NCBI GenBank assembly: GCA_964465205.1
Contig: CAYXJO010000007.1
Span: 5,228 to 69,227, forward strand
Length of the DNA: 64,000 bases
From: an uncultured Gammaproteobacteria bacterium
GTDB taxonomy: Bacteria > Patescibacteriota > Patescibacteriia > Magasanikbacterales > GWA2-37-8
Direction of reading: 5' to 3'
Under the pieces are notes generated by a model. It worked only from the letters and a program-made list of their open reading frames with translations, was not told the DNA's origin and did not search any database. The stretch's first letter is position 1. Every line of letters begins with the position of its first letter. Shown in pieces: positions 1-64,000 of the stretch. The translations under genes and the position numbers were made by a program.

Positions 1-232
1 CGCTGATCAATATCTCGTCAAGGTGCTGTTGCCCGCGCGCCCGCACCTCGGGAGCATCGAGCTCCTTGGAATAGGGCGTATAGACAACTTCCGAAAAACT
101 TTTGCCGTCTTTGATGGCGCGTTTGATCGCCAAGACGACGTAGCCTTTCGGGACCGTGACGTCGAATTCGGAATTCACGCCGTTATGGGATTCTTGGCGT
201 ACCTTGAATCCGACTTTGTCGGCGCGACCCTT
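1..232 (-). CDS. Partial ORF (runs off window start) continuing in the same frame immediately after the TAA stop of the 233..661 ORF; C-terminal extracytoplasmic part of a membrane-anchored protein
   Basis: Hand translation of the minus strand from 232 to 1 gives KGRADKVGFKVRQESHNGVNSEFDVTVPKGYVVLAIKRAIKDGKSFSEVVYTPYSKELDAPEVRARGQSHLDEILIS with no stop and no internal Met. The plus-strand ORF 23..601 is an F/R/H-rich antisense shadow. Confidence 0.3.
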
Positions 233-661
233 TTAGTCGATGGTGATTTTTTCGATCGTACCCGTCTCCTCGTTCACCACCGCCAGCAGCGTGTTGAAAC
301 TGCACAGCGATTTCGCCGTATAGGTTCTCAGCACGCGCTTTTTGCCCGTTTTTTTCGCCACCATTTTTTTGCCGTGTTTGTCTTTTTTGCTTTTGGTGGC
401 CACGACTTTTTTGGTGGTTTTCGTGCAGACTTGGAAGCCAGCTTCCTGGTCTTCCAGCAGGTCCTTTGCTTCGGCGATTTTGTCGATCACATCGAAGTTG
501 GTGAACTTCGGCGTAATCTTTTTGGTCTCGACTTTCACGGTCGGCAATGTCGGGCCAACCGGAGTCGGGCGAGAGTTGTGAAACACGATGCCCGCGACTA
601 GCGCGATCATCAGCACAGCGGCCACAGCGGCCACGACCAACAGTTTCTGCTTCTTTTTCAT
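233..661 (-). CDS. Hypothetical signal-anchored, Lys-rich protein (N-terminal TM helix), ends at an in-frame TAA
   Basis: Starts MKKKQKLLVVAAVAAVLMIALVAGIV (signal or TM), with a Lys-rich linker. The ORF continues in frame after the TAA. Confidence 0.45.
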   Translation of the reverse strand: MKKKQKLLVVAAVAAVLMIALVAGIVFHNSRPTPVGPTLPTVKVETKKITPKFTNFDVIDKIAEAKDLLEDQEAGFQVCTKTTKKVVATKSKKDKHGKKMVAKKTGKKRVLRTYTAKSLCSFNTLLAVVNEETGTIEKITID

Positions 662-852
662 CTATTTTTACCTCGTTTGTATGGGTTTCTGGATCACTTT
701 CCTGGGAGCGAAAATAGGCAGAGTGCCTACTTTTGTCCGCAGGAAAGTTTTTGTAAAGAACAGCTAAATAACCAATCAGTATAGCACAAAAATGGGGTTT
801 TGTCAAGGGTTTTGGCCATTGTTAGCCAAAAAATAGAGTTTGGCAAATAAAA

Positions 853-950
853 AAGAACAGTATATACAATTTTGGCGCCTTATGAGTCCACATCGATCCA
901 ATAATTAATATTCGGACGAGCTGGGCAACAAAATTGTATATACTGTTCTT
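853..950 (-). terminator. Perfect 22-bp inverted repeat (aagaacagtatatacaattttg / caaaattgtatatactgttctt) around a 54-nt loop, followed by a T-run on the minus strand; giant-loop intrinsic terminator for the 958..2832 gene
   Basis: Arms at 853-874 and 929-950 are perfectly complementary. The minus-strand RNA has TTTTTATTT right after the stem. It sits 8 nt after the stop at 958. Confidence 0.5.
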
Positions 951-957
951 GAGTTAT

Positions 958-2832
958 TTATAGCGCAATCTCATCACCCATAAAGTCTATACTTTGCCCG
1001 GTAACAGTATCATCGGCCGTCACATGTACTTTACCCACCACCATATTTTGAGTAGGATTTTTCTTGTTGAGCACCACATTCAATGGTAGTGCCAATACAT
1101 CTACTCCTTCCGGCATTTCCGGCACGGTCCAAGTAATCTTCTTTTCTGCGTCATCGAATTTTACTTCGCCGGCCGGGACATTTTGGGGGGTAGTAAAAGT
1201 AGTGTCGCCATAGATGTTTGCCGACAATTTTATATTTTTTAGCGCGTGAAAATTATTGGTGATAATCCACTTGATATCATAGGCGTCTTTTCCGTCCGCG
1301 CTGTTTACGCTGTGGCGATTTTCAAACTTTAGATCCGAATTCAAGGTGACAGTAATCGGCGCCGCGTTGATTGTTTGGTTCGCACCCGTACCATCGGTGT
1401 AATTGATTTTTGCGCCAATAACTACTTTGGATTCGACAAAATCCGACAATGTGGCAGTGTCGGCGTCTTTGATTGGCAAGCTAAAGTCAATGTTTATCTC
1501 GTTGCCGGGTATTATTTTGGCGAGTTCGGGTACTTTGCTGGTGTTCCAAATTATTTGCCCGCGTCGCACAGTATCACTTAATTGTTGCCCGATGATGTCG
1601 GCGTCATATTTATCATTGATCGCTTTCCAGTTCAGCAAACTTTGATTTTTTAGCGACGGCGCGTCGATATTTATTTTTACTTGTGCTTTTTTCATGTCAG
1701 TTTCGCCGGTGTTTTTTATATTGAGTGTGAAGTTCAAAGTATCACCGGGTTGTGTGGAGAAGTCTTTCAGATTACCGTTTATGGCTACACTAAAATTGGT
1801 TACATTATTTACCAGCGCGATCGGCAAATTATTTTCCGCGATTTTGAATTCCTGATCCAATAATTTTATGGGCAAAGACAAGGCCGCGCGCATAGGTTCG
1901 GTCGAAGATGTGGAACTATCGGAATAAGTGCCGCGCAAAGTAAATTTATAGCCAGACAATGGCGGCGTGCTTGTACTATTTGGGTTGAGTATTACTGTCC
2001 AGCGATTTTTTTCCAATTTGGGACTAGAAGTAACCAAATGAAAATTGGTCGGCAGTACCGGATCTAAATATAAATTTTCCGGTATCCAGTTGCCGGAATT
2101 TTCTAACGCGAAAGTATATTCCACTTCACTGCCAACCGTGGCTTTGTCCGGGCCGGTAATTTTTACGGCTAATGGCGACTTATCCATTTGGAGGTTGAGT
2201 ATGGCTGTTTTTTGTAATTCGGAATTAAAGTTTTCCGGTTGATAGTTCAAAAACACGCGCCAAGAACTCGCCTGTTCGGAAGCGCCATACATTTTGCCGG
2301 TGATAGTAATAGAATTTTTTTTGTAAGGCACTAGAGTGCCCAGGTCCCATTCGGTATGGCCGCCGTTTTTGGCGGGGATGGAGCTGTCGATAAATACAAA
2401 CCCATCGGGATAACGTATGCTTAGTGAGGCGTTCTTTAGATTAATGTTTTGATTGTTGCGGTAGTCGATTTTATAGGTGGTGGTAGCGCCCATGGTCGCG
2501 TTCACAGGTCCGTCGACCGTCAGCATCACTTGTGAGTCAGAGAATTTGTTGCTAGTGGGTAAAATAAAAAATCCAACCCAGGCTGCGGCTGCTAGTACCC
2601 CGCTCAAGATCAACAGAGAAGCAAAAAACCTAACTACAGGATGATTTTGTTGTTTATCTATTTTTTTCATATTGGGCAATCGACCGGCATCGTCTTGATA
2701 AATGGCGTTAATCGCGCGGTTGATTTCCGGGGCGTTGGAGGTTTTCTTGACAGCTGGCTTTCGGGGCGCGCGTTTTTTTGGCTTTGGCTCTGGAGCAATA
2801 TCTTGAGTAGAGAATTCAGGTGTGTCTGGCAT
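958..2832 (-). CDS. Hypothetical membrane-anchored cell-surface protein (basic cytoplasmic tail, one TM, large extracellular beta-rich CARDB/DUF11-like region)
   Basis: A 624-aa ORF with ATG start, TM segment VVRFFASLLILSGVLAAAAWVGFFIL, and a long T/N/S-rich extracellular part typical of CPR surface proteins. Confidence 0.6.
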   Translation of the reverse strand: MPDTPEFSTQDIAPEPKPKKRAPRKPAVKKTSNAPEINRAINAIYQDDAGRLPNMKKIDKQQNHPVVRFFASLLILSGVLAAAAWVGFFILPTSNKFSDSQVMLTVDGPVNATMGATTTYKIDYRNNQNINLKNASLSIRYPDGFVFIDSSIPAKNGGHTEWDLGTLVPYKKNSITITGKMYGASEQASSWRVFLNYQPENFNSELQKTAILNLQMDKSPLAVKITGPDKATVGSEVEYTFALENSGNWIPENLYLDPVLPTNFHLVTSSPKLEKNRWTVILNPNSTSTPPLSGYKFTLRGTYSDSSTSSTEPMRAALSLPIKLLDQEFKIAENNLPIALVNNVTNFSVAINGNLKDFSTQPGDTLNFTLNIKNTGETDMKKAQVKINIDAPSLKNQSLLNWKAINDKYDADIIGQQLSDTVRRGQIIWNTSKVPELAKIIPGNEINIDFSLPIKDADTATLSDFVESKVVIGAKINYTDGTGANQTINAAPITVTLNSDLKFENRHSVNSADGKDAYDIKWIITNNFHALKNIKLSANIYGDTTFTTPQNVPAGEVKFDDAEKKITWTVPEMPEGVDVLALPLNVVLNKKNPTQNMVVGKVHVTADDTVTGQSIDFMGDEIAL

Positions 2833-2862
2833 AAATAAAAATAATTTTTATAATTAATTAAG

Positions 2863-5490
2863 TTATTTATTTTGAGCGAGCAGGCTCCAAATATAATCTT
2901 TGTCCAGATTCATGTTTTCAATGGCTACGCCGTTGGCGGCGATTTTGATATTATGGCCGTCTTGCCAAATCGGTTGCCAGCCGGTGGGTAAAATTATCTG
3001 GCTTTCAAAAGTGCTATTCGCGCCCGATTGATTTTGGGTTACCAGTTGATATTTCAAAGCGGTCTTTAGCTCGTTCCCCAAAAATAAATTTTGCCAACCA
3101 GCCGCCGGTGTATCAGCAGAATAAATTTTGGCTTTGAATGGCAGGCGATAGACGAAATGCACTTGGGTGGTTTGGCCCGGTTCGGTGATCACCCAATTGC
3201 CAAAAGCGGTTTTACCGAATTCATTGGTGATGCGCGTGCCACTTTTGTTGTCGATGCTAGTCTCCTTTTCGATTTGCGCCAAATCCGCGTCTTTTTTGGC
3301 CCATTTATCAGGAGCACGGAAATGACTTTCGTCTGGCCAAGTGAACCCGCTGGCTTCTATTAGTTCGCTGTTGGCCGGTACATAGATTCGTAAATAATCC
3401 ACATTGTTTACTCCGTATAAATCTTCGTTCGTGTTACCCGTGTGGGCACGAGTGATAATTACCGTGTCGGTAATACTACCGTCGTCATTGATAACCGCTT
3501 GATGACTAATGGTTTGGTTTATGCGGGCGTCGCTTTTTTGTCCACCGATGTTAGTGTTGACTACCATCAGATAATCTTGCTCGGAGTTAGTGTCCGCAAT
3601 TTCTCCGCCCCAGCCGTATTTTTTGATTGTTTGTTCCGTATCGTAATCGGTAAAATAAGCTTGGATATCTTTTTGGCGCAAAGCATCTTGTAAATTGGTG
3701 AGAATTGGTACGATATATTCCGGTTTAATATTTTGAAAATATTCCAAAAATTGCGGTGCCAAATCCGCGATAATTTGTTTGGGCTTTTTGGTAGCGCGTG
3801 TAGAAGTACTTTCTACTTCTTGTTGAATAGTGTCGAGAGCATTGTCGGCAGAAATAGTGATATCTCGTTTTTCATCTTGAATCGGACCAATGATGCCGAG
3901 CAGTCGTTCCAGCACCGAAGCGTTTATGGCCACTACGCCATCCACTGTGATTTCGCGGCTTTTACGATAGAACCACATCATTTTCTGGGCGCTTTTGGGG
4001 AAATCTGGATACCAGTTACTGTCTTGAAACTGCCATTTATCATTGATAAGTAGTAGTGGGGTTGGCGGTTCAAGTCGTTCGCTTAGTTGTCCTTTTAGAT
4101 CATAAGATCCGCCCGGCGGTATGCTCATATTGATAATTTTGCCGTCGCGTACTTCTAGTAAAGCAAAGCTTCCCACAAAACCACCGGTCGGCCGTAGCTC
4201 GCTGGGATTTTGGAAGACCAGCAAATAACGACGCAAACCTTGGCCGCCAAATATTTCTTTTACGGTTTTACCCAACTCGGATAAATTTTGTAAGTCATCT
4301 AAAACAGTAGTAAATAGAACCTTGAAATCTTTAAATGGCGCTTGATACTCTAGTGGTAGTGTGTCTTCATCTACGGTGCCGAGGTCCTTGAGAGCCGCAT
4401 GATAATTTGGCAGTGCGGCATCCAAATGCTTGATTACCAGATCCAGTCGATCTGTCATTTTGCCGTTGTTTTCTTTTTGGCTTTCAGATAATCCTTTGAT
4501 CAGGTAAGTGTTACCCAAAGCAATTTTTTGTCCAGCCAAGATTAGTTGTTGGCGACTAGTCACTTCGTTGCCAATCATTGGGATGGCCGAAGTCATTTTT
4601 TGTAGCCATTGGTGCTTGGTCTCCATGGTGTCGATGGCGCCGGCAAATTTATTGAGAGCGGTATTAAGAGAATTCTGTGCTCCGTTGATATCGGCATGTA
4701 ATATGGCTGCGGTGGATTCTTGCAACGACATGAAACCTGTCCGACCATCGGACGCGATTTTTTCGGTGGTGAGACGGACGTTGCGATAATAAGAATTGGC
4801 TTGAAATGGGGCGATTAGTATAAGCGCTAAAGCTGCGATAGCGAAGGCGATTTTTTTCCAAGGCAGATTATGTAATGTATTGGTGACAGTAGTCGTGATC
4901 CAGTTTTGAATAATTGTGACGGCTCGGCCGGATAGGGGTTTAAATTCAATGTGTTTTTTGACAGGTTGCACGCTCGGCAGTTCGTTATTGTGTTCGAAAA
5001 CATTGGTGGCGGGTATGCTGTCACGAAAAACAACTTCGTGGGGAGTGAACTGTTCATCTGTGTCCACCCAATTGGTGTGGCGATGCACGTTGATGGTGGA
5101 TTCGACTGGTGGCGATACTGGGATAGATGGTTTGGCCAGGGGAGTTTGGCACGGAAATACCCGGTTTGGTTTTTCGGCTGTTGTTTTGGTCGGTGCCTCT
5201 GGTTTGGATTGATGATACGAATGATAAAGCGATTCGGTCTCGTTGGGTGCAAATGACGCGATTTTTTCTAGCAGATCTATTTTTGGTTTTTTGAGATCCA
5301 AGACATGAGGGGACTGGTGTGGTTCGTGCGCTACGTGATGAATATAAAAATTTAGCCCAGTCTTGGGTGGTTGGACGGTATTGTTTTGAGTTTGTAGAGA
5401 CGAAAATTTTACCGGACAAGTAGATCTGTTGTGTCCGGGCTTGTTACAAACGGAACAAACACGAAGTTGTGCTCGTTTTGTCTTGGGCAT
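2863..5490 (-). CDS. DUF4012 family membrane protein with N-terminal CCHC zinc-knuckle motif
   Basis: An 875-aa ORF. N-terminus CSVCNKPGHNRSTC fits CX2CX4HX4C. Has a TM helix IAFAIAALALILIAPF. Contains the DUF4012 hallmark LVFQNPSELRPTGGFVGSFALLEVRDGKI. Confidence 0.7.
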   Translation of the reverse strand: MPKTKRAQLRVCSVCNKPGHNRSTCPVKFSSLQTQNNTVQPPKTGLNFYIHHVAHEPHQSPHVLDLKKPKIDLLEKIASFAPNETESLYHSYHQSKPEAPTKTTAEKPNRVFPCQTPLAKPSIPVSPPVESTINVHRHTNWVDTDEQFTPHEVVFRDSIPATNVFEHNNELPSVQPVKKHIEFKPLSGRAVTIIQNWITTTVTNTLHNLPWKKIAFAIAALALILIAPFQANSYYRNVRLTTEKIASDGRTGFMSLQESTAAILHADINGAQNSLNTALNKFAGAIDTMETKHQWLQKMTSAIPMIGNEVTSRQQLILAGQKIALGNTYLIKGLSESQKENNGKMTDRLDLVIKHLDAALPNYHAALKDLGTVDEDTLPLEYQAPFKDFKVLFTTVLDDLQNLSELGKTVKEIFGGQGLRRYLLVFQNPSELRPTGGFVGSFALLEVRDGKIINMSIPPGGSYDLKGQLSERLEPPTPLLLINDKWQFQDSNWYPDFPKSAQKMMWFYRKSREITVDGVVAINASVLERLLGIIGPIQDEKRDITISADNALDTIQQEVESTSTRATKKPKQIIADLAPQFLEYFQNIKPEYIVPILTNLQDALRQKDIQAYFTDYDTEQTIKKYGWGGEIADTNSEQDYLMVVNTNIGGQKSDARINQTISHQAVINDDGSITDTVIITRAHTGNTNEDLYGVNNVDYLRIYVPANSELIEASGFTWPDESHFRAPDKWAKKDADLAQIEKETSIDNKSGTRITNEFGKTAFGNWVITEPGQTTQVHFVYRLPFKAKIYSADTPAAGWQNLFLGNELKTALKYQLVTQNQSGANSTFESQIILPTGWQPIWQDGHNIKIAANGVAIENMNLDKDYIWSLLAQNK

Positions 5491-5520
5491 TTGAGGTAAA
5501 AATTGTTTTTTCCACTTATA

Positions 5521-6648
5521 TTATACACCTTTTTGATAAATCTCCCAAGTAATTTTGGCGGTATTTTCCCAAGAGTAGTTGTGGATAACTTTTTGAGCGT
5601 TTTCTCCTAGTTTTTGACGTAAATTTTGATCAGTAAGGGCACGGTCAATCGTTTCAGCCATTTGGGGGTAGTTTTTGGGGTCGAAATATGCGGCGGCATC
5701 TTGTAAAATTTCTGGTAAACAAGTGTAATTTGAAGAAGCTACCGGCACTTTTTGAGCCATAGCCTCTAATGGCGGTAGGCCAAAACCTTCATAAAGGCTA
5801 GGAAAAACGTATAATGCTGCATTATGAAACAAGTTGGGCAAATCAGTGTCTGGCACAAAATCGGTAAAGACTACTGCGTCTCCCAAATTAGCAGCCAGTT
5901 CACTTTTGGCCAGGGTTTCGTAGAAATAATTTTTCTTACCAGCCAGAACTAGTTGGTATTTGTCGCTGTATTTGGCGAGGAAGATTTTCCAGGCCCGCAA
6001 CAATCCGTCTAAATTTTTGTGCGGGAAAGCCACACCTACATAGAGTACGTATGGTTTTGTAATGTGGTATTTGGCTCCGATGTCGGTGTTGGTTGATGCG
6101 GGTAAATTAGAAAGCCCTAACAATGACACGGTAATCTGGTTGGCCGGTACCGCTAATGTTTTGATAATGTCTGCCTTGGTAAACTCGCAAGGCGCTAAAA
6201 TGTGTGTGGCCCGACGTACGGCATGTTGCAAAACTAATTTAAATGCTAAATTTTTGAACCAATAAGTGAATGGTCCAAGGCGACTGGCGGCACGAGTAGG
6301 GTAGTGGAGCAGTAGTAAATCATGAATAGTTACCACAAATGGATCGTTGTAAAAAAACGGTACGTTCCAATGCGGAAAATGCATCAGGTCAATTTTGGCC
6401 GATTTAATTATTTTTTTGAAAGAAATTTGTTCACGCCAACCATACCACGGAATATCAGCGAGAACTTTTTGGAAGCTAGGATTAGCGGGCGAATATTCAT
6501 CCCAGTTGTTTTTTCGTAAAAAAATAATAAATTCAAAATCCGGCCGAGCTTCGGTCAGTTGTTCGAGGTGTTTAATTAGCTGCTCAATGTAACGTCCCAG
6601 GCCGCCTTGGCGCGGGCCATACATGCGGGCGTCGATACCGATGCGCAT
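5521..6648 (-). CDS. Glycosyltransferase family 4 (GT-B, GT4/GT1)
   Basis: A 375-aa ORF. C-terminal FPSLYEGFGLPPLEAMA (EX7E motif) and overall GT4 architecture. Confidence 0.85.
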   Translation of the reverse strand: MRIGIDARMYGPRQGGLGRYIEQLIKHLEQLTEARPDFEFIIFLRKNNWDEYSPANPSFQKVLADIPWYGWREQISFKKIIKSAKIDLMHFPHWNVPFFYNDPFVVTIHDLLLLHYPTRAASRLGPFTYWFKNLAFKLVLQHAVRRATHILAPCEFTKADIIKTLAVPANQITVSLLGLSNLPASTNTDIGAKYHITKPYVLYVGVAFPHKNLDGLLRAWKIFLAKYSDKYQLVLAGKKNYFYETLAKSELAANLGDAVVFTDFVPDTDLPNLFHNAALYVFPSLYEGFGLPPLEAMAQKVPVASSNYTCLPEILQDAAAYFDPKNYPQMAETIDRALTDQNLRQKLGENAQKVIHNYSWENTAKITWEIYQKGV

Positions 6649-6654
6649 ATTAGT

Positions 6655-7722
6655 TTACATGCCGGAATAAGCTTCAAAATCGTAATAAAGTTTGTCCTTT
6701 TTACCAGTTTCAGTTCGGTACTTTTCGGTAGCGGATATTATTTTTTTGGCTACCGATATAGTATATGCCGGTCTAGATTCAAACCCTGTTTCTCGGCAGA
6801 ACATTATACCAGAAGCTCCGTCGAGTACTATATTAGTTAAATCAAGTATGTCAGAGCGAGTAGGAGTATAGTTGTGAATGGTGCTTTCTAGGATTTGTGT
6901 AGATACAATAGTGGGTTTACCATACTTACGCGTGTTTTCTAATAAGATTTTTTGTTGTATGCCAGTCTGTTCAAATGGGGTGTTAACGCCCATTTCACCC
7001 CTGTCGATCAAAACATAATCATAGAACTTATCTTGCACAATTTCTTTAATATCATCAACACCCTTTTGGTTTTCTATTTTAATAATAATTTTAGGGTACG
7101 AATTGTCTACTTTAAACTTAAATAATTTTTTTATTTCTTCGTTTGTTTCTTGATTTACGTATGAAAAGGCGTAATAGTCGGGGTTGTGCTCCTTTACCCG
7201 GTCAATTATCTGTCGGTATTGTTCGATGGTGTTAGTAGTATTTATACGATGGCCGGTATTCAACGTCTTTAAGTATTGTATGATGCCGTTATTCAAGATT
7301 TTGACTTTCACAGTGCTTTCGTCGATTATTTCAATCACCTGCAAAGCTATTTCACCATCACCAATTGTTACAGTTTGATCAACTACTAGCTCATCACCTA
7401 ATCTAGGTATTTGTATGGGTATAAACTGGTTGCAATCCGGTGAGTACGATGCTGACTTGCAGATAAATTCTTCCCCCTCTCTCACAGAGAAAGTTTTTCC
7501 GTCAAAATCGCCCAAACGTGCTTTGTTTATGGGCAAATCAATGAGAATTTTAGTTTGCGAGTTTAAGTCGTTGATTACTCCTTGTATGATTTTTACGTAT
7601 TCGATATTTTCGTTTATATTACGACGAGAAAAATTAATACGAACAACATTGGCGCCGGCCAGGATAATTTTACGAGCTTTTTGTTCGGTAGTATTTTGGC
7701 CAATGGAGGCTATTATTAACAT
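6655..7722 (-). CDS. pyk: Pyruvate kinase, short form (A and B domains only, no C-terminal allosteric domain)
   Basis: MLIIASIGQ..ANVVRINFS matches the PK N-terminus and NFSHG motif. LIDRGEMGV matches MVARGDLGVE. STQILEST..PTRSDILDLTNIVLDGASGIMFCRETG matches ATQMLESM..PTRAE..DG.D.VMLSGETA. The listed start at 7731 is TTG; the ATG at 7722 is used. Confidence 0.6.
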   Translation of the reverse strand: MLIIASIGQNTTEQKARKIILAGANVVRINFSRRNINENIEYVKIIQGVINDLNSQTKILIDLPINKARLGDFDGKTFSVREGEEFICKSASYSPDCNQFIPIQIPRLGDELVVDQTVTIGDGEIALQVIEIIDESTVKVKILNNGIIQYLKTLNTGHRINTTNTIEQYRQIIDRVKEHNPDYYAFSYVNQETNEEIKKLFKFKVDNSYPKIIIKIENQKGVDDIKEIVQDKFYDYVLIDRGEMGVNTPFEQTGIQQKILLENTRKYGKPTIVSTQILESTIHNYTPTRSDILDLTNIVLDGASGIMFCRETGFESRPAYTISVAKKIISATEKYRTETGKKDKLYYDFEAYSGM

Positions 7723-7736
7723 ACGTAACAAGGGGG

Positions 7737-8909
7737 TTAATCAAATAGTTCTTTTATTATAGTGCCGTTGGCGATTGTTTTTAAACGAAAATTGTAATTG
7801 ATCGTTTGGCCCAGATCCGCAAAAGTTTTTCTTTGACCGAGCCATATTTTTTGTTTATTACTTTTGGAAAAAGCAATCAGCGGTACACGCTCACGACTGT
7901 GACCGCGAGTGAATACAGTCGGATCACAGCCGTGGTCGGCAGTGAGTATCAGCAAGTCGCTTGTGGTGAGATTTTTTATAATATTGCTTAGGTATTTATC
8001 AATTTCTTGTAGTTTTTGTCCATATCCGATTACGTTATTATAATGTCCTAACATATCAAACTCGCGTAAGCAGAAAATCATGACGCTTTGTTTGGTGTTA
8101 TTAATAATAGTTTTATTGATTTTTTTGAGTAAGGGTAAATTTTCTATGTGATCCTCTATTGATTGAATATAGTTATCATCACCGAGCAAGCTTTTGATAT
8201 GCGCAGTAGTAATTATTTTGATCTTTTTTTGTTTGATGTAATTGAGCACCGATCGATTAAAGAATTTTTTACCAACCAATACAAAGTATTTTCCTCGTTT
8301 GCGTTGGAAGTTGCCTAGTTTGCCTACAAACGGACGAGTGATGATGCGAATTATCCCAAATGGCAGAAGTTCCTTGGCCAGTTCTTTTCCGATCGCATGT
8401 AATCTTGTGGCTGGGATAATTTTCTCGTGCGCGGCCAACAAAGCCACTCCGTCTTTATCAAAATAGATAATTGGTCCGCGTTTTTGAACATGTAAGTTAT
8501 AGTATTTATTAATTGCTTGGACGCCGGATATATATTCGTTCCCAACCAGTGGAACGCCTAATCTTTTTTCGATCTCTTTAAGTTTTCTTTGTGGCAATCC
8601 GCAAGTATCACTACGAAAACGTTTTTTGAAGACAACGCCCAACATCTCCCACAGACCTGCCATTGTGTCGTTGCCCGCGGTACGCGCATTCATATTACCG
8701 CAACAATAAGGGCGAGGTGCTTCTTTGTCGAAGAGGATCTTTTTCAGACCCATACGTTCTAGTAATGGCAACTTAAAATTACGATTATGTTTATAAACGT
8801 TTAACAAGGTATTGCAAGTGTGTGGGTGGAATTTTTTATAGTCCTTTTGCACTCCACACCCCACACTGTCCATGATTAGAATTATGACGCGTTTGTATTT
8901 GCGGTACAT
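7737..8909 (-). CDS. deoB: Phosphopentomutase
   Basis: VIILIMDSVGCG, TRPFVGKLGNFQRK, LLILTADHGCDPT and RKTFADLGQT match DeoB motifs (ARPFIGxxGNFQRT, ILTADHGCDPT, RETFADIGQT). The 390-aa length fits. Confidence 0.85.
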   Translation of the reverse strand: MYRKYKRVIILIMDSVGCGVQKDYKKFHPHTCNTLLNVYKHNRNFKLPLLERMGLKKILFDKEAPRPYCCGNMNARTAGNDTMAGLWEMLGVVFKKRFRSDTCGLPQRKLKEIEKRLGVPLVGNEYISGVQAINKYYNLHVQKRGPIIYFDKDGVALLAAHEKIIPATRLHAIGKELAKELLPFGIIRIITRPFVGKLGNFQRKRGKYFVLVGKKFFNRSVLNYIKQKKIKIITTAHIKSLLGDDNYIQSIEDHIENLPLLKKINKTIINNTKQSVMIFCLREFDMLGHYNNVIGYGQKLQEIDKYLSNIIKNLTTSDLLILTADHGCDPTVFTRGHSRERVPLIAFSKSNKQKIWLGQRKTFADLGQTINYNFRLKTIANGTIIKELFD

Positions 8910-8949
8910 AATGCATAAACACCCCTGACAGTATCAAGGGTGTTTCAGT

Positions 8950-9627
8950 TTAGTTTTCGCTGATTTTGATGGCCGGGCCCATGGTGGAACAGAGTACCAA
9001 GTTTTGAATGTAGGTGCCCTTGGCGGAGTTCGGTTTGGCTTTCTTAAGAGCTTCGAGAAAAGCTGCCAGATTATCTTTCAGATTGGCTTCGGAGAAGCTC
9101 ATCTTGCCGATCATCTGGTGCACATTAGAAGTATCGTCGTTTTTAAAAGTGATTTTACCCTTTTTTAGTTCTTCGATCATTTTTTTGATGTTTGGACTCA
9201 CCGTCTCTGTTTTCGGGTTAGGCATCAATCCTTTTGGACCTAACACTTTGGCGATCGCGGCGAGCTTTGGCATCATGTCAGGGGTGGTTACCGCCAACTC
9301 GAAGTCGATTTTACCGGAGTCTTTAATTTTTTTGATATCTTCTTCGCCGTAGACAAGGTCAGCGCCCGCTTCTTTGGCTTCTTTCTCTTTGTCAGCAGCT
9401 ACGAAAGCAGCGATTTTTTTGGTCTTACCGGTGCCGTGGGGGAGTACCACCGTAGCACGAATTTGCTGTTCGCCTTTTTTCGGATCGATACCGAGTTTGG
9501 CGTGCACTTCTACGCTGGCGTCAAATTTTACACCAGATGTTTCCTTGACCAATTTAATAGCTTCGTCCCAAGAATAGGTCTTGTTCTTGTCCACTTTGGC
9601 TGCCGAGGCAGTCAGTCTTTTTGACAT
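8950..9627 (-). CDS. rplA: 50S ribosomal protein L1
   Basis: MSKRLTASAAKVD...VHAKLGIDPKKGEQQIRATVVLPHGTGK is a clear L1 match. Start moved to the ATG at 9627, since the first 17 aa of the listed ORF are non-L1. There is no rplK next to it. Confidence 0.9.
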   Translation of the reverse strand: MSKRLTASAAKVDKNKTYSWDEAIKLVKETSGVKFDASVEVHAKLGIDPKKGEQQIRATVVLPHGTGKTKKIAAFVAADKEKEAKEAGADLVYGEEDIKKIKDSGKIDFELAVTTPDMMPKLAAIAKVLGPKGLMPNPKTETVSPNIKKMIEELKKGKITFKNDDTSNVHQMIGKMSFSEANLKDNLAAFLEALKKAKPNSAKGTYIQNLVLCSTMGPAIKISEN

Positions 9628-9803
9628 AAAATTAATAATTTTCGTGGTACAAACTCCCGAATGGTCGGGATCCCACAATAATTGAATGTAGTGCGCACTT
9701 TAACACAGAATCAGCAGATTGTCAAGCCAATTGTTGACTAATTTTATTATAACACAAAGCCCAAGCCGCCACAAGCCGCAATTTGGGCCATAAATAGCGA
9801 AGT

Positions 9804-10868
9804 TTAGCCCAGATTTTGTTGTCCGATATATTCTTGCACACGACGTTTTTTGATGATGCTATACCCGAGTAACATGAGCGGTATGGTGACCCAAATAGCC
9901 TTAGCCTGTGGGAACCATAGCCACATTGTGAAATCAATCACTAACCACTGCAGTATGTATATGCTCAAAGTATTGTCGCCCCAGAATCGAATTAGAGCTA
10001 ATATTTTTTTGACTAATGGATTTTTTATTTTTTCCAAACCGGTAAAAACATAGATGAAGAAATAAATATATGCCACTCCAAAAATTATATAATACAAAGT
10101 GAGAGGATACATGTAATCGTGATGTGGGATGAAAAGAAAGTGGGTGGTGTGGAGTCCAAGTGCGCATAATATAGTTAAGGCGACAGAAAATATTAGGGCT
10201 TTAAATTTTATTTTTTCCAAACCCAGCATGGCCAGATAGAATCCAACCAAAAATGCGAGTAGCCATAGTGCTGGAGGAAATAGAATGTTATTTTTGGCAA
10301 AAATGAAATTTGTGAACCAGTTGGCAGAGTGGTCGAAGGCATAATTGTATCCAGCGAGCAAAATGATGAGCCCCAGTATGGTATTGTTTGGTTGTTTAAC
10401 TTTTTTGATAACCCACAAAAATATCGGGGATACAATAAGACACAATCCAATAGTGAGTATGATGGATATGGGGGTGGAAAAAGAATGCAAAGTTAGGATA
10501 TTGGCTATGGTAAATTTTCCGTTGTAGACAAACTGATCGTAAAATGGCTCTTGTTTGAAGTTGTAGATGAAAAATTTGAAAATGTTGTATAAAAAATATA
10601 TACCAACTAGTTGTGCACCACGGGTAATAAGGCGGCGGGTTGCGAGGTGCAGATCATCGTAACGACTATAGGCGTAATACGTGACCGCGCCACCAGTGGA
10701 TAAAAATAGAAATACGGCTGGGTAAAAGAATTCTCGCAACCGAAATACAGCGGTAGTGATTTCGATGTTAGACCATTCGATCAAGTGAACGACAATGATA
10801 CCGATGAGGGCCAGGCCTTTGAGATAAGAAAGGTAAAAATTACGTTTTTTTGCGATAGGGGTGACCAT
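9804..10868 (-). CDS. Acyltransferase family 3-like integral membrane protein (OatA-like O-acyltransferase)
   Basis: About 10 TM helices. N-terminus KKRNFYLSYLKGLALIGIIVVHLI resembles the Acyltransf_3 start (R..lDglRglailgVvl.H). ATG at 10868. Confidence 0.4.
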   Translation of the reverse strand: MVTPIAKKRNFYLSYLKGLALIGIIVVHLIEWSNIEITTAVFRLREFFYPAVFLFLSTGGAVTYYAYSRYDDLHLATRRLITRGAQLVGIYFLYNIFKFFIYNFKQEPFYDQFVYNGKFTIANILTLHSFSTPISIILTIGLCLIVSPIFLWVIKKVKQPNNTILGLIILLAGYNYAFDHSANWFTNFIFAKNNILFPPALWLLAFLVGFYLAMLGLEKIKFKALIFSVALTILCALGLHTTHFLFIPHHDYMYPLTLYYIIFGVAYIYFFIYVFTGLEKIKNPLVKKILALIRFWGDNTLSIYILQWLVIDFTMWLWFPQAKAIWVTIPLMLLGYSIIKKRRVQEYIGQQNLG

Positions 10869-10884
10869 GGTGTATAATAACAAT

Positions 10885-11739
10885 ATGAAAAAGAAACAGA
10901 ATAAAAATAAGAAACGAATAATTTATTTGATTGTGGTGGTGACCGTGATTTTAGCCACGCCGGCGGTGTATTTCGGCTTGCTCAGATTTTTTAGTAGTGC
11001 TGTAGAATATTCGCTACCAGTGTGGCAATCGAATCTTATCAAAAAAAGTCCTGATACGCAAACCGGGGCTGTACATGTGCCGATTTTGATTTATCATCAT
11101 ATCAGTCGGCCGCCGTTTTATATTGCCAAAGAAGGAAAATTTTTATATGTGCGTCCCGAAGTATTTGCCGAGCAGATGAAATACCTCAAAGAGAACGATT
11201 ATAACGTAATTTCGTATTCGCAGTTTTACCAAGCGCTGACGCGCGGCTCTAGTTTACCCGCCAAACCAGTGGTGATTACTTTTGATGATGGTAATTACGA
11301 TCAATACCAAAATGCGATCCCCATTTTACAACAGTATAATTACCCGGCAATGTTTTTTGTCTTCACCAAAGCTGTTGGCGGCTTGGGGTCCATGACTTGG
11401 GCGATGTTGCACAATTTATTAGCAGCAGGAATGGAGATTGGTTCGCATGCTTTGAGTCACTCGCGATTGAGTGCGCTGTCCACAGAGCAAGCAGATTTTG
11501 AGCTGGCGCGCAGCAAACAATTGCTTGAAAATAATTTATTTGTGGATATTCATCATTTTGCTTATCCGTATGGGACATATGATACTTCGACCGTAGAAGC
11601 AGTGATCAACACCGGCTATGAATCGGCCGTTGTGGCTAGTGGTGGTGGGTGGCACGAACGCCAGCAAGGGAATTTTCTTATTTCACGCATTATAGCAACC
11701 GAAGACATGGAATATTTCAAGTGGTTGTTGGAGAATTAA
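10885..11739 (+). CDS. Polysaccharide deacetylase (CE4/NodB domain) with N-terminal TM anchor
   Basis: VVITFDDGNYDQY (TFDDG motif) and H-rich motifs. Starts MKKKQNKNKKRIIYLIVVVTVILA. The listed 10861 start is GTG and would overlap the divergent gene. Confidence 0.8.
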   Translation: MKKKQNKNKKRIIYLIVVVTVILATPAVYFGLLRFFSSAVEYSLPVWQSNLIKKSPDTQTGAVHVPILIYHHISRPPFYIAKEGKFLYVRPEVFAEQMKYLKENDYNVISYSQFYQALTRGSSLPAKPVVITFDDGNYDQYQNAIPILQQYNYPAMFFVFTKAVGGLGSMTWAMLHNLLAAGMEIGSHALSHSRLSALSTEQADFELARSKQLLENNLFVDIHHFAYPYGTYDTSTVEAVINTGYESAVVASGGGWHERQQGNFLISRIIATEDMEYFKWLLEN

Positions 11740-11843
11740 AAAAGCCGTACCACTAATAATTTTTTCGCTTTTCTCGCCCGCGAGGGCTCGAGGTGGTCCT
11801 GTGGGTCCAAACCCGCTCAAAAAATATTAGTGTTACGGCTTTT
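11740..11843 (+). repeat. Structured repeat element copy 1: outer stem aaaagccgtaccactaata/tattagtgttacggctttt enclosing the conserved core TTTTCGC..CGCCCGCGAGGGC..GGTCCTGTGGGTCCAAACCCGCTCAAAA
   Basis: Lies between the convergent deacetylase and trpS genes. Core shares a GCGA-tetraloop hairpin, a second hairpin and AACCCGC with copies at 21972, 24470, 34990 and 52586. A T-run follows the outer stem. Confidence 0.8.
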
Positions 11844-11865
11844 GTGTTTAATTAACTTTAGGCCT

Positions 11866-12840
11866 TTAGACAAATCCAATTTTCTGTTTGACTTCGGATA
11901 ATTTCTTGCTGGCAATCGCGTCGGCTTTTTTGGCGCCACTCGCCAAAATTTCTTTTACATCGGCATCAGAAATTTGGTGGAATTTATTTTGGAAATCGGT
12001 CAAGAATCCTACCATTACTTCGGCCAAACCTTTTTTGAAATCCCCATAGCCGTGGCCAGCGTACTCTTTTTCGATTTCTTTTACCGTTTTGCCCGAGAAG
12101 GAAGAATAGATCATTAGCAGGTTCGACAAGGCTGGTTTGTCGGCACCAGATTTGATTTCGGTGCCAGAATCAGTGACTGCGCGCATGATTTTTTTACGCG
12201 CCACTTCGGGATCGTCCAGTAGTGAAATGTAGTTGGCTGGTGAAGGGGCTGATTTACTCATTTTTTTGCTCGGGTCATCGAGTCCCATCACGCGTGCACC
12301 CTGTTTGCCAATATGTGCTTCGGGTACAATAAATGTTTCGCCAAAAGTCGAGTTAAATTGACGAGCGATAATGCGTGACAGCTCCACATGTTGGGTCTGG
12401 TCGTCGCCTACCGGTACTAGAGCCGTGTCATAAAGCAAGATATCTGCGGCCATAAGCACGGGGTAATCCATGAGCCCCATGTTAATATTTTGTTTGTGTT
12501 GTTTGGCTTTGTCTTTGTATTGGGTCATGCGTTCGAGCTCGGCCACTTTGGTCACGGTATTAAGCACCCAGGCGAGTTCGGCGTGCGCGGACACGCTCGA
12601 TTGTTGAAAAATAATTACGCGATTTGGATCCACGCCCAAAGCCAAATATGTTTTGGCCGCGTCGAGAATGTTTTTGCGTAGGTCATTGGGATCTTGGTGT
12701 ACGGTAATGGCATGCATATCCACCACGCAGTAAATGCAGTCATAATCATTTTGCAAAGCAACCCAGTTTTTGACTGCGCCCAAATAGTTGCCAATATGTA
12801 AGTTGTTGGTCGGCTGAATGCCGGAAAAAATGCGTTTCAT
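11866..12840 (-). CDS. trpS: Tryptophanyl-tRNA synthetase
   Basis: N-terminal FSGIQPTNNLHIGNYLGA (HIGH-type region) and KMSKS are present. 324 aa. Confidence 0.92.
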   Translation of the reverse strand: MKRIFSGIQPTNNLHIGNYLGAVKNWVALQNDYDCIYCVVDMHAITVHQDPNDLRKNILDAAKTYLALGVDPNRVIIFQQSSVSAHAELAWVLNTVTKVAELERMTQYKDKAKQHKQNINMGLMDYPVLMAADILLYDTALVPVGDDQTQHVELSRIIARQFNSTFGETFIVPEAHIGKQGARVMGLDDPSKKMSKSAPSPANYISLLDDPEVARKKIMRAVTDSGTEIKSGADKPALSNLLMIYSSFSGKTVKEIEKEYAGHGYGDFKKGLAEVMVGFLTDFQNKFHQISDADVKEILASGAKKADAIASKKLSEVKQKIGFV

Positions 12841-12917
12841 AAGTTATTATTATCGCGGGTATTTTACCCAATAAAGCCGATTTTGTAAAATGTTTGATTG
12901 TATGTTAAAGAATTAAA

Positions 12918-12956
12918 AACAAAGTAAAAAATACCCGGCCAACAACGATCGGGTGT
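12918..12956 (-). terminator. Intrinsic terminator after rlmH
   Basis: The minus-strand RNA reads aaaacacccgatcgttgttggccgggtattttttac, a roughly 10-bp stem followed by a T-run. Confidence 0.5.
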
Positions 12957-12957
12957 T

Positions 12958-13431
12958 TTAATGATGGTAAGCCCGCTCCGCACTGATCATCTGGGCGCGG
13001 TAAATTTGTTCCCACAATATTACTCGTGCCATTTGATGGGTGAAGGTGAGCGCAGAAAGAGAGAATTTTAGTTGAGCGATTTTTAAGATTGATTCATGCA
13101 ACCCCAGTGGTCCGCCAATGATAAAAGTTATTTTGCTGTTTTGTTCGGCGATAATTCTGTCTAGGTGCAATGCAAATTTTTCCGAAGAAAATTGATTACC
13201 GTTGGGGTCCAATGCGATGATGAAATCGTCTTTTGGCAAAGCCGACAAAATTTTTTTGGCTTCTTTTTCTATTATAACTTCCGGGCTATCTTTTTCGCCA
13301 AAACTTTCTTCACGCAATTCAGTAATTTTTATTTTCGCAAAAGCACCGAGACGTTTGAGGTATTCGGCTTCGGCTTCGCGCCAAAATGTTTCTTTTAATT
13401 TACCCAAACAGATTAAGTGTAAGTGGAACAT
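12958..13431 (-). CDS. rlmH: 23S rRNA (pseudouridine1915-N3)-methyltransferase RlmH (SPOUT)
   Basis: MFHLHLICLGKL..FIIALDPNGNQFSSEKFA..ITFIIGGPLGL..FSLSALTFTHQMARVIL matches RlmH. Start trimmed to the internal ATG. Confidence 0.8.
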   Translation of the reverse strand: MFHLHLICLGKLKETFWREAEAEYLKRLGAFAKIKITELREESFGEKDSPEVIIEKEAKKILSALPKDDFIIALDPNGNQFSSEKFALHLDRIIAEQNSKITFIIGGPLGLHESILKIAQLKFSLSALTFTHQMARVILWEQIYRAQMISAERAYHH

Positions 13432-13454
13432 AGTGGTTGTATGATAGCAAACAT

Positions 13455-13476
13455 TATAAAAAAAGGCCACCGAACG
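13455..13476 (-). terminator. Intrinsic terminator (gccaccgttcggtggc followed by T7 on the minus strand)
   Basis: Perfect 6-bp GC-rich stem plus TTTTTTT, downstream of the small ORF 13509..13697. Confidence 0.6.
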
Positions 13477-13508
13477 GTGGCGTGTGTGATGGTGCTGATT
13501 TGTCAGCG

Positions 13509-13697
13509 TTACTGAAGGTTTTTTATCTCGCCCGTAGTATCAGTTGATTGTGGTCCGAGAATGTGGTTGACGTAGGATTCGGGCAACGGACTCATTATCG
13601 GGAACATGTTCGGTTTGTACATGTGGTATGTGCAAAATTTTATAATACCACTTCCCAATCTCTTGAGTATACGTCGAAACTTGTTCATGTCTCTCAT
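13509..13697 (-). CDS. Small hypothetical protein (62 aa, cationic amphipathic N-terminus) with its own promoter, SD and terminator
   Basis: MRDMNKFRRILKRLGSGIIKF... is preceded by AGGAGA 9 nt upstream. A consensus promoter (TTGACA, 17 nt, TATAAT) lies about 85 nt upstream, and a terminator lies at 13455-13476. Confidence 0.4.
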   Translation of the reverse strand: MRDMNKFRRILKRLGSGIIKFCTYHMYKPNMFPIMSPLPESYVNHILGPQSTDTTGEIKNLQ

Positions 13698-13782
13698 TCT
13701 TTGTCTCCTGGTACGTATTTTTGGGGAACAATTTGGTGCTGTCCCCGGTTAATTAAAGATCAAACTCCAAAGATCGGACTAA

Positions 13783-13811
13783 ATTATATATAAATATTTT
13801 TATTTTGTCAA
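13783..13811 (-). promoter_or_regulatory. Sigma70-type promoter (TTGACA - 17 nt - TATAAT) driving ORF 13509..13697
   Basis: On the minus strand it reads ttgacaaaataaaaatatttatatataat. Confidence 0.55.
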
Positions 13812-13875
13812 GTTGGTATATTATGCCGCGACAATTATGATGTGAGAATATGGAAATATCAAGATAAAAAATAAA

Positions 13876-13903
13876 CCCGGCCATGTGGTCGGGTGGTGTT
13901 GAG
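13876..13903 (-). terminator. Intrinsic terminator (cccgacc acat ggccggg then TTTATTTTTT) ending the 13921..14121 transcription unit
   Basis: Minus-strand hairpin plus a U-run, directly downstream of the small ORF. Confidence 0.55.
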
Positions 13904-13920
13904 CGGGTCGATGATGACGA

Positions 13921-14121
13921 TTAGCCACGTCGCGTCCGTTGGTGGCATTTGCCTTTGAACCGTTTCCGGCCGGTGTCGCGCTGAGTGGTGACGTCGATGT
14001 GTTCGCCGGTGGGCGTATTAGCATCCAACTCAATCTGCCGCACCAGCAGATCGGATGCTTCTTCCGGTTTTAGAGGGAGTACACCAGTGGTCGGCTTGGT
14101 GGGGGAAAGAGCTTTGGGCAT
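13921..14121 (-). CDS. Small basic hypothetical protein (66 aa; MPKALSPTKP...RKRFKGKCHQRTRRG) with its own promoter, SD and terminator; the region is GC-rich
   Basis: ATG at 14121 is preceded by AGAAAGG. Promoter TTGACC-17-TATAGT at 14171-14199. Terminator at 13876-13903. The listed 14172 start is GTG inside the -10 element. Confidence 0.4.
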   Translation of the reverse strand: MPKALSPTKPTTGVLPLKPEEASDLLVRQIELDANTPTGEHIDVTTQRDTGRKRFKGKCHQRTRRG

Positions 14122-14170
14122 TGGTCGGCCTTTCTGTTTAGGGTTATAGTGGCACCTTCGCGCTGGGCTC

Positions 14171-14199
14171 ACTATACCTTATTTTTGACTGTCGGTCAA
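14171..14199 (-). promoter_or_regulatory. Sigma70-type promoter (TTGACC - 17 nt - TATAGT) for ORF 13921..14121
   Basis: The minus strand reads cttgaccgacagtcaaaaataaggtatagt, immediately after the tgt stop. Confidence 0.5.
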
Positions 14200-14211
14200 G
14201 ATGGGGGTGTT

Positions 14212-15339
14212 TTATTTAATAAAATCCGCAAAGCGATCTTCTAGGATAGCTATGCGTGCCGCGCGCATCAAATTCAACATGTAATATATATTATGTAGCG
14301 AAGTGAGTCGCAATCCGGTAATTTCATCGGCCGCAAATAAATGGTGTAAATACGAGCGAGAATAACGCTGACAAGTGGGGCAGTGGCAATTTTCTTCGAT
14401 TGGTCTGCGATCGCGGGCGCAGGCCGCATTGCGAATGTTCAAGCGACCGGTGTTGGTGTACACCATGCCGTGTCGGGCGAGTCGGGTAGGTGCTACACAA
14501 TCAAAAATATCTACGCCATGCGCGACTACAGTAAGTAAGTCTTTGGGGTCGAGACCAACGCCCATAGCATAGTGAGGTTTGTCTGCTGGGATGATCGGCG
14601 TCATCCAATCGAGAATTTCGGCAGTGGCTTCCATATTGTAACCAATACTTTCGCCGCCAATTGCAATACCGTCAAACGGCAATGCCGAAATCGCGCGAGC
14701 AGATTCTTCGCGCAAATGTTTGTGTTTGGCACCTTGAATAATGCCAAATAAAAATTGTTGGTAGCCATGATGACTAGTATTTTTTTGATGTTCATCAATA
14801 CAGCGTTTCGCCCACGCGTGTGTGCGATCCATGGCCGCGCGTGTATATTTTTCATCGGCCGTGTCGGGCGTGCATTCATCGAACGCCATAATAATATCCG
14901 CGCCCAGTTTGTGTTGTATTTCTATCGCTTTTTCCGGAGAGAAAAAATGTTTGGAGCCGTCGATGTGCGAGCGGAATTCTACACCGTCGTCGGTAATTTT
15001 GGTGAGTCCGCTTTGGCCCTTGGCTTCTTTTTGTAATCCCAAAGAGAAAACTTGGAAACCGCCGGAATCAGTGAGGATCGGATGTTGCCAATTCATGAAA
15101 TTGTGCAGGCCGCCCTGCATGTCGATGAGCTCTTCACCGGGACGTAAGTGCAGATGATAAGTGTTGCCCAAAATTATCTGAGCACCCAAGTTTTCTAGAT
15201 CTTTATCATCGAGAGTTTTGACAGTGGCCTGGGTACCGACCGGCATAAAACAAGGGGTAGCAATATCCCCGTGATCGGTGTGGATAATACCAGCGCGTGC
15301 ACCAGTATTTTTGTCGACGTGTTCCAGTTCAAAAAACAT
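14212..15339 (-). CDS. tgt: Queuine tRNA-ribosyltransferase
   Basis: MFFELEHVDKNTGARAGIIHTDHGDIATPCFMPVGTQATVKTL and the C-terminal zinc motif CHCPTC are canonical TGT. 375 aa. Confidence 0.92.
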   Translation of the reverse strand: MFFELEHVDKNTGARAGIIHTDHGDIATPCFMPVGTQATVKTLDDKDLENLGAQIILGNTYHLHLRPGEELIDMQGGLHNFMNWQHPILTDSGGFQVFSLGLQKEAKGQSGLTKITDDGVEFRSHIDGSKHFFSPEKAIEIQHKLGADIIMAFDECTPDTADEKYTRAAMDRTHAWAKRCIDEHQKNTSHHGYQQFLFGIIQGAKHKHLREESARAISALPFDGIAIGGESIGYNMEATAEILDWMTPIIPADKPHYAMGVGLDPKDLLTVVAHGVDIFDCVAPTRLARHGMVYTNTGRLNIRNAACARDRRPIEENCHCPTCQRYSRSYLHHLFAADEITGLRLTSLHNIYYMLNLMRAARIAILEDRFADFIK

Positions 15340-15455
15340 ATGGCGCTATCATAGCGGATTTTTGGCTTAAAATCAAGGTGGTCGCGGGATATAGACTTTT
15401 GGGTCAAAATATGGTATAATATAGATGTAAGTTTGTAGTTTTTAACCATAATTAT

Positions 15456-15659
15456 ATGGCCGAAAAAATGGAAAAGCCAGTGGGAGAAAATTTTTGTGAC
15501 CAGTGCGGCAATCGTTTGCCGGGGCATATGCCCGGGTGTGCCAAATCCCCACGCGAACCAGGGAGACACGATGTAGTATTGGATATGAAAGCCATGCCAG
15601 ACAATACACCTTCTGTTCCGAAACGCCCTCGTGGTGAATTTCCGCAAATGCAGGCGTAA
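15456..15659 (+). CDS. Small putative zinc-ribbon protein (67 aa; CDQCGN...C), GC-rich
   Basis: An extended -10 (TGgTATAAT) lies about 35 nt upstream. CxxC plus further Cys/His. A strong terminator hairpin follows at 15676-15712. No clear SD. Confidence 0.3.
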   Translation: MAEKMEKPVGENFCDQCGNRLPGHMPGCAKSPREPGRHDVVLDMKAMPDNTPSVPKRPRGEFPQMQA

Positions 15660-15675
15660 AATAAAAATTGAATAA

Positions 15676-15712
15676 AAAAGAGGACGGTGGCAGCCGTCCT
15701 TTTGTTTTGGTT
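15676..15712. terminator. Bidirectional intrinsic terminator (aggacggtggcagccgtcct flanked by A and T runs)
   Basis: Perfect 8-bp stem with T-runs on both strands. Lies between convergent ORFs 15456..15659 and 15742..16710. Confidence 0.6.
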
Positions 15713-15741
15713 TGTTTTTGCCCACTGCCATGGGGCACAAG

Positions 15742-16710
15742 TTAGTTGGTCGTCGGGCATTCCAGGGCAACACATTCTTTGTCGGAGATGTTGTCGCACC
15801 AGAACGACTGCGGTTGATCATCGATCGCGGGGTCGATGGACATGTCTCCCGAATTCCAGATGAAATCCGGCGCGTCAGTGTCTTGGAAATCTGTGCAATT
15901 GCCGGCGTCCCAGACGATGTCGGCGACGCGGAGCACTTGGTGATCTACACCAAACTCAATGGCGTAGGTGGCGCAGGGCGTGCCATTGATATTGACCACC
16001 ACCGTGACTTCGTACGGGACAGTGAAGTCTCCTTTGAGGTCGTTGCTGTCGTAGTAGGCTACCGCGACGCGCAGTCGCATACCAACTTCCGGTTCAGCGC
16101 GCACGATAATTGTTTCTTCGTGCACGTCATTGGGACAGCCGCTTGTTTCCTGACAGCCGACGTTGTCCATATCCTTTTCGCACCAGGAAGTTTGATCGTT
16201 GTCTGTTCCGCACGAATCGTCGTGCGCATCATTGCTGTGATAGGTACAATATTGTACCTTGGTCTTTTTGTCCCATCCCTCGCTTACTTCAAATTCGGAG
16301 CAGAAATTGCCGTTCGGGCAATCACTGTCCGATTCGCATTTTATACGACGATCTTCCGGGTCGACCAAAGTCGGAGTCCCTGGCGTGTCGCCGTATCCAG
16401 CGTTGACTCCCCAGCTGCCGCATGGGCGGTGCTTGGTGAGGGAGATGTCTAGGTCTGGCATGCCTCTCCACGTGAGTGTGACTTCGATCGGGTGGGCCGG
16501 TTTGCCCTCGGCTTCTTCCTCCGCGGCTACATCTTCGTCACTGTCACCGTCCGTCGAGTTGTCGCCATCAACACTTTCGTCGCCGTCGACCGAAAGATTT
16601 TCGTATCCGCCGACTATAGTCGTGCCGCAGGCGGCAAAAAAGCAGGAAAGGGCCAGAATGATCAGGGTTGCAATGGCTTTGAAATTCAGAATGGCTTTGA
16701 AATTCAGCAT
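15742..16710 (-). CDS. Cys- and Asp-rich secreted lipoprotein-like protein (signal peptide ending FFAAC); markedly GC-rich
   Basis: ATG at 16710 has AAGGAG 8 nt upstream. MLNFKAILNFKAIATLIILALSCFFAACGTT is followed by D/G-rich repeats (DGDESVDGDNSTDGDSDED) and many Cys. GC is around 55 percent against about 42 percent genome-wide. The plus-strand ORF 15712..16452 is an antisense shadow. Confidence 0.5.
   Translation of the reverse strand: MLNFKAILNFKAIATLIILALSCFFAACGTTIVGGYENLSVDGDESVDGDNSTDGDSDEDVAAEEEAEGKPAHPIEVTLTWRGMPDLDISLTKHRPCGSWGVNAGYGDTPGTPTLVDPEDRRIKCESDSDCPNGNFCSEFEVSEGWDKKTKVQYCTYHSNDAHDDSCGTDNDQTSWCEKDMDNVGCQETSGCPNDVHEETIIVRAEPEVGMRLRVAVAYYDSNDLKGDFTVPYEVTVVVNINGTPCATYAIEFGVDHQVLRVADIVWDAGNCTDFQDTDAPDFIWNSGDMSIDPAIDDQPQSFWCDNISDKECVALECPTTN
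16672..16707. repeat. Perfect tandem duplication (2 x 18 bp, aatggctttgaaattcag) inside the signal-peptide coding region
   Basis: Encodes LNFKAI twice. A candidate slipped-strand variable site. Confidence 0.6.
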
Positions 16711-17024
16711 GATCCGTGCTCCTTTGCGGTATGTTCCCATTCGGGTCACCGCATGATTGATCTGTCAGCTAACTTGGTTTGTAACGAGCATGGCTTTTTA
16801 TGGCCAAAATTAGATTTTTGTGAAAAAGTCCAATTTTTGCCTTAAAAAGCAGAAAACTCCCAGATTGAAGAGAGTCTTTAAATATTTTTGGCTAAAATAA
16901 GCCTAATTTGTGGTTGTGCATAATGCTCTCTCTTCATTATTTACAACTGATTATTATAGCACATTTTTGCCCTTTTGTCAAGAGGATGATATAATATGGA
17001 TGTTTTTAGAAAAAAATTAAAACT

Positions 17025-18089
17025 ATGGGAAATATTAATTTTTCTTACTTCGGTTTAGTGATTGCAATTGTGGCGGTGTTGATTTATTTAGCGGTAAAAA
17101 ACAAGAAAGGCGGATTGCCAAAATTGAGCGGTGGCAGTACGCCTTTTTTAGATTCTTATGCTACGGATTTCACAGCGATGGCGCGTCAAGGACGGCTTGA
17201 TCCGGTAGTGGGGCGTGAAGAAGAAGTACGCAAGTTAGCTCAGACACTTTCTCGTAGAGAAAAAAATAATGCGATTCTTATCGGAGCGCCGGGCGTGGGC
17301 AAGACTGCGATTGTGGAGGCATTAGCTTTGCGAATAGTATCGCACGATGTTCCGGACGAACTGTGGAACAAGCGCGTGCTAGCGCTGGATGTTGCGACTT
17401 TGCTTTCCGGTACGAAATATCGCGGTGAATTTGAAGAGCGAGCAAAAAAAATCGTGGCCGAAATCGGCGCTTCCAGTCGTACTATTATTCTGTTTATCGA
17501 TGAAGTACATGCGGTGGTGCAGTCGCATGGTACCGAAGGCGCGGTAAATTTTTCGGATATTTTGAAACCTGCCCTCGCGCGCGGTGATTTGCAAATGGTG
17601 GGAGCTACTACTACGGCCGAGTATGAGAAATATATCAAGACCGATTCGTCGCTTGAGCGCCGCTTCCAACCTATAGAAGTGAGCGAGCCGACCGAAGAAC
17701 AGACCATTGGAATTTTGAAAGGCGTGAAAGACAAGTATCGCGAGTATCACAAAGTAGAGTTTACCGATGCGGCTTTGGCTACGGCGGTAAAATTGTCTTC
17801 TGAGTTGGTGAAAAATAGGAAGCTGCCTGACAAGGCGCTTGACGCGCTCGATGAATCGGGTGCGATGGTAAAAGTTTCGCATGTACACACCAGTATTCCC
17901 TTGGTGCTTTATCAGGTGGCGGCGGAAAAACATCCCGAAGCGGCTGATATTTGGAAAAAAATTCAAGAGTTAGATGCGAGTGGTGCGAACGAGGAACGCG
18001 AAAAGCTGGAAGCTGATCTGGAAAAATTGGGTGTGGTGACGGTGGATAGCGCCGACGTGGAGAAGGTGATACGGGATTGGAAAGAATAG
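17025..18089 (+). CDS. Membrane-anchored AAA+ protein: a Clp/Hsp100 (ClpB/ClpC-like) first nucleotide-binding domain only
   Basis: N-terminal TM helix FGLVIAIVAVLIYLAV, then LDPVVGREEEVRKLAQTLSRREKNNAILIGAPGVGKTAIVEALA...ILFIDEVH...ARGDLQMVGATT, nearly identical in pattern to ClpB NBD1. Ends ...VTVDSADVEKVIRDWKE, which resembles the segment just before NBD2. No NBD2 follows. Confidence 0.7.
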   Translation: MGNINFSYFGLVIAIVAVLIYLAVKNKKGGLPKLSGGSTPFLDSYATDFTAMARQGRLDPVVGREEEVRKLAQTLSRREKNNAILIGAPGVGKTAIVEALALRIVSHDVPDELWNKRVLALDVATLLSGTKYRGEFEERAKKIVAEIGASSRTIILFIDEVHAVVQSHGTEGAVNFSDILKPALARGDLQMVGATTTAEYEKYIKTDSSLERRFQPIEVSEPTEEQTIGILKGVKDKYREYHKVEFTDAALATAVKLSSELVKNRKLPDKALDALDESGAMVKVSHVHTSIPLVLYQVAAEKHPEAADIWKKIQELDASGANEEREKLEADLEKLGVVTVDSADVEKVIRDWKE

Positions 18090-18267
18090 GGTGTACATAA
18101 TTAAAATTGTTGGGAGGGCGCAAGTGTGGTATAATATAAACGATTTAAAAATTTGGAGAAAGTTTTAAATTTCTCCGTAATCATATTATAATGGGCTTTG
18201 CCCGTGTATTCTCATTCGTTTGGAAAAGATTAACCACATTTAATCTTTTCTCTCACTCATTTCTAAT

Positions 18268-19776
18268 ATGGTGGAAACACTCACCAAAGTGGCCACGAAA
18301 AGTATCACGAGTACCAAACTCGCGATTGCCACACTCGCTGCACTCGCGGCGGGAGGAGCGGCGTTTGCCGTGGCTCCCCCGGTTTTTTTAACCGGACCGG
18401 ATTTGATCGTGTCCGATATAGTTTTTGACAATGCTGCCAAGAAAGCCACGGTTACTGTGAAAAATATTGGCAAAACAAAATTAAATACTGCTGAAGTTGC
18501 CACTGCCTGGTCTACGACTATCATCCCAAACAGCAAGCCTCGTTTGGTGAGTGGTTTAAATCCCGGGGTGGCTGTTAATTTCGTTTTACCATATCCGGCT
18601 AGAATTCCTTCTGCTTTAACAGCGACGATTGATCCTAACAATAAAGTAAAAGAGATGAGAGAGAATAATAATACCTTGACTAAGACCTTACCGTCTTTTT
18701 GTTCCGATTCTGATAACGGTTTAGATACTACCGTCGTCGGTACTATGAGAGGATGTCAGTTTGAAGATTGTGCGACCATTATGTCGCATACTGATTGTTG
18801 TACTGTTCTTACTAGTGTTGGTACCACTGGATGTACTGCTACGGGCACGCATTTGTTGGAGGGTACTTGTACTGGTAATGTAGGGATGGTTCCATTAGTT
18901 GAATGTAAGAATGGTTGTGCAAATGGTGTTTGTTTAGATTTGCCAGATTTAACTATTTCTGACGTAGCCTTCAATTCTTATCCGACTGAACCAATTGTTG
19001 TGACTATCAAAAATATTGGTAATGGAAATTATGATCCTACAATTAGCACCTGTGCTACTACTAAGGTATATTTTTTGGATAAGAATTTTGCCGTGTTGGG
19101 TGAAGCGGTACCAAACATTCAAGGGGGATGCCAATTATTTGTTGCTTTAACACCCAACAGTAGTGATGCTGTTGGGTATGTGCTAGACGGAGTAGATTAT
19201 CTAGATAACGTTGAGTGGGTTAAGGTGGTCATTTCAAGCCCCTACAATCACGTGGTGGAATTAAGAGAAGATAACAACGAGAGTGTCGTGCGTTTACCTA
19301 AGGATCGATTAAACACGATTAGGCTTCGAGCAGAAGTAGACCAACCGCGATCTGTGCAGTATGGGGCCAATCAGACTTTAGCTATATTTGATTCCGAAGG
19401 GGCCAATGGTTCGGATGCCTATCCTTTTAATGATGACAACAATAATCCAGACCTACGTAGTCTGGTGGTGACAGTTCTAACCAATATCCCCAATCAGTTG
19501 AATAATTGGAAGTTGGTGAATGGCGGTCGAATATTTTCCGGATCTTGGGACGAAACCAAGCAGCGAATTATTTTCCGCAATCTAGATGGAGACAGGTTGG
19601 GAATGTCACAGTTTACAATAGCGGCGGATATTATGATGGTAAGTAGTACGTTTTCCGATGCCAAAGTACAATTGTTAATTGCGTCGCCTGGTGACTTGAC
19701 TACTGATGCCATAGCAACAGAGTTCATTGATACAATTTTCCCGGTTACGGCCAGAGAGATGAATCCCCAACCATAA
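18268..19776 (+). CDS. Secreted or surface protein with signal peptide, CARDB-like repeats and a Cys-rich central region
   Basis: KLAIATLAALAAGGAAFAVA signal. Motifs VKNIGKTKLNTAEV and VTIKNIGNGNY are CARDB-like. Has its own promoter (TGgTATAAT) upstream. Confidence 0.55.
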   Translation: MVETLTKVATKSITSTKLAIATLAALAAGGAAFAVAPPVFLTGPDLIVSDIVFDNAAKKATVTVKNIGKTKLNTAEVATAWSTTIIPNSKPRLVSGLNPGVAVNFVLPYPARIPSALTATIDPNNKVKEMRENNNTLTKTLPSFCSDSDNGLDTTVVGTMRGCQFEDCATIMSHTDCCTVLTSVGTTGCTATGTHLLEGTCTGNVGMVPLVECKNGCANGVCLDLPDLTISDVAFNSYPTEPIVVTIKNIGNGNYDPTISTCATTKVYFLDKNFAVLGEAVPNIQGGCQLFVALTPNSSDAVGYVLDGVDYLDNVEWVKVVISSPYNHVVELREDNNESVVRLPKDRLNTIRLRAEVDQPRSVQYGANQTLAIFDSEGANGSDAYPFNDDNNNPDLRSLVVTVLTNIPNQLNNWKLVNGGRIFSGSWDETKQRIIFRNLDGDRLGMSQFTIAADIMMVSSTFSDAKVQLLIASPGDLTTDAIATEFIDTIFPVTAREMNPQP

Positions 19777-19790
19777 TAATTGATTTTGTC

Positions 19791-19832
19791 CACCCCGCCA
19801 CTCGCGGGGTGGTTTTGTTTTTGTTGTTAAAT
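19791..19832 (+). terminator. Intrinsic terminator (ccaccccgccactcgcggggtgg then T-run)
   Basis: Hairpin immediately after the stop at 19776, followed by ttttgtttttgtt. Confidence 0.6.
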
Positions 19833-19910
19833 ATGGAGTATTTGAGTGGGTTTTTATTTTTATCAAAGTGTGATAGAATGTGCCTACTGGTTTCAAAAAA
19901 TAAAATTTTT

Positions 19911-21968
19911 ATGTCGATTGATTTCCAAAAAGAATTAAATAAAGAACAATTGGATGTGGTGCTCCACGGTGATGGGCCGTGTTTGGTTTTGGCGGGTGCT
20001 GGCAGTGGCAAAACACGTACCATTACCTATCGGGTGGCGTATTTGTTGGAGCAAGGCGTCGCTCCGGAGAATATACTTCTCGTGACTTTTACCAACAAAG
20101 CCGCCGCCGAGATGGTAGAACGCATGCAACATCTCACCGGTCGTAGTGAAAAGTTGCCGTGGGCCGGCACGTTCCACAGTATTGGTCACCGTATTTTGCG
20201 TCAACACGCGCGCGAGTTGGGATATGAAAATAATTTTTCTATTTTGGATAGCGACGACAGCGAATCGATCGTCAAACTTTGCGCCAAAGATTTTTCTGAC
20301 GGCGCGGGCGGCAAGAAGTTTGGCAAATTTCCCTCGACCAAAGTACTGCAGGGGATAATTTCTTTTGCTCGCAATGCCGAGACCACTATCGCCGATGTGC
20401 TTGATGCGCGTTATTCGCAGTTTGGCATGTGGGAAGAGGCGATTACCCAAGTGGTGCGTGAATACGAAGAAAAGAAAAAAGCCGCCAATTCTATGGACTT
20501 TGATGATCTGTTAGTAAACTGGTTGCGCCTACTCAACAATCCGGGAATCTTGAAAAAATATTCCGAACAGTTCAAATATATTTTGGTAGACGAATACCAA
20601 GACACCAACAAAATTCAGGCGTCGATCGTGTGCAAGCTCGCCCAAGCTCATCAAAATATTTTGGCAGTGGGGGATGATGCTCAGAGTATTTATTCTTTCC
20701 GGGCGGCGGATATCGAAAATATTTTACGATTCGAAAAAGTTTTTCCCAAAGCAAAAATTTTTAAGTTGTTGACCAATTATCGTAGTAGTCAAGAGATTCT
20801 GTCAGTGGCCAATTCAGTGATTGCCAACAATCCCAAACAATACAAAAAGGATTTAAAAACTATAATTAAAACCGGGGTGAAGCCGGAATTACGCCCGTTT
20901 GGTGAGGGGGCAGAAGAAGCCAACGCCATTGCCGAAAAGATTGCTTCGCTCATTCGTGGCGGAGTGCCACACAAAGAAATTGCGGTGCTATTCCGCGCGG
21001 CGCACCATAGCCAGCAGTTGGAGTTGGAACTGATGCGTTACGGTATTGATTATGATTATCGCGGTGGTCTGCGGTTTTTTGAACGTTCGCATGTAAAAGA
21101 CGTGTTGGCTTATTTGCGAGTATTAAATAATCTAGCCGACAGTGCCGCCTGGATGCGCGTATTGCTTTACGAAGATGGTATTGGCCCAGCGGCCGCCGGG
21201 AAAATTATCGAACACATTCAGGGTGTAAATAATATTGACGAAGTGCGCGCCGCCGGTGGCAGCTTGAGCGACAAAGCGCGCTCGGGTTGGAATAATTTTT
21301 TACAGATTTGGGATGGTATGTTAGAAATTGGCAAAGGTTCGCCTTCGAAATTAATTTTGCATATTGTCGATTCGCCCTATCGCGAATATTTGACTGCCGA
21401 ACGCATGGACGCCGATGATCGTATAGACGATATCAAGCAGTTGGCGGTATTTGCCGGTAAGTATGATAATTTGGAGGATTTCTTGGCCGAAGCGGCGTTG
21501 CAGGAGGCGTTTACCATTCAAAATAAAAAGAAAAGCGCCGATAAAATTAAAGATGAAAAAATAATTTTGTCGACCATTCATCAATCCAAGGGGTTGGAAT
21601 GGAGCGCGGTGTTTATAATCAATTTGGTGAACGGAGCTTTTCCGCATAGTCGGGCGTTGTCCGAAGAGAATGGAGTCGAAGAAGAGCGTAGGTTGTTTTA
21701 TGTGGCGGTAACTCGTGCTAAAAAATATTTGTATTTTTCGTACCCAATGCAGAGTGGTAAGAATGGTTGGGGAGAGGCGGTATTCCAAGGCCAGAGTCAA
21801 TTTTTGGACGAAATTGGCCCGGAGCTATTAAATGATAAATCGCTTTTGTCCAATCCCACGACTGTACTGCGCGGCGAACTCACTTACGAACCAGATGAAC
21901 AGTCGTATGGTGACAAGCCTCTAAATATTAAGCCCGGAAGTTTTTTGCGGAGCGTGGAGGATTTGTAG
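19911..21968 (+). CDS. pcrA: ATP-dependent DNA helicase, UvrD/PcrA/Rep family (SF1)
   Basis: LNKEQLDVVLHGDGPCLVLAGAGSGKTRTITYRVAYLL (motif I), DEYQDTN (motif II), and YRSSQEIL. Start set at ATG 19911 (MSIDFQKELN). The upstream part of the listed ORF is implausible. Confidence 0.9.
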   Translation: MSIDFQKELNKEQLDVVLHGDGPCLVLAGAGSGKTRTITYRVAYLLEQGVAPENILLVTFTNKAAAEMVERMQHLTGRSEKLPWAGTFHSIGHRILRQHARELGYENNFSILDSDDSESIVKLCAKDFSDGAGGKKFGKFPSTKVLQGIISFARNAETTIADVLDARYSQFGMWEEAITQVVREYEEKKKAANSMDFDDLLVNWLRLLNNPGILKKYSEQFKYILVDEYQDTNKIQASIVCKLAQAHQNILAVGDDAQSIYSFRAADIENILRFEKVFPKAKIFKLLTNYRSSQEILSVANSVIANNPKQYKKDLKTIIKTGVKPELRPFGEGAEEANAIAEKIASLIRGGVPHKEIAVLFRAAHHSQQLELELMRYGIDYDYRGGLRFFERSHVKDVLAYLRVLNNLADSAAWMRVLLYEDGIGPAAAGKIIEHIQGVNNIDEVRAAGGSLSDKARSGWNNFLQIWDGMLEIGKGSPSKLILHIVDSPYREYLTAERMDADDRIDDIKQLAVFAGKYDNLEDFLAEAALQEAFTIQNKKKSADKIKDEKIILSTIHQSKGLEWSAVFIINLVNGAFPHSRALSEENGVEEERRLFYVAVTRAKKYLYFSYPMQSGKNGWGEAVFQGQSQFLDEIGPELLNDKSLLSNPTTVLRGELTYEPDEQSYGDKPLNIKPGSFLRSVEDL

Positions 21969-21971
21969 AAT

Positions 21972-22085
21972 AAAAATAAAATACGGGAAGTAATTTCTCT
22001 TGAGCGGGTTATGCGCCCACAGGCGCATCCTCGAGCCCTCGCGGGCGAGAAAAGCGAAAGAGATTTTACTTCCCGTATTTTATTG
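21972..22085 (-). repeat. Structured repeat element copy 2 (reverse orientation): outer stem aaaataaaatacgggaagtaa/ttacttcccgtattttatt enclosing the conserved core
   Basis: Minus-strand core TTTCGCTTTTCTCGCCCGCGAGGGCTCGAGGATGCGCCTGTGGGCGCATAACCCGCTCAA. Its second hairpin ATGCGCC/GGCGCAT is compensatory relative to other copies. Lies between convergent pcrA and ORF 22091..22687. Confidence 0.8.
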
Positions 22086-22090
22086 TGTGT

Positions 22091-22687
22091 TTACACTCCT
22101 TTTCCACTATACAACGCCGATTTGTTGGCGCTCAATTTTTCTTGCATTTTTTTGTACACATCGTACGGGTTTTTGATATTATCGAAACGGTCGTAAACCA
22201 CCTGGGTGCTGTTGCCACTTTTGTTGTTGGTTGATTGCATTTTGCCGGTATCAATCATGATGGAACCGGTACTAAATATTTTGCCGAGCACACCCACATT
22301 CACAAAGATATTGCGTACCTGATCATAATAGAGAGTAACAATATCTGCACCTACGAATCCGGATTTGATAATTAATCTTTTGCCGGTGATTATGTAATTC
22401 GTGACTTTATATCTCCAATAAGTAAAAATTGGAGTGAGCACTGCCAGTGCGAAAAATACGTAAGATGCAATTCGCGCATAACCAGCGCATTCTGATATTG
22501 GACGCGTCACGCCATTTACTGTGCACGTACCGGTGGTACTGCCGCCCACTTTGTAAAAAATCACCCCGACTACCACCATGATAATAATACCTACGATGCC
22601 CGATACCATAGCGGTGGTAGCATCTTGTTTGCCTTCCCACTCCACGGACTCACTTTGTTCCAATATTTTTTGGATTGTTGCGTCCAT
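22091..22687 (-). CDS. Membrane protein with bacterial PH domain (bPH_2 / YdbT-like)
   Basis: Two TM helices followed by YKVTNYIITGKRLIIKSGFVGADIVTLYYDQVRNIFVNVGVLGKIFSTGSIMIDTG, typical of bPH_2. Confidence 0.5.
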   Translation of the reverse strand: MDATIQKILEQSESVEWEGKQDATTAMVSGIVGIIIMVVVGVIFYKVGGSTTGTCTVNGVTRPISECAGYARIASYVFFALAVLTPIFTYWRYKVTNYIITGKRLIIKSGFVGADIVTLYYDQVRNIFVNVGVLGKIFSTGSIMIDTGKMQSTNNKSGNSTQVVYDRFDNIKNPYDVYKKMQEKLSANKSALYSGKGV

Positions 22688-22795
22688 AATATTAGATTAA
22701 TTAAATTACGAACAGTATTATATCATTTTTTGAGTTTGGTGGTAAAGCGTCGGAGTGGTTGGCAAGTGGGCGCTTTTTTGTTAAGATAAAGCCAT

Positions 22796-23440
22796 ATGCT
22801 TGATACTCGTCGCAAATATTTGCAGATTGCTTACAACGAAAGTATCGCGGCCGCCACCCGTGGTATTTTGGCATTGCCCAAATCCGACAAAATTATCGTA
22901 GAAGTGGGCACAGCCCTAATCAAACAAAAAGGCGAAGAGGCAATTCGAGAGATTAGAAATATTTGGGGTGGCTATCTGGTGGCGGATATCAAATGTATGG
23001 ACCGGGGTGGGGCCGAGGTGGCGATGGTGCGCGATGCGGGCGCGAACGCGGCGACGTGTTTGGGTTGGGCTCCGATCCCAACTATCGATGCTTTTATTTT
23101 CGAGTGCGCACAGCAGGGTGTGGATTCCATGGTGGACATGATGAATATTAAATTCCCGTTTGAGATTTTATCGAAATTAAAAAAGTTGCCAACAGCAGTG
23201 GTGTTGCATCGCGGAGTGGATGAGGGCGAGGGCGGCGCAAAAACGATTCCTTATGCAGATATCACTCGTATTCGCGGTAGTTACAATATTTTGATTTCAG
23301 TAGCGGGTGGAGAAACCGGTCGCGAAGTTATGCGCGCCCATTTCAATGGCGCTAATATCGCTGTAGCTTGGCGCGAATTTAATCCGTTATCAGACGAGGG
23401 CCGAAAAATAATCGCGGAGTTTTTACGTAAAACCAGATAA
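22796..23440 (+). CDS. 3-hexulose-6-phosphate synthase / KGPDC-family (OMPDC-fold) enzyme, paralog 1
   Basis: VEVGTALIK, LVADIKCMD (D-x-K-x-x-D) and AGANAATCLGWA match HPS/KGPDC signatures (vEiGTPlik, vaDlKtmD). Confidence 0.55.
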   Translation: MLDTRRKYLQIAYNESIAAATRGILALPKSDKIIVEVGTALIKQKGEEAIREIRNIWGGYLVADIKCMDRGGAEVAMVRDAGANAATCLGWAPIPTIDAFIFECAQQGVDSMVDMMNIKFPFEILSKLKKLPTAVVLHRGVDEGEGGAKTIPYADITRIRGSYNILISVAGGETGREVMRAHFNGANIAVAWREFNPLSDEGRKIIAEFLRKTR

Positions 23441-23441
23441 T

Positions 23442-24470
23442 ATGAAGATTGACGGTATTTTTGATAATATTTTTGAAATCGCCTTTTGGGCTTTTGTTAT
23501 TTTTTCTATTTTTCGTAAAAAAAAGAAAAAGTTCGATTTGGCCAGTGGCAAAACTGCACAGCAACTTGCTGACGAGGAATATGGGTTGGTGACAAATGAG
23601 GTGAAGAATCAGGAAACACAAAATGTTTCTACCCCGACTGTGTCGACACCGACTGCCACCACCATCGTGAGCGACAGAATAGAAATTGGTGGGCTGTTAG
23701 GGGCGATAGTGAATTCTCCGGCGGTGAGACAGGCAATACAGCAGGCGCAGAGCAGTAACCAGATGATGCAATTACAGAGTGCTTTCGCGGTGTCCACAGC
23801 GAGTGCCAAGGCGACGCCACTCGACAAAAAACAAAAATATTTACAGATTGCTCTAAATAATACGATTGAAGACGCCAAGCAAATTTTGGGACAATTACCA
23901 AATGCGGATCGTATTTTGGTGGAGGCCGGAACGCCACTTATCAAAAAATATGGATTGGATGTTATTCGTACTATTAAAATGCACAGCAGACGCAGTGCCT
24001 ATGTGGTAGCTGATCTCAAAACAGCGGATATGGGTGAACGCGAAGTGCGGCTCGCGGCGACAGCTGGTGCAGATGGTGTGGTTGCATTGGGTGTGGCGCC
24101 GATTGAAACCCTCGACGCGTTTATTGCTGAATGCCAAAAACAGAAAGTTGACGCCATGATCGATATGATGAATGTGGCTAGTCCACTCGAGATTTTGCAA
24201 AAATTAAAATTATTGCCACAGGTAGTAATTTTACATCGTGGGGTAGACGAAACCGATGCGGATAAAACCAAGTTTATTCCGTATTATCAAATCAATCAGA
24301 TTAAGGGCATGTATAATGTCATGATTGCGGTGGCGGGCGGAGATTCCGAGAAAGATATCGAAAGTGCCGTTTTCAACGGTGCTAATATCGTAGTGTTGTG
24401 GAAACATTTCTACAAATTTGACGGCAACGTCGGTGCTTTAGCACAAGAATTTCTGCAAGAAGTAAAATAA
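23442..24470 (+). CDS. HPS/KGPDC-family enzyme, paralog 2, with about 110-aa N-terminal extension (TM helix plus T/S/Q-rich linker)
   Basis: The C-terminal 230 aa (VEAGTPLIKKYG, VVADLKTADMG, AGADGVVALG) parallel the upstream paralog at around 45 percent identity. N-terminus IFEIAFWAFVIFSIF then KKKKK is a membrane anchor. The start codon abuts the upstream stop. Confidence 0.55.
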   Translation: MKIDGIFDNIFEIAFWAFVIFSIFRKKKKKFDLASGKTAQQLADEEYGLVTNEVKNQETQNVSTPTVSTPTATTIVSDRIEIGGLLGAIVNSPAVRQAIQQAQSSNQMMQLQSAFAVSTASAKATPLDKKQKYLQIALNNTIEDAKQILGQLPNADRILVEAGTPLIKKYGLDVIRTIKMHSRRSAYVVADLKTADMGEREVRLAATAGADGVVALGVAPIETLDAFIAECQKQKVDAMIDMMNVASPLEILQKLKLLPQVVILHRGVDETDADKTKFIPYYQINQIKGMYNVMIAVAGGDSEKDIESAVFNGANIVVLWKHFYKFDGNVGALAQEFLQEVK

Positions 24471-24575
24471 AAAACACGGGGGATAACATCTTTTTCGCTT
24501 TTTTCGCCCGCGAGGGCGAAAGGTGGGCCTAATGGCCCAAACCCGCTCAAAAGAAATTATCCCCCGTGTTTTATT
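24470..24575 (+). repeat. Structured repeat element copy 3: outer stem aaaaacacgggggataa/ttatcccccgtgttttt enclosing the core TTTTTCGCTTTTTTCGCCCGCGAGGGCGAAAGGTGGGCCTAATGGCCCAAACCCGCTCAAAAG
   Basis: Clean 10-bp hairpin UUUUUCGCCC-GCGA-GGGCGAAAGG and second hairpin TGGGCC-TAAT-GGCCCA. Lies between convergent HPS-2 and the SPFH gene. Confidence 0.85.
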
Positions 24576-24583
24576 TTAAATAT

Positions 24584-25339
24584 TTATTGCTTTCTACCCG
24601 CACTCAACGCCTTGATGCCGTCCATGATTTCGATCGGCAATGCGAAGATGGTCATCTTGCTCGGATCAGGTTGTAGCTTCTCCATAGTTTGGAGGGTACG
24701 CAGTGAGAGTGCGCCCGGAGTGCGCTGGAGTAGGTCCGCAGCTTTGGCGATGTTTTCCGCAGCCTGAATTTCACCCTGTGCTTTGATAATGATAGCGCGA
24801 CGTTCGCGTTCGGATTCGGCTTGTTTGGCCATGGCGCGTTTCATATCAGCGGGAATTTCAATGTCTTGGATTTTTACATCAGACACATCCACACCCCAAT
24901 TGGTAGTTACTTTGTCGATAATGATTTTGATCTCGGTCGCTATTTTTTCGCGAGCAGTGAGCAGTTCGTCTAATTCTACGCCGCCAATTACATCGCGCAG
25001 TGCGGCCATGGAATATTGGGAAATAGCATAAGTAAAATCGCGTACTTTGAGGGTGGCGTCTTCGGCTTTTTCTACAGTGAAGTACACTACGGCATTGATC
25101 CCTACCGGCACATTGTCTTTGGTAATCACTTCTTGTTGTGGGACATCCACGGTATTCACGCGAATATCTACTTTGTTCATATACTGAATACCTGGAAATA
25201 ACCAGGTGAGACCCGGAGTGCGGGTGCTGGTATATTTACCGAGTGTCAGTACGACTCCGCGTTCATATTGTTTGACCACGCGCAAACCGATGATCACAAA
25301 TACACCAATGATAATCAAGATAATATATATGATAGGCAT
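24584..25339 (-). CDS. SPFH/band-7 (stomatin/prohibitin-like) membrane protein
   Basis: N-terminal TM, then RVVKQYERGVVLTLGKY...VDIRVNTVDVPQQEVITKDNVPVGINAVVYF, a classical SPFH domain. 251 aa. Confidence 0.88.
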   Translation of the reverse strand: MPIIYIILIIIGVFVIIGLRVVKQYERGVVLTLGKYTSTRTPGLTWLFPGIQYMNKVDIRVNTVDVPQQEVITKDNVPVGINAVVYFTVEKAEDATLKVRDFTYAISQYSMAALRDVIGGVELDELLTAREKIATEIKIIIDKVTTNWGVDVSDVKIQDIEIPADMKRAMAKQAESERERRAIIIKAQGEIQAAENIAKAADLLQRTPGALSLRTLQTMEKLQPDPSKMTIFALPIEIMDGIKALSAGRKQ

Positions 25340-25466
25340 ATTAATTTAAATTATTAATAATTATTAGTATTATAGCGCAAGCTATTTGATCTGGCAACTA
25401 CGGTTGTATGTCTTTTTGCTTGTGACAAAATTTGCTATAATACCCGCGTATTAATTAATCAATTAT

Positions 25467-27578
25467 ATGTACTATACACAAGTGCGAAAAATATCGGTAA
25501 CCTGGCTGGTTTTGGCCATTATAGTCGGGTTGGTGGGAGGTTTTTATCCTGGCAGTATCAATTCGGTAAACGCCGCTACCGCCAAGCCTGTATCCAAAAC
25601 AGTGGTAAAAAAACCAGCGACCACCAAAAAAGTTGTCTCTACCAAAAAACCAGCGACCACTTTTAAACAAATCAAAAAGTTTACTTCGGCCAATGATTTC
25701 AAAAATTATGTCATGAAAGGACTCGCCCTGCAGTCCAATTCGTATTCCATGGGGCGAATGAATTTTTCACAGACGACTGCCGAAGTGGCTTTATCTGCAG
25801 CACCGACTATCAATGCAATTAGTGAAAGTGATTTGGGTTTGTCGTCTGGTGCCAAAACCGGTCTGGCCATGAGCCCAAATCCGGCATCAGATTATTCGTC
25901 CACCAATGTACAAGTTTTGGGTATTGATGAGCCGGATATTATCAAAAATAATGGCAAAGAAATTTTTTATTCTACTTGGAGCGTGACACCGGTGGTGAAG
26001 CCGGACAGCTCATCGTCTTTGGCGGTGGCACGACCGGATTATTGGCGTCAATCTGGCGAGACCAAGGTGATCAACGCTTTCCCGCCGGAAGATTTAAAAA
26101 TGATTACGACGATTGATTTAAAAGGAGATTTACTTTTGAGCGGTAACAATTTGGCGGTGTTTACCTATGATAAAATTGTGGGTTATGACATCACCGATCG
26201 CACGAATCCCAAAGCCAAGTGGACGATAAAATACGAAAATAACAACAGACTGGTGGGGGCGCGTTTGTATCAGGGTAAAATATATTTTGTCACTCGACAA
26301 GATATTAATGTGGAAAATCCGTGTCCGATACGACCACTATCTGTGAATGGTATGACCACCGAAATCGTTTGTGCCAATATTTATCACCCCACTGCTTTTG
26401 CTCCGGTGTCCAATGTATTTTCGGTGTTTAGTTTGGATATGAATACGGGCGCAGTGCTCAACAAAAATTCTTTTGTCGGCACCGACAGCTATCAATCGGT
26501 GTTGTATTTTTCGCCTAATGCGATTTATGTAACGTATTATACCGCCGGCAGTGTGTTTGAACGTAATTATTTATTCTTGACCGAAAATGCCGACATGTTA
26601 CCGGCCGGAATAGTAGAAAAATTAAAAAAGTTACGCGGTTATGACATCAGCGACCAAGCCAAGTTATACGAAATGGAATACTTATTGCAGACTTGGGCGT
26701 ATAGTTTGGATCAGAATAGTAACAAAGATGCCAAATTAAAATTGGAAAATGATTTGAACAATCGCGTAGATAAATTTTATGCGCGCCATTTGCGTGAATT
26801 CGAAAAAACCGGAATTGTGAAAATTGGCTTGGATGGTTTGCAGGTGGTGGCGGTAGGGGAAGTGCCGGGGCAATTGTTGAATCAGTTTTCTCTGGATGAA
26901 TATGGTGGTAATTTGCGCGCCGCCGTGACGGTGGGGCAGCGCGGTATGTTGATTTTTGACAACTGGAATAGCCAAAATACCCGTAATGATGTTTATGTGT
27001 TAAATGGCAGTATGCAAACGGTGGGTAGTGTGAAAGATCTGGGCAAAACTGAACGGATCTATTCGGCGCGATTTGTAGGTGATAGGGGATATCTGGTCAC
27101 ATTTCGCCAAACTGATCCATTCTATGTGTTGGATTTGTCCGTGCCTAACAAACCAGTGGTAAAGGGTGAACTCAAGATCCCCGGATATTCTTCTTACCTA
27201 CATCCATTGGGCGAACATCGCGTGTTGGGTATTGGCAAAGAGGACAACAAAGTAAAGGTATCATTGTTTGATGCGAGCGACCCCGCCAATCCAACCGAGC
27301 TCTCTAAATATATTCTAAATGAATATTGGTCGGAGGCGATTAATAATCATCACGCGTTTCTATCCGACAGTCGCCATCAAGTATTCTTCTTGCCTGGTTC
27401 GCAGGGTGGATACATATTCTCGTATGCCAATGGTGAATTGAAGTTGTCCAAGGCCGTGAGCGATATCAATCCAACCCGAGCATTATATATGGACAATTAT
27501 CTATATATTGTGGCCGAAGATAAAATGGTGGTGCTAAATGAGCTTACTTGGGAAAAGGTAAACGAGTATTCGTTCTAA
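25467..27578 (+). CDS. Large secreted protein with C-terminal beta-propeller-like domain (Beta_propel/PF09826-like)
   Basis: Signal-anchor VTWLVLAIIVGLVGG. C-terminal YLVTFRQTDPFYVLDLSVPNKPVVKGELKIPGYSSYLHPLG resembles the YL.TF..DPLFVIDLS.P....GEL...G.S.YLHP signature. Confidence 0.45.
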   Translation: MYYTQVRKISVTWLVLAIIVGLVGGFYPGSINSVNAATAKPVSKTVVKKPATTKKVVSTKKPATTFKQIKKFTSANDFKNYVMKGLALQSNSYSMGRMNFSQTTAEVALSAAPTINAISESDLGLSSGAKTGLAMSPNPASDYSSTNVQVLGIDEPDIIKNNGKEIFYSTWSVTPVVKPDSSSSLAVARPDYWRQSGETKVINAFPPEDLKMITTIDLKGDLLLSGNNLAVFTYDKIVGYDITDRTNPKAKWTIKYENNNRLVGARLYQGKIYFVTRQDINVENPCPIRPLSVNGMTTEIVCANIYHPTAFAPVSNVFSVFSLDMNTGAVLNKNSFVGTDSYQSVLYFSPNAIYVTYYTAGSVFERNYLFLTENADMLPAGIVEKLKKLRGYDISDQAKLYEMEYLLQTWAYSLDQNSNKDAKLKLENDLNNRVDKFYARHLREFEKTGIVKIGLDGLQVVAVGEVPGQLLNQFSLDEYGGNLRAAVTVGQRGMLIFDNWNSQNTRNDVYVLNGSMQTVGSVKDLGKTERIYSARFVGDRGYLVTFRQTDPFYVLDLSVPNKPVVKGELKIPGYSSYLHPLGEHRVLGIGKEDNKVKVSLFDASDPANPTELSKYILNEYWSEAINNHHAFLSDSRHQVFFLPGSQGGYIFSYANGELKLSKAVSDINPTRALYMDNYLYIVAEDKMVVLNELTWEKVNEYSF

Positions 27579-27593
27579 AATTATAACAAAAAA

Positions 27594-27625
27594 ATCACCG
27601 GTGTTGAGCCGGTGGTTTTTTATTT
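27594..27625. terminator. Bidirectional intrinsic terminator (caccggtgttgagccggtg flanked by A and T runs)
   Basis: Lies between convergent genes ending at 27578 and 27624. Confidence 0.55.
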
Positions 27626-28256
27626 AAGTTTTAGATTGTGATTGTACAAATTCGTAAAATTGTAAAAAATCTTTGACGATTATGGTCGGATTTTCTCTTT
27701 TCAGGTTTTCTTCATTTTGGTATCCACCCAGGATGCCGACAATAGTTTCGATGCCAGCTTCTTTAGCCTCTATCATGTCGCCGGTGGAGTCGGTGATAAA
27801 AATAACATCTTTTGGATCGATGTGGTATTTCTCAAACAGTAAACGAAACTTTTTTACTTTGCTAGCATGGATTTCATTGCCTAGTATTTCTTTAAAACAA
27901 GATAGTATCTGATGTTTGCGCAGATAGGTTCGGATAATGTCGCTGGTGGTGCTAGATATAATAAAAAGCGGAAAACGTTCGGATAGTTTTTGGATGATCA
28001 GTTGCTTTTGTTCATCGATGTCTAGTTTTTCAAAACGCTTGCCATATTCTTCAAAAAAATTTACTTTGGGACCAAATTCTTCTTCGGATTTGGTTTCGTT
28101 GATATTGCCGTTGAAAAATGATTGGTATTTTTCCAAAGTAAGACTTGGTTTGGATATTTTGTTTATCTCAAAAGCGATTGATAGGGAATCGGCGATTACT
28201 CCGTCGAAGTCAAAGAAAATGCAAACTCTCGTTCCTGTCTTGGGTCTGTTTTCCAT
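27624..28256 (-). CDS. HAD-superfamily hydrolase (phosphatase)
   Basis: VCIFFDFDGVIADS is HAD motif I (DxDGx). Downstream IFITDSTGDMIEAKEAG is motif III/IV-like. ATG at 28256. Confidence 0.75.
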   Translation of the reverse strand: MENRPKTGTRVCIFFDFDGVIADSLSIAFEINKISKPSLTLEKYQSFFNGNINETKSEEEFGPKVNFFEEYGKRFEKLDIDEQKQLIIQKLSERFPLFIISSTTSDIIRTYLRKHQILSCFKEILGNEIHASKVKKFRLLFEKYHIDPKDVIFITDSTGDMIEAKEAGIETIVGILGGYQNEENLKRENPTIIVKDFLQFYEFVQSQSKT

Positions 28257-28294
28257 ATAAAATAAAGATTGTAACAACAAATAAAAAATACCGT

Positions 28295-28792
28295 TTATGG
28301 CTTGGATAAATTATTTAGTATATCTTTAATGGCTTCATCTAAACTTCGGCTGACATCAATATTGGTTCCGTAATCAAACCGGGTAACGAGTCCAAAAACT
28401 GCCACTGTCGCACCTTCACCATATGTTTTGGAACGTTTACTGTCCCTTTCAATACAAACTTCTAGTGGTATTTTGAGCGTAAATATATAGTGCGGAAACG
28501 GCAAATTTTGGATGAGGTGTTCAATAACTTCTTTATGATAAAAGCAAGCGTCAAAAATGATTATTTTGCCGCCCGACAATTTTTCTCTTGCCGCTGGGAT
28601 AACCAGCTCATTTGCTTTTATAAAATTCTCTACTGAAATACAAGGTGCGTTGGGCGGCATTTTATCCAATCCATTTTTTTCGAGTACCTCATCCATTCCA
28701 ATACATTCCGCATCAAGTTTTTGGGCGAGCGTCTCGGCGATAGTAGATTTGCCAGACCCAAGTGGTCCGCGAATTATTATATAGTAGCTCAT
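28295..28792 (-). CDS. P-loop NTPase, small kinase-like protein (AAA_33/zeta-like fold)
   Basis: MSYYIIIRGPLGSGKSTIAETLAQKL is a Walker A. About 165 aa. ATG at 28792. Confidence 0.55.
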   Translation of the reverse strand: MSYYIIIRGPLGSGKSTIAETLAQKLDAECIGMDEVLEKNGLDKMPPNAPCISVENFIKANELVIPAAREKLSGGKIIIFDACFYHKEVIEHLIQNLPFPHYIFTLKIPLEVCIERDSKRSKTYGEGATVAVFGLVTRFDYGTNIDVSRSLDEAIKDILNNLSKP

Positions 28793-28951
28793 GTTATTTT
28801 TTAGTAATTTGCCCAAGCCCCAGTTTAATATGCACTTCTCATTTTTCGCCAGATATACCGTGTTAGGCGAGGGCTTAATTAATTACATTATTGATTATAT
28901 ATAAAGAGCAAATAAGAGCGCGGCGCCCCCCGAAGCGTTTGCGAACATACC

Positions 28952-29509
28952 TTATTTCAATAATAATTTAATTGCTTCGTATTTAGGTCTGACAATCTCT
29001 CTGGACTCATCAAAATTTAGTTGTTTCCACTTATTTTCTAGTTTTCGTTTAACAGAATCTTTTGCTTCTTTTCTTGATAGTTTTTCATAATAAAACGCGC
29101 ACTGAAAAAGGCCAGCAATATCGTTAAAAGCACTTAGAGTATCAGCCTCAATCAATATTTTAGCTTCCAATGTTTTAGGTAAAATTTGTTGAGAGCCCCG
29201 GTGCGAAATTATACAGTCCTTAACCCTTTCAATTTTTTCTGGGGGATACCCAAGTTCAGATAATTTTTCTTCTGCAATTTTCGCACCGGTGAGATGATGA
29301 TTTTCTCTACCACAAACAATAGACCCGATATCGTGGAGCCAAGCAGCAATTATCACAATTTCTTTGTCGGCGCCTAATTTATCCGCTAATGCTTCAGAAT
29401 ATTCTACAACTGGAATAAAATGATAAAGAAATGGATCATATCCATAATTGCTGCTTGGCTTTTTGCACTCGCTCTCAACAAATTTTTTAATTTTTTCGAT
29501 TATGTTCAT
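28952..29509 (-). CDS. HD-domain phosphohydrolase
   Basis: IIAAWLHDIG (HD motif) and further His/Asp residues. About 185 aa. Confidence 0.65.
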   Translation of the reverse strand: MNIIEKIKKFVESECKKPSSNYGYDPFLYHFIPVVEYSEALADKLGADKEIVIIAAWLHDIGSIVCGRENHHLTGAKIAEEKLSELGYPPEKIERVKDCIISHRGSQQILPKTLEAKILIEADTLSAFNDIAGLFQCAFYYEKLSRKEAKDSVKRKLENKWKQLNFDESREIVRPKYEAIKLLLK

Positions 29510-29651
29510 ATTTAATAGTAAAAAGCACACTCGTTAATGTCGCTGAATATTTCGGTATATATGAAGTCCTGAGTACTCGGAATTTGGGTGAAGGCTCTTG
29601 AAAGAGCCGCAGCCAGATATGCCGCGTTAGACGATGTATTTTTTAAAACAA

Positions 29652-30050
29652 TTATCTTATTAATGAAAAAATTTTATCTTTTATGGCATCTCGTACCTTT
29701 CGGGTTTCATCAAGGGTCGCCTCGAAAGGATCGGCAACGTTCCAAAAAATTATTTTCTTCGATTTAAGTAAATAGTCCGGACATTGTTTTTCTTCACACA
29801 TAACTATAATCCTTTCGCTCCCATCTATTATTTTTTGATTAATAGTTTTCACTGTTGCTTGTGAGATATCAATGCCTAATTCAAGCATAGTTTCAACTAT
29901 AATTGGGGCAGGATTTTTATATTTTACCGGCGTATCTTCTTGTATTCCGGCACTCCATGAATTGCTTGAATTTGTGAAATTGTTATAAAAAGCCTCAGCC
30001 ATTTGACTTCTTCCAACATTGCCGTAACAGACGAATAAAAATTTTTTCAT
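29652..30050 (-). CDS. Low-molecular-weight protein tyrosine phosphatase / ArsC-type (LMWPc)
   Basis: MKKFLFVCYGNVGRSQMAEAFY contains the CX5R P-loop. 132 aa. Confidence 0.82.
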   Translation of the reverse strand: MKKFLFVCYGNVGRSQMAEAFYNNFTNSSNSWSAGIQEDTPVKYKNPAPIIVETMLELGIDISQATVKTINQKIIDGSERIIVMCEEKQCPDYLLKSKKIIFWNVADPFEATLDETRKVRDAIKDKIFSLIR

Positions 30051-30097
30051 ATCATTTCGAACGTTGTTTGTTTTAAAAAATATTTCACCTAACGTAT

Positions 30098-30279
30098 CCG
30101 AGTATGCGAAGTTCGCTTTTCGGATTTATTAGTTAATTTTGTTAATTGGCTTGAGTCTATTTTATCGCACTATTCTTTAAATTGCCACCCAACGGAGAAA
30201 AGTGAATTTGGGTCGAAAAAGTTTTGCACTCCTTGATTTAAAAGTCTAATAACGCAAAACTTTTGAGCCGCATACTCGG
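30098..30279. repeat. Nested inverted repeats: outer 11-bp inverted repeat ccgagtatgcg/cgcatactcgg (30098-30108, 30269-30279) and inner 11-bp inverted repeat aaaagttttgc/gcaaaactttt (30217-30227, 30254-30264)
   Basis: Both pairs are perfect. The region shares the 10-mer gaatttgggt and tactcgg with 29571-29590 on the other side of the LMW-PTP gene. Confidence 0.55.
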
Positions 30280-30423
30280 TGTTGTCTGATGTAAATTTTT
30301 ATCTTCGTCTTTACTAGTTTAAACTTTGTTTATCGTATAGAAAATTCAAATTTTTAAATTAAAAGTTTTTGTTTTGCCTAAAGGCAAAACGATTATTTGG
30401 GGGCAATTTTATTTTTTATTTTT

Positions 30424-31464
30424 TTAAATTGGCGATTTTTGCGACTGCTCAATTGCGTGTTTTACCGCTTCGCTTGCCAGTAAAGAACTATCATATTTTC
30501 CCGCATTTTGCTCAAGCCAGCTTGCGATGTTTTTCGCAACTAAGTCGGAGAAACTGGTATCTTTTGAGTCGGCTGCTATTTTTGTTCTTCCCATTTCTCT
30601 TGGCGATTCATGAATACTGTTCGCCTGCATCCAAGAATTTAAAATCCCCAAAATTTTATCCCCATTTTCTTTTTTCTTGAAATGGATAACTATTGAATCA
30701 TTGTGGGACATAAACCCACTCAGGCTCTCGGGGATTTTAACTTGTATGATATCATCGCTTTCAAGAGCAAGCTGGCGCAATTCTTTCGCGAGTTTGGGAA
30801 TATGCTGAATGAAAGCATACTCAGCAGAGGGAATGGTTGTGTATGCCTTGATGTTTATTCCTTCTCTTTTTCCAGCTTCTGGTCTTGTATTAATTCCGAA
30901 CCACCCCGGATTACTATCCCATTTAAATTCACCGCTTGAGTCAATCGATTTTTCCAATGCTCCACGAGTATTTCTATACCATTCCATCTGCGGTTTTAGA
31001 TTTTTCATTAAATCGGCAACATCTTTTCCTGCACCATCAGTATTTTTCACAAACTCGCTCCTGCGTGTAAGCATTTCATAAATCATTCTCTTGGCGCGGT
31101 CGGAAAAATCGCCAACACCCTGATTATTTTCCAGTAAAGATTTTAATTTTTCTTCGCACAGTTTCACATTCGGCAAGTCTTTATAATTTTCTGCGTCTTT
31201 CGGCTTTTCTTGTTTTTGATCAATGTGTCCCGCAATCTCTTGTCTAATTCTTTCGATTTCGCTTTGGTCTTTTTCTGCTTGAGCTGTTTTCATTTTTTCC
31301 CACGATTCCTCTCGTTCTTTTCTATAATCTTCCATTGTTTCATCAACACGCATAGCACGCCCAGTCATGTGCATATCTTTTTTTGCTTCCTCTATTTCTT
31401 CTTGCGTTGGTGTATCACTTGCCGTCTCTTGCGTATTTGTAGGTTTTATATCTTCGAAGCCCAT
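30424..31464 (-). CDS. Hypothetical acidic protein (346 aa), no recognisable domain
   Basis: Long ORF with ATG start, co-directional with the phosphatase/kinase cluster, AT-rich like its neighbours. Confidence 0.4.
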   Translation of the reverse strand: MGFEDIKPTNTQETASDTPTQEEIEEAKKDMHMTGRAMRVDETMEDYRKEREESWEKMKTAQAEKDQSEIERIRQEIAGHIDQKQEKPKDAENYKDLPNVKLCEEKLKSLLENNQGVGDFSDRAKRMIYEMLTRRSEFVKNTDGAGKDVADLMKNLKPQMEWYRNTRGALEKSIDSSGEFKWDSNPGWFGINTRPEAGKREGINIKAYTTIPSAEYAFIQHIPKLAKELRQLALESDDIIQVKIPESLSGFMSHNDSIVIHFKKKENGDKILGILNSWMQANSIHESPREMGRTKIAADSKDTSFSDLVAKNIASWLEQNAGKYDSSLLASEAVKHAIEQSQKSPI

Positions 31465-31733
31465 AGAATTAAAAAAATAAAAAATAAAATTGCCCCCAAA
31501 TAATCCGCGAAGCGGAAAAACTTTTAATTTAAAAATTTGAATTTTCGTCTTTGTTCAACGCACTAAAGCTTGAAATTACCACAAAGATAAAAATTTATTT
31601 CAGACAACTACCTTTATCACAACTCGTAGCCAAAATGGCTAAAATATAATAAAATTTTGGTTGAAAATAGGTTATACCCCCTGGGGGTATGAATACATAT
31701 AATAATACCATCCACACGGACAACGTCAACCAC

Positions 31734-31762
31734 TTGACAAATTCCCCAACTATATATATAAT
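31734..31762 (+). promoter_or_regulatory. Consensus sigma70 promoter (TTGACA - 17 nt - TATAAT), likely for the rpsL-rpsG-fusA operon, with about 210-nt leader
   Basis: cacTTGACAaattccccaactatataTATAATgtcc. It overlaps the listed 68-aa ORF 31595..31801, which is therefore rejected. Confidence 0.6.
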
Positions 31763-31974
31763 GTCCTCAGAATGTAATTTCCCCAAAAACACGAGTTGCA
31801 ACAGTGTTCCGGGGATTAAAAAGTTGGCTGATCATAGGTCAGTCTTTTATTTTCTCGCAAAGTGAGAGAAAAAGAAATTTATTTCTTTTTCCGAGCGAAG
31901 CGCAGAAAACATGCCCGAAGGGCTTATTTAAAGAAATTTTTAATAAAGTAACGAATATCGTTACGAAATAACTT

Positions 31975-32403
31975 ATGCCTACTCTAAGCCAAATCATGCG
32001 CAAGGGTCGCCATCCAAAAGTGACGAAGAGCAAATCTCCGGCACTCATGGCTGGTATCGACAACTTGCATCGTCGCAAGACCACGTTTGATCGCGGTTGC
32101 GCTTTCAAACGCGGCGTGTGTACCAAAGTGTACACTACCACTCCGAAGAAACCGAACTCGGCTCTTCGTAAAGTCGCCAAGGTTCGTCTTTCCAATGGTA
32201 TGGAAGTAATCGCCTACATCCCAGGTGAAGGTCACAATTTGCAAGAGCACTCCATCGTGCTTATTCGTGGTGGCCGTGTAAAAGATCTTCCGGGTGTACG
32301 CTATCACATTGTTCGTGGTGTATATGATGCGCAAGGTGTCGAAGCGCGTCGCCGCGGTCGTAGTGTGTACGGCGCCAAACGTCCGAAAGCTGCTAAGAAA
32401 TAA
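31975..32403 (+). CDS. rpsL: 30S ribosomal protein S12
   Basis: [23 protein letters not shown]...[19 protein letters not shown] is canonical. It carries an about 15-aa insertion ([20 protein letters not shown]) relative to E. coli. Confidence 0.92.
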
Positions 32404-32414
32404 TCTGTAATTTT

Positions 32415-32891
32415 ATGCGTGGAAAACAAGCAAAAAGACGCGACATTAAACCCGATGCCAAATACGGCAGCGTAGTTCTTGCTCGCTTTATCAACTGTGT
32501 AATGTTAAATGGTAAAAAGACGGTTGCCCAAGATATTGTTTATACTGCTTTGGACAAAATGTCCGAGACTCTCAAAAAAGAGCCGGTCAAAGCATTCGAA
32601 GAAGTGATTCGTACCGTCGCCCCTCAGGTGGAAGTTCGCTCCCGCCGTGTGGGTGGTGCCAACTACCAAGTACCGATGCCGGTGCGCGGTGATCGCCAAT
32701 ATGCGCTCGCTTTTCGTTGGATTATTGGTGCCGCGCGCGCTCGCAAAGGTCAACCGATGGCCAATAAATTGGCCCAGGTTTTGATTGATACCCTCAATGG
32801 CGTGGGTGATGCTATTCGCAAACGCGACGATGTTCATCGTATGGCCGAAGCCAACAAGGCTTTTGCTCACTTTGCTCGCTTCGCTAAATAA
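32415..32891 (+). CDS. rpsG: 30S ribosomal protein S7
   Basis: 158-aa ORF in the conserved position. Matches an S7-like N-terminus and the C-terminal KAFAHFARF. Confidence 0.9.
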
Positions 32892-32905
32892 TTATCATTA
32901 TATAT

Positions 32906-34984
32906 ATGCCCCGTGAATATTCATTAGACAAAACTCGCAACTTTGGTATTGCCGCTCACATTGATGCCGGCAAGACCACTACTACGGAGCGCGTGCTTTT
33001 TTACACCGGTAAAAAATACAAAATCGGCGAGGTGCACGAAGGTGCGGCCGAAATGGATTGGATGGAACAAGAAAAAGAGCGCGGTATTACTATTACTTCC
33101 GCCGCGACTACTTGTTTTTGGAAAGATCATCGCATGAATATCATCGACACTCCTGGCCACGTAGATTTTACCGTCGAGGTGGAGCGCTCGCTCCGTGTAC
33201 TCGATGGTTCGGTCACTGTATTCGATGGTTCTCAAGGTGTGGAGCCGCAGTCCGAAACTGTCTGGCACCAAGCCGACAAATATAATGTCCCGCGTGTTTG
33301 TTTCATCAACAAGATGGACAAAATGGGTGCGGATTTCTACATGAGTCTTGCTTCCATTCACGAACGTCTCTCCAAAAATGCTTTTGCTATTCAACTTCCG
33401 ATTGGCGCCGAGTCCACTTTTTCTGGCCTCGTTGATTTGATCGAAGAAAAAGCTTACAAATTCGAAGGTAAAAACGGTGAGAACATTATTGAGATTCCGA
33501 TTCCGGAAGATATGAAGGATCAAGTAAAAGATTATCGCGCCAAAATGATTGAAAAAGTTGCCGAAGCCAACGACGCGACCATGACCAAATATCTCAATGG
33601 TGAAAATTTTACTGTTGATGAAATTCGCAAAGCTATTCGCGAACTTACTATTTCCGGCCGCGCTTACGCGGTTATCTGTGGTTCCGCTTTGGGTAATATT
33701 GGTGTGCAGTTCATGTTGGATTCGGTGGTGTGGTATTTGCCGGCTCCGACCGATTTGCCAGAAACCAAAGGCACTGACCCGAATAATGAAGATGCCCCGA
33801 TTACCCGCAAAGCCAGCGATGAAGAACCGTTTTCCGCTTTGGCTTTCAAGGTGACCACCGATCCGTTTGTGGGTAAATTGGTTTTCTTCCGCGTGTATTC
33901 CGGCAAGGTCTCCGCTGGTAGTTATGTGTACAATTCTTCTACTGGTGAAAAAGAACGTTTGGGCCGCGTAGTGCGCATGCATGCCAATCATCGCGAAGAT
34001 GTAACCGATGTGTACGCCGGTGAAATCGCCGCCGCCATTGGTTTCAAAAATGTGCATACCGGTGATACTTTATGTGATGAGAATAAACCGATCGTTTTGG
34101 AAAAAATTGTGTTCCCGGAACCGGTTATCTCGATCGCCATCGAACCCAAGACCAAGGCTGACCAAGAAAAAATCGGTTTGGCTATGCAGAAATTGGCCGA
34201 AGAGGATCCAACCTTCCGCGTACATACTGACGAAGAGACTTTGCAGACTATTATTTCCGGTATGGGCGAATTACACCTCGACATTATCGTGGATCGCATG
34301 AAACGCGAATTCAAAGTGGAGGCCAATGTGGGCAATCCGCAAGTCGCGTACAAAGAAGCGATCAAAGCTAGTGCCGAAGCCGAAGGCAAATATATCAAAC
34401 AGTCCGGCGGTCGTGGTCAGTACGGCCATTGTTATTTGCGCGTTGAACCGAATGAACATGGTAAGGGCCTGGAATTCATTGATGAGATCAAAGGCGGTGT
34501 GGTCCCGCGCGAGTATGTACCAGCTATCGAAAAAGGTGTGAAAGAAGCCGTGTCTCGTGGTATCCTCGCCGGCTACGAAGTGGTGGATATCAAAGTCACT
34601 TGTTTCGATGGTTCCTACCACGAAGTGGACTCTTCCGAAATTGCCTTTAAGATGGCGGCTATCATGGCTTTCCAAGCTGCCTGTAAGAAGGCTAGCCCGG
34701 TAATCCTCGAGCCGATTATGAAAGTTGAAGTTCTGACTCCAGAGCAGTACATGGGCGAAGTTATTGGTGACCTGAATTCCAAACGTGGTCAGATTCAAGA
34801 AATGACTGATCGCGGTAGTATGAAAGTGGTACGCGCGATGGTACCTTTGGCCAGCATGTTTGGTTATGTCACTTCCTTGCGTTCCATGAGTCAGGGTCGT
34901 GCTAGTTCCAGTATGGAATTTGATCACTATTCTGATGTGCCGAATAATGTAGCGACGCAGATTATTGAAGGAAAGAAGAAGTAA
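32906..34984 (+). CDS. fusA: Elongation factor G
   Basis: [26 protein letters not shown] and full five-domain length (692 aa). The antisense ORFs 32924..34057 and 34271..35005 are shadows. Confidence 0.95.
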
Positions 34985-34989
34985 ATTTT

Positions 34990-35100
34990 TAAAAAGCCGG
35001 CACAACTGATATTTTTTCGCTTTTTTCGCGCGCGAGCGCGAAAGGATGATCCGGTGGGATCATAACCCGCGAAAAAGCATCAGTTGTGCCGGCTTTTGTT
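34990..35100 (+). repeat. Structured repeat element copy 4: outer stem aaaaagccggcacaactgat/atcagttgtgccggctttt enclosing the core TTTTTTCGCTTTTTTCGCGCGCGAGCGCGAAAGGATGATCCGGTGGGATCATAACCCGCGAAAAAG
   Basis: Hairpin 1 stem is CGCGC/GCGCG rather than CGCCC/GGGCG (compensatory), with the GCGA loop kept. Hairpin 2 is ATGATCC/GGATCAT (compensatory). AACCCGC is conserved. Sits directly after the fusA stop. Confidence 0.85.
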
Positions 35101-35339
35101 TTTGCTGTGGAGTGGGGGTATAAAAATGTATTCATTCTCTTTTTTTGTTGGGCGAAGAGTGTGCGAATGTAAATCCGATCGGAAGTAATCATACCGTATC
35201 TTTTTGTTGACAAAATCTGTAATAAGTAGTTTATTATATACTCAAGCGCTCTTTACAAAGCAATATCCGTGAGCGCGAGAAACTGACAGGTGTCGGTTTT
35301 TTGTTTCATGGGTATTTAAAATCAAACAGGAGGTGGGCC

Positions 35340-36731
35340 GTGACTAAATTGAAAGAAGAATGTGCGGTATACGGTGTATGCGGTTATCATAATGCGGTCA
35401 ATCCTGTGGTTGAAGGACTGTATTCTCTGCAACATCGCGGGCAAGAAGGGAGCGGAATCGCAGTGGTGGCTCCAGATAGCCAATTGATCGTGGTGAAAAA
35501 GCCCGGGTTGGTGAGCGACTCTTACGGAGAATTAGAACGCCGGAAGTTGGCTGGTAAGGTGGCCATTGGCCACACCCGCTATTCGACTGCCGGCGGCTTG
35601 TCGCTTCTCAACCCCCACCCCTTTGTGGTGAACAACCCGCCCTTGGCCGGTTGTTGGAATGGCAACATTCCGCGCCCCACCTATGATTACTGGCGAGATT
35701 ACCTCAAAGATAAGTGGTGCGATTTCGACACCGAGAACGACGGCGAGTTGTTGGTGCGCCTGTTGGCACACCGACTGTACTCTGGCGACGACATGGTCGC
35801 CGCCGTGCGTTGGCTGTTCCAAAACGTGACTGGTGCTTACTCCGGTCTACTGCTCCATGACGGCAAAATGTACGCCGTACGCGACCCGCTCGGTTACCGG
35901 CCGTTGGTCTTTGGTGACCGCGGCAAATCTTGGGTGGTCTCTTCAGAGACGGTCGGGCTCGACATTATCAAAGCCCGGCATCACCAAGAAGTGCAACCCG
36001 GCGAACTCGTGGAATTCGCGGTTGGGCAAAAGCCGATACACTACCAATTGGCCCAGAGCGACCTGCGTCGATTCTGCATCTTCGAATTGATCTATTTCGC
36101 TCGGCCCGATTCGGTCGTGTTCAACATTCCGGTGGGGCATGGCTTTCGTCGTGCACTCGGTAAACGCATGTACCATCAGTACGGATGCGATCTGGATATC
36201 GACGTGGTCATCCCGGTGCCAGACTCGGCCAACGATTTTGCACTCGGCTATCACGAGGCCTCGGGAGTACCGCTCGGCTTTGGTCTGCGTCGCAACCATT
36301 ATGTCGGACGTACCTTCATCGAGCCCAAGAAAAAACGCGCGCCCAAAGTGCGCCGCAAGCTCAACCCAGATCGCGCCGTGATCGCTGGTAAACGCGTGCT
36401 GATTATTGACGATTCGATCGTTCGTAGTACCACGATGCTCAAAATCGTGCGCATGCTACGTCGCAACGGTGCCAAAGAGGTGCATGTGCTTATCGGTTCG
36501 CCGCTAATCACTCATTCGTGTTATTTTGGTGTCGATACACCAGATCGCGATGAATTGGTGGCGGCTCAAAATGATGTCGATGGCATCCGTCGTCTGATCG
36601 AGGCGGATACGTTGCAATATGTCACCATTCAAGATTTACGCAGTACCGTGCTTGATTTGGGTGCAAAGCCTGATCATTTCTGCGGTGCGTGCTTTAGCGG
36701 CGACTACCATCCGACGCCGGTTCCAGGCTAA
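35340..36731 (+). CDS. purF: Amidophosphoribosyltransferase (glutamine PRPP amidotransferase)
   Basis: Ntn Cys in EECAVYGVCG after a short propeptide, then LQHRGQEGSGIAV, and the PRTase motif VLIIDDSIVRSTT. GTG at 35340 has AGGAGG 6 nt upstream. The listed ATG 35301 is in frame as an alternative. Confidence 0.8.
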   Translation: MTKLKEECAVYGVCGYHNAVNPVVEGLYSLQHRGQEGSGIAVVAPDSQLIVVKKPGLVSDSYGELERRKLAGKVAIGHTRYSTAGGLSLLNPHPFVVNNPPLAGCWNGNIPRPTYDYWRDYLKDKWCDFDTENDGELLVRLLAHRLYSGDDMVAAVRWLFQNVTGAYSGLLLHDGKMYAVRDPLGYRPLVFGDRGKSWVVSSETVGLDIIKARHHQEVQPGELVEFAVGQKPIHYQLAQSDLRRFCIFELIYFARPDSVVFNIPVGHGFRRALGKRMYHQYGCDLDIDVVIPVPDSANDFALGYHEASGVPLGFGLRRNHYVGRTFIEPKKKRAPKVRRKLNPDRAVIAGKRVLIIDDSIVRSTTMLKIVRMLRRNGAKEVHVLIGSPLITHSCYFGVDTPDRDELVAAQNDVDGIRRLIEADTLQYVTIQDLRSTVLDLGAKPDHFCGACFSGDYHPTPVPG

Positions 36732-36757
36732 ACCACCCGTTAGATAAGGAGTAAAAC

Positions 36758-36795
36758 TCTCCCGGCAGGCGTTCGCGCTTGCCGGATTTTTTAAA
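36758..36795 (+). terminator. Intrinsic terminator after purF (ccggcaggcg ttcg cgcttgccgg then T-run)
   Basis: 10-bp stem with one G-U pair, followed by attttttaaaattt. Confidence 0.55.
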
Positions 36796-36902
36796 ATTTG
36801 ACGCCATTTTTTTCGTTTGATATAATCCCAGACGATAAGTCGGGCTTAGATTGTTCCAGTTTTATAAACTAAACCCGCGTCCTATTTTTCAACTATTTTT
36901 TT

Positions 36903-37400
36903 ATGAAAGAAAAACAGCTTAATAGAATCATGCGTTTGGTGCGCAATACCGGTGATCGATTAGTGATTTTGGATCGCGAGTCAGACGAAACCATGGTAAT
37001 GATGAATCTGGATGAATATGAAAATTTGTTAGAAGGCGGATGTGATTGTGGCTGTGATGATGGCAATGACGATTGGGGGCGAGAAGATGATGAGGTTGAA
37101 ATTAACAATGATTGGGTAGAGCATGAAGAAAAGATTAATCATCCAGATGCTTCGTTAGATGACTCTATTTCTGCACCAGATGCAGAAATAGATCTGCCAA
37201 CAGATTATGCAGAGCCGGACGTTCCACCGGCGGAAGAACCAACCATATCGCCGTTGCCAGACACAATTATAAAATCCGAAGTAAGACCGTTGCGTTCTGG
37301 TAGTATGGACAGTATTGGGGCTATTTTAAACGAAGAACCTTTGAGCGATGTGCCCCATGAAGAAGCCGAAGAGCCATTTCTCCTCGAACCGGTGGAATAA
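36903..37400 (+). CDS. Acidic hypothetical protein with Phd/YefM-antitoxin-like N-terminal segment and a long D/E-rich tail
   Basis: RLVRNTGDRLVILDRESDETMVMMNLDEYENLLE resembles the YefM/Phd fold start. CDCGCDDGNDDWGREDDE and an acidic tail follow. No toxin partner is adjacent. Confidence 0.4.
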   Translation: MKEKQLNRIMRLVRNTGDRLVILDRESDETMVMMNLDEYENLLEGGCDCGCDDGNDDWGREDDEVEINNDWVEHEEKINHPDASLDDSISAPDAEIDLPTDYAEPDVPPAEEPTISPLPDTIIKSEVRPLRSGSMDSIGAILNEEPLSDVPHEEAEEPFLLEPVE

Positions 37401-37419
37401 TCCACAATCTATCCCCAAA

Positions 37420-37455
37420 GCCGCCCTTGACAAATCGGGCGGTTTTGTTATAATA
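37420..37455 (+). promoter_or_regulatory. Terminator hairpin (gccgccc...gggcgg then T-run) with an embedded consensus promoter (TTGACA - 16 nt - TATAAT) for tuf
   Basis: aaagccgcccTTGACAaatcgggcggttttgtTATAATaatc. The -35 element lies in the hairpin loop. Confidence 0.55.
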
Positions 37456-37582
37456 ATCACGCTGTCAAAAGCAAAATTTTTGTTTAATACAAAGATCGGT
37501 CATTTTTGGTCGATCAAAATTACGCGGCTGGACAACAAATCTTGCCCGACCACTCGGGGAAGTGCCGTGAACATTTAACACT

Positions 37583-38773
37583 ATGGCTGAGTTTCAACGA
37601 ACAAAGCCCCATGTTAATGTAGGTACCATTGGTCACGTCGATCATGGTAAAACAACATTGACTGCTGCAATTTTGCAGACTTTGAACGCCCGTGGTGGCG
37701 TCGCCCAGAAAAAGGGTGTAGATGATTTGGATAAAGCTCCTGAGTCCAAGGCGCGTGGTATTACTATTTCCACCGCTCACGTGGAGTACGAGACTGACGG
37801 TCGCCATTATGCGCACGTCGATTGTCCCGGTCATGCCGATTATGTAAAAAACATGATCACTGGTGCTGCTCAGATGGATGGCGCTATCTTGGTTGTTTCT
37901 GCCGCTGATGGCCCAATGCCGCAGACTCGCGAACACATCGTGCTCGCTCGTCAGGTGGGCGTGCCTTATATCGTGGTATTTTTGAACAAAGTTGATCAAG
38001 TTTCCGATCCGGAGCTTGTAGACTTGGTAGAATCCGAAGTACGCGATTTGCTCAAAAAATATAAATTCCCTGGTGATACTACCCCGATTATCCGTGGTAG
38101 CGCTTTGCAAGCTTTGCAAAACCCGACCGATGAAGCGGCCACCAAACCGATCATGGAACTCCTCAAAACTTTGGATGAATATATTCCTCAGCCAGAGCGT
38201 GCAGTGGACAAGCCGTTCCTCATGCCGGTGGAAGATGTGTTCTCTATTGAGGGCCGTGGTACCGTAGTAACTGGTCGTATTGAACGTGGTATGATCAAAC
38301 TCAACGACGAAGTTGAAATCGTCGGTTTGAAAGAAGATGTTCAAAAGACCGTAGTAACCGGTATTGAAATGTTCAACAAATCTCTCAAAGAAGGTCAAGC
38401 TGGTGATAACGCCGGTCTCTTGCTTCGTGGTACCAAAAAGGAAGATGTGGAACGTGGTATGGTTTTGGCCAAACCGGGTTCTATTACTCCTCACACCGAA
38501 TACGAAGCTAATGTGTATATCTTGACCAAAGAAGAGGGTGGTCGTCATAAACCGTTTTTCGCTGGTTATAAACCGCAGTTTTATATTCGTACCACCGATG
38601 TTACTGGTGAAGTGACTTTGCCGGCCGGCACCGAAATGGTTATGCCTGGCGACACTGTCAATATCACTATCAAACTCATCGCTCCGGTTGCCTTGGAAGA
38701 CAAGATGAACTTCGCTATTCGCGAAGGTGGCCGCACCGTTGGTGCTGGTGTAGTAACTAAAATTATTAAATAA
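37583..38773 (+). CDS. tuf: Elongation factor Tu
   Basis: [25 protein letters not shown], 396 aa. The antisense ORF 37520..39082 is a shadow. Confidence 0.97.
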
Positions 38774-38783
38774 ACGGATAAGT

Positions 38784-38815
38784 AGAGACGCCCCGAGTAG
38801 GGGCGTCTCTACTGC
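38784..38815 (+). other. Strong stem-loop (gtagagacgcccc gagt aggggcgtctctac) between tuf and rpsJ
   Basis: Perfect 13-bp stem with a 4-nt loop. Only a weak U-tract follows. Probably an attenuator or stabiliser rather than a full terminator. Confidence 0.5.
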
Positions 38816-38839
38816 TTCCGGGTTCCTTTGTGTTCCTTT

Positions 38840-39181
38840 ATGACTAATGCAAATCAACAACCAAAAAAAGAAGAAGGAGTAAATCGTATTCGCATCAAAA
38901 TTCGCGCTTACGATAATCGTATCATTGATCAGGCCGCCAAGACTATTATTGAAACTGCCGAGCGCAATGATGCCAAAGTAATTGGTCCAGTACCGCTTCC
39001 GACCGAGAAAACCAAATTCACCGTGAATCGTTCTACGTTTATTCACAAGAATGCTCGCGAACAATTCGAAATGCGCGTGCATAAACGTTTGATTGATATT
39101 ATGGGTGCGACTCCGAAATGTGTCGACGCTCTTATGAGTTTGAATTTGCCGGCTGGTGTGGATATTGAGATCAAAATGTAA
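38840..39181 (+). CDS. rpsJ: 30S ribosomal protein S10
   Basis: [72 protein letters not shown]. Start trimmed to MTNANQQ. Confidence 0.9.
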
Positions 39182-39245
39182 GTAGGTAATTTTTAGCTGA
39201 TTTTAGCTAAAAAAAGGTTGTCTAGGTATATGGCCTGGGCACTCC

Positions 39246-39281
39246 TTGACAAAGTTTAAGTTTTGTGCTAATATTAGCACA
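39246..39281 (+). promoter_or_regulatory. Consensus promoter (TTGACA - 17 nt - TAATAT) whose -10 is embedded in a perfect 18-bp palindrome tgtgctaat|attagcaca (39264-39281), a putative operator
   Basis: ccTTGACAaagtttaagttttgtgcTAATATtagcaca. The palindrome has 9-bp half-sites, a typical repressor operator geometry, inside the unusually long rpsJ-rplC spacer. Confidence 0.55.
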
Positions 39282-39443
39282 AGTTTTGCCATTGATTTTC
39301 GGGTAAATAAGATCTAGTTAGAAAACATTTACGAGAAAGCAAAATGGCATTGGGAGAAAAATATTGAAAATACATAAAAACAAAGCCTATTAAATCCGAT
39401 TTTTCGGATTGTGTCTGCGCATCCATTGGATGTGTGGAAGAGG

Positions 39444-39494
39444 CTAGAAGCGAGAATGACGAGAAACCTCGGTATTTTCACTTCTAGTTTTTTG
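39444..39494 (+). promoter_or_regulatory. Leader attenuator / terminator-like hairpin (ctagaag...cttctag then TTTTTTG) in the about 260-nt leader upstream of rplC
   Basis: 7 to 8-bp stem closing a 28-nt structured loop, followed by a U-run. Further hairpins are nearby (aatccgattttttcggatt, ctccgtt...aacggag). Analogous to the L4-controlled S10 leader. Confidence 0.45.
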
Positions 39495-39561
39495 TTAAAT
39501 AATTTTTAATTCGTTATCTCCGTTTACTTTTGGGATGGGAACGGAGCAATGACAAATTTAT

Positions 39562-40266
39562 ATGAAGTTTATTCTAGGACAAAAACTCGGCATGACCCAG
39601 GTGTTCATGGCGGATGGCACAGTGGTGCCAGTGACACGCGTACAGGCTGGACCTTGCGCTATCGTACAAATTAAGGACGGGACCAAAGATAATGCCAAAG
39701 CAATTCAGGTTGGTTTTGGCGATATCCGCGAATTTCGTTTAAATAAACCGCAAACCGGCCATTTGAAAGATCTGTCTCCGGTGCGTTGGTTGCGCGATTT
39801 TTCTGTAGAAACTACTGAAAATCTTGATCGCGGCGACTTAATTACAGTCGATACATTTGCCAATGGTGATGTAGTAGAGGTGATTGGCGTGAGCAAGGGC
39901 AAGGGTTTTGCCGGTGTGGTAAAACGTCATCATTTTCGTGGTGGTCCTGCTTCTCACGGTCATAAAGACAATTTGCGTGCCCCAGGTTCTATTGGCGCCG
40001 GTGGCGTTCAGCGCGTATTCAAAGGTATGCGCATGGCCGGACGTATGGGCGGTGATCAGGTGACTGTAAAAAATTTGAAAATTGTTGAAGTTCATCCGGA
40101 AACCAACGAGATTTATGTGAAAGGTGCCGTGCCGGGCGCTCGCAATGGTATGCTCATGATAATCGGTAATGGTGAATTAAAAATCCAAAAAAAGAATATC
40201 AAAAAGGAAGAGCCTGTGGTCGAGGCCGCTCCGGTAGAAACTAAAACCGAAGAGGCTGCCGCTTAA
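39562..40266 (+). CDS. rplC: 50S ribosomal protein L3
   Basis: MKFILGQKLGMTQVF..., with Gly-rich loop GGPASHGHKDNLRAPGSIGAGG. 234 aa. Confidence 0.93.
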   Translation: MKFILGQKLGMTQVFMADGTVVPVTRVQAGPCAIVQIKDGTKDNAKAIQVGFGDIREFRLNKPQTGHLKDLSPVRWLRDFSVETTENLDRGDLITVDTFANGDVVEVIGVSKGKGFAGVVKRHHFRGGPASHGHKDNLRAPGSIGAGGVQRVFKGMRMAGRMGGDQVTVKNLKIVEVHPETNEIYVKGAVPGARNGMLMIIGNGELKIQKKNIKKEEPVVEAAPVETKTEEAAA

Positions 40267-40294
40267 TTGCGTTACGCTTTTCTATCCTATTTAT

Positions 40295-40921
40295 ATGAAA
40301 ACAAAAGTATATAATCTCGAAGGTAAGGCTGTAAGTGATATCGAATTGTCCGATAAAGTTTTTGGTGTAAAAATAAAACCGGAAGTAGTGCACCAAGTAT
40401 TTGTACAACAGACCAACAACCAGCGCGAACCTTGGGCTGACACCAAAAGCAAAGGCGAAGTGAGCGGTGGTGGTAAAAAACCTTGGAAACAGAAGGGTAC
40501 TGGCCGCGCTCGTCACGGATCTTCTCGCTCTCCGATTTGGAAAGGTGGCGGTGTAGTATTTGGTCCGCGCACTGATCGCAATTATAAAACCAAAATCAAT
40601 AAAAAAACTCGCCAATTGGCGATTCGTATGTGTTTGTCTGACAAGGCTCAAACCAACCATTTGTTGGTGATAGAGAATTTGTCATTTGATGCTCCGAAAA
40701 CTAAATTATTGACCACCTTGCTCAAATCTTTGCCCAAGTTCAAGAATCTTTTGATTCTTACTTCCGGCAAGAACGAAATGATTATGCGCATGGCGGAAAA
40801 TATTTCAAAGGTCAAAGTGTGGCGTGCCGAAGATGTGAATGTGATGGAATTGCTGGCCAAAGATACCGTACTCACCACCAAAGACGGTGTGCTTAAATTG
40901 GAACAAACTTTTGCCAAATAA
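40295..40921 (+). CDS. rplD: 50S ribosomal protein L4
   Basis: 208-aa ORF between rplC and rplW. GGGKKPWKQKGTGRARHGSSRSPIWKGGGVVFGP is L4-like. Confidence 0.9.
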   Translation: MKTKVYNLEGKAVSDIELSDKVFGVKIKPEVVHQVFVQQTNNQREPWADTKSKGEVSGGGKKPWKQKGTGRARHGSSRSPIWKGGGVVFGPRTDRNYKTKINKKTRQLAIRMCLSDKAQTNHLLVIENLSFDAPKTKLLTTLLKSLPKFKNLLILTSGKNEMIMRMAENISKVKVWRAEDVNVMELLAKDTVLTTKDGVLKLEQTFAK

Positions 40922-40924
40922 TTT

Positions 40925-41413
40925 TTGAAACATATGGGAATATTAGATCGCTGGACAAAAAAGAATGAGCAAGAAAAATTGAAGGATTTGGACAAGAGAA
41001 GTGACAAACCGGTCAAATCTACTAAAGTTACCAAATCTACCAAGAAAACTACAGCCGCTTCGGTTACGGAAAAATCTGCTGAAAAAACTGTGACCACTTC
41101 GGTAGCAAAAAAAGCAGTAAAACCAGAAGGTATTGCTTATAAAATTTTGATTCGTCCTTTGGTTACCGAAAAATCCGCAGTAATGGAAAGTTATAATAAA
41201 TATAGTTTTATCGTGAGCCGTGGTGCTACTAAAGATCAGGTGAAACAGGCGGTTGCCGAGGCTTATGGTGTTCGTCCGACTACGGTCAACATGATCAATG
41301 TAGATGGTAAAAATGTGCGTTTCGGTCGTGGTTATGGTCGTCGTAGTGACTACAAAAAGGCCATTATTACTTTGGCATCCGGTCAAACGATCGCTATTCA
41401 CGAAGGTGTTTAA
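40925..41413 (+). CDS. rplW: 50S ribosomal protein L23 with about 65-aa Lys-rich N-terminal extension
   Basis: Core YKILIRPLVTEKSAVMESYNKYSFIVSRGATKDQVKQAVAEAYGVRPTTVNMI matches L23. The N-terminal extension is K/T/S-rich. Confidence 0.85.
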   Translation: MKHMGILDRWTKKNEQEKLKDLDKRSDKPVKSTKVTKSTKKTTAASVTEKSAEKTVTTSVAKKAVKPEGIAYKILIRPLVTEKSAVMESYNKYSFIVSRGATKDQVKQAVAEAYGVRPTTVNMINVDGKNVRFGRGYGRRSDYKKAIITLASGQTIAIHEGV

Positions 41414-41434
41414 AATTATTTTGCCTTTATACAT

Positions 41435-42277
41435 ATGGGAATTAAAATATACAAACCAACCAGCCCCGGTCGTCGCAAATCCAGTGTGGATGATTTTTCC
41501 GATATCACCAAATCCAAGCCAGAGAAATCTTTGGTTACTATTTTGCAACCGAAATCTGGCCGCAACAACCAAGGCGTAATCACCGTTCGTCATCAAGGTG
41601 GCGGGGTGAAAAAATTCTATCGTTTGGTAGATTTCAAACAACAAAAGTTTAATATTGAAGCCGAGGTGATCGCCATCGAATACGATCCGAATCGCAGTCC
41701 ACGCATCGCTTTGATTCGCTATACCGATAATACCAAAGCATATATTCTTTGTCCGACCAGCATGAAAGTAGGGGACAAAGTTATGTTTTCTGATAAAGCT
41801 ATCGAAGCCAAAAATGGCTGCCGCATGCCACTAGAATTTATTCCAGTCGGTTTGTTTGTCCACAACATTGAAATGACACCAGGTAAGGGTGGTCAAATTG
41901 TGCGTAGTGCTGGCCTCGGAGCTCAACTCTCTGGTTTTGAAGGCAAATATGCTCAGATTCGTTTGCCGTCCGGTGAAATTCGTTCAATTCTAAAAGAATG
42001 TGCCGCCTCCATTGGCATGCTCGGCAACGCCGATCATCGTTTGGTGCGTTATGGTAAAGCCGGTCGCCGACGTCACATGGGTATTAAGCCGCGCGTCAAA
42101 GGTAAAAATATGAACCCGGTTGATCACCCGCATGGTGGTGGTGAGGGCCATTCTCCTATTGGTCAGAAACGTGGTCCGCAAACTATTTATGGTAAGACCG
42201 CTATGGGTGTCAAGACTCGCAAACCGAGTAAATGGAGCGATAAATTTATTATTAAATCCAGACGTAATAAAGTTTAA
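41435..42277 (+). CDS. rplB: 50S ribosomal protein L2
   Basis: [16 protein letters not shown]...[24 protein letters not shown], 280 aa. Confidence 0.95.
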
Positions 42278-42282
42278 AACAT

Positions 42283-42606
42283 ATGTCCAGAAGCTTAAAA
42301 AAAGGACCTTATCTCGACCCGCGCGTACTCGCTAAAGTTGCCAAAGTGAAAACTTCCGGCAAACGCGAGAATATTAAAACTTGGTCACGCGCCTGTGTAA
42401 TCGCGCCAGAAATGGTAGGTTTGACTTTTGCTGTGCACAATGGCAAAGAGTTCTTGAATGTATTCGTAGAAGAAAATATGGTCGGACATCGTTTGGGTGA
42501 GTTTGCTCCTACCAAGAAATTTATTGTTCACGGTGGTAAGATGGCCAAAGAACAAGAGGCCGCTGCTGCTGCCAAAGCTGCTGCTCCGGCTGCTGCCAAA
42601 AAATAA
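42283..42606 (+). CDS. rpsS: 30S ribosomal protein S19 with Ala/Lys-rich C-terminal tail
   Basis: [16 protein letters not shown]...[30 protein letters not shown]. Confidence 0.93.
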
Positions 42607-42628
42607 TCGCACCTAATTTTCATATTTT

Positions 42629-43024
42629 ATGACCAAAGAAATAACCGCTAAACTAAGCTATCTCAAAATCGGTCCGCGCAAGGTGCGTTTGGTGGCTGAT
42701 CTTATTCGTGGCCGTAGTGTTTTGCGCGCTACCGCCGCTTTGTCGCTACTCAATAAGCACGCTGCTTTGCCGATGCTCAAATTGTTGAATTCTGCCGTGG
42801 CCAACGCCAAGCATAATTTTCAGATTGAAAAAGAACATTTGAAAGTGGCCAAAGTGACTGTTGATGGTGGTCCGGTTTTGAAACGCTGGATGCCCAAGGC
42901 CCATGGTCGTGCCACTCCGATTCGTGAACGTACCAGCCATATTAATTTGACACTGGTCGAAGTGCCGTTCGTGGAGAGAAAAGCCAAAGTCAAGAAGGCT
43001 GATAAAAAAACCGATAAAAAATAA
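42629..43024 (+). CDS. rplV: 50S ribosomal protein L22
   Basis: LKIGPRKVRLVADLIRGRSVLRATAALSLLNKHAA...KRWMPKAHGRATPIRERTSHI. Confidence 0.92.
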   Translation: MTKEITAKLSYLKIGPRKVRLVADLIRGRSVLRATAALSLLNKHAALPMLKLLNSAVANAKHNFQIEKEHLKVAKVTVDGGPVLKRWMPKAHGRATPIRERTSHINLTLVEVPFVERKAKVKKADKKTDKK

Positions 43025-43035
43025 TTTTCAAATCT

Positions 43036-43734
43036 ATGGGTCACAAAGTACATCCAATTATCCACCGTACCCCGTTTATTTTTAACTGGGATTCACGCTG
43101 GTTTGCTCGCGGCAAGGATATGCCGAAATTTTTGCAACAGGAAGTAGCTGTGCGAAAATTAGTGGCAAAAAAATTCAAAGAAGCTGGAGTAGATGCTGTT
43201 AGTGTCGAACGTACGCCCAAAGAAGTGGTCGTGACTATTATTGCTGCCAAACCGGGTGTTATCATTGGTCGCAGTGGTCAAGGTTTGGAAGTCGTGCGTA
43301 AAGAAATCGAGAAGAACATTTTGCAATTTAAATCCAAAGTCAAAATAAATATTCAAGCTTTGAAACAACCGGCATTATCGGCACAAGTGGTAGCCCAGAG
43401 CGCTGCCGATGAAATCGAGCGTCGTATACCGTTTCGTCGTGTGATGAAACAAGCGATTGAGAAAGTAATGTCAGCCGGAGCTCAAGGTGTGAAGATTAAA
43501 ATGGCCGGACGTCTCAATGGCGTAGAAATTGCTCGTCGTGAAGTATTGTCTGCCGGCAAAATGTCTTTGATCACTTTGCGTTCGCATGTTGATTATGCTT
43601 TTGTGGAAGCCAATACTATTTATGGTAAAATCGGTGTTAAAGTTTGGATCTATTTAGGTGAAGCTTTTGGTCGTCGTGATAAATTTGAAAAGAAAGAAGA
43701 GGGCGAACAAGACACTCACACTAAACGTAAATAA
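43036..43734 (+). CDS. rpsC: 30S ribosomal protein S3
   Basis: MGHKVHPIIHRTPFIFNWDSRWFA (KH domain start). 232 aa. Confidence 0.93.
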   Translation: MGHKVHPIIHRTPFIFNWDSRWFARGKDMPKFLQQEVAVRKLVAKKFKEAGVDAVSVERTPKEVVVTIIAAKPGVIIGRSGQGLEVVRKEIEKNILQFKSKVKINIQALKQPALSAQVVAQSAADEIERRIPFRRVMKQAIEKVMSAGAQGVKIKMAGRLNGVEIARREVLSAGKMSLITLRSHVDYAFVEANTIYGKIGVKVWIYLGEAFGRRDKFEKKEEGEQDTHTKRK

Positions 43735-43751
43735 AATAATTTTGCAAATAT

Positions 43752-44165
43752 ATGTTGTTACCGAAAAAAGTTAAACATCGTAAATGGCAAAAGGGCCGCA
43801 AACGCGGGTTGGGTGTAGCCCAACGCACGAATGCTGTCAGTTTTGGAGAATTCGGGCTTAAAAGCGAAACTCACGGTTGGGTTACTAGCCGTCAAATCGA
43901 AGCTGTCCGTCGTGTTTTGACTCGTTATGTTCGTCGTGGTGGCAAAATTTGGATTCGCGTCTTCCCAGATCGTCCAGTAACTATGAAAGGTAATGAAACC
44001 CCAATGGGTGGCGGCAAGGGAAGTCCGGATCATTATGTTGCCGTACTTAAACCGGGCACCGTGTTATTTGAAATGGGCGGTATTACCAAAGAATCCGCTT
44101 CTGAAGCAATGAAGTTGGCCGGTTATAAATTGGGTATCAAGACTAAATTTGTAGTGAAACAATAA
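43752..44165 (+). CDS. rplP: 50S ribosomal protein L16
   Basis: [19 protein letters not shown]...[18 protein letters not shown]. Confidence 0.93.
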
Positions 44166-44181
44166 TTCTAATCAAACAAAT

Positions 44182-44376
44182 ATGGATTTTGCCGATATCA
44201 AAAATAAATCAATCAAAGAATTACGCGAACTCATCGACATTACTCGCGAGGAGTTGCGTGGTTTACGTTTCAAAGCGCACAGTCGCCAATTGAAGCAGGT
44301 AAAACAATTGACTGCCGCCAAACAGATAGTTGCTCGCGCTCAGATGGTATTGGCTCAGAAATTAAAACAGCAATAA
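44182..44376 (+). CDS. rpmC: 50S ribosomal protein L29
   Basis: 64-aa helical protein in the conserved position after rplP (ELRELIDITREELRGLRFKA). Confidence 0.85.
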   Translation: MDFADIKNKSIKELRELIDITREELRGLRFKAHSRQLKQVKQLTAAKQIVARAQMVLAQKLKQQ

Positions 44377-44395
44377 TTTTTTGTAAATATTTAAT

Positions 44396-44674
44396 ATGGT
44401 TAAAAAATCTGAAAACAAACCAGTGGTTAAAACCAAAGCTGTTGAGCGCGTCTTCTCTGGATTGGTGCTCTCTACTGCTATGGCAAAAACCATTGTGGTG
44501 CGCGTTGATCGCATGAAGAATAACAGCAAATACCAGAAAGCAACACGTGTGAGCCGTAAGTATCATGTGCATGATGAAAAAGACTTGGCCAAAGTAGGCA
44601 ATACCGTGCGTTTTGTAGAGTGCCGACCGCTTTCTCGTACCAAACGTTGGCGCTTAAAAGAAATTGTCAAATAA
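44396..44674 (+). CDS. rpsQ: 30S ribosomal protein S17
   Basis: [42 protein letters not shown]. Confidence 0.9.
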
Positions 44675-44684
44675 TACTCCCCAT

Positions 44685-45056
44685 ATGATTCAACATCGTT
44701 CAATGTTAACTGTGGCTGATAATTCTGGCGCGAAGTTACTGCAATGTATTCGCGTGTTGGGTGGCTACAAAAAACGTTATGCCCAAATTGGTGATATTAT
44801 CACCTGTGCCGTGAAAATGGCTGCTCCGCGCGGTATGGTAAAAAAAGGTGAAGTAGTACACGCGGTGATTGTACGTCAACATAAAGAAATTCGTCGTACT
44901 GACGGTACCTATATCCGTTTTGATGAGAATGCAGCGGTAGTAGTGGATAAGGCTTCAAAAGAACCCAAAGGAACTCGTATTTTTGGTCCGGTTGCGCGTG
45001 AATTGCGTACCAAGGGTTTTCAGAAGATTATTTCCTTGGCACCGGAAGTTTTGTAA
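44685..45056 (+). CDS. rplN: 50S ribosomal protein L14
   Basis: [27 protein letters not shown]. Start set at MIQ. Confidence 0.93.
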
Positions 45057-45078
45057 ATAATTGTTTATCTCTTACTAT

Positions 45079-45387
45079 ATGAAAATCAAAACTAACGACC
45101 GTGTCAAAATTTTAAGCGGCAAAGATAAAGGCAAAGAAGGCAAAGTGATTCAGGTTTTCCCCGAGCGCGGAAAGGTGGTAGTAGAGGGCGCCGGTATCAT
45201 GAAGAAACATTTGCGCACTCGTAAACAGGGTGAAAAAGGCCAAGTGATTGAGCTCGCGGCTCCGCTTGCTGTAGCCAAAGTGCAGCTTTTGTGTCCAAAA
45301 TGCAATCGCGCGTCTCGTACCGGATATAAATTGGAAGCCGGCAAGAAAAAACGTGTTTGCTGTAAGTGTAAGGAAGTAATTGATTAA
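45079..45387 (+). CDS. rplX: 50S ribosomal protein L24 (KOW) with C-terminal Cys4 motif
   Basis: MKIKTNDRVKILSGKDKGKEGKVIQV. C-terminus is CPKCN...CCKCK. Confidence 0.88.
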   Translation: MKIKTNDRVKILSGKDKGKEGKVIQVFPERGKVVVEGAGIMKKHLRTRKQGEKGQVIELAAPLAVAKVQLLCPKCNRASRTGYKLEAGKKKRVCCKCKEVID

Positions 45388-45444
45388 GCCAATTTGTTTT
45401 TCATATATAAAGATATAATTTCATTCGTTCGATAATCAACCAAT

Positions 45445-45987
45445 ATGAATCTGAATTTATTAAAAAAATACAAAGACACCGTAGTCCCAGCCATGATGAA
45501 AGAATTTGGGTACAAAAATGTGATGCAAGTACCAAAAGTCGCTGGAGTAGTGGTGAATGTGGGTTATGGTCGCAATATCAAAGAGGCTAATTTTGCCGAT
45601 AATGTCGCCAAGACCCTTACCAAAATCACTGGTCAAAAACCGGTCCACACCAAATCCACGAAGTCTATTTCCAACTTCAAGATTCGTGAAGGCCAAGAAA
45701 TTGGTGCTATGGTTTCCTTGCGTGGTCCACGTATGTATCAGTTTTTGGAGAAATTACTCAATATTACTTTTCCGCGTGTTAAAGACTTCCGCGGCATCTC
45801 TGATAAAAGTTTTGACCGTCAAGGCAACTATACCATTGGTTTCAAAGAAAATTTGGCTTTTCCGGAAGTAAAAGTAGAAGAATTGGAAAAAATGCATGGT
45901 TTGCAAGTGATTGTAAAAACTACTGCTCGCAACCAAGCCGAAGGTCGTGCTTTGCTTAAACATTTAGGATTTCCATTTCAAAAATAA
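45445..45987 (+). CDS. rplE: 50S ribosomal protein L5
   Basis: MNLNLLKKYKDTVVPAMMKEFGYKNVMQVPKV...RGPRMYQFLEKLLNITFPRVKDFRG. Confidence 0.93.
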   Translation: MNLNLLKKYKDTVVPAMMKEFGYKNVMQVPKVAGVVVNVGYGRNIKEANFADNVAKTLTKITGQKPVHTKSTKSISNFKIREGQEIGAMVSLRGPRMYQFLEKLLNITFPRVKDFRGISDKSFDRQGNYTIGFKENLAFPEVKVEELEKMHGLQVIVKTTARNQAEGRALLKHLGFPFQK

Positions 45988-45997
45988 TATTTAGATT

Positions 45998-46183
45998 ATG
46001 GCTACTCAATCGCAAATCGCAAAATCAAATCGCAAACCAAAATTTTCTACCCGCGTTGTCCGACGTTGTTGGAAATGTGGACGTGTACGTGGCTATATGG
46101 GCGAGTTTGGCTTGTGCCGCATCTGTTTTAGAGAACTAGCTAACAATGGCAAGATTCCGGGCGTGCGTAAATCTAGTTGGTAA
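45998..46183 (+). CDS. rpsN: 30S ribosomal protein S14 type Z (zinc-binding)
   Basis: [39 protein letters not shown]. 61 aa. Confidence 0.93.
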
Positions 46184-46234
46184 TAATTTAATTAATAAAT
46201 TCTTAATTACATATTCTTAAACTAAATTTCTATG

Positions 46235-46621
46235 ATGACTGATCCTATTGCTGACATGCTCACTAGAATTCGCAATGCCTCATTGGTACACAAAAAAGAG
46301 GTGTCGGTGCCTTTTTCTAAAATCAAGTTAGCTATCGCCAATATTTTGGTGCGCACTGGTTATTTGGAAAAAGTAGAAGAGAAAAAAGATGGTCATGCCT
46401 ATCTTTTGTTAACTTTGAAATATGAATCACGCGCCGGTGTAATTCACAGCATCAAACGTATTAGTACTCCGGGGCATCGTAAATATGTCAAAGCGGACGC
46501 TATCAGTAAAGTGTTGAACGGCTTTGGCGTGGCGATTTTGTCTACTCCGAAAGGCATTATGAGTGATGCCGAAGCTATCCAAAATAAGGTAGGCGGAGAA
46601 TTGATTTGCGAAGTCTACTAA
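46235..46621 (+). CDS. rpsH: 30S ribosomal protein S8
   Basis: MTDPIADMLTRIRNA. Confidence 0.93.
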   Translation: MTDPIADMLTRIRNASLVHKKEVSVPFSKIKLAIANILVRTGYLEKVEEKKDGHAYLLLTLKYESRAGVIHSIKRISTPGHRKYVKADAISKVLNGFGVAILSTPKGIMSDAEAIQNKVGGELICEVY

Positions 46622-46648
46622 ATTTTAATCAATAAATTTGTTAAATAT

Positions 46649-47197
46649 ATGTCGCGTATTGGTAAAAAAGTCAGACCGATCCCTGCCGGCGTCACTGCGG
46701 ATGTCAAAAATGATGTGTTGGTGATCAAAGGCCCAAAAGGTGAGTTGCGTCAAACATTACACCCGCATGTAACCGTGGTTATCGAAGGTGGTAATATCAG
46801 TGTGCGTGTAAAAGACGAAGAAAATAAAAAAGATCGCGCGCTTTGGGGCACTACTTCCAGTATTATTGAAAATATGATTGATGGTGTTACCAAAGGTTTC
46901 AAAAGAGATTTGGAGATTAATGGTGTGGGTTATAAGGTTGCTATGAAAGGCGCCAATTTGTCATTGGATGTTGGTTTTAATAATCCTGTAGAGTTGAAAC
47001 CATTAAGCGGTGTGAAATTTTCTGTCGATAAAAATATTATTACTATTGAAGGCATTGATAAGCAGTTAGTGGGGGAGATGGCCGCTCAATTACGTCGTGT
47101 CCGCAAACCAGAACCATACAAGGGCAAAGGTATTAAATACGCGGAAGAAACTATCCGTCGCAAGGCCGGCAAGACTGCTTCGAAAGCCGCCTCTTAA
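46649..47197 (+). CDS. rplF: 50S ribosomal protein L6
   Basis: MSRIGKKVRPIPAGVTADVKNDVLVIKGPKGEL. Confidence 0.93.
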   Translation: MSRIGKKVRPIPAGVTADVKNDVLVIKGPKGELRQTLHPHVTVVIEGGNISVRVKDEENKKDRALWGTTSSIIENMIDGVTKGFKRDLEINGVGYKVAMKGANLSLDVGFNNPVELKPLSGVKFSVDKNIITIEGIDKQLVGEMAAQLRRVRKPEPYKGKGIKYAEETIRRKAGKTASKAAS

Positions 47198-47275
47198 AAA
47201 TGATATATAATATATAATCTCATTCGTTCGGAAATGAATAAACACATTTGTTCATTTCCCTCACTCATATCGATT

Positions 47276-47650
47276 ATGAAAAGACTTACTAACAAGACCA
47301 AGAATTCTCTGCGCCAAGTGCGTCACGCGCGCGTGCGCGCCAAATTGGTGGGCACGGCGGCGGCCCCGCGCTTGTCGGTGTTTCGCAGTTTGCGCGGTAT
47401 GACCCTCCAGTTGATTGACGATGTGGCTGGCAAAACTTTGTGCCATGCCAACTCTTCCGAAATTAAGGATGGTAAAACCGACAACAAATCCGGCAAAGTA
47501 GCCAAGAGCTTTTTGCTCGGTAAATTACTGGCCGAAAAAGCCAAGGCTAAGAAAATTGAAACAGTAGTATTTGATCGTGGTGGTTACAAATATCATGGTC
47601 GTGTTCAGGCCGTGGCCGACGGAGCGCGCGAAGGTGGTTTGAAATTTTAA
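47276..47650 (+). CDS. rplR: 50S ribosomal protein L18
   Basis: [34 protein letters not shown]. Start trimmed to MKRL. Confidence 0.9.
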
Positions 47651-47672
47651 TTGTTTTTGAATAATATTAAAT

Positions 47673-48302
47673 ATGATGAACAAACCAAATAATAATCGCG
47701 GACGCGGCGGCAATCGTCGTGAACAGGAGAAATCTGAATTTGATCAATATATTTTGGACTTGGCGCGTGTAACTCGCGTGACCGAAGGCGGAAAACATTT
47801 GAGCTTCCGAGCTTGTGTGGTAATTGGTGATCGTGCCGGGCGCGTGGGCTTCGGTGTTTCCAAAGGAAAAGATGTCCAGTTGGGTGTAGAGAAAGCTGTG
47901 CGTCAAGCGAGAAAGAATATTATTCGCGTACCGATTTTGAAAGAAACCATTCCGCATCCTGTGTATAAAAAATTCAAAGCGGCGGCAGTCATGCTCAAAC
48001 CGGCTCCGCGCGGTTCCGGTATTATCGCTGGCGGTGCTGTGCGTGCAGTGTTGGAGTTGGCGGGTGTACCGAATGTATCTACAAAAATTTTGGGCAAAAC
48101 TAAAAATAAAATTACCGTAGTCAAAGCTACTTTTGAAGCACTGCAGATGTTCAAAGTCAAAGCCAAAGAGAAAGTAGCAGTAGTGCCGGATGCGATTAAA
48201 GTCGCAGTACCGGAACTCGCAACTGACAAAGATCGTGTTGCTCCGGTTGCCGCAAAAAAAATAATTGCCGCAAAAAAAGATGTTAAAAAGGAAATCAAGT
48301 AA
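47673..48302 (+). CDS. rpsE: 30S ribosomal protein S5 with N- and C-terminal extensions
   Basis: VTRVTEGGKHLSFRACVVIGDRAGRVGFG. rplO follows directly, so there is no rpmD (L30). Confidence 0.93.
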   Translation: MMNKPNNNRGRGGNRREQEKSEFDQYILDLARVTRVTEGGKHLSFRACVVIGDRAGRVGFGVSKGKDVQLGVEKAVRQARKNIIRVPILKETIPHPVYKKFKAAAVMLKPAPRGSGIIAGGAVRAVLELAGVPNVSTKILGKTKNKITVVKATFEALQMFKVKAKEKVAVVPDAIKVAVPELATDKDRVAPVAAKKIIAAKKDVKKEIK

Positions 48303-48313
48303 TCATATCGTTT

Positions 48314-48754
48314 ATGACTTTAAGCATACATACAATTAAAGCGTCAGTCGGCTCTCGTCGTGCTACCAAAAAGCGAGGTCGCGGTAACGCTTCGGGCCAT
48401 GGCAATTACAGTGGTCGTGGTGGCAAAGGCCAGACCGCACGCAGTGGCGGACAACGCGGTTTGCGTCTCAAAGCTTTCAAAAATTTGTATCAAGCTACTC
48501 CGAAGTTGCGCGGTTTCAAATCTCTGCAGGCCAAAGCGGCGGAAGTGCGTTTGTCGGACTTGGAAAAATATTTTAAATCCGGTGAACAAGTGAACTTGGC
48601 CACTTTGCAAGAAAAGAGAATTGTTGGCACGAATGTTAAGACTGCGAAAATTTTGAATACCGGCGAGATCACCATAAAATTGACCGTAGTAGGTATCAAA
48701 TGTACCAAGGTTGCCAAAGAAAAAATAGAAAAAGCAGGAGGAGAAGTGAAATAG
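48314..48754 (+). CDS. rplO: 50S ribosomal protein L15
   Basis: GRGNASGHGNYSGRGGKGQTARSGG. Confidence 0.92.
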   Translation: MTLSIHTIKASVGSRRATKKRGRGNASGHGNYSGRGGKGQTARSGGQRGLRLKAFKNLYQATPKLRGFKSLQAKAAEVRLSDLEKYFKSGEQVNLATLQEKRIVGTNVKTAKILNTGEITIKLTVVGIKCTKVAKEKIEKAGGEVK

Positions 48755-48783
48755 TAATCAAACCAAGTCAAAAGTAATTACTT

Positions 48784-50085
48784 TTGACTTTTGGCTTTAA
48801 ATTTAAACCTATGTGGGACAAAATCCTTCAAGTGTGGAAAATCAAGGATGTACGTAATAAAATTTTATATGTTATCGCCATGCTGATTGTATTCCGCTTG
48901 GTGGCACATATTCCGATGCCGGGTGTGAATTTGGATAGTTTGCGTAATTTCTTATCCGGTAACCAAGTGCTGGGCATGTTGAATTTGTTCTCGGGTGGCA
49001 CTATCAAAAATTTCTCCATGGTAATGTTGGGTGTAGCGCCGTATATTACCGCTTCAATTATTATCCAGTTGCTCACCATGATTGTGCCAAGCATGGAAGA
49101 GTTGTCCAAAGAAGGGGAGCAGGGCCAACACAAAATCAGTATGTACACCAGATTGTTGGCCGTGCCGCTTGCTTTTTTGCAATCATATGGCATGATCAAA
49201 ATTCTCAGCCAATCAGGTCGTAATATTTTAGGTACGCTGACTCCGATGAATATGTTCATCATGATGTGTACTATCACTGCCGGCACAATGTTTTTGGTGT
49301 GGATTGGTGAGTTGATTTCCGAACAAAAAGTGGGCAACGGCATTTCTTTGCTTATCTTTGCCGGTATCGTCGCTGGTTTGCCATCAACCGTTCGTACGGC
49401 TCTGGTGAACTATACGTCTGCTGACTTTTATACTTTCGTTTTGTTTGTCATTATCGGTATTTTGACGGTTGTAGGCGTGGTATTTATCAATGAAGGCCAA
49501 CGCAATATTCCGGTAAATTATGCCAAGCAAGTACGTGGCAATCGCGTGTACGGTGGTAGTAATACCCATTTGCCGCTACGTGTGAATATGGCTGGTGTGA
49601 TCCCGATTATCTTTGCCATTTCTTTGATTTTATTTCCGCCGATGATTGCACAATTTTTTGTGCATGCCCAATCTGCGTTTATTGCCAAAGCGGCTGTGTG
49701 GATAATTCAAGTATTTCAAGGACAATTATTTTACGCTATTGCTTACTTCTTGCTAGTATTTGGGTTTACTTACTTTTATACTGCGGTAATTTTTCATCCT
49801 CAGAAGATTGCCGAGAATTTACAACGTCAAGGCGGCTTTATTCCAGGTATTCGTCCTGGTAAAGAGACCGAGTCGTATTTGAAAAGAACGATGAATCGCG
49901 TGAATTTGATCGGTGCTTGTTTCTTGGGTGCCATTGCCGTGTTGCCTTTGGTCGTGCAAGGTGCGATGGGTACGCAGAGTCTGGCAATTGGCGGTACGTC
50001 ACTTCTGATCGTGGTAGCCGTGTGTATTGAAACAGCCAAACAAATTGATGCGCAGGTGACGATGCATGAGTACGATAAGGTGTAA
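48784..50085 (+). CDS. secY: Preprotein translocase subunit SecY
   Basis: 10-TM protein of 433 aa in the canonical position. The listed start is TTG; ATG MWDKIL at 48811 is the alternative. Confidence 0.93.
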   Translation: MTFGFKFKPMWDKILQVWKIKDVRNKILYVIAMLIVFRLVAHIPMPGVNLDSLRNFLSGNQVLGMLNLFSGGTIKNFSMVMLGVAPYITASIIIQLLTMIVPSMEELSKEGEQGQHKISMYTRLLAVPLAFLQSYGMIKILSQSGRNILGTLTPMNMFIMMCTITAGTMFLVWIGELISEQKVGNGISLLIFAGIVAGLPSTVRTALVNYTSADFYTFVLFVIIGILTVVGVVFINEGQRNIPVNYAKQVRGNRVYGGSNTHLPLRVNMAGVIPIIFAISLILFPPMIAQFFVHAQSAFIAKAAVWIIQVFQGQLFYAIAYFLLVFGFTYFYTAVIFHPQKIAENLQRQGGFIPGIRPGKETESYLKRTMNRVNLIGACFLGAIAVLPLVVQGAMGTQSLAIGGTSLLIVVAVCIETAKQIDAQVTMHEYDKV

Positions 50086-50095
50086 AAATAAAACA

Positions 50096-50165
50096 AAACT
50101 AACTAACAAAACCGCTTACAACAAGCGGTTTTGTTAGTTAAAAAAGCCGCCCGGGTAGGGCGGCG
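50096..50165. terminator. Two convergent intrinsic terminators: aaaaccgctt-acaac-aagcggtttt (+, for secY) and gccgccc-gggta-gggcggc with T6 on the minus strand (for ORF 50192..50533)
   Basis: 10-bp and 7-bp perfect stems, each followed by T-runs on its own strand. Confidence 0.6.
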
Positions 50166-50191
50166 TGATGCACTGTGGCTTCTTTTTCTTT

Positions 50192-50533
50192 TTACCCCGG
50201 AACGAGTCCGGCTGCCTCGCGCATCTTTTGGATTGCGTCGTTCCACAACTGGTGGGTGACGCTGTAGTCTATGCCCGCACTTTTATCAGTTATCCGGAAC
50301 AGTGCGCATGGCATGAGGTCGTAAAATGCACAAGTTATTTCGATTTCATCCATTACCTTTTTTGGAACAATAGTCTGTCCCATTGAAGAGGATACGAACA
50401 TTGCATCTTTGCGTTCGCCATCCTGATCAAGCACGCAGATGGCCGTGATGGTGAAATCGGGCCAGCGATAGATTACCGGCCGGTCGATTTTGCTATAAAT
50501 ATCTACACTTCCGAAATTTTGTGTTTGCAACAT
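50192..50533 (-). CDS. Hypothetical protein (113 aa) inserted in reverse orientation between secY and adk; no recognised family
   Basis: Perfect consensus promoter (TTGACA-17-TATAAT) about 95 nt upstream on the minus strand, strong SD (AAGGGGAAG), and its own terminator. Appears more GC-rich than its flanks. Confidence 0.5.
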   Translation of the reverse strand: MLQTQNFGSVDIYSKIDRPVIYRWPDFTITAICVLDQDGERKDAMFVSSSMGQTIVPKKVMDEIEITCAFYDLMPCALFRITDKSAGIDYSVTHQLWNDAIQKMREAAGLVPG

Positions 50534-50625
50534 GATCTTCCCCTTCTTTTTTTCTTGTAATTTGTTATTATCGTTTGCTTTAAAAAGAGCGTAAAAGTAC
50601 TATAAAACTTTTTTTTCAACTAATC

Positions 50626-50676
50626 ATTATACCATAATATCACACTATTGTCAAGGCAATGGGTTTGTGATATACT
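50626..50676. promoter_or_regulatory. Face-to-face divergent promoters with overlapping -35 hexamers (ttgtcaa read on both strands): minus-strand TTGACA-17-TATAAT for ORF 50192..50533, plus-strand TTGTCA-17-TATACT for adk
   Basis: Minus promoter is -35 at 50649-50654 and -10 at 50626-50631. Plus promoter is -35 at 50648-50653 and -10 at 50671-50676. Confidence 0.55.
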
Positions 50677-50718
50677 ATTTTTGTGTAATATTAGCCAAAA
50701 AAATAATTTTTTAACTTC

Positions 50719-51387
50719 ATGAAACCAATTATCGTACTATTGGGAGCTCCCGGTTCCGGTAAAGGTACACAAGCCAAAAGAATGGCAAAAAAATATAATT
50801 ATCGCCAAATTTCTACCGGTGATCTTTTTCGGGCTTTGCTTGCAGAAAATAAAGTGGCCGAAAAAGATCGTAAGATTATCGCTGGTATCAAAGATGGCAA
50901 AATGGTGCCCGATGAATTTGTATACAAGTTGGTTTTTGCGGCCATAGAAGAAGCAATGTCACTCGGCCACAAAGTCGTGCTAGATGGGGTAATACGCAAT
51001 GTGAATCAAGCCAAAGAGTTTTGGAAATATTTCAAGCAACACAAATTAACCGACGATGTGGTGTTTGTGGAGATTGCTATTACCGACCGCGAATCATTCG
51101 TACGTCTGATGCACCGTCGCGTATGTGTCAAATGTGGCAATATCATACCGTGGACCCCAGAAACCACTGATTGGAACCATTGCCCCAAATGTGGCGGTGA
51201 TCTCCAAAATCGTGCGGACGACACAGTGGAGGCAGTGCGTGCTCGTCTCAAGGCGCAAGGTAATTCGATAATTCAGCCAATTATTAAATATTTACAAAAA
51301 GTCGCGCCGGTGAAAAGTATAAATGGCATGGAAGAGATTTCTTTGATCGCGCGTGAATTGGAGCAGGTGGTTAAAAGAACAATATAG
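50719..51387 (+). CDS. adk: Adenylate kinase (long form with Zn-binding lid CxxC...CxxC)
   Basis: IVLLGAPGSGKGTQAK. Lid CVKCGNI...CPKCGG. Confidence 0.93.
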   Translation: MKPIIVLLGAPGSGKGTQAKRMAKKYNYRQISTGDLFRALLAENKVAEKDRKIIAGIKDGKMVPDEFVYKLVFAAIEEAMSLGHKVVLDGVIRNVNQAKEFWKYFKQHKLTDDVVFVEIAITDRESFVRLMHRRVCVKCGNIIPWTPETTDWNHCPKCGGDLQNRADDTVEAVRARLKAQGNSIIQPIIKYLQKVAPVKSINGMEEISLIARELEQVVKRTI

Positions 51388-51388
51388 T

Positions 51389-52201
51389 ATGCTTATTAAG
51401 ACTAGACAAGATATCGCTCAAATAGCCAAAAGCGGAAGAATACTCGGCGATATTTTGAGCAAGGTGGCGAAAATGGCTGCGCCCGGAGTTTCTACTTTTG
51501 AAATTGATAAAATGGCGGAAAAATTGATTACCAAAGCGGGTGGCCGACCATCGTTTAAAGGGTACATGTCACATCATTATGATCCACCATTTCCTTGTAC
51601 TATTTGCGCGTCGCGCAATCATGAGCTGGTACATGGGATTGCAAGCAAAGATATAATTTTACAAGATGGCGATAATTTTAGTATTGATATTGGCATGGAG
51701 TGGCCATACAAAAAAGGCGTGCGTGGGTTTTTTACCGATACCGCCATTACCGTGGCTGTAGGTAGTGTCGATCCAGAAAACCGCGAACTGATGCGAGTAA
51801 CCAGACAATCGTTGGAAGCGGGTATAAAAGCGGTAAAGCCTGGTAGGCCTTTGTCTGATATCGGCAAAGCAGTGGAGGATTATGTGAAATCACAAGGTAA
51901 ATACAGCATTATTCGTGATTTGGTCGGCCACGGCGTTGGCCACGAAGTACACGAGCAGCCGGCTATTCCAAATTACTACGATAAAAATTTGGATAAATTT
52001 ATTATGCGTCCCGGCATGGTGTTGGCTATTGAACCCATGGTGTCGTTGGGTGATTGGCGCGTGCGAGTCTCAGACGATGGTTGGACTATAGAAATGGCTG
52101 ATGGCAGTCTGTGTGCGCATTATGAGCATACGGTGGTGGTGACATCGCGTGGCCACGAGGTTGTGACCCGTCGACCCGGAGAAAAAAATGAAAAGCCATA
52201 A
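51389..52201 (+). CDS. map: Methionine aminopeptidase type I
   Basis: MLIKTRQDIAQIAKSGRILGD...HGVGHEVHEQP...AIEPM. Confidence 0.9.
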   Translation: MLIKTRQDIAQIAKSGRILGDILSKVAKMAAPGVSTFEIDKMAEKLITKAGGRPSFKGYMSHHYDPPFPCTICASRNHELVHGIASKDIILQDGDNFSIDIGMEWPYKKGVRGFFTDTAITVAVGSVDPENRELMRVTRQSLEAGIKAVKPGRPLSDIGKAVEDYVKSQGKYSIIRDLVGHGVGHEVHEQPAIPNYYDKNLDKFIMRPGMVLAIEPMVSLGDWRVRVSDDGWTIEMADGSLCAHYEHTVVVTSRGHEVVTRRPGEKNEKP

Positions 52202-52210
52202 TTGTGTTTT

Positions 52211-52597
52211 ATGAATATTCTAGCGCTAGATTTTGGCACAAAAAATATTGGTTTGGCTTGGTGTGAGACTGGGATAGGTGCGGTTTTGCCGTATGGAAAA
52301 TTAGACGCTCAGAAGTGGAGAACAGAACTGGTAAAATTGATAAAAGAAGAACGAATTGAACGATTGATAGTTGGTATGCCAATGGGTGTGGGCGGCAGCG
52401 GAGAAAAGAATGTTACGCGTGTACAGAATTTCGTCACAGAATTAAAAAGCATGATAGATGTGCCGGTAGAATTTTTTGATGAACGGTTCTCGAGCCAGCA
52501 AGCCGATCGCACTCCGGGCGGTGTGTCGCGCGACGAGAAATCTGCTATGATAATTTTGGAGGGATATCTTATTTTCCAAAAACGCAAAGGTAATTAA
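52211..52597 (+). CDS. ruvX: Holliday junction resolvase-like protein YqgF/RuvX
   Basis: MNILALDFGTKNIGLAWCE...RLIVGMPM. Confidence 0.85.
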   Translation: MNILALDFGTKNIGLAWCETGIGAVLPYGKLDAQKWRTELVKLIKEERIERLIVGMPMGVGGSGEKNVTRVQNFVTELKSMIDVPVEFFDERFSSQQADRTPGGVSRDEKSAMIILEGYLIFQKRKGN

Positions 52598-52671
52598 CTT
52601 TTTACTTTCCTCGCCCGCGAGGGCTCAGGGTGGGCCTGTGGGCCCAAACCCGTAAAAAATTAATTACCTTT
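52586..52671 (+). repeat. Structured repeat element copy 5 (shortened 5' part): outer stem aaggtaattaactttttac/gtaaaaaattaattacctt enclosing CTCGCCCGCGAGGGCTCAGGGTGGGCCTGTGGGCCCAAACCCGTAAAAAA
   Basis: The 5' outer arm overlaps the last codons of ruvX. Both hairpins are conserved (GCGA loop; TGGGCC-TGTG-GGCCCA). Confidence 0.75.
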
Positions 52672-52682
52672 GCGCTAAAATT

Positions 52683-53312
52683 ATGCAATCAATTATCCTA
52701 TCCCGGCGCGATATTCGTGAATACGATCAAATGATAACGCTCTATACCCGCGAACTTGGGAAAATAGACGTGTTGGCGCGTGGAGTAAAGAAAGTATTAA
52801 GTAAAAATTCGGCTTTTTTGGAGCCGTTTTGTTTTGTGGAAGCGGAAGTAATTCCAGGCAAAGATTTTGCGCATTTGGGAAGTGTGGTACCAATAGATAT
52901 TTTTAAACATATTCGGAACGACCTATTCGCCAGTTTGTCTGCAAGTTATGTGATGAATGTGTTAAATAGTCACATCCCAACAGGTGATCCGGATAAGCGT
53001 ATTTTTGATATGTTATGTAGTTGGCTGACATGGCTCAATGATGGTATGACTAACAAAAAATTCATTCATATTCACGGCGTAGCATCAGCTGTAACGGTTT
53101 TTATGGTAAAATTTTTAGCTCTGCTCGGCTTTAATCCCGCATCAGCCGACACTATCCACCGCCAATCTTTGCATATTTTATTGCGCAGTAGTTGGCACTC
53201 AGTTGACATAATTGATATAGATAATGACGAATTAACACGATTACAAAGAGTGTTGTATCAATTTGCGACTACGCATTTTGAGCGTAAAATTAGTGATTGG
53301 AGTATTTTTTAG
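52683..53312 (+). CDS. recO: DNA repair protein RecO
   Basis: N-terminal OB-fold pattern MQSIILSRRDIREYDQMITLYTRELGKIDVLARGVKK...LEPFCFVEAEV. 209 aa. Confidence 0.7.
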   Translation: MQSIILSRRDIREYDQMITLYTRELGKIDVLARGVKKVLSKNSAFLEPFCFVEAEVIPGKDFAHLGSVVPIDIFKHIRNDLFASLSASYVMNVLNSHIPTGDPDKRIFDMLCSWLTWLNDGMTNKKFIHIHGVASAVTVFMVKFLALLGFNPASADTIHRQSLHILLRSSWHSVDIIDIDNDELTRLQRVLYQFATTHFERKISDWSIF

Positions 53313-53450
53313 ACTAAAGCAACAGAAGTTTGGGGGCAATAATACTGTTTAATTTATGTTTACTAGTTGAGATTGCGGGATGGTATTGCTTGCCAATTTG
53401 TTTAAAATTTGTTAAATTATCTAAGATTTTAAGCTGTAAACTATACAATT

Positions 53451-54743
53451 ATGAAGGTTTTTATTAAGGATTTTGTGAACAAAGTCGGAGAAGAAGTGAA
53501 GGTTTTGGGATGGTTATACAATATGCGCTCTTCCGGGCCGATTGCGTTTTTGGAGTTACGCGATGGCACTGGTTGGACTCAGGCCGTAGCGGTGAAAAAA
53601 GACCTACCTGACACCATTTGGGCCGAAGTAGAGAGGGTGGGGCAAGAAGCGTCCGTGGAAGTAGTGGGTGTCGTATCAAAACATCCCAAAAAAGATAATG
53701 TGTTTGAGTTACAACTTAAAGATTTTAAAATTTTACAAAATGCGGTAGATTATCCGATTGCGCTCAAAGATCACGGTCCGGATTTTTTGTTGGACAATCG
53801 TCATTTGTGGTTGCGCAGCAAGAAGCAATGGGCAATTATGCGCGTGCGAGACGCGATTATTACTGCCATAAATGATTATTTGCATCAAGAAAATTTTATT
53901 CGTACAGACAGTCCTATTCTTACCCCCAATGCTTGCGAGGGGACAACCACATTATTCCCGGTTCCGTATTTTGATTTGGGAACGGCGTATTTATCCCAGA
54001 CCGGTCAATTATATATTGAAGCCGCCATCGCTTCCGTTGGGCGTTGTTATGATTTTGGTCCGGTATTCCGCGCGGAAAAGTCCAAAACCAAGCGCCATCT
54101 CACCGAGTTTTGGATGATGGATGCTGAAGGCGCGTTTGTCGAACATGAAGAAAACTTGAACATCCAAGAAGGATTGGTGCGACACATTATTCGCCATTGT
54201 TTGGCCAACTGTTTGGACGAACTGGCTATTTTGGAACGTGACGTAGAAAAATTGAAAAAAGCAGACGCGCCTTTTAAGCGCTATACTTACGACGAAGCAA
54301 TACCAAAATTGCATGAACTCGGAAGCGATATTAAGTACGGTGATGATTTGGGAAATGATGATGAGGGGTTGTTGACCAAAGATAGTGATGTGCCGGTATT
54401 TATCGAGAAGTGGCCCAAAACAATCAAACCGTTTTACATGAAACGCGACCCGGAAAATTCCGATCGTGTGCTCAACGATGATTTGATCGCGACTGATGGC
54501 GGAGGAGAGTTGATTGGCGGCAGCCAACGTGAGGATAATTATGATTTTTTGCTGGAACGTATCAAGGCGGAGGGATTGAATGTTTCTGACTACGAGTGGT
54601 ATTTGGATTTACGTAAATACGGCAGTGTGCCACATTCCGGATTTGGTATCGGCCTCGAACGTGCGGTGCGTTGGATCTGTGGCATTGAACATGTGCGTGA
54701 ATGCATACTTTTTCCGCGCACGATTGGCAGATTACGGCCATAA
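53451..54743 (+). CDS. asnS: Asparaginyl-tRNA synthetase (class IIb; could alternatively be an archaeal-type non-discriminating AspRS)
   Basis: FRAEKSKTKRHLTEFWMMDAE (motif 2), GGSQREDNYDFLLERIKAEGLNVSDYEWYLDLRKYGSVPHSGFGIGLER (motif 3 region, AsnRS-like YxWYxDLRxYG). 430 aa. Confidence 0.65.
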   Translation: MKVFIKDFVNKVGEEVKVLGWLYNMRSSGPIAFLELRDGTGWTQAVAVKKDLPDTIWAEVERVGQEASVEVVGVVSKHPKKDNVFELQLKDFKILQNAVDYPIALKDHGPDFLLDNRHLWLRSKKQWAIMRVRDAIITAINDYLHQENFIRTDSPILTPNACEGTTTLFPVPYFDLGTAYLSQTGQLYIEAAIASVGRCYDFGPVFRAEKSKTKRHLTEFWMMDAEGAFVEHEENLNIQEGLVRHIIRHCLANCLDELAILERDVEKLKKADAPFKRYTYDEAIPKLHELGSDIKYGDDLGNDDEGLLTKDSDVPVFIEKWPKTIKPFYMKRDPENSDRVLNDDLIATDGGGELIGGSQREDNYDFLLERIKAEGLNVSDYEWYLDLRKYGSVPHSGFGIGLERAVRWICGIEHVRECILFPRTIGRLRP

Positions 54744-54765
54744 TATTCGTTATAAAAACCGCAGG

Positions 54766-55794
54766 TTACTCCTGCGGTTTTAAATTTACCATTACTATTT
54801 CTGGCAGTGTCCAAAATCTTACCGCACCACCACTTTCTCCCAAGCCGACAGTAGTGTATATCGGTGTGTTGTTATAATGATTTAATCCACGATAAAATTG
54901 ATCTGGCAAATTGATTCCCGCTTCACCCAGTGGTCCGACTATGGGTAAATACACCTGCCCGCCATGAGTGTGCCCAGCGAGTACTAGGTCGGGTTGTTTT
55001 GTGTTAGTTGGCCAAGATATGATCGCGTCCGGATTATGCGTGAGTAATATTATGGGCGATATTTGATCCCATTTATTTAAATTGGTGTATTCGACAGTCG
55101 CGCCCCATGGGTCATCGGCTCCGTATATGCAAATTATTTGTTGTTTTATTTTGGGACAGACAATTTCGTTTCGAAGTAGAGGAATACTGATTTTTTGGAA
55201 CCGCTCAATTAGCTCGCGCGAGCGATCGCCCAGCCAATATCTCGGGTCATCTTTTACTTGATTGCCTATCCCGTATTCGTGATTGCCCAATACAGCATAG
55301 ATTGGATATTTCTCGGCTAGAGCTTGAAGAGGTTCCAAATATACACTCTCGTCTTCTGGGTTGCCTTCATTGTCAATTTGGTCGCCGCCCAACAAAATCA
55401 GGTCGGGCCTTTCTTGATTTATCCGCTCAACAATTTTTTCTACCCAAGCGGATTTTTTGTGGTTACCAACCTGGATATCGGAAATAAAAGCGATTTTTAT
55501 TGATTGAGATAACTTGGAAGAGGTGATTTTTGTAGTCGTAGTTTTTATGGTCCATGGTTCTATTAAATGGGCGTTAAATGCCGCCAGAATTCCAGTTGTC
55601 ATTATAATAACCGCGATATATGATAGTAATTTATGGCGATTAAAAAAAATACCAGTGATTTTAATGTCGCGGGCAATGATAAAAATTAGATATCCGGCTA
55701 GCAGTATATAGCCGTAGATTACAATAGAATAATAATTCATAGTCACGGTATTAATTGTATCATTTTTTATTGTTATTGCCAATTTTATGAACAT
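54766..55794 (-). CDS. Membrane-anchored metallophosphoesterase (calcineurin-like)
   Basis: N-terminal TM helices, then GDQIDNEG, GNHEY, GHTHGGQ. Confidence 0.85.
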   Translation of the reverse strand: MFIKLAITIKNDTINTVTMNYYSIVIYGYILLAGYLIFIIARDIKITGIFFNRHKLLSYIAVIIMTTGILAAFNAHLIEPWTIKTTTTKITSSKLSQSIKIAFISDIQVGNHKKSAWVEKIVERINQERPDLILLGGDQIDNEGNPEDESVYLEPLQALAEKYPIYAVLGNHEYGIGNQVKDDPRYWLGDRSRELIERFQKISIPLLRNEIVCPKIKQQIICIYGADDPWGATVEYTNLNKWDQISPIILLTHNPDAIISWPTNTKQPDLVLAGHTHGGQVYLPIVGPLGEAGINLPDQFYRGLNHYNNTPIYTTVGLGESGGAVRFWTLPEIVMVNLKPQE

Positions 55795-55886
55795 ACACCA
55801 ACTGTTTTGTAGGCTTGTTTAGGCTAGGCGGATTATAAGTTATTTGCTATAATAATATGGATATTAGCTATTATTTTTAGTTTTAT

Positions 55887-56759
55887 ATGCCGCCAGATAA
55901 ATATACAGCCACGTGGGTTTCGCATAGTTCAATGAGTGATTTTTTGGGATGTCCGCGGGCGTATTTTCTCAAGAATATATACAAAGATCCGAAAACTGGT
56001 CATAAAATAAAACTCATGTCGCCTGCGTTGGCGTTGGGTAGCGCAGTGCATGAGGTCTTGGAATCATTGTCTGTTTTGCCGAAAGGCACTCGTTTTGATG
56101 AGCCACTAATTGAAAAATTTGATCGAGTGTGGAATAAGTTTTCTGGCAAACGAGGTGGTTTTGATAGCGAAGAGACGGAATACGCCTTCAAGCAGCGCGG
56201 TCAAGCGATGTTGCGCATGGTCTATAATCATCAAGGTCCGATTTCTGGATTGGCAGTCAAAATACAAATGGATTTGCCATATTATTGGTTGTCTGAAGAT
56301 GATAATATAATTTTATGCGGCAAAATTGATTGGTTGGAATATTTGCCAGAAAGCGATAGTGTTCATATTATTGATTTTAAAACCGGAAAAAATGAAGAAG
56401 CCGAAGATTCTTTACAATTGCCAATTTATCATTTGTTGGTGCATAATTGTCAAAAACGTAAAGTGACTAAAGCCAGCTACTGGTATTTGGAGACCAGTGA
56501 TATGCCGATTGAAAAACAGTTGCCGGATTTGGCTGATTCGGAATCCAAGGTGCTGTCTGTAGCCAAACAAATTAAATTGGCGCGGCAAATTGGCCGATTC
56601 AAATGTCCGCATGGTGAAGATGGCTGTGGGGCGTGCCGCACATACGAAGCGATTGTTCGCGGCGGTGGGGAGTTGGTGGGGCAGGATGACTTTGGGGCTG
56701 ATATTTATGTTCTAAAACACGCAGAATCAACTGAAGACAGAGAAGGATTGCTGCTTTAA
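55887..56759 (+). CDS. PD-(D/E)XK nuclease superfamily protein (Cas4/RecB-like) with C-terminal Cys cluster
   Basis: GCPRAYFLKNIY, KIDWLEY...HIIDFKTGK (PD-(D/E)XK core), C-terminal CPHGEDGCGAC. Confidence 0.6.
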   Translation: MPPDKYTATWVSHSSMSDFLGCPRAYFLKNIYKDPKTGHKIKLMSPALALGSAVHEVLESLSVLPKGTRFDEPLIEKFDRVWNKFSGKRGGFDSEETEYAFKQRGQAMLRMVYNHQGPISGLAVKIQMDLPYYWLSEDDNIILCGKIDWLEYLPESDSVHIIDFKTGKNEEAEDSLQLPIYHLLVHNCQKRKVTKASYWYLETSDMPIEKQLPDLADSESKVLSVAKQIKLARQIGRFKCPHGEDGCGACRTYEAIVRGGGELVGQDDFGADIYVLKHAESTEDREGLLL

Positions 56760-56767
56760 AATAAACA

Positions 56768-56796
56768 AAAAAACCGTATAAATACGGCTTTTTTGT
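56768..56796 (+). terminator. Intrinsic terminator (ccgtata aa tacgg then T-run)
   Basis: Follows the nuclease stop. The T-run abuts the tRNA 3' end on the other strand. Confidence 0.5.
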
Positions 56797-56802
56797 TACC
56801 TG

Positions 56803-56884
56803 TGGGCGGGGTGGGAATCGAACCCACACTCCCGAAGGAACACGATTTTGAGTCGTGCGCGTCTACCAATTCCGCCACTCGCCC
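56803..56884 (-). tRNA. tRNA-Leu (anticodon CAA), class II with long variable arm
   Basis: Minus strand reads GGGCGAGTGGCGGAATTGGTAGACGCGCACGACTCAAAATCGTGTTCCTTCGGGAGTGTGGGTTCGATTCCCACCCCGCCCA. Anticodon loop is CTCAAAA, T-arm is GTGGGTTCGATTCCCAC, and the variable arm is 13 nt. There is one A-C mismatch in the acceptor stem, and CCA is not encoded. Confidence 0.75.
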
Positions 56885-56912
56885 GATTTTGGTGTATTCA
56901 TTATATATTATC

Positions 56913-56942
56913 TTGGCACAGTTGTCAATTGTGTGTTATAAT
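56913..56942 (+). promoter_or_regulatory. Promoter for parAB (TTGGCA - 18 nt - TATAAT with extended -10 TGn)
   Basis: tcTTGGCAcagttgtcaattgtgtgtTATAATaac, 10 nt upstream of the parA ATG. Confidence 0.5.
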
Positions 56943-56951
56943 AACATCGCT

Positions 56952-57722
56952 ATGCCTACTGTAATATCTGTGGTTAACCAAAAAGGCGGGGTGGGGAAGA
57001 CTACTACCGCCGTAAATTTGGCTGCCGGGCTTTCTGAAGCCGGCAAATTTGTTTTGTTGGTAGATTTGGATCCGCAGGCAAATGCCACTTCGGGTTTGGG
57101 AGTAAAACATTTAGAATTAGATAAAGGCTTGTACCACGCCATCATTGGCGCCAATCGATTGCATGATGTGGTGAACAATACCGCGCACGCTGGGTTACGT
57201 GTGGCACCAGCTACACCCGATTTGGCGGGGGCCAATGTAGAGTTGGTGAGTGTAGATGGGCGCGAGCAAAAATTATCCGACATTTTGGCAGAAGTGAAAC
57301 ACGCTTACGACTATATCATTATCGACTGTCCGCCGTCACTTGGAATTTTGACGCTCAATGGTCTCGTAGCTGCCGATCACATACTTATTCCAGTGCAGGC
57401 AGAATATTATGCTTTGGAAGGTTTGGGACAATTGCTCAAAACAATTGAATTGGTGCGCGATAATATCAAACCAAATTTAAATGTATTGGGTGCGGTGCTT
57501 ACTATGTTCGATAGTCGCAATCGTTTGTCTGAAGAAGTTCTCCATGAATTATACAAATATTTTCCAAATAATATTTTTCGATCAGTAATTCCGCGTACTG
57601 TACGTTTGGCCGAGGCACCCAGTTTTGGTAAAAGTATTTTTCATTATGAACCGCGAGGTAAGGCGGCGCGCTCTTACGAACGTTTGGTGCGTGAATTATT
57701 AGATCATTTTGAACAACAATAA
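56952..57722 (+). CDS. parA: Chromosome partitioning ATPase ParA/Soj
   Basis: MPTVISVVNQKGGVGKTTTAVNLAAGL. The listed ORF start at 56793 is TTG reading through the tRNA and is rejected. Confidence 0.92.
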   Translation: MPTVISVVNQKGGVGKTTTAVNLAAGLSEAGKFVLLVDLDPQANATSGLGVKHLELDKGLYHAIIGANRLHDVVNNTAHAGLRVAPATPDLAGANVELVSVDGREQKLSDILAEVKHAYDYIIIDCPPSLGILTLNGLVAADHILIPVQAEYYALEGLGQLLKTIELVRDNIKPNLNVLGAVLTMFDSRNRLSEEVLHELYKYFPNNIFRSVIPRTVRLAEAPSFGKSIFHYEPRGKAARSYERLVRELLDHFEQQ

Positions 57723-57726
57723 TTTT

Positions 57727-58587
57727 ATGTCATTAGGTAGAGGTTTGGGAGCGTTAATCACTCCTGTTGGACGTCAGACAAAACAATATAATACTTCGGC
57801 TAATACTAATACCAATACCACACCCCAAAAAGTTTGGAGTATTCCTATTACCGAGATTGTCACCAATATCAATCAGCCGCGTAAAACTTTTAGACCAGAA
57901 GAACTGACCGAATTATCAAATTCCATTAAAGAGCATGGTGTTTTGCAACCGGTTTTAGTTACCGAAAAATCAGATGGCGGTTATGAACTTATCGCCGGCG
58001 AACGACGTTTGCGTGCCAGTAAAATGGCCGGACTCGCCACAATCCCGGCGATCATCAAAGATTTGGCGGATCAACAGAAAGTAGAAATTGCTTTGATAGA
58101 AAATATTCAACGCGAAGACCTCAATCCAATCGAAGAAGCTTTCGCGTATAAACGTCTAATTGATGAATTTAATTTAACACAACAAGAAGTGGCCGATAAA
58201 GTGGGCAAGAGTCGTCCAGCTGTAGCCAATAGTGTGCGTTTATTAGATCTGCCTGCCGAAATTCAAGAAGCTTTGATTGAAGACAAAATCAATACCGGCC
58301 AAGCTCGTGCACTGCTTAGTTTGGAGGATAAGACAAAACAATTAGAAGTGTTGTCGTCGATGTTGGGGGAAAAAATTAGTGTGCGGGAAATTGAACGCCA
58401 AGTTGCCGGCAGTCGTGATCCACAAAAATCGCGTCGCGATCCAAATTTATTGTTTTTGGAAAATAAATTACGTGAAACACTGGGGACAAAAGTAACGATT
58501 ACTCAAAAAGGCGAACGTGGTACGGTAGTGATAGATTATTTTTCGAAAGAAGAGTTGAAACGGTTGTTGGATCAGATTACTAAGTAG
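57727..58587 (+). CDS. parB: Chromosome partitioning protein ParB/Spo0J
   Basis: MSLGRGLGALI..., LIENIQREDLNPIEEA, HTH. The listed 57709 start is TTG. Confidence 0.9.
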   Translation: MSLGRGLGALITPVGRQTKQYNTSANTNTNTTPQKVWSIPITEIVTNINQPRKTFRPEELTELSNSIKEHGVLQPVLVTEKSDGGYELIAGERRLRASKMAGLATIPAIIKDLADQQKVEIALIENIQREDLNPIEEAFAYKRLIDEFNLTQQEVADKVGKSRPAVANSVRLLDLPAEIQEALIEDKINTGQARALLSLEDKTKQLEVLSSMLGEKISVREIERQVAGSRDPQKSRRDPNLLFLENKLRETLGTKVTITQKGERGTVVIDYFSKEELKRLLDQITK

Positions 58588-58589
58588 AT

Positions 58590-58628
58590 TAAAAATCTCC
58601 GCTTAACGCGGAGATTTTTAATGATGGT
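58590..58628. terminator. Bidirectional intrinsic terminator (aaaaatctccgc ttaa cgcggagattttt)
   Basis: Perfect 12-bp stem with A and T runs, between convergent parB and rel. Confidence 0.65.
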
Positions 58629-58633
58629 TTGTT

Positions 58634-60133
58634 TTATTTTTTCTTCCCTGGCAATATGCCTTGCAGCCATTCGTTCACGCGTGATTTTGTCAAATTATTT
58701 TTTATATGCGTTTTGGCAGTATGCGTTTTGGCAATTTTAAGCCAATCAGGGCTAGGGCCTTTGCGATTTTTATCGGAAACTATCTCGACTACATCACCAC
58801 TTTTGAGCGGTGTGTCTAGACTGACTAGTTGATCGTTCACTTTGGCTCCATTACAATGATTGCCGATTTCAGTGTGAATGTGATAAGCAAAGTCAATCGG
58901 TGTAGAATCTTCCGGTAAATCGATAACATCACCCTTGGGAGTGAATACGAAAATATGATTATGAAAAAATTCTACTTTCATCACTTCTAGATCAGAAATA
59001 TTATTGAGTATATCCTTTTGAAGTTCGGCCAATTCTTTGGCCCAGATTACATCTTTGGCCGGTAAGCGCATACCGCGTTCGTCATAATGCCAATGTGCCG
59101 CCACACCGTATTCGGCATCGTCGTGCATGAATTGAGTGCGGATTTGAAATTCCACAATACGACCGCCGTCAGCAAACACAGTAGTGTGCAAGGATTGGTA
59201 GCCGTTGGGTTTTGGTTGGGCGATGTAATCTTTGATCCGACCCTTGAGTGGGTGCCACATCTGATGTATTACACCCAAGGTGGCATAGCAATCGGTGATA
59301 TCTTTTACAATTACGCGCATGGCTACTACATCATAAATTTTGTCTATCTCCCAATTTTTCTTTAACAATTTTTGATAAAGGCTGTATAATTGCTTTTCTC
59401 GTCCGTAGGCCTCAAAAAAATTAATTTTAGCCAAGCGCAGTTCATCTTGTACTTGACTAATGATAATTGGCAAATAATCGGTGTTGGTGGCCAATACTTG
59501 TTCTCGTATTTGTTTGACCCGTTCATATTCTTTGGGGTAAACGTACTTGAACGACAAATCTTCAAGTAATTCCTTGAATTCATTCATGCCCAATCGATTC
59601 GCAATTGGAGCATAAATTTCTAGGCTTTCCAGTGCGATGCGATAACGTTTGTTGGGCGGGTGAGCGTCTAGGGTCATGAGGTTGTGTGAGCGGTCGGCGA
59701 ATTTGATAATCATCACACGTACATCCTCGGCCATAGCCACAAACATTTTGCGTAAGTTTTCTATATATCTTTCTACTCCGCGATATTTTAATACGCTTAA
59801 CTTGGTGATTCCGCGTATCATGGAGGCTACATCGGGACCAAAATTTTTTTCAATTATCTCCAAACTGATTTCAGTGTCTTCGGGCACATCATGTAATAGG
59901 GCCGCGACAATAATATTTATATCGATACGCATTTGCGCCAGAATATGTGCTGTGGCCAGTGGGTGGTTGATATACAATTCACCCGATTTCCTAGTTTGAT
60001 TGCCGTGGGCGCGAGCGGCAAAATCATAAGCCAAACGCACCAAATCAAGGTCTTTTTGGCGACTGTATTTTTTGATTTCAGCAATCAATTCGTCGATGGT
60101 GGTATTTTGTGGATCGACGATGTGGTGAGACAT
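58634..60133 (-). CDS. rel: Bifunctional (p)ppGpp synthetase/hydrolase Rel/SpoT (HD, synthetase and TGS domains; no ACT)
   Basis: HD-domain HDVPEDT, synthetase region RVIVKDITDCYATLGVIHQMWHP, and a TGS-like C-terminus. 499 aa. Confidence 0.85.
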   Translation of the reverse strand: MSHHIVDPQNTTIDELIAEIKKYSRQKDLDLVRLAYDFAARAHGNQTRKSGELYINHPLATAHILAQMRIDINIIVAALLHDVPEDTEISLEIIEKNFGPDVASMIRGITKLSVLKYRGVERYIENLRKMFVAMAEDVRVMIIKFADRSHNLMTLDAHPPNKRYRIALESLEIYAPIANRLGMNEFKELLEDLSFKYVYPKEYERVKQIREQVLATNTDYLPIIISQVQDELRLAKINFFEAYGREKQLYSLYQKLLKKNWEIDKIYDVVAMRVIVKDITDCYATLGVIHQMWHPLKGRIKDYIAQPKPNGYQSLHTTVFADGGRIVEFQIRTQFMHDDAEYGVAAHWHYDERGMRLPAKDVIWAKELAELQKDILNNISDLEVMKVEFFHNHIFVFTPKGDVIDLPEDSTPIDFAYHIHTEIGNHCNGAKVNDQLVSLDTPLKSGDVVEIVSDKNRKGPSPDWLKIAKTHTAKTHIKNNLTKSRVNEWLQGILPGKKK

Positions 60134-60136
60134 AGA

Positions 60137-62389
60137 TTAGGGCTTGTATTGGCACTCTTTATTACCACATTTAATTTTGCCTTTGGTGCCATATTCAACT
60201 AAAGGTGCGCCACAGTCTGGGCATTTTTCGCCGGTGGGCTTACCAGGAAGTATGGTTTTGCAATCTGGATAACGATTGCAGGCGTAGAATGGTCCACGGC
60301 GTGATCTTTTCATGACAATTTCGCCCTGCCCGCAGGTGGGGCACTTAATTCCGGTGGAATTATTTTGCTCTACAATGTTAACAATATTTTTGCATTTGGG
60401 ATAACCGGTACATGCCAAGAATGGTCCGTAGCGGCCAACTTTTACTGCCATATCTGATCCACATTTTTCACATTTTGCTCCAGCATGTTTTTCTTTGAGC
60501 GCTTTAATCTGCTCGCTGTCTGCCTGGCCGTCTTTGTCGCGATCAGTGCCAGGCATGGATTTGATGTTTTTACATTCTGGATATCCAGAGCAAGCGAGAA
60601 ATTTACCGTAACGTCCCATTTTGATAATCATTGGCTTGCCACATTTATCGCAAATCTCATCGGATTTTTCTTCGGTTAAATCTTTTTTGTTTAATTCTTT
60701 GTCTTTGGCCATCAGATTATCTTTGAATGGGTCGTAGAATTCAGCAATCAGTTCCTTCCATTTTTCTTCACCGCGCGCTACTTTATCGAAATTTTCTTCC
60801 ATTTGAGCGGTAAATTCCAGATCCACTATCTGTGGAAAGTGCGCGACTAACAAATCGTTGACCACAAAAGCTATTTCTTTGGGCGCTAAACGTTTTTGTT
60901 CGTTGCGTTCTACATATCCACGTTCTTCGATGGTGGCGATGGTGGGGGCGTATGTAGAAGGTCGGCCAATACCGTATTCTTCTAATGCTTTTACTAAAGT
61001 GGCGTCATTGTAGCGTGCCGGCGGTTCGGTGAAATGTTGTTCTGGCTTGAGCTCTTGGCACTCTATTGCCGTACCGGTTGTGAGTGCTGGTAAAATATTT
61101 TCTTTGGATTTATCTGGATATAGTTTGAGAAAACCGTCAAAAACAATTGTTTGTCCCGTCGCACGGAAGGTATATTTATTTTCGCTTTCGATTTCGATAG
61201 TAGTCGCGTTGATTTCCGCTGGGGCCATTTGAGTGGCCATCGCGCGACGCCAGATAAGATCGTATAGACGTAATTGGTTTTTTTCCAAAAAGGGTGCAAC
61301 GTCGTCGGGAGTACGAGCGGCTTCGGTAGGGCGGATGGCTTCATGGGCTTCTTGTGCGTTTTTGCTTTTGTTTTTATAAGTACGGGGTGCATTGAGGGTG
61401 TATTTATCGCCAAATTCTTTTTTGATGGTATCATTTGCCTCGCCCAAAAATTTATCGGATAAGTTTACCGAATCAGTACGCATGTAGGTGATAAGACCGA
61501 CCGAGCCTTCGGATCCGAGTTCGATACCTTCGTAAAGTTGTTGGGCCAATCGCATCGTTTGTTTAGCCGAAAAGCCGAGGCGATTGTTGGCGTCTTGTTG
61601 TAAATATGAAGTGGTAAACGGGGGTGATGGGAAACGTTTAGTATTTTTGGAATCAACCGCGGCGACTGTATATTTAACTTTGTCTAAATCTGCCAAGATT
61701 TTATCTACCTGTTCTTTGTTTTTTATGTCTAGTTTATCTAATTTTTTACCGGCAATCGTATGTAGTTTGGCGGAAAAATTTTCAATTTTTTTAATTTCAG
61801 AAAAAATGCCTTCAATGCTCCAGTATTCGTCGGATTTAAAATTTTGAATTTCGCGTTCGCGTTCCACAATCAAACGTACTGCTACAGATTGAACCCGGCC
61901 AGCCGATAGTCCTTTGGCAATTTTGCGCCAGAGAAAAGGGGAGAGTTCGTAGCCGACCAAGCGATCCAATATGCGGCGCGCTTGTTGAGCGTCTACTAAT
62001 TTGAGATCCAGTGGTCGTGGGTGTTTGAGTGCTTCATCGATAGCATGTTTGGTGATTTCGTGAAACACAATTCTTTTGACGGTTTGAGGGTCAATGTTTA
62101 AAATATTGGCGAGATGCCAAGAAATAGCCTCACCCTCGCGGTCCTCATCGGTAGCGAATAGTACTTCGTCGGCTTTTTTGGCACTGTCTTTGAGCTCCTT
62201 GGCCACTGCCGCTTTATCGCGACTTACTATGTATTGTGGCTCAAAATCATTCTCGATATCTATACCCATTTTGCTTTTGGGTAGATCGCGCACATGCCCA
62301 AAAGAAGACTTCACTACAAAGCCACGGCCTAGGAATTTGGTGATGGTTTTGGCCTTGGTGGGGGATTCTACGATGACTAGTTTGGACAT
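60137..62389 (-). CDS. topA: DNA topoisomerase I with C-terminal zinc ribbons
   Basis: MSKLVIVESPTKAKTI (TOPRIM), catalytic YMRTDS, four C4 zinc-ribbon repeats at the C-terminus. 750 aa. Confidence 0.95.
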   Translation of the reverse strand: MSKLVIVESPTKAKTITKFLGRGFVVKSSFGHVRDLPKSKMGIDIENDFEPQYIVSRDKAAVAKELKDSAKKADEVLFATDEDREGEAISWHLANILNIDPQTVKRIVFHEITKHAIDEALKHPRPLDLKLVDAQQARRILDRLVGYELSPFLWRKIAKGLSAGRVQSVAVRLIVEREREIQNFKSDEYWSIEGIFSEIKKIENFSAKLHTIAGKKLDKLDIKNKEQVDKILADLDKVKYTVAAVDSKNTKRFPSPPFTTSYLQQDANNRLGFSAKQTMRLAQQLYEGIELGSEGSVGLITYMRTDSVNLSDKFLGEANDTIKKEFGDKYTLNAPRTYKNKSKNAQEAHEAIRPTEAARTPDDVAPFLEKNQLRLYDLIWRRAMATQMAPAEINATTIEIESENKYTFRATGQTIVFDGFLKLYPDKSKENILPALTTGTAIECQELKPEQHFTEPPARYNDATLVKALEEYGIGRPSTYAPTIATIEERGYVERNEQKRLAPKEIAFVVNDLLVAHFPQIVDLEFTAQMEENFDKVARGEEKWKELIAEFYDPFKDNLMAKDKELNKKDLTEEKSDEICDKCGKPMIIKMGRYGKFLACSGYPECKNIKSMPGTDRDKDGQADSEQIKALKEKHAGAKCEKCGSDMAVKVGRYGPFLACTGYPKCKNIVNIVEQNNSTGIKCPTCGQGEIVMKRSRRGPFYACNRYPDCKTILPGKPTGEKCPDCGAPLVEYGTKGKIKCGNKECQYKP

Positions 62390-62451
62390 ACAATATTATA
62401 TATATGCTATTCATACTACCCAAAAGCCGAAGAAAAGTCAATTTTGTTGGT

Positions 62452-63540
62452 TCAAATTACCAAAGTATATCTCATGGCACCAATATTTTGAACTTGTTTT
62501 TTCATTTCCATAATTGTGAGCGTGCTCATTACGGTTGGTCCGGGCAGGCCACTAGTTTTGATTATTTCGTCAATATGGCAAGGTTCGCGCGATAAAGCGG
62601 CCAGGATGACAGCTTCTTGAGGTGTATTGGGTGTGGGTAGGTGGGGTTGGATCAGTTTTTGATTGGCCTGTAGATTGAGAGATTCTAGAATATCTTCTGG
62701 TTTGGTGATAGCTCTGGCGCCCAGTTTGAGTAGATTGTTATTCCCAGTACCGGCTAGACTAGTAATAGGGTGTGGCACAGCCATTACTTCACGGTTATAA
62801 TCCAAAGCTACTTGCGCAGTAATTAGTGCGCCCGATTCTTCTGGAGCTTCTATCACCAATGTGCCAAGTGATAATCCAGCGATGATGCGGTTGCGAGCGG
62901 GGAAAGAATAGCTGGTAGGTTCAAATCCGGGCGGATATTCGGAGATGAGCGCTCCACCGGACGAAATAATTTGTTCTGCAAGCGACCGATGACTGGTTGG
63001 ATACACATTGTCTCGATTGACACCCGAACCAAGTACGCCCAAAGTAATACCATGCCCGGCCAAAGCTGATTCGTGCGCGATACCATCGATACCTAGCGCC
63101 AGGCCGCTTACAATGACTACACCCGAATGAGCTAGAGGTTCAACCAAACGCCTGCAGACCAATCGGCCATAATCGGTAAATTTACGCGTACCTACAACCG
63201 CCAATGTGGGGGTGGTATTGGCTGGCATTTGTCCACGTATAAATAATGTAATTGGTGGATCGTTAATTTCGGCAAGTAATTTGGGATAAGCCGGCTCGCC
63301 CAATGATATGACAGTGATTTTTTCTTTGGCCAAACGTTCAGCGATTTTTTCGGAAGGGTTTTTTTCACGCCATTCGATAAATTCATGTGCGATTTCTGGT
63401 TCGATACCGGCAGCTACTAGATCAGGAAGTTCGGCCTGCTCGATATTTTTTAAATCAGAAAAATAAGCCCGCATTTTTTGCCAGCGGGCACGAGTGATCT
63501 TGGGGAAGTGGGCGATATTGGAAGTAGGGCTTGATGACAT
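62452..63540 (-). CDS. dprA: DNA processing protein DprA/Smf
   Basis: GLALGIDGIAHESALAGHGITLGVLGSGVNRDNVYPTSHRSLAEQIISSGGALISEYPPG. Sits immediately upstream of topA, a conserved pairing. Confidence 0.9.
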   Translation of the reverse strand: MSSSPTSNIAHFPKITRARWQKMRAYFSDLKNIEQAELPDLVAAGIEPEIAHEFIEWREKNPSEKIAERLAKEKITVISLGEPAYPKLLAEINDPPITLFIRGQMPANTTPTLAVVGTRKFTDYGRLVCRRLVEPLAHSGVVIVSGLALGIDGIAHESALAGHGITLGVLGSGVNRDNVYPTSHRSLAEQIISSGGALISEYPPGFEPTSYSFPARNRIIAGLSLGTLVIEAPEESGALITAQVALDYNREVMAVPHPITSLAGTGNNNLLKLGARAITKPEDILESLNLQANQKLIQPHLPTPNTPQEAVILAALSREPCHIDEIIKTSGLPGPTVMSTLTIMEMKKQVQNIGAMRYTLVI

Positions 63541-63554
63541 TTGGTGGTGAATAA

Positions 63555-64000
63555 TTATTCACGCAGTAATGAATCAGTAATTTTGGTGATTGTTTCATTT
63601 AAAACTTTCATTTCCTCCTGCGAAAACTTGCCCAGCACAAAATCTGCTTTGTCATCGTATTTTTCCATCTCGGGCGTGGCGATACCGATGCGAATGCGAC
63701 GGAAATTTTGCGTGCTTAAGTGTTCGATGATAGATTTAATACCATTGTGTCCGGCAGCACTACGATCAATTTGGTCGCGATATTCACCCAAGGGGATGTC
63801 TTTGTCGTCGTGAATGATAATAGTATTTTCTGGTTTGAGCTTATAAAAATCAACTAGCGTCCGAACCGCCACGCCCGACTCATTCATAAATGTTTGTGGT
63901 TTGGCTAAAATAATTTCAGTATTTTTCGCTGTCTCCGCTTTCATTTTTTTGTCTAATTTGAGCTTTAGGTTTAAGTTTTTGGCCAATTGATCCATGCATA
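63555..64000 (-). CDS. pth: Peptidyl-tRNA hydrolase (5' end lies beyond the window)
   Basis: QTFMNESGVAVRTLVDFYKLKPENTIIIHDDKDIPLGEYRDQIDRSAAGHNGIKSIIEHLSTQNFRRIRIGIATP matches Pth. The ORF is open to the window edge. Confidence 0.85.
   Translation of the reverse strand, partial: CMDQLAKNLNLKLKLDKKMKAETAKNTEIILAKPQTFMNESGVAVRTLVDFYKLKPENTIIIHDDKDIPLGEYRDQIDRSAAGHNGIKSIIEHLSTQNFRRIRIGIATPEMEKYDDKADFVLGKFSQEEMKVLNETITKITDSLLRE

Follow-up and report, generated by a model that had tools for sequence, protein, structure and literature searches.

What occupies the long gap between rpsJ and rplC, two genes of the classically single S10 operon? The window, i.e. the whole 64-kb stretch of DNA analysed here, which derives from an uncultured Magasanikbacteria-like bacterium of the candidate phyla radiation, contains rpsL-rpsG-fusA, tuf and S10/spc-type clusters. 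On its plus strand, gene order shows that a tuf-rpsJ unit ends with rpsJ (38840..39181; Pfam Ribosomal_S10, E = 1.7e-34, and ORF listing), and rplC (39562..40266; Pfam) heads a long rplC-rplD-rplW-rplB-... cluster, in which Pfam places the L4, L23 and L2 genes downstream of that for L3. These gene identities and coordinates bear out the 380-nt spacer (39182-39561) that a sequence-only reading of this DNA had singled out. The classical S10 operon is split in this lineage as in archaea, with rpsJ joined to tuf and a separate L3-headed operon next to it. The spacer is best read as harbouring a new ribosomal-protein-operon leader and attenuator. It probably represents the head of a transcription unit, in which a promoter-started leader of ~215 nt controls rplC-rplD-rplW-rplB... 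by attenuation.

A coding function of the spacer was considered and rejected. Its plus strand contains no ORF of at least 40 aa, save one out-of-frame ORF overlapping the rplC start, and in relatives the inserts in two of the RNA elements described below, P3 and P4, do not keep to whole numbers of codons. The L3 N-terminus, MKFILGxK, is common to all the loci compared; an exact-sequence look-up of the L3 protein of the window returned no identical protein on record. We collected 160 related loci from Ca. Magasanikbacteria (Patescibacteria) for comparison. The spacer is long across the lineage, with a median of 374 nt in 79 genome loci, and it is long again in 64 metagenome loci.

A sigma-70-type promoter is found on the plus strand at 39246..39274, with a -35 element TTGACA (39246-51), a 17-bp spacer, an extended -10 TG (39266-67) and a -10 TAATAT (39269-74), i.e. 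TTGACA-17-TGcTAATAT. The consensus promoter reported after rpsJ from the sequence is therefore present, and 126 of 144 orthologous spacers contain its counterpart, TTGACA-N16-18-TAnnnT, at the matching position with respect to the RNA. These orthologous promoters mostly begin 3-100 nt past the rpsJ stop codon. Transcription is predicted to start at ~39281-39283, judging from the position of the -10 element and from the beginning of the first RNA helix, P1, at 39287. Identity to L081, the closest relative, is 95% in the promoter and 88% in the RNA vs 58% in the upstream spacer, which indicates that the promoter and the RNA are under purifying selection. The poorly conserved upstream part includes an A/U-rich hairpin, UUUUUAGCU-N6-AGCUAAAAA (39190..39213, plus strand; inverted repeat, fold -8.7 kcal/mol), which adjoins the 3' end of rpsJ and has no downstream U-run. 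It has undergone a compensatory change in L081, from AGCU/AGCU to GGCU/AGCC, in a surrounding spacer that is only 58% identical.

The most conspicuous feature of the promoter is the perfect palindrome across its -10 element, which had been described as the 18-bp TGTGCTAAT|ATTAGCACA (39264-39281). It is present, and its symmetry extends to 20 bp, TTGTGCTAAT|ATTAGCACAA (39263..39282), spanning the -10 and the discriminator and flanked by a direct repeat, AAGTTTTG. The dyad symmetry thus overlaps the core promoter, as expected of an operator at which a dimeric DNA-binding repressor would occlude the -10 and limit initiation of ribosomal-protein transcription, possibly alongside the leader. The dyad is centred on the -10, and of the ~30 promoter-like sites of the window only this one has so long an inverted repeat spanning its -10 (arms of 9-10 bp vs at most 6 bp). 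It is also identical in L081. A reduced core, TGCTA-N4-TAGCA, with arms of 5-6 bp, occurs in 13 of 102 unique promoters vs 3.9 expected in permutations that ignore shared ancestry.

Nevertheless, all these reduced cores come from a single subclade, a kinship to which the permutation test is blind, and the dyad is absent elsewhere: ~85% of the orthologous promoters lack it despite conservation of the promoter as such. Where one arm has changed, the other has not followed suit (TCTGCTA...TAGCAC, TAGCCC). The palindrome is exact only in L081, and at the 88% identity of the leader zero changes across 20 bp would be expected in ~1 in 8 cases; since local identity is 88-95%, this match is uninformative. 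We found no second copy in the 64-kb window, even with three mismatches (0 expected from shuffles), not even at the promoters of other translation genes, and no further one in the loci of relatives; half-sites occur in the window at chance frequency. A regulon defined by the palindrome consequently finds no support in the window and the related loci. The left arm coincides with the extended -10 (TGTGC-TA) carried by other promoters of the same genome, and no candidate regulator is known. Support for a repressor is thus limited to the dyad symmetry, and control by such a protein appears unlikely as the main explanation of this region. The palindrome may instead be a subclade-specific promoter decoration, whose left half is an extended -10 and whose right half is a discriminator. 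The most striking feature of the locus is thus the least conserved, and it was the conserved RNA that mattered.

The region from 39280 to 39561 folds at -85.1 kcal/mol vs -56.2 +/- 4.2 kcal/mol for shuffled sequences (z = -6.9). The claim that a structured leader precedes rplC holds well beyond this genome, as the RNA is conserved and covaries in 145 of 150 assessable sources. It is ~215 nt long, with a terminator at its 3' end. Based on folding, covariation and a covariance model, its 5' domain (39287..39349, plus strand) is one long hairpin composed of the helices P1 (39287-93/39343-49), P1b (39296-300/39335-39) and P2 (39303-08/39327-32), an invariant 4x4 internal loop with AAGA (39309-12) facing AAAC (39323-26), and a variable tip, P3 (39313-22). 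The motifs ATAAGAT (78 of 80 spacers) and AAAACAT (76 of 80) have been kept despite L3 identities of only 55-76%. The covariance model of this hairpin matches the window at 39285-39358 with 64.7 bits. In the 145 sources it gives exactly one match, on the plus strand just upstream of rplC, and there are no matches elsewhere in ~860 kb searched on both strands. This is thus a conserved, structured 5' UTR RNA restricted to one lineage, like ribosomal-protein leaders, with its breadth outside the order-level lineage judged from a few divergent loci. A variant of the element occurs in L066, L151 and L156.

Comparison across relatives was also used to determine whether the stems covary. For the 5' domain, MAFFT alignment followed by RNAalifold recovered only P2/P3, with small indels shifting P1. 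We therefore turned to a structure specified by hand, a duplex test that needs no alignment and an alignment built on the covariance model. For the hand-specified structure (P1-P3), an ungapped alignment gives 76% paired cells vs 37-49% when the structure is slid along the sequences; on the covariance-model alignment, the values are 80% vs 38-48%. In the duplex test, strands pair with their own partners at -11.0 kcal/mol and with foreign ones at -6.0 kcal/mol. The covariation score is 0.574 vs 0.213 in shuffles, with 0 of 500 shuffles reaching 0.574, and RNAalifold gave double-sided changes in 18 of 29 pairs. Both P1-P3 and the terminator stem described below covary.

Downstream of P1 and a single-stranded linker, the P4 domain (39384..39445, plus strand) is closed by pairing of AGCC(U) at 39384-88 with (A)GGCU at 39441-45, and it encloses two variable hairpins (39393-39410 and 39414-39438). 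The domain folds at -27.8 kcal/mol (z = -4.7). Compensatory changes such as UCUA/UAGA, UCUUG/CAAGA and UUUGAAC/GUUUAAA were found in P4, with modest statistical support for its variable part (-2.4 vs -1.5 kcal/mol).

An intrinsic-terminator-like hairpin followed by six U residues, GGCUAGAAGC...GCUUCUAGUU + U6, is present on the plus strand at 39442..39493, as detected by its inverted repeat and fold. The hairpin proper, GGCTAGAAGC...ACTTCTAGTT (39442-39489), comprises 20 bp, with U6 at 39488-39493. A simple terminator scan missed it, its stem having mismatches. The terminator-like stem and U-run that had been proposed to precede rplC are nevertheless well beyond chance, at -27.4 kcal/mol (z = -6.2). 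Double-sided changes affect 13 pairs in the upper part of the stem, and no variation is seen in its lower 8 bp. The motifs GGCTAGAA and TTCTAGTTTTT are found in 69-73 of 80 spacers (TTCTAGTTTTT in 73), and more distant relatives harbour the versions GGCUGGAAG/CUUCUGGUU and GGCC(G)AGAAG/CUUCUGGCU. The stable hairpin is directly followed by the U-run, as in intrinsic terminators, but the base of the stem beside the U-run is not G+C-rich. Its lowest 8 bp are G.U, G.U, C-G, U-A, A-U, G-C, A-U and A-U, with only two G-C pairs. Such a weak base fits a leaky attenuator that would be factor-dependent or factor-assisted.

The GGCU sequence is both the 3' strand of P4 and the first four nucleotides of the 5' arm of the terminator. 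P4 and the terminator base are thus rivals for this sequence, and thermodynamic prediction suggests that they form a switch. In the minimum-free-energy fold of transcripts lacking the 3' arm of the terminator, the closing pairs of P4 are present in 74 of 90 unique leaders, and 72 of the 90 have a paired terminator base when the full transcript is folded. Termination may nevertheless persist once P4 has formed, because the stem that remains still has U7 2 nt downstream. An optional second hairpin, GUUAUCUCC...GGGAUGGGA...GGAGCAAUGAC (39513..39553, plus strand; fold -13.6 kcal/mol, z = -3.4), sits just before rplC and is absent where rplC starts 8-30 nt past the terminator. Its GCAATGA/G motif is found in 21 of 103 unique tails, or ~25-30 with the near variants GCAAUAAC and GCCAAUGAC, and its stems vary by species (CUCCG/CGGAG, CUUCC/GGAAG, CUACG/CGUAG).

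A strong promoter combined with a terminator is just as compatible with a free-standing small RNA. Such a gene would produce an abundant, stable RNA of ~215 nt with a trans-acting or housekeeping role, and rplC would be expressed by read-through. A near-consensus promoter at one end and a long hairpin with a U-run at the other do delimit a discrete RNA, and the invariant loops resemble those of protein-binding stable RNAs. However, in every one of the 145 sources the RNA lies immediately upstream of rplC. In several genomes the rplC ATG lies only 3-20 nt past the U-run, so the rplC mRNA must carry the RNA as its 5' leader. In L043, L074, L015, L017 and others, the ATG is 8-30 nt past the terminator stem, which leaves no room for a second promoter, and the next consensus-like promoter on the plus strand of the window is at 50648, 11 kb downstream. 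The weak terminator base also argues against a free-standing RNA, as does the lack of any match to 6S, SRP, RNase P, tmRNA or another Rfam family. We thus consider a separate small RNA gene rather improbable.

A search of the whole window with cmscan against Rfam 15 at gathering scores detected no leader family, and at E <= 10 the segment 38700-39700 gave only chance matches of the snoRNA or miRNA type. The L4 or other ribosomal-protein leader match that the sequence-only reading had looked to Rfam for was thus not found even at this threshold, and no known riboswitch class matches the leader in these searches. Ribosomal-protein leaders often, though not obligatorily, mimic the rRNA binding site of the protein. 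The covariance model gives no significant match in the rrn operon of E. coli, where the best value, E = 4.8, falls in spacers, BLAST against E. coli rRNA gives only 7-9-mers and nothing significant, and the AAGA/AAAC internal loop is not found at a real helix in E. coli 16S or 23S rRNA. The usual mimicry argument is therefore missing as far as E. coli rRNA is concerned; this would also be consistent with a small RNA gene. Two mimicry leads were considered and set aside. The first was 'AGAUAAGUGCUGAAAGCAUCU' of 23S domain VI, but helix 97 of E. coli 23S rRNA pairs this region differently. The second was 'GGCUUAGAAGCAGCC' of the GTPase-associated region. It matches over an 11-mer with one indel, its connectivity is permuted, and the region is the site of L11, which is not in the operon.

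The linker between P1 and P4 (39353..39383, plus strand) is A/U-rich and single-stranded, and it begins with GGAG (39353-56) directly 3' of P1. Of 111 unique leaders, 92 have GGAG or GAGG at this fixed position, followed 6-9 nt downstream by a conserved AUU and by a stop codon within 0-10 codons. The genome avoids motifs resembling a Shine-Dalgarno (SD) sequence, which precede only 1 of 64 genes vs 5.8% of random windows. A hairpin that would sequester the SD sequence of rplC was rejected on these grounds, and it is also disfavoured by the distance from the terminator to the ATG, which varies from 8 to 176 nt.

The GGAG-N6-9-AUU mini-frame might indicate that the leader senses a signal other than a ribosomal protein, either a metabolite or alarmone in the manner of a riboswitch, or the translation machinery, for example free 30S subunits or IF3. 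Its conservation in a genome that otherwise shuns such motifs is consistent with this idea, and so is the competition between antiterminator-like and terminator pairings, as in the expression platforms of riboswitches. This competition is predicted, but the core that is conserved has a simple, linear design, an extended hairpin interrupted by a single internal loop, which typifies protein-binding sites and not metabolite aptamers. The distribution in one order-level lineage and in front of one operon only is also that of ribosomal leaders. Neither the length nor the content of the mini-frames is constant between leaders, and both the AUU start codon and the anti-SD sequence of 16S rRNA in this lineage are putative. 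We therefore regard sensing of another signal as unlikely. Its most specific form, in which the leader gauges the translation apparatus itself and free 30S subunits, or an IF3-dependent AUU start, at GGAG-N6-9-AUU-(0-10 codons)-stop set the level of read-through, is a highly speculative proposal. If true, it would amount to a ribosome-sensing attenuator over ~20 ribosomal-protein genes in a candidate-phyla-radiation bacterium.

Under the preferred reading as a ribosomal-protein leader, a strong housekeeping-type promoter right after rpsJ would start the ~215-nt leader. Folding predictions suggest that the conserved AGCC pairs with GGCU in the nascent RNA to form P4, and that the terminator captures GGCU from P4 once its 3' arm has been transcribed. 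By analogy with known systems, a protein encoded by the operon, when in excess over rRNA, may bind the 5' hairpin at its invariant AAGA/AAAC loop, and possibly also the invariant base of the terminator. Candidate ligands would be L4 by precedent and L3 by position. Binding would tip the switch towards termination and shut off the operon, as L4 does for the E. coli S10 operon and L20 for B. subtilis infC.

The closest functional parallel is the E. coli S10 leader, which is controlled by L4-mediated, NusA-dependent termination and by translational repression (Zengel and Lindahl; PMC3616713). Both are multi-hairpin leaders of the same operon family that govern rplC, rplD, rplW, rplB and later genes, both use a hairpin and U-run as attenuator with an upstream hairpin that is essential for control in E. 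coli, and both have a narrow, one-lineage distribution. In contrast with the E. coli leader, which precedes rpsJ, the element described here follows rpsJ, before rplC, and has its own promoter. No homology of sequence or structure is detectable with Rfam: a long AAGA/AAAC hairpin, P4 and a terminator stand in place of HA-HE/HG. There is no Shine-Dalgarno sequence to occlude, and binding of L4 is putative. The earlier likening to L4-mediated attenuation is thus reasonable as a functional analogy, but it does not extend to membership of that leader family.

Other leaders share part of this arrangement. The 200-nt leader of B. subtilis infC-rpmI-rplT (L20_leader, RF00558), in which L20 provokes premature termination (PMC1865079), is similar in length and has a conserved protein-binding domain, alternative antiterminator and terminator pairings and operon-wide control of elongation. 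It differs in operon, protein and RNA fold, and its site mimics 23S rRNA, whereas no mimicry was shown here against E. coli rRNA. The L4-Archaeoglobi candidate (Eckert and Weinberg 2020, PMC7247131) lies, like the present RNA, directly upstream of rplC-rplD-rplW-rplB, in genomes where S10 is separate from the L3 operon, as rpsJ is here with tuf. Nevertheless, it is archaeal, it gives no cmscan match and it lacks the bacterial-type promoter and terminator architecture. The L2-Alphaproteobacteria candidate (PMC7247131) is likewise a structured RNA internal to the classically single S10 operon, but it precedes rplB, differs in lineage and structure, and has no dedicated consensus promoter described.

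A full-text literature search returned no paper linking Magasanikbacteria to structured or regulatory RNAs. To our knowledge, no regulatory RNA of a comparable kind has been reported from candidate-phyla-radiation (Patescibacteria) bacteria, and we know of no study of how these bacteria balance the synthesis of their ribosomal proteins. The layout of the leader is unusually clear, the nucleotides of its internal loop and the base of its terminator being invariant, and it is a well-defined candidate for RNA family databases. It is also amenable to in vitro testing, for which recombinant L3 or L4 and a heterologous RNA polymerase would be enough. Finally, the genome makes no use of SD sequences and yet retains a conserved SD-like element, which may bear on the control of translation in such organisms.

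Pfam searches and the ORF listing confirmed the gene identities assumed in the sequence-only reading, namely EF-Tu (tuf, 37583-38773), S10 (rpsJ, 38840-39181) and L3 (rplC, 39562-40266), the last followed by L4, L23 and L2. They also confirmed the 380-nt spacer between rpsJ and rplC. An exact-protein look-up found no protein on record identical to the L3 of the window. With this protein as the query, we collected loci from species-representative genomes and from metagenomes (80 each), with L3 identities to the window of 55-84%. The lineage-named loci are mostly from Candidatus Magasanikbacteria or the 'Patescibacteria group'; the labels of many bins are generic or clearly incorrect, and no taxon label accompanies the metagenome contigs. 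The rpsJ-rplC spacer is long wherever both genes were found, in 79 genome loci (median 374 nt, range 167-792) and also in 64 metagenome loci. Thus, the 'broken' S10 operon is a lineage trait, not peculiar to the window genome. rpsJ is found downstream of tuf, with the L3-headed cluster separate from both, a layout similar to that of archaea.

Other features of this region were recorded. A PurF-like amidophosphoribosyltransferase gene and an ORF coding for an acidic protein of 165 residues lie between fusA and tuf (35301-37460), and each has a near-consensus promoter ahead of it (at 36798 and 37427); the classical str operon is thus likewise interrupted in the window. The N-terminus of the acidic protein weakly resembles Phd/YefM antitoxins (E = 1.6e-4, short of the Pfam cut-off). 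Between tuf and rpsJ is a perfect, G+C-rich hairpin (GUAGAGACGCCCC...GGGGCGUCUCUAC, 38776-38812), and an A/U-rich one (UUUUUAGCU/AGCUAAAAA, 39190-39213) directly follows rpsJ, both without a U-run. In L081, the locus of the closest relative, the latter shows compensatory changes (AGCU to GGCU and AGCU to AGCC) in a stretch otherwise 58% identical; it may mark where the tuf-rpsJ message ends or is processed. Lastly, L23 (rplW, 40925-41413) has a TTG start and a Lys/Thr-rich N-terminal extension of ~70 residues, and the C-terminal tails of L3 (39562-40266) and S19 (rpsS, 42283-42606) are acidic/Ala-rich and Ala/Lys-rich, respectively. These are lineage-specific extensions on proteins of the regulated operon.

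A structured leader with several hairpins had been proposed before rplC, and the spacer transcript is indeed far more stable than its shuffled versions (-85.1 versus -56.2 +/- 4.2 kcal/mol, z = -6.9). Four regularly spaced motifs are near-invariant among 80 spacers, ATAAGAT (78), AAAACAT (76), GGCTAGAA (69) and TTCTAGTTTTT (73), although the flanking proteins are only 55-76% identical. Single-sequence folds of ~100 distinct leaders recurrently yield one long 5' hairpin (39287-39349 in the window), composed of helices P1, P1b and P2, an internal loop and helix P3. The 4x4 loop, AAGA/AAAC, is set between invariant A-U and U-A pairs, and the P3 tip ranges from 8 to 80 nt. RNAalifold recovered P2/P3 and the terminator, with double-sided changes at 18 of 29 pairs. 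For the P1-P3 structure in an ungapped alignment, 76% of the cells are paired, versus 37-49% with the partner slid, and the covariation score reaches 0.50, whereas shuffles score 0.20 and 0/500 attain 0.50. The covariance-model alignment gave 80% versus 38-48%, and 0.574 versus 0.213. In an alignment-free test, the 5' strand of each leader was paired with its own 3' strand or with the 3' strands of other species; pairing averaged -11.0 kcal/mol with the own strand and -6.0 with foreign ones, and only 6% of dissimilar partners equalled the own strand. Between L081 and the window, identity is 58% in the spacer upstream of the promoter, 95% in the promoter, 88% in the leader RNA and 62% in the tail before rplC. 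Comparison across relatives, as advocated in the sequence-only reading, thus revealed a conserved, covarying structure, and by these alignments the conserved object of the spacer is an RNA.

Directly 3' of P1, 92 of 111 unique leaders harbour GGAG or GAGG (39353-39383 region of the window), followed by an A/U-rich linker with, in an anchored listing of the 111 leaders, a conserved AUU 6-9 nt on. A stop codon follows this AUU within 0-10 codons, and several leaders read AUU-UAA or AUU-UGA. Next, a conserved AGCC pairs with GGCU around variable hairpins, forming helix P4 (39384-39445). The terminator-like stem and U-run noticed initially correspond to a 20-bp hairpin on the + strand (39442-39489; -27.4 kcal/mol, z = -6.2) followed by U6. 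Its lowest 8 bp are invariant in the core group, and the upper part covaries and tolerates insertions; more distant relatives retain the stem as GGCUGGAAG/CUUCUGGUU or GGCC(G)AGAAG/CUUCUGGCU. Those 8 bp comprise two G.U, four A-U and only two G-C pairs, a weak base that suits a factor-assisted attenuator. Between the terminator and rplC (39513-39553), an optional second hairpin, GUUAUCUyy...(GGGAUGGGA)...rrAGCAAUGAC, is also present in the tails of ~25-30 related loci (e.g. L001, L028, L036, L059), with stems that vary by species (CUCCG/CGGAG, CUUCC/GGAAG, CUACG/CGUAG). Another subclade has a related hairpin, AAGCACCUC...GAGAGGCCAAUGAC. This second hairpin may be a separate operator or a stabiliser of the rplC mRNA.

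The covariance model of the 5' domain (model R1) has exactly one match in 145 of 150 assessable sources, which exclude 11 loci incomplete on the upstream side. All matches are on the + strand, 130-430 nt 5' of rplC, and none was found elsewhere in ~860 kb on both strands. The sole match in the window is at 39285-39358, and pattern searches with the two motif pairs likewise located no further site in the window. The five misses are of three types: another 5' hairpin with a terminator of the same kind (L066, L151, L156), a degenerate 5' motif behind an insertion (L042) and a terminator alone (L153). The leaders of the first type are shorter (spacers of 158-312 nt), with a 5' hairpin AAAAACCCUGACGGGUCCGG...GGAUACCCUUGGGGUGAGG and a terminator GGCCGAGAAGCC...GACUUCUGGCUUUUUG. 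As these distant relatives combine a different 5' hairpin with the same terminator type, the terminator module may be older than the 5' domain.

The textbook promoter described in the spacer is present on the + strand (TTGACA 39246-39251, 17 bp, TG 39266-39267, TAATAT 39269-39274). TTGACA-N16-18-TAnnnT is found at a fixed distance 5' of the leader RNA in 126 of 144 spacers, often beginning 3-15 nt past the rpsJ stop codon. Several strong promoters, at 16981 (-), 806 (-) and 39246 (+), share cTTGACA and a TGTGC directly before the -10, pointing to a TRTG-type extended -10 as part of the lineage consensus. The palindrome over the -10 is real and perfect over 20 bp (39263-39282) rather than 18. 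It was called operator-like, and of the ~30 promoter-like sites of the window no other has a long inverted repeat across its -10. A search for a regulon found no second copy in the 64 kb, even with three mismatches, and half-sites occur at chance frequency. Among relatives the exact palindrome is found in L081 only (L3 84% identical), which says little, since zero changes in 20 bp are expected about once in eight cases at 88% identity. Of 102 unique promoters, 13 keep the core TGCTA-N4-TAGCA, and these belong to a single subclade; the dyad is absent from the remaining ~85%, and where one arm has changed, the other lacks the matching change. TGTGC-TA, the extended -10 also found at other promoters of the window genome, coincides with the left arm. 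By these sequence comparisons the dyad is genuine but local; it could serve as an operator, a role that they do not support. The operator idea was the weakest part of the sequence-only reading. The palindrome is flanked, with some overlap, by an 8-bp direct repeat, AAGTTTTG (39258-39265 and 39281-39288). The repeat recurs in L081; none was seen in relatives further removed.

The position of rplC bears on whether this RNA is a leader or a separate RNA gene. Its ATG is 3 nt past the U-run in L043 and L044, and 8-20 nt past it in L074, L015, L017, L020 and L049. This leaves no space for another promoter, and hence the rplC mRNA must start with the leader RNA. As, in addition, the next consensus-like + strand promoter of the window is at 50648, 11 kb further downstream, the RNA is a leader, other roles aside. 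A cis-acting leader with an attenuator is highly probable. SD-like motifs are found at -20 to -4 in 1 of 64 window genes, versus 5.8% of random windows, indicating that the window genome does not use Shine-Dalgarno sequences. The idea of hairpins sequestering the SD of rplC was dropped for this reason. The GGAG-AUU element of the leader is SD-like although such motifs precede only that one gene in 64.

MFE folding predicts P4 for 74 of 90 distinct leaders when the transcript ends before the 3' arm of the terminator. When the transcript is complete, 72 of the 90 fold with the terminator base, and 16 retain P4. The conserved GGCU would be common to both helices, which would compete. These features give the predicted geometry of an antiterminator/terminator switch, with the caveat that, with P4 formed, the shortened terminator stem is still 2 nt from U7. 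By analogy, an operon-encoded protein not taken up by rRNA would bind the invariant internal loop, perhaps also contact the invariant base of the terminator stem, and favour termination. Three precedents support this reading: at the E. coli S10 leader, L4 acts together with NusA (PMC3616713), L20 binding provokes termination in the 200-nt B. subtilis infC leader, which has alternative structures (PMC1865079), and a candidate L4 leader directly precedes rplC in Archaeoglobi (PMC7247131). A ribosomal protein as the effector is about as likely as not, and L4 specifically is a rather doubtful candidate. Model R1 has no match in an E. coli rrn operon, BLAST of the leader against E. coli rRNA yielded 7-9-mers only, and no AAGA/AAAC loop was found at a recognised helix of that rRNA.

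In its predicted mode of action, the window element is like a ribosomal-protein leader or attenuator. The likeness to L4-type attenuation holds for the kind of system, but not for membership in a described family: cmscan against the Rfam r-protein leader models, and Rfam 15 as a whole, gave no match, the leader sits 3' rather than 5' of rpsJ, and its architecture is unlike that of the E. coli S10 leader. On these grounds, it belongs to no described family. A full-text literature search found no paper tying Magasanikbacteria to structured or regulatory RNAs. Lineage-specific ribosomal leaders are common in general. This one is distinctive in that no other was found described for a candidate-phyla-radiation lineage, in being exceptionally well defined, and in harbouring an unexplained SD-like GGAG-AUU element inside a genome devoid of SD sequences.
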